This document shows, piece after piece, positions 1-7,259 of a stretch of 7,259 nt of DNA (positions are counted from its first letter, which is position 1; the number at the start of each line of letters is the position of its first letter). The notes under the pieces are model-generated. The model made no database searches and was not told the origin of the DNA. It saw only the letters and a program-made list of their open reading frames with translations. The stretch lies in the IMG/VR virus record IMGVR_UViG_2684622543_000002; one strand, 5' to 3'. The DNA comes from a virus. Lineage: Duplodnaviria; Heunggongvirae; Uroviricota; Caudoviricetes. The translations under genes were made by a program, and so were the position numbers.

Positions 1-1
1 G

Positions 2-367
2 CAGCGCGACAAAAACGCAAGAGAACTGAAGCTGGCGAACGCAACCATTACTGACATGCAGCAGCGCCAGCGTGATGCTGATGCACTCGATGCTAAATAC
101 ACGAAGGAGTTAGCTGATGCGAAAGCTGAAAATGATGCTCTTCGGCGCAAGCTTGATAATGGTGGTCGGGTGCTCGTCAAAGGAAAATGCCCTGTGCCAT
201 CCTCAGCCGAAACCTCCAGCGCCTCCGGCATGGGCAATGATGCCACCGTCGAACTCTCTCCAGTTGCTGGACGAAACGTTCTCGGTATCCGGGACGGAAT
301 CATCAGCGACCAGACAGCATTGAGAATGCTTCAGGAGTACATCAGGATCCAATGCCTTGGGGGGTAG
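2..367 (+). CDS. Rz: Rz-like i-spanin (lysis protein), 5'-truncated by the window edge
   Basis: Open frame from position 2 ([49 protein letters not shown]...[10 protein letters not shown]) to TAG at 365-367. By recall it resembles lambda Rz (coiled-coil periplasmic domain, conserved C-terminal Cys). No start codon in the window, so the gene begins upstream. Confidence 0.85.
117..323 (+). CDS. Rz1: Rz1-like o-spanin, outer-membrane lipoprotein, embedded in the +1 frame of Rz
   Basis: ATG at 117 preceded by AAGGAG (104-109) with a 7-nt spacer. 68 aa with a signal peptide ending in lipobox-like MVVG|C, followed by a proline-rich mature region ([18 protein letters not shown]). Lying wholly inside Rz in a different frame is the classic lambda Rz/Rz1 arrangement. 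Confidence 0.8.
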
Positions 368-455
368 CGGTAATTTTACTCATTATCCTTCAAATCAGAT
401 TCTGTTGTCAGAGGAATGGGGGAAGCTGGATTCGCAAGAGCTTTTTATGGGCAGT

Positions 456-965
456 TTAGCTAAAAAAAGGCAACACGAAGCTAAAACTACCAACATAAAG
501 TGCTGACCAGCTAGCAGCTGAAATCAGACTCACTGTATACACTTTCACTGGATGAAGTTGCAACATTCCTGCCACCAAAGGAGCAATATAACGCAGCACG
601 GCGATAAAGCGCGAAGTGAAAAGTATTGACACAGAGTTATTTTGCAACTGAAGGCGAACCCGTTCTATTGTATTGGAACGGCTTGATATTATACATGCAA
701 GTTGAGGGATATGCCCAATTATTATACCAAGATGGTAATTAACGATAGTACCGCACCATGCGCCACTCATGACCGTGATTCCAGCTTCCCATGGTGAAAG
801 AGTCGTCTTGCTGACTGTAATTACAGTGGCCATCATAATTGATGCTGGTGGCAATATCGCCGAAATGAGTAAAGTGGATTTTGTGAACGCTATTATAAAA
901 AGAAGCCCCCATAGGCGATATGGATGAAGTACAAAATAGTTCATCAAAGCATTTATCCACTCCAT
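456..965 (-). CDS. DedA/YqaA-family (SNARE-associated-like) inner-membrane protein; opposite-strand moron
   Basis: 169-170 aa ORF on the minus strand, stop at 458-456. The ORF track starts at a TTG (968-966); the ATG at 965-963 has a GAAGGAAAG Shine-Dalgarno about 9 nt upstream and is the more likely start. Translation is strongly hydrophobic with several predicted TM segments. By eye it aligns to E. coli YqaA/DedA motifs (LISAILPPASIMMATVITV ~ LLPGNSEVVLVAM; RFIAVLRYIAPLVAGMLQL ~ DedA C-terminal motif). The region is visibly more AT-rich than the flanking phage genes and is transcribed convergently to Rz. Confidence 0.65.
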   Translation of the reverse strand: MEWINALMNYFVLHPYRLWGLLFIIAFTKSTLLISAILPPASIMMATVITVSKTTLSPWEAGITVMSGAWCGTIVNYHLGIIIGHIPQLACIISSRSNTIERVRLQLQNNSVSILFTSRFIAVLRYIAPLVAGMLQLHPVKVYTVSLISAASWSALYVGSFSFVLPFFS

Positions 966-1162
966 CAATGTCTTTCCTTCTGTGAATTTTTCTTTGCTAT
1001 TTAACCGTGATACGACTTAATTTAGGCTTAAACACCTTACATTTACAAGGTACTCCTGTGGGGGGCCCTGCCACGGAGCGTCGCAGGAGTGAGTGATGAG
1101 GAAGAATTAAAGCAACCTATTGTGACAGGCAGCGATAACAGTAAATCACAGGAAGCATAATC

Positions 1163-1927
1163 ATGGCAAAACCGGACTGGGAGGCCATCGAATCGGCATA
1201 CCGGGCCGGAGTCCTTAGCCTCCGTGATATAGGCGAGAAATACGGCGTTACAGAAGGGGCTATCAGGAAGAGGGCCAAAAAGCTTGGTTGGGCACGCAGT
1301 GGCGGTACGCAGGTTTGCAAAAATGGTACGCAAAAAAGGAAAGTGCGTACCAGCAGAAAGCCTGCCATTACTGGCCTTACACAAAAAAGTACGCAACTAA
1401 AAACAGAATCTACACCGGATACGAAACCGATACGCGGAATGCGTACCGATCCCCCGACTAACCCATTCCAACCCGGTAACCAGCAGGCATTAAAACACGG
1501 TGGTTATGCCCGTCGCCTTCTGCTCAAAGATGAGGTGATAGAGGACGCTAAAGCGTTGACGCTCGAGGACGAATTATTTCGCCTTCGTGCTAACAACCTT
1601 GTCGCTGCAGAGAATATTGGTCGGTGGTTGGTGTCGCTGGAAGATGCTAATGGGGACCAGGAAAGGAAGATGCTGATTGAAAATATCAGCGCCGCCGAGA
1701 AAGCAATGATGCGCAATACAGTTCGTATTGAGTCCATCGTTGGCACGCTTGCGACGGTAGGAAAAATATTTGCTGATACAGCCTACCGCAAGGCCGCCAC
1801 TGATAAGGTGTCTCTGGAGGCTGATCGTCTTCGCCGTGATGCAGGTATTGATGATGGCAATGGAGAGCGTGACCTCAATGACTTCTACTCTGACATCCAA
1901 ACCGACGCTGAATCCGGCTTTACGTAG
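1163..1927 (+). CDS. Terminase small subunit (N-terminal HTH DNA-binding domain)
   Basis: ATG at 1163 with AGGAAG (1150-1155) 7 nt upstream. N-terminus has a helix-turn-helix-like segment (LSLRDIGEKYGVTEGAIRKRAKKLGW), then a basic, probably disordered linker and a C-terminal domain. Sits immediately upstream of, and overlapping, the large terminase gene. Stop TAG at 1925-1927. Confidence 0.75.
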   Translation: MAKPDWEAIESAYRAGVLSLRDIGEKYGVTEGAIRKRAKKLGWARSGGTQVCKNGTQKRKVRTSRKPAITGLTQKSTQLKTESTPDTKPIRGMRTDPPTNPFQPGNQQALKHGGYARRLLLKDEVIEDAKALTLEDELFRLRANNLVAAENIGRWLVSLEDANGDQERKMLIENISAAEKAMMRNTVRIESIVGTLATVGKIFADTAYRKAATDKVSLEADRLRRDAGIDDGNGERDLNDFYSDIQTDAESGFT

Positions 1928-3281
1928 TTTCTGGACTATGCGGGCACGTAACAAAGTGCTTTATGGTGGTCGGTCATCGTCAAAATCATGGGATGCCGCT
2001 GGCATTGCCATATTTCTGTCGAATAAATACACCCTGCGTTTTTGTTGTGCCCGTCAGATCCAGAATAAAATCGAAGAGTCGGTGTATACCCTGCTCAAAA
2101 TTCAGATAGACAGGTTTGGTCTGCGGCACCGTTTCCGTATTCTGAACAACAAAATCATTAACCGGGTTACTGGCTCGGAATTTGTTTTTTATGGATTATG
2201 GCGCAACATCGAAGAAATTAAGTCACTGGAGGGGATCGATGTGTTGTGGCTGGAAGAAGCCCACGCACTGACGGAATACCAGTGGAAAATTCTGGAGCCA
2301 ACGATCCGTAAAGAGGGTTCGGAATGCTGGTTCATATTCAACCCCGGACTTGTTACTGATTTCGTCTGGCGCAACTTCGTTGTTGATCCGCCCGAAGGCA
2401 CTCTCATCCGCAAAATTAACTATGACGAAAATCCGTTTCTGTCTGACACCATGCTTAAGGTTATCGACGCGGCGCGACGCCGTGATCCGGATGGTTTTAA
2501 ACATGTGTATGAGGGCGTTCCGGAGTCTGATGATGATGCGGCAATCATCAAACTGTCTTGGATAGAAGCCGCAGTGGATGCGCACAAAACGTTAAATTTC
2601 GAACCCAGTGGAAGAAAGCGTATTGGCTTTGACGTGGCTGACAGTGGTACAGATAAGTGCGCTAACGTTTACCGTCACGGATCCGTTGTTTTCTGGGCCG
2701 ACGAATGGAAGGCCAAAGAAGATGAATTACTGAAGAGCTGCCAGCGTACTTATCAGGCGGCGCTGGAGCGTGAAGCAGATATTGTTTACGACTCTATCGG
2801 TGTTGGTGCGTCTGCCGGTGCTAAATTCTCTGAAATTAACGCTGACCGGAAGAGCGAGAACGCATACGCGCGACGTGTGAATTACCAGAGGTTTAACGCC
2901 GGTGCTGGTGTGCATGAGCCAGATGACGAGTACAACGGCATCCCCAACAAAGACTTTTTCGCAAATCTTAAGGCTCAGGCATGGTGGCTGGTGGCTGACC
3001 GTTTCAGAAATACGTTTAACGCCATTAACAACGGAGAACAGTATCCTGTGGATGAGCTGATCAGCATAGATTCTCGTTGTCCGTTGCTTGAAAAGCTGAA
3101 ACTGGAACTGACAACACCTCATCGTGATTTCGACCGTAACGGACGTGTGATGGTCGAAAGTAAAAAAGACCTCGCAAAACGCGAGATACCGTCACCAAAC
3201 GTTGCTGATGCATTCATTATGGCCTTCGCGCCAATCGATACATCGCTGGATATCTGGGAACAGCTGGGGAGACAGGCCTGA
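1878..3281 (+). CDS. Terminase large subunit, PBSX/Terminase_3-like (ATPase + nuclease)
   Basis: Long ORF with N-terminal Walker A (LYGGRSSSKSWD), a Walker B-like segment (IDVLWLEEAHAL) and an acidic C-terminal nuclease region (IGFDVADSG...). The ORF is open from 1770, but ATG at 1878 has GGAGAG (1861-1866) 11 nt upstream and gives a typical length of N-terminal lead before the Walker A; ATG 1860 and 1938 are alternatives. Stop TGA at 3279-3281 overlaps the portal ATG. Confidence 0.9.
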   Translation: MTSTLTSKPTLNPALRSFWTMRARNKVLYGGRSSSKSWDAAGIAIFLSNKYTLRFCCARQIQNKIEESVYTLLKIQIDRFGLRHRFRILNNKIINRVTGSEFVFYGLWRNIEEIKSLEGIDVLWLEEAHALTEYQWKILEPTIRKEGSECWFIFNPGLVTDFVWRNFVVDPPEGTLIRKINYDENPFLSDTMLKVIDAARRRDPDGFKHVYEGVPESDDDAAIIKLSWIEAAVDAHKTLNFEPSGRKRIGFDVADSGTDKCANVYRHGSVVFWADEWKAKEDELLKSCQRTYQAALEREADIVYDSIGVGASAGAKFSEINADRKSENAYARRVNYQRFNAGAGVHEPDDEYNGIPNKDFFANLKAQAWWLVADRFRNTFNAINNGEQYPVDELISIDSRCPLLEKLKLELTTPHRDFDRNGRVMVESKKDLAKREIPSPNVADAFIMAFAPIDTSLDIWEQLGRQA

Positions 3282-4786
3282 TGGCACGAAACAAACAAGC
3301 CCTGCGGCGAACTGTGCAGGCCACAGCTGATGGTTATGAGAATTTTATTGCCCGCGTAGGGATGCAGACACCTAACCAGCACTCAGCATCCACCTACCGG
3401 GCTAATTTCACCAGTCGTAACCGCATGCTGGTGGAATGGTCCTATCGTTCATCCTAGATCATCGGCGAAGCAGTCGATGCTATCCCGGATGATATGACCC
3501 GCAAAGGCATTCGCATCACTTCGGAAATTGATGCANNNNNNNNNNNNNNNNNNNNNNNNNNNNNNNNNNNNNNNNNNNNNNNNNNNNNNNNNNNNNNNNN
3601 NNNNNNNNNNNNNNNNNNNNNNNNNNNNNNNNNNNNNNNNNNNNNNNNNNNNNNNNNNNNNNNNNNNNNNNNNNNNNNNNNNNNNNNNNNNNNNNNNNNN
3701 NNNNNNNNNNNNNNNNNNNNNNNNNNNNNNNNNNNNNNNNNNNNNNNNNNNNNNNNNNNNNNNNNNNNNNNNNNNNNNNNNNNNNNNNNNNNNNNNNNNN
3801 NNNNNNNNNNNNNNNNNNNNNNNNNNNNNNNNNNGTTTTACGATGTGGTGACCACAGCAACGGGAATTCCTGCCTGGCGCATTCATCACAGTCGCCTGAT
3901 TCGCTTTGATGGCGTCACGTTGCCATTTCAGCAGAAGATGACCGAGAACGAATGGGGAATGTCGGTTGTAGAGCGTATCTGGGATCGTCTTACCGCGTTC
4001 GACAGCGCTACTGTCGGCGCGGCGCAGCTGGTCTACAAGGCGCATTTGCGTACCTACAGCGTGGAGAAGCTACGCGAGCTTATCGCACTTGGTGGTCCTG
4101 CGTATGAAGCGTTGCTGAAGAATATCGACCTGATTCGACAGTTCCAGAGTAATGAAGGCATGACGCTCATGGACTCGCGGGATAAGTTTGAAACCCATCA
4201 GTACAGCTTCAGTGGTCTGGATGACATCCTTTCGCAGTTTGTAGAACAGATTAGTGGCGCTGTTGGTATCCCACTGGTGCGGTTGTTCGGACAGTCCCCG
4301 AAAGGATTTTCTACCGGTGATGCAGACCTTGCCAACTATTACGATCGCATCAGTTCGTTGCAGGAGAGGCGTTTACGTCTTCCGGTGCGGCGGATACTGG
4401 ACATCATGCATCGTTCGGAACTTGGCAAGCCGCTGCCGGACGATTTCACGTTTGAGTTTAACCCGCTCTGGCAAATGTCTGATGTCGATCGCTCAACGGT
4501 GGCGTTAAACACCACCAACGCAATCAGTACGGCGCTGGGTGATGGTCTGATGACACTGAAAGCCGCTATGACTGATTTGCGAGAAAATTCTGACGTAACC
4601 GGCATCGGGGCATCCATTACCGACGAGGACATCGAGAATGCCGAAGATGAAGCGCCGCCCGGCATCGGCGAACCTGATGACGAACCGCAGGAGCCGTCAG
4701 GCGGAAATCCGGTATCGAACCAGCCTACGCAGGATAGCGAGGGCGGTCGGAGACATCGTAAATGGTCGCTACGATGGTTCAAATGA
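3281..4786 (+). pseudogene. Portal protein, disrupted: in-frame TAG at 3455-3457 plus an internal assembly gap
   Basis: ATG at 3281 overlaps the terminase stop (TGATG), a typical coupled start. The frame reads MARNKQALRR...NRMLVEWSYRSS-TAG-IIGEAVDAIPDDMTRKGIRITSEIDA, then the N-run, then continues in the same frame (FYDVVTTATGIPAWRIHHSRLIRFDGV... acidic tail) to TGA at 4784-4786. The longest intact ORF is only 3494-4786. Position in the operon (after TerL, before the MuF-like gene) and an acidic C-terminus fit a portal. Confidence 0.7.
3536..3834. other. Assembly gap / masked sequence (299 N) inside the portal gene
   Basis: Uninterrupted run of n from 3536 to 3834. The X-containing ORFs in the track across this region are artefacts. 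Confidence 0.99.
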
Positions 4787-5420
4787 CAGTATCACGGAAA
4801 TTATTGCGGCGCTGGAGCGTTACAGTGAAATCATCACCCCCTGGGCGACAAAGGTCGCGGAAAACTTTACTGCGGACCTAACCCGGCAGAACGAGAAAGT
4901 TTGGCGGCAACACAGCAAGAACATCAGTCGCGAGCTCCGCAATCTTGTGGAAAGCGCTCCTGTGGGCCAGGTGATGCAATCCATCATCGCCGAACAGGTC
5001 AAGTACATCAAATCTCTGCCTCTCGAGGCCGCAGACAGGGTGTACGACATCCAGAACAAAGCGATAGAGGCTGTTGTCACCGGTGGTCGGGCGGAGCAGT
5101 TTGCTAAAGAGATTGCATCTACCGGCGATGTTGCTAAGTCTAGGGCCGATCTGATTGCCCGAACGGAACTGGGAAGAGCAACGGGCGCGCTGGATATGGC
5201 CCGAGCGATAGCTATTGGCTCGGATGGTTATATTTGGCGTACAGCCGATGATGGCGATGTCCGAGATTCCCACGATCACATGAAAGGTAAATTCGTCCGC
5301 TGGGATTCACCTCCAACTTTGGACGGCATGACCGGCCACGCGGGCGAGCTGCCAAACTGCCGCTGCTATAAAGAGATCGTGTTTGTTCGCGTTCCATTCG
5401 CAATGAAAAGGGCAGCATAA
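4638..5420 (+). CDS. Phage head morphogenesis protein, MuF / SPP1 gp7-like minor head protein
   Basis: 260 aa. C-terminal region carries the characteristic MuF-family motif (IARTELGRA...YIWRTADDGDVRDSHDHMKGKFVRWD...ELPNCRCY). ATG at 4638 with GAGGA (4625-4629) upstream; overlaps the portal 3' end by 149 nt in another frame. Stop TAA at 5418-5420. Confidence 0.85.
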   Translation: MPKMKRRPASANLMTNRRSRQAEIRYRTSLRRIARAVGDIVNGRYDGSNDSITEIIAALERYSEIITPWATKVAENFTADLTRQNEKVWRQHSKNISRELRNLVESAPVGQVMQSIIAEQVKYIKSLPLEAADRVYDIQNKAIEAVVTGGRAEQFAKEIASTGDVAKSRADLIARTELGRATGALDMARAIAIGSDGYIWRTADDGDVRDSHDHMKGKFVRWDSPPTLDGMTGHAGELPNCRCYKEIVFVRVPFAMKRAA

Positions 5421-5423
5421 CCC

Positions 5424-6644
5424 ATGAAATACTTTTTTGAGACCAGGCTCGGGGAAACCCGATACCGCCTGGCTGACGGCTCGTTGCTGTGCAAAGACGT
5501 GCCGATAGGACGAACAGGTAAGCAGCTCTATGGTGCTGATGACCTGCCAAAACTGAAACCCGATAAGTTCGGTGAAATAGTCGTCACGCGTTCTCCTGAG
5601 CAGGTATTCCATCCGGCCACGCTTGCCTCATTCGAAGGGATGAGCATCACGATCCTGCATCCTGAAGATGAAAACGGGAATGTGCGGCTGGTAAATCCCG
5701 AGAACTGGAAAGAGCTTGCTGTCGGGCACCTCCAGAATGTCCGGCGCGGGACGGGTGAGCAGTCTGATTTGATGCTGGCTGACCTTATCGTCAAAGACGA
5801 AAGCGCCATTCAGCTTATCGAAGATGGCCTGCGCGAAGTGTCGTGCGGCTATGACGCGGAGTACGAGCAGACCGAGCCAGGTAAAGCCGAGCAGGTCGAT
5901 ATTACCGGAAACCATGTGGCTCTTGTCCCTAAAGGCAGAGCCGGAAATCGTTGTGCAATTGGAGACAGAGACACAATGGCAAATCAAAAGAAAAACTGGT
6001 GGAACCGCATGCGTGCGGCCATCAAGACAGGAGATGCCGACACCATGAACGAACTGGTGGAGTCGGCTCCCGCATCGGTTACAGGAGATGAGGGGGATTT
6101 GCCGCAGGGCGTTAATCTCAACATCAACCTGTCCCCGCAGCAACCACTACCGGACAAAGCACCAGAGATGGGCGGAGATCCAACCGGCGACAGTGATGAT
6201 GACCTCAAAACATTACTGAAAGCCCTGCTGGCTAAGCTGGAAAGAAATGCCACGGGCGATAACGATAATAAGCCTGACGATAATCCGACCGGTGACGGCG
6301 AGGACGATGAAGAGGAAACCACGATTACTGGTGACTCAGCCTGGCGTGCCGAAGTTATCGTTCCGGGTATCGATCTGAGCCGTAAGATGAAACCGACCGC
6401 GTTCAAACGCGAGGTTCTGGCTTCTGCTGACAAAACGCTGGTTCGCCAGATAGTCGGTGATGCGGATATCCGCAAATTACCGAAACAATCGGTCGACATG
6501 GCGTTTAATGCCGTGTCTGAGGTTGCCAAAGGGCGAAACACCCGCGCCACCACCGGCGATGCACAGCGCCTAAACATGGGCATGACCAGTATCGCTTCCC
6601 TGAACAAACAAAACGCTGAATTCTGGGCAAACCGTAAAGGGTAA
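5424..6644 (+). CDS. Putative head scaffolding / prohead assembly protein (DUF2213-like), with acidic low-complexity tract
   Basis: 406 aa ORF starting 3 nt after the MuF stop. Globular N-terminal region (ITILHPEDENGN...GNHVALVPKGRAG) followed by a D/E-rich tract with repeated TGD motifs, which is typical of scaffold proteins. Position between the minor head protein and downstream structural genes supports the call. Family assignment is from memory. Confidence 0.55.
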   Translation: MKYFFETRLGETRYRLADGSLLCKDVPIGRTGKQLYGADDLPKLKPDKFGEIVVTRSPEQVFHPATLASFEGMSITILHPEDENGNVRLVNPENWKELAVGHLQNVRRGTGEQSDLMLADLIVKDESAIQLIEDGLREVSCGYDAEYEQTEPGKAEQVDITGNHVALVPKGRAGNRCAIGDRDTMANQKKNWWNRMRAAIKTGDADTMNELVESAPASVTGDEGDLPQGVNLNINLSPQQPLPDKAPEMGGDPTGDSDDDLKTLLKALLAKLERNATGDNDNKPDDNPTGDGEDDEEETTITGDSAWRAEVIVPGIDLSRKMKPTAFKREVLASADKTLVRQIVGDADIRKLPKQSVDMAFNAVSEVAKGRNTRATTGDAQRLNMGMTSIASLNKQNAEFWANRKG

Positions 6645-6647
6645 AAA

Positions 6648-7154
6648 ATGAATAATGTATTTCTGTACCGGATGCCTGTTGGCATTGCCGGGGCTGTCTC
6701 TCGCCCGCAGGACTTAACCGTCGAACCGGTGGTCCTTAAATCCGATAACGCCTTCGCTGCCTATGGCCTGGCTGGTAAATACGATGATGACGGTTTTTTC
6801 GTGCCGCTGGCAGATGGTGATACCGCAGACAAGGTGAAGGGGATCTACGTGCGCCCTTATCCGACCACGTCGCAGCCGGACATGGTTCGCCAGGTGGGAA
6901 CAGGCAAGAACTTCCCGGGCGACGCCATGAAGCGTGGCTACGTGACCGTTAATCTCGGTTCTGATTTTGATGCCAGCACTATCAAAAAAGGCGATCCGGT
7001 ATACGTTGTCGTCTCCACTGATGAATCCATCAAAGTGCCGCTGGGTGGATTCATGTCCACGTCAGTCAGTGGCAAAAACGTGGTGCTGACCAACGCTGAA
7101 TTCACAGGTGCCGGTGATGCTGACGGCAATGCAGAAATTTCCTGGAAGATTTAA
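6648..7154 (+). CDS. Small phage structural protein (possible head decoration/cement protein, DUF2190-like)
   Basis: 168 aa ORF beginning 3 nt after the upstream stop, with AAGGG upstream. Gly/Val/Thr-rich and probably beta-rich. Too small for a major capsid protein; in this kind of head module it sits between the scaffold-like gene and the major capsid gene. Function inferred from position only. Confidence 0.45.
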   Translation: MNNVFLYRMPVGIAGAVSRPQDLTVEPVVLKSDNAFAAYGLAGKYDDDGFFVPLADGDTADKVKGIYVRPYPTTSQPDMVRQVGTGKNFPGDAMKRGYVTVNLGSDFDASTIKKGDPVYVVVSTDESIKVPLGGFMSTSVSGKNVVLTNAEFTGAGDADGNAEISWKI

Positions 7155-7169
7155 GGAACAGACGAATGA

Positions 7170-7192
7170 GGTGATGCTGCCAACTTACTGAT
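7170..7192 (+). repeat. IS1 left terminal inverted repeat (IRL)
   Basis: GGTGATGCTGCCAACTTACTGAT at the element boundary; the partner repeat is outside the window. Confidence 0.85.
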
Positions 7193-7224
7193 TTAGTGTA
7201 TGATGGTGTTTTTGAGGTGCTCCA

Positions 7225-7259
7225 GTGGCTTCTGTTTCTATCAGCTGTCCCTCCTGTTC
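7225..7259 (+). CDS. insA: IS1 InsA (transposition regulator), 5' end only; GTG start
   Basis: GTG at 7225 followed by GCT TCT GTT TCT ATC AGC TGT CCC TCC TGT TC = (M)ASVSISCPSC, the known InsA N-terminus. Truncated by the window edge. Confidence 0.8.
   Translation, partial: MASVSISCPSC

Follow-up and report, generated by a model that had tools for sequence, protein, structure and literature searches.

The portal locus and its neighbours

The window, by which we mean the whole 7,259-nucleotide stretch of DNA that was analysed, carries a large terminase gene followed directly by a portal gene that is broken by an in-frame TAG codon, then a series of intact head genes and, at its 3' end, the beginning of an insertion sequence. 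The features are given below, each with its coordinates, its strand where it has one and the basis for the assignment.

1878..3281, + strand: large terminase gene, intact, 467 aa, directly upstream of the portal (PF04466, E=4e-38; PBSX-family terminase large subunit in relatives)
3281..3457, + strand: N-terminal fragment of the portal pseudogene, 58 codons and an amber codon (a separate 58-aa ORF for gene callers in S. sonnei assemblies)
3453..3457, no strand: former Dcm site, CCTGG changed to CCTAG (ancestral context tcatcctGgatc)
3455..3457, + strand: amber codon, Trp59 (TGG) changed to TAG by G>A at 3456 (comparison with relatives, metagenomes, isolated phages and the Pam3 portal)
3458..4786, + strand: rest of the portal pseudogene, in the same frame and ending at TGA 4784-4786 (fragments match PF06381)
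3536..3834, no strand: run of 299 N standing in place of 260 real bases (masks the site of Gln126 CAG>TAG)
4241..4243, + strand: Ala308Val (GCA>GTA), lineage-private like the two portal ambers (comparison with relatives)
4677-5420, + strand: Mu F-like head morphogenesis gene, intact (Pfam match and annotation of relatives)
5424-6644, + strand: DUF2213 gene, intact (Pfam match and annotation of relatives)
6648-7154, + strand: head cement protein gene, intact (Pfam match and annotation of relatives)
7166..7169, + strand: remnant of the major capsid gene (DUF2184), the 4 nt ATGA (the match to relatives ends there)
7170..7259, + strand: left end of an IS1 that is 768 bp long in S. sonnei 53G (the next genes belong to the InsA and IS1 DDE transposase Pfam families)

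The portal start codon (ATG, 3281-3283) shares one base with the terminase stop codon (TGA, 3279-3281), and the position of the gene, directly 3' of the large terminase and within the head-gene block, is shared with the relatives. That this is a portal gene, as the earlier note had proposed, is borne out by the intact allele, which matches PF06381 (Phage_portal_3, formerly DUF1073) with E=3e-106 and 355 bits, the Pfam cut-off (gathering score) being 33.8; the fragments found in S. sonnei match the same family. In a sequence search of the PDB, the intact allele also matched the solved dodecameric portals of Pam3 (8hds, E=2e-37) and E217 (gp19, 8fvh, E=1e-14). The window copy belongs to the same family as these portals and occupies the same place between a large terminase and a Mu F-like gene, but unlike them it cannot encode the protein, its frame being divided into pieces of 58, 54 and 360 codons. 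It has no uninterrupted full-length portal frame, with TAG at codon 59 in the window and at codon 126 in the copies identical to it. Judged by its sequence, the locus is a pseudogene of portal family PF06381.

The stop codon is one base away from a conserved tryptophan codon

The frame that opens at the coupled ATG at 3281 meets TAG 3455-3457 after 58 sense codons, just as the earlier note had read it. Past the TAG the same frame continues as IIGEAVDAIPDDMTRKGIRITSEIDA up to the run of N, beyond which it resumes in phase (FYDVVTT...) and ends at TGA 4784-4786. The ORF listing of the window accordingly gives one ORF of 58 aa (3281..3457) and another of 430 aa (3494..4786). Between 3281 and 3535 the sole difference between the window and the relatives L001-L003 is at position 3456, which is G in the relatives and A in the window and which turns TGG (Trp59) into TAG. 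The 58 residues encoded by 3281..3457 are the same as the first 58 of the intact portal WP_000113499.1, and a single base change is all that distinguishes the visible part of the window's gene from the intact allele. Since the TAG lies one base from a conserved Trp codon in a gene that is otherwise 99.8% identical, its origin by chance is not at issue.

The single G-to-A change in a Trp codon (SYRSSW) that had been suggested from the window agrees with every intact homologue, and the residue at the TAG position in related portals, which the earlier note had proposed to look up, is Trp59, encoded by TGG in the intact relatives. Trp59 is also invariant, together with Gln126, in the portals of four isolated phages (Escherichia phage vB_EcoM-606R2, Salmonella phage SEN34, Hafnia phage yong1 and Klebsiella phage Mulock), and it aligns with a Trp of the Pam3 portal (YRSSWIIGEAV against YRNSWVARKAV in 8hds). 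All four isolated-phage portals start at the equivalent Met and have the N-terminal segment in common. The homologues thus begin at the equivalent of 3281 with the same N-terminal segment, and not at the equivalent of 3494, the start that would have made the TAG a natural gene boundary.

A probable second amber codon beneath the run of N

The run of N is 299 long, and the stretch that it replaces has 260 bases in every relative. We therefore rejected the idea that it is a mask of true length. Since 299 and 260 both leave a remainder of 2 on division by 3, the frame nevertheless seems continuous across it. Within the masked stretch, at bases 121-123 of the 260 real ones, a second in-frame amber codon (Gln126, CAG>TAG) is present in all 14 loci that carry TAG at codon 59. 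As the bases under the N cannot be read, the second amber is assigned to the window copy from these 14 loci, whose flanks are identical to it. The true ORF from Met72 has 54 codons, the longest real fragment is one of 360 aa starting at Met129, and gene callers divide the S. sonnei portal into 58, 54 and 360 codons. This means that the 430-aa ORF from 3494, which the earlier note had taken as the longest intact one, does not exist as such; it is an artefact of translating N as X, and the second TAG interrupts it in all 14 of the TAG59 copies.

Distribution of the amber allele

Among 5,426 complete E. coli genomes, a megablast search with positions 3100-3535 detected the region in 375. The three best-matching genomes (FDAARGOS_943, FDAARGOS_944 and VL40) have the uninterrupted 488-aa portal WP_000113499.1 and depart from the window over 3281-3535 only at base 3456. 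In IMG/VR, a 48-mer containing the TAG was found in four contigs from different genome projects and its TGG version in 44; on either side of the run of N, the contigs with TAG agree with the window at every base (100% identity). The 48-mer with the TAG had no match among representatives chosen as one genome per species, probably because GTDB places Shigella within E. coli. In all, 14 TAG59 loci were examined. The change was polarised with 45-49 relatives of 94-100% identity: TGG is present in 49 non-sonnei relatives and in 11 metagenome contigs, TAG in the 14 loci. The 11 metagenome contigs span both amber sites, and every one of them has the ancestral G and C.

In an index of public assemblies the 58-aa product itself has entries in 2,737 blocks, and the ten places shown for it include the complete chromosome HE616528.1, which is that of Shigella sonnei 53G, a lineage II strain (PMC5447701). 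Two of the 14 TAG loci are established as S. sonnei, namely 53G (L056), by its accession, and L052, by the submitter's name (Shigella sonnei Moseley); the remaining 12 were placed in the lineage by their shared haplotype. TAG59, TAG126 and Ala308Val are fully linked, and in IMG/VR they are confined to the same four contigs. No intermediate haplotype, with one amber alone, was found in IMG/VR or, with a degenerate gapped pattern, in the metagenomes. From the distribution of the allele, the source of the window is S. sonnei or something indistinguishable from it here.

The earlier note had also raised a sequencing or assembly error near the gap, in which case the true base at 3456 would be G and the gene intact. 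The TAG does lie only 79 bases 5' of the run of N, and one wrong base would suffice to create it. The same TAG is, however, present in four IMG/VR contigs and ten NCBI assemblies, the complete S. sonnei 53G chromosome among them, the 58-aa fragment recurs through the 2,737 indexed blocks, and the TAG is always linked with two more private changes. Since the allele occurs in many independent assemblies, including a complete chromosome, we regard such an error as excluded for practical purposes. The TAG is a real, derived mutation that is present in many assemblies.

State of the prophage element

The amber codons are not the only inactivating lesions in this element. The match to intact relatives ends at base 8031 of the relative L002, in which the capsid gene starts at 8028, so the window retains 4 nt of that gene. 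The adjoining bases, window positions 7170-7259, have matches at thousands of sites across E. coli genomes. The IS1 of S. sonnei 53G is directly followed by sequence that maps to a DNA invertase remnant adjoining pgl in FDAARGOS_944. Relative to the FDAARGOS_944 prophage, which lies between ybhA and pgl, the junctions of the IS1 mark a deletion of 19,075 bp. The genes in this gap are those for the major capsid, neck, sheath, tube, tape measure, baseplate and tail fibre, as well as the effector gene ipaHb. Upstream, the holin gene is broken by an IS3-family element, and in several strains the early region has been replaced by further IS elements. The other inactivating lesions of the element are thus the second amber, the IS1-linked deletion and the IS elements of the holin region. 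With the genes for capsid, neck, tail, baseplate and fibre gone and with IS elements in the lysis region, this locus could not give rise to a phage, however the amber codons are read.

The portal itself is intact in 40 of the 41 full-length non-sonnei copies. In FDAARGOS_943, the terminase carries an IS2 and the Mu F gene an internal stop, and the portal is intact.

Possible suppression or recoding of the amber codons

The third possibility raised in the earlier note was a phage kept in an amber-suppressor host, in which a supE- or supF-type tRNA would read both ambers so that a working portal is made. Both premature stops are indeed TAG, and their source codons, TGG and CAG, are the classic ones for suppressible ambers. 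The element resembles in this respect the laboratory amber mutants of lambda, T4 and P22 grown on supE or supF hosts, which likewise have a TAG in an essential head gene that arose by transition from TGG or CAG. Those mutants are, however, otherwise complete phages on suppressor strains, whereas the window element, which comes from natural isolates, is a truncated remnant that lacks capsid and tail genes and shows no sign of a suppressor. An amber in an essential gene is present, but an otherwise complete phage genome is not, and with the 19-kb deletion and the IS elements in the lysis region a restored portal would be useless.

The choice of stop codon also carries little weight, since among the 156 sites of the block at which a G:C>A:T change can create a stop, 89 yield TAG, and two TAGs among two such nonsense changes would be expected about one time in three. 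Furthermore, ARAGORN found no suppressor tRNA near the gene in the three 20-kb loci scanned; two of these contained one tRNA with a CAT anticodon and the third contained none. The alleles of the relatives are free of stops, so the stops do not constitute a conserved recoding signal. We consider dependence on a suppressor highly improbable, and suppression could not yield a phage from an element without capsid and tail genes. Programmed readthrough or recoding was considered separately and was rejected, every homologue outside the S. sonnei haplotype having the sense codon TGG.

Probable origin of the mutation at a Dcm site

The ancestral context of the amber site is tcatCCTGGatc, in which CCAGG on the bottom strand has its second C opposite G3456. 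The change has the two properties of a Dcm hotspot mutation, in that it affects the base pair of the second C of CC(A/T)GG and is a G:C to A:T transition. Deamination of that C, if methylated by Dcm, would give exactly 3456 G>A, and it is most likely that the mutation arose in this way. Dcm sites are known as amber hotspots in lacI, where they are over-represented about tenfold (Coulondre et al. 1978, summarised in PMC12606429). As at those hotspots, the change in the portal gene is a G:C>A:T transition at the second C of CC(A/T)GG that gives an amber codon. The lacI hotspots differ in being CAG>TAG changes with CCAGG on the coding strand, whereas the putative methylated C lies here on the non-coding strand and the change is TGG>TAG. 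Neither the second amber (gggGCAGGc) nor Ala308Val lies in a Dcm site. A strand-coordinated cluster of deaminations was also rejected as the source of all three portal changes; read on the + strand, they comprise one G>A and two C>T, which places them on mixed strands, and they are spread over 748 bases.

Concentration of private changes in the portal gene

In comparison with up to 49 relatives, the S. sonnei haplotype has four private substitutions in 7,130 real bases, all of them G:C>A:T. Three are in the portal, two of these being the ambers, and the fourth is a synonymous change at position 684 in a DedA-like gene. The downstream head genes have no lineage-private substitution. This decay is oddly concentrated in the portal, the head genes being otherwise intact, and we regard it as a mild oddity. 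Under a uniform model the probability of at least three changes in the portal with at least two of them nonsense is 6e-4, and it becomes about 0.02 once one portal nonsense change is taken as given, as it should be since that change is the reason why the window was flagged.

Such clustering could point to selected inactivation, in which the ancestor of S. sonnei gained from losing the portal and nonsense changes built up in this gene in particular, for example where portal expression was harmful or where the loss blocked lethal prophage development. The probabilities above speak for it, but they come from a post hoc test on tiny numbers (four events), and one of the two ambers lies at a mutational hotspot and does not need selection to account for it. 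Once the first stop was in place, a second would have brought nothing more, and no intermediate haplotype was found in IMG/VR or the metagenomes that could show the order of the two events. The relatives moreover decay in other genes, as in FDAARGOS_943 with its IS2 in the terminase and its Mu F stop, and all but one of the 41 non-sonnei full-length copies have an intact portal. Taking these points together, we consider selected inactivation very unlikely, although it is a less strained explanation than suppression. There is a slim chance, and we would put it no higher, that selection to silence the portal explains the clustered changes, the portal being harmful or triggering a host defence that senses it; if that were true, the double amber would be a footprint of conflict between host and prophage and not of neutral decay.

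Interpretation and significance

It is very likely that the TAG represents a fixed Trp59-to-amber change in the portal gene of a defective S. sonnei prophage remnant, and that it is a case of ordinary gene decay. Pseudogenisation had been among the possibilities in the earlier note, and it is the one that accords with a stop that is derived relative to the intact orthologues, that occurs in independent assemblies and that is accompanied by further inactivating lesions. In the sequence of events that we propose, deamination at the Dcm site would have produced 3456 G>A, which was presumably inherited by descent in the S. sonnei lineage thereafter; both this mechanism and the order of events are inferred. 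Translation from the ATG at 3281 would halt after 58 codons, and any product restarted at Met72 would be stopped by the amber at codon 126. Given ambers at both codons, no functional portal is expected to be made. Nor would the portal have any remaining role in an element in which IS1 lies 4 nt into the major capsid gene, 19 kb are deleted and the lysis region is interrupted by IS elements.

Pseudogenisation of this kind is already known. The IS-ridden prophage pseudogenes of Shigella, products of reductive genome evolution, likewise show lineage-fixed premature stops, IS insertions and IS1-bounded deletions, and we see no substantive difference between them and the present locus. It is unusual only in that ambers in a single gene account for two of the four private substitutions.

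The significance of the finding is mostly limited to annotation. The appropriate label for the locus is that of a portal pseudogene within a defective prophage, and not that of a 430-aa or 360-aa "portal protein"; where prophage-prediction tools score the region as phage-like, it should not be taken for a viable phage. Furthermore, runs of N may conceal lesions and need not preserve length, which means that ORFs running across them are not to be trusted. For mutagenesis, a natural TGG>TAG change at CCTGG would neatly illustrate the Dcm deamination hotspot in the field. For S. sonnei itself, the three-site haplotype (A at 3456, TAG at codon 126 and Ala308Val) was found, among everything searched, only in the amber-carrying lineage, which includes 53G and Moseley, and it could act as a lineage marker.

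Substitutions and masked sequence in the portal gene

The substitutions confined to the S. sonnei haplotype are all G:C>A:T changes (4/4). Three of the four lie in the portal gene, and two of the four are its amber codons. Under a uniform model, the joint probability of this concentration in the portal together with the ambers is 6e-4, which becomes approximately 0.02 once ascertainment is allowed for.

Window 684, 3456, 4242, and masked codon 126: private substitutions

The second amber, at codon 126, is located under a run of Ns at window 3536-3834, which spans 299 bases and stands in place of a true sequence of 260 bases in all relatives. Since 299 and 260 both leave a remainder of 2 on division by 3, the reading frame seems unbroken across the run. 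Two S. sonnei assemblies, L059 (JBEAAD010000003.1) and L061 (JBDZZZ010000011.1), carry portal-region indels of one base each, giving lengths of 259 and 261 bases, respectively, versus 260 in the other copies. These single-base indels are probably assembly errors superimposed on a true pseudogene.

RefSeq names a near-identical portal in NZ_CP148474.1 'anti-CBASS protein Acb1 family protein', whereas the others go under DUF1073 or portal. The naming of this family is inconsistent, a point to bear in mind when its annotations are read.

Neighbouring genes

456-968, - strand: DedA/VTT-domain membrane protein gene (170 aa, PF09335)
1163-1927: ORF in the small-terminase position (254 aa), 'hypothetical protein' in the annotation of relatives
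4677-4786: overlap of the portal and Mu F-like genes

The DedA/VTT gene has the lysis cassette on one side and the terminase genes on the other, and is encoded on the opposite strand to them. It is intact, its sole private change being synonymous, and it looks like a moron. The 254-aa ORF found no match in a Pfam search, and it shares 50 bases with the beginning of the large terminase gene. The Mu F-like gene has its annotated start within the portal frame, 110 bases in from the 3' end of that frame, and this long overlap of reading frames is also present in the intact relatives.

IS1-linked deletion and the intact relative

NZ_CP065613.1 4285000-4331000: nearest intact relative (L064, FDAARGOS_944), prophage of about 43 kb
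Window 7166-7259; L056 (S. sonnei 53G) 13851-14618; L064 24983-44078: IS1 junction

The FDAARGOS_944 prophage lies between ybhA and pgl and has contractile-tail genes; at the right end is ipaHb, which encodes a T3SS effector. In S. sonnei, an IS1 of 768 bp is inserted 4 nt inside the major capsid gene, and on its far side is a DNA invertase remnant adjoining pgl. With the FDAARGOS_944 prophage as reference, the deletion at IS1 amounts to 19,075 bp and has removed the capsid, tail, baseplate and fibre genes as well as ipaHb.

The same prophage has decayed differently in FDAARGOS_943 (NZ_CP065615.1), where the lesions are an IS2 insertion in the large terminase gene and a stop codon within Mu F, and the portal is intact. 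In the intact relative, a cluster of four tRNAs (Ile, Arg, Thr, Gly; L064 16054-16364) is found upstream of the lysis genes. S. sonnei 53G retains just one tRNA, whose anticodon is CAT, beside an IS element (L056 2704-2777), and the whole late-regulatory region is missing from other S. sonnei strains.

The FDAARGOS_944 genome is labelled E. coli, but since its prophage contains ipaHb the strain is probably Shigella or EIEC. The prophage family is a carrier of ipaH that has been lost from S. sonnei at the ybhA-pgl locus.

Follow-up and report, generated by a model that had tools for sequence, protein, structure and literature searches.

An IS1 copy at nucleotide 4 of a phage major capsid gene very probably marks a 19-kb deletion in a defective SEN34-like prophage

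The stretch of DNA analysed here, in the following called the window, comprises 7,259 nt of a Caudoviricetes record (IMGVR_UViG_2684622543_000002) and stops 90 nt into an IS1 element, leaving its own right flank unseen. IS1 is joined to the first four nucleotides of a phage head gene. The original prediction, made from the window only, held that the element had split this gene, likely the major capsid gene, directly after its start codon. The question raised by the locus is whether the gene continues behind IS1 or whether something else is found there.

The head gene at the left junction

The last intact head gene before the junction is a cement or minor capsid gene (6648-7154, + strand, 168 aa). 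In Pfam it matched PF23982 XM1_gp53_minor_capsid (E = 4.4e-30) and PF22758 Phage_cement (E = 2.8e-21), and its counterpart in E. coli is annotated as 'structural cement protein Gp24'. Its TAA stop codon is located at 7152-7154. The sequence AAGGA (7153-7157, + strand), read as a Shine-Dalgarno-like element of the major capsid gene, lies 8 nt before an ATG at 7166 and is invariant in the E. coli relatives and in phage SEN34. What remains of the capsid gene is ATGA (7166-7169, + strand), the start codon plus one base, as delimited by the end of homology and by the annotated starts in relatives. Similarity to window positions 6300-7259 ends exactly at 7169 in 335 complete E. coli genomes, and the gene under the end of the match is annotated in RefSeq as DUF2184, with its start at the ATG equivalent to 7166. 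In NZ_CP065613, the DUF2184/PF09950 gene beginning at this position specifies a product of 313 aa, and in SEN34 a 'major head protein' gene of the same length is annotated at the same ATG. The 43 bases TAAGGAACAGACGAATGATTACTTTTGATCAGGCAACCGTTGA, which comprise the cement-capsid intergenic stretch and the start codon, are identical in E. coli, L005 and SEN34.

The capsid family assignment was made on the intact orthologue, the window keeping only 4 nt of the gene. This orthologue matched PF09950 (DUF2184) with E = 6.8e-88 and 294.7 bits, compared to a cut-off of 26.8, and PDB entry 8hdt_A, 'Major capsid', with E = 4.8e-19. By these matches, the gene starting at 7166 is identified as an HK97-fold major capsid gene (PF09950). 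The stop codon of the 168-aa gene, AAGGA, the ATG, and the beginning of IS1 at 7170 were all confirmed in the sequence as originally predicted. The assignment of the ATG to the next head gene was borne out by the homology end and the annotated starts in NZ_CP065613 and SEN34, and that of the gene to the major capsid protein by PF09950, 8hdt_A and the SEN34 annotation of the intact relatives. Read from the capsid ATG, the window retains a frame of two codons, ATG AGG TGA (M-R-stop; 7166-7174, + strand), which ends within the IS1 inverted repeat.

Directly after capsid nucleotide 4, at 7170, the IS1 left inverted repeat GGTGATGCTGCCAACTTACTGAT... begins. The IS1 left end (7170-7259, + strand) contains this repeat (7170-7192), a promoter-like site detected by a promoter scan (7177-7204), and the GTG start codon of insA at 7225, from which the frame reads VASVSISCPSC. 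The element has the orientation of the head genes, and it is the insA-proximal end that abuts capsid nucleotide 4, as had been proposed. Over these 90 bases, the identity to annotated IS1A/IS1B copies is complete (100%, E = 7e-39), with matches at about 72,700 places in E. coli genomes; with this identity, the match is evidently no chance resemblance.

Simple insertion of IS1 normally gives a 9-bp target duplication. If the element had entered the capsid gene in this way, 8-9 bp would be duplicated and the remaining 938 nt of the gene would be located past the IS1 right end. The 9 bp expected to be duplicated are GACGAATGA (7161-7169), and the IS1 right end should be followed by GACGAATGA and TTACTTTTGATCAGG..., the capsid ORF going on, i.e. 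by GACGAATGATTACTTTTG. The duplication would span the ATG, and the full ORF would be regenerated downstream, cut from its ribosome-binding site only. The left junction looks exactly like that of a fresh insertion, and the IS1 right end is not shown by the window.

The far side of IS1 in complete genomes

An exact-protein look-up was performed with the DUF2213 protein of the window, which shows one distinguishing substitution compared with L001. Ten places in closed or near-closed genomes were obtained, and in seven of them (L003, L004, L006, L007, L009, L010, L012) IS1 is located directly after the cement gene. Four of these complete genomes (L004, L006, L007, L010) agree with the window at every position other than N (100% identity), also in 7170-7259, while in the remaining three (L003, L009, L012) one or two bases differ and the junction is the same. 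All seven harbor a complete IS1 of 768 bp. In the genomes identical to the window, the full 768-bp element with both ends is 99.1% identical to an annotated IS1A copy and is bounded by imperfect terminal repeats of ~23 bp (GGTGATGCTGCCAACTTACTGAT / GGTAATGACTCCAACTTATTGAT). The IS1 products in L003, L004, L007 and L010 match PF03811, PF12759 and PF03400, and the reference copy is annotated with a 'programmed frameshift', as applies to insA and insB' specifying the InsAB' transposase. The 8-9 bp target-site duplication was not detected in any of the seven genomes, in which IS1 is flanked by GACGAATGA on the left and AACAGGGGG on the right. The missing duplication is compatible with the identity of the element as IS1, and it shows that the present layout differs from a simple insertion.

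The gene order is the same in all seven genomes: the cement gene, IS1, an ORF of 43 aa, the lactonase gene pgl, the LysR regulator gene ybhD, a second IS1, ybhJ, and ybhC, after which the integrase gene of a lambdoid prophage is found. Past the IS1 right end the DNA reads AACAGGGGGATTTACCATGCTTATTGGCTATGTACGCGTATCAACAAATGACCAG... (the right flank begins AACAGGGGGATTTACCATGCTTATTGGCTATGTACGCGTATCAAC...). This flank corresponds to the 5' part of a serine-recombinase (Pin-like invertase) gene, which is truncated and followed by pgl. The 43-aa invertase remnant showed a Resolvase N-terminal match below threshold, its E. coli counterpart is a partial DNA invertase in RefSeq, and its ATG lies 17 nt downstream of the IS1 right end.

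L010 is CP019689, Shigella sonnei 75/02 (PMC5447701). In the same publication, region 75/02pp10 (CP019689 3,461,614-3,492,646) is listed in Table 3 as 'Intact' according to PHAST with SEN34 as homolog, and regions similar to it are reported for the other complete S. sonnei genomes (PMC5447701). By its gene content, 75/02pp10 is really a capsid-less and tail-less remnant lumped with chromosomal genes and part of the neighbouring lambdoid prophage.

The second IS1 (L004 15112-15879) is located about 2.6 kb downstream of the first in inverse orientation and takes the place of 2.8 kb of chromosomal DNA (ybhH, ybhI and the 5' end of ybhJ) compared with E. coli FDAARGOS_944. The two oppositely oriented copies bracket the invertase remnant, pgl and ybhD, together about 4.1 kb (L004 11747-15879). 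That both act as a composite transposon mobilising pgl, or that the IS1 right end alters pgl expression, appears highly improbable. Either would make the locus more than a passive scar; no observation supports either.

The same junction is contained in four IMG/VR contigs (L015, L016, L017, L018). Over their full extent, L015 and L018 agree with the arrangement in S. sonnei; L017 consists almost entirely of IS1. In L016 (IMGVR_UViG_2671180338_000008, 1-2347), the same left junction and IS1 are followed by a different right flank, a hypothetical ORF of 96 aa and then IS3-family DNA, with matches scattered in E. coli chromosomes. This flank results either from a later IS1-IS1 rearrangement or from an assembly misjoin, and the right flank of IS1 is therefore not uniform across assemblies. 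Because the window ends inside IS1, the right flank of its own source genome can only be inferred; it is presumably the one found in the majority. L018 was considered as a more divergent carrier of the junction and rejected, all 21 mismatches being clustered in 166 bp. This patch corresponds to the 5' end of the lysozyme gene (equivalent to L004 4039-4204) and suggests recombination or gene conversion from the lysozyme gene of another prophage, with no deeper ancestry.

With these sequences at hand, the expectations for a simple insertion could be compared with the actual right flanks. Past IS1, the capsid gene is found neither in the seven complete genomes nor in L016, and none of them shows the duplication. 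A search for the IS1 right end followed after 0-14 nt by capsid codons 2-9 in degenerate form gave no match in GTDB representatives, IMG/VR or JGI metagenomes, and the left junction itself was detected in no complete E. coli genome and in none of the GTDB representative genomes. For the complete genomes identical to the window, in which IS1 is followed by the invertase remnant and pgl, a simple insertion is refuted, and for the window it deserves very little credence. Extending the locus downstream, as the original prediction had proposed, thus yielded neither the duplication nor the remainder of the capsid ORF in any of the seven complete genomes. The notion of a split capsid gene was correct with respect to the site, which is genic and lies at nucleotide 4, but the remainder of the gene is absent past IS1 in all seven.

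The junction could also be produced by repeat-induced misassembly inside IS1, with something else next to the cement gene in reality. The window breaks off 90 nt into a repeat with many copies, as is typical for the end of a short-read contig, and it contains a run of 299 N compared to 260 bases in the identical genomes. However, the transition from unique DNA to IS1 lies within the window sequence itself and recurs in seven independently assembled closed chromosomes and in the four IMG/VR contigs, which makes an artefact scarcely credible. In 3,923 of 4,653 index blocks with the exact DUF2213 protein, the longest such contig measures 5-10 kb, suggesting that the 7.26-kb window is a typical short-read contig of this locus, bounded by repeats on both sides. 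Both its ends, position 1 (mid Rz, in lambdoid lysis genes) and position 7259 (IS1), are in repeated sequence, which is consistent with a whole short-read contig.

Intact prophages and the origin of the junction

In NZ_CP065613, the sequence found on the right of IS1 is located at the distal end of a prophage with the gene order head genes, neck, sheath, tube, tape measure, baseplate, tail fibres, ipaHb, truncated invertase, and pgl. It lies between ipaHb and pgl and has the same orientation. The two IS1 flanks are collinear in this prophage, in the same orientation, and 19,075 bp apart. The region between them, absent at the IS1 junction, contains the capsid gene from nucleotide 5, the neck, sheath, tube, tape-measure, baseplate and tail-fibre genes, and the gene for an ipaH E3-ligase effector. 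The latter, ipaHb (L013 10761-12587; NZ_CP065613 4326760-4328586), is type III secretion effector cargo inside the distal end, and its product has NEL E3-ligase and T3SS LRR domains.

E. coli FDAARGOS_944 and FDAARGOS_943 carry the ipaH prophage by pgl and share its chromosomal site and orientation with the window element. The identity is 99.7-99.9% up to window position 7169 and 98.4% from the invertase remnant into pgl and ybhD. In contrast to the lineage of the window, both strains keep the 19,075 bp with the capsid gene, tail genes and ipaHb, have no IS1 at either site, and retain ybhH, ybhI and an intact ybhJ. Among complete E. coli genomes, the invertase-side flank was found only in these two strains, in both cases without IS1. 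The intact prophage used for comparison comes from a strain labelled E. coli and not from an S. sonnei ancestor, and its right flank is only 98.4% identical; the ancestral prophage of S. sonnei presumably resembled it.

Since the flanks of IS1 are collinear with the intact layout, the element marks a deletion and neither a simple insertion nor an inversion. It appears very likely from this comparison that about 19 kb were lost and that the capsid gene is absent, being neither split nor interrupted. The alternative mentioned along with the original prediction, an insertion into an intergenic region, was wrong, the site being genic and IS1 marking a 19-kb deletion.

One could also imagine that recombination between IS1 copies inverted the segment from capsid to tail or moved it elsewhere in the chromosome, where its genes would persist. 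IS-mediated inversions are reported to be frequent in Shigella genomes (PMC8072062), and L016 shows this IS1 joined to another right flank. In all seven genomes, however, both IS1 flanks are collinear and in the orientation of the intact prophage. Such an arrangement is given by a deletion and not by an inversion, and a rearrangement with persisting genes is therefore very unlikely.

Deletions caused by IS1 classically arise by adjacent deletion or by recombination between two direct copies. In the deletion favoured here, the span lost would be the 19 kb between capsid nucleotide 4 and a point 17 nt before the invertase remnant. It could have been removed if a single IS1 copy entered at one of the two ends and intramolecular transposition then started from one terminus of the element ('adjacent deletion'). 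Alternatively, two IS1 copies may have been inserted in the same orientation and homologous recombination between them may have followed. Both routes leave the same product and are indistinguishable here. Among the sequences searched for intermediates, an IS1 copy placed before the invertase remnant and still joined to the ipaH side gave no match in IMG/VR or metagenomes. No intermediate that would favour one route or order of events was found in the searched genomes, IMG/VR or metagenomes. As in classical adjacent or IS-IS deletions, a single element bridges two once-distant points without target duplication. The mechanism is alike, and only the endpoints, capsid nucleotide 4 and 17 nt before the invertase remnant, are specific. 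The junction is an ordinary scar of IS-driven prophage decay in Shigella and represents an already known kind of event; IS1 expansion, IS-mediated gene disruption and deletions, and genome reduction have been described for this genus (PMC7373316).

Decay of the remnant

The window begins with a fragment of the Rz lysis gene (56-367, Pfam), followed by a gene for a DedA-family (VTT domain) membrane protein (456-968, - strand), recognised from an annotated E. coli relative. The latter is placed on the opposite strand between Rz and the small terminase gene, is moron-like, and is conserved in all prophage relatives. The head module consists of a probable small terminase gene (1163-1927, from an annotated E. 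coli relative), the large terminase gene (1770-3281, Pfam), a portal pseudogene (3281-4786, + strand), genes for a Mu F-like head morphogenesis protein (4638-5420, Pfam) and a DUF2213 protein (5424-6644, Pfam), and the cement gene. Over 100% of window positions 3835-7169, the head module is 82.1% identical to SEN34 with the same gene order; for the Escherichia phage vB_EcoM-606R2 group the identity is 94%. Small and large terminase, DUF1073 portal, Mu F-like, DUF2213, cement and major head genes are shared with these phages. In contrast to them, the window element has no capsid, neck and tail genes and two stops in its portal gene. In addition, its control region, early and late, has been replaced or disrupted by IS elements, and Rz and the terminase genes are separated by a DedA-family gene. 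From these comparisons, the window in all likelihood covers part of the head module of a defective SEN34-like (Brunovirus-type) myovirus prophage of the kind present in Shigella sonnei, and its right edge is in all likelihood an IS1-capped deletion junction.

L001 and L005 have intact portal genes of 488 aa. Compared with these, the portal gene of the window carries an amber codon at W59 (TGG to TAG, 3455-3457) and a second one at Q126, which is located in the masked stretch and was read from the genomes identical to the window. In the 15 loci compared, both stops are present in every locus with the IS1 junction and neither in the junction-free loci. This perfect co-occurrence is uninformative on the order of events. 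The 299-N run inside the portal gene (3536-3834) is a mask or a scaffold gap of wrong size, and the 260 real bases of the otherwise identical genomes are ordinary portal coding sequence.

In the closed genomes, the DNA preceding the window (L004 1-4020) retains late-leader sequence over about 540 nt, followed by an IS110-family element. An IS3-family element truncates the holin gene close to its 3' end, and further IS3-family DNA is found upstream. A gene for the Q antiterminator was not called within 10 kb upstream in the closed genomes. The original prediction had also placed the IS1 end beside late-operon read-through transcription. The insA-proximal end indeed abuts the head genes, but read-through from the late promoter into IS1 is unlikely, because two IS elements separate what is left of the late leader from the lysis and head genes and Q was not found within 10 kb upstream.

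From its gene content, the locus is not a complete, inducible SEN34-like genome, the capsid-to-fibre genes being absent, the portal gene containing stops, the holin gene being cut, and Q being missing within 10 kb. The remnant is accordingly predicted to be unable to make particles. That it cannot form capsids, as had been stated, is true but understated, since neck, tail and fibre genes are also gone, the portal gene has nonsense codons, and IS elements are present in the late leader and holin region.

The importance of these findings beyond annotation hygiene is small. A contig ending inside an IS element is no proof of simple gene disruption, for its far side may be distant sequence. Remnants of this kind can receive an 'intact' score from automated prophage callers, as exemplified by PHAST on 75/02pp10 (PMC5447701). 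For Shigella, the locus provides one more documented case of IS1 erosion of a prophage, in which an ipaH effector gene would have been removed along with the structural genes.
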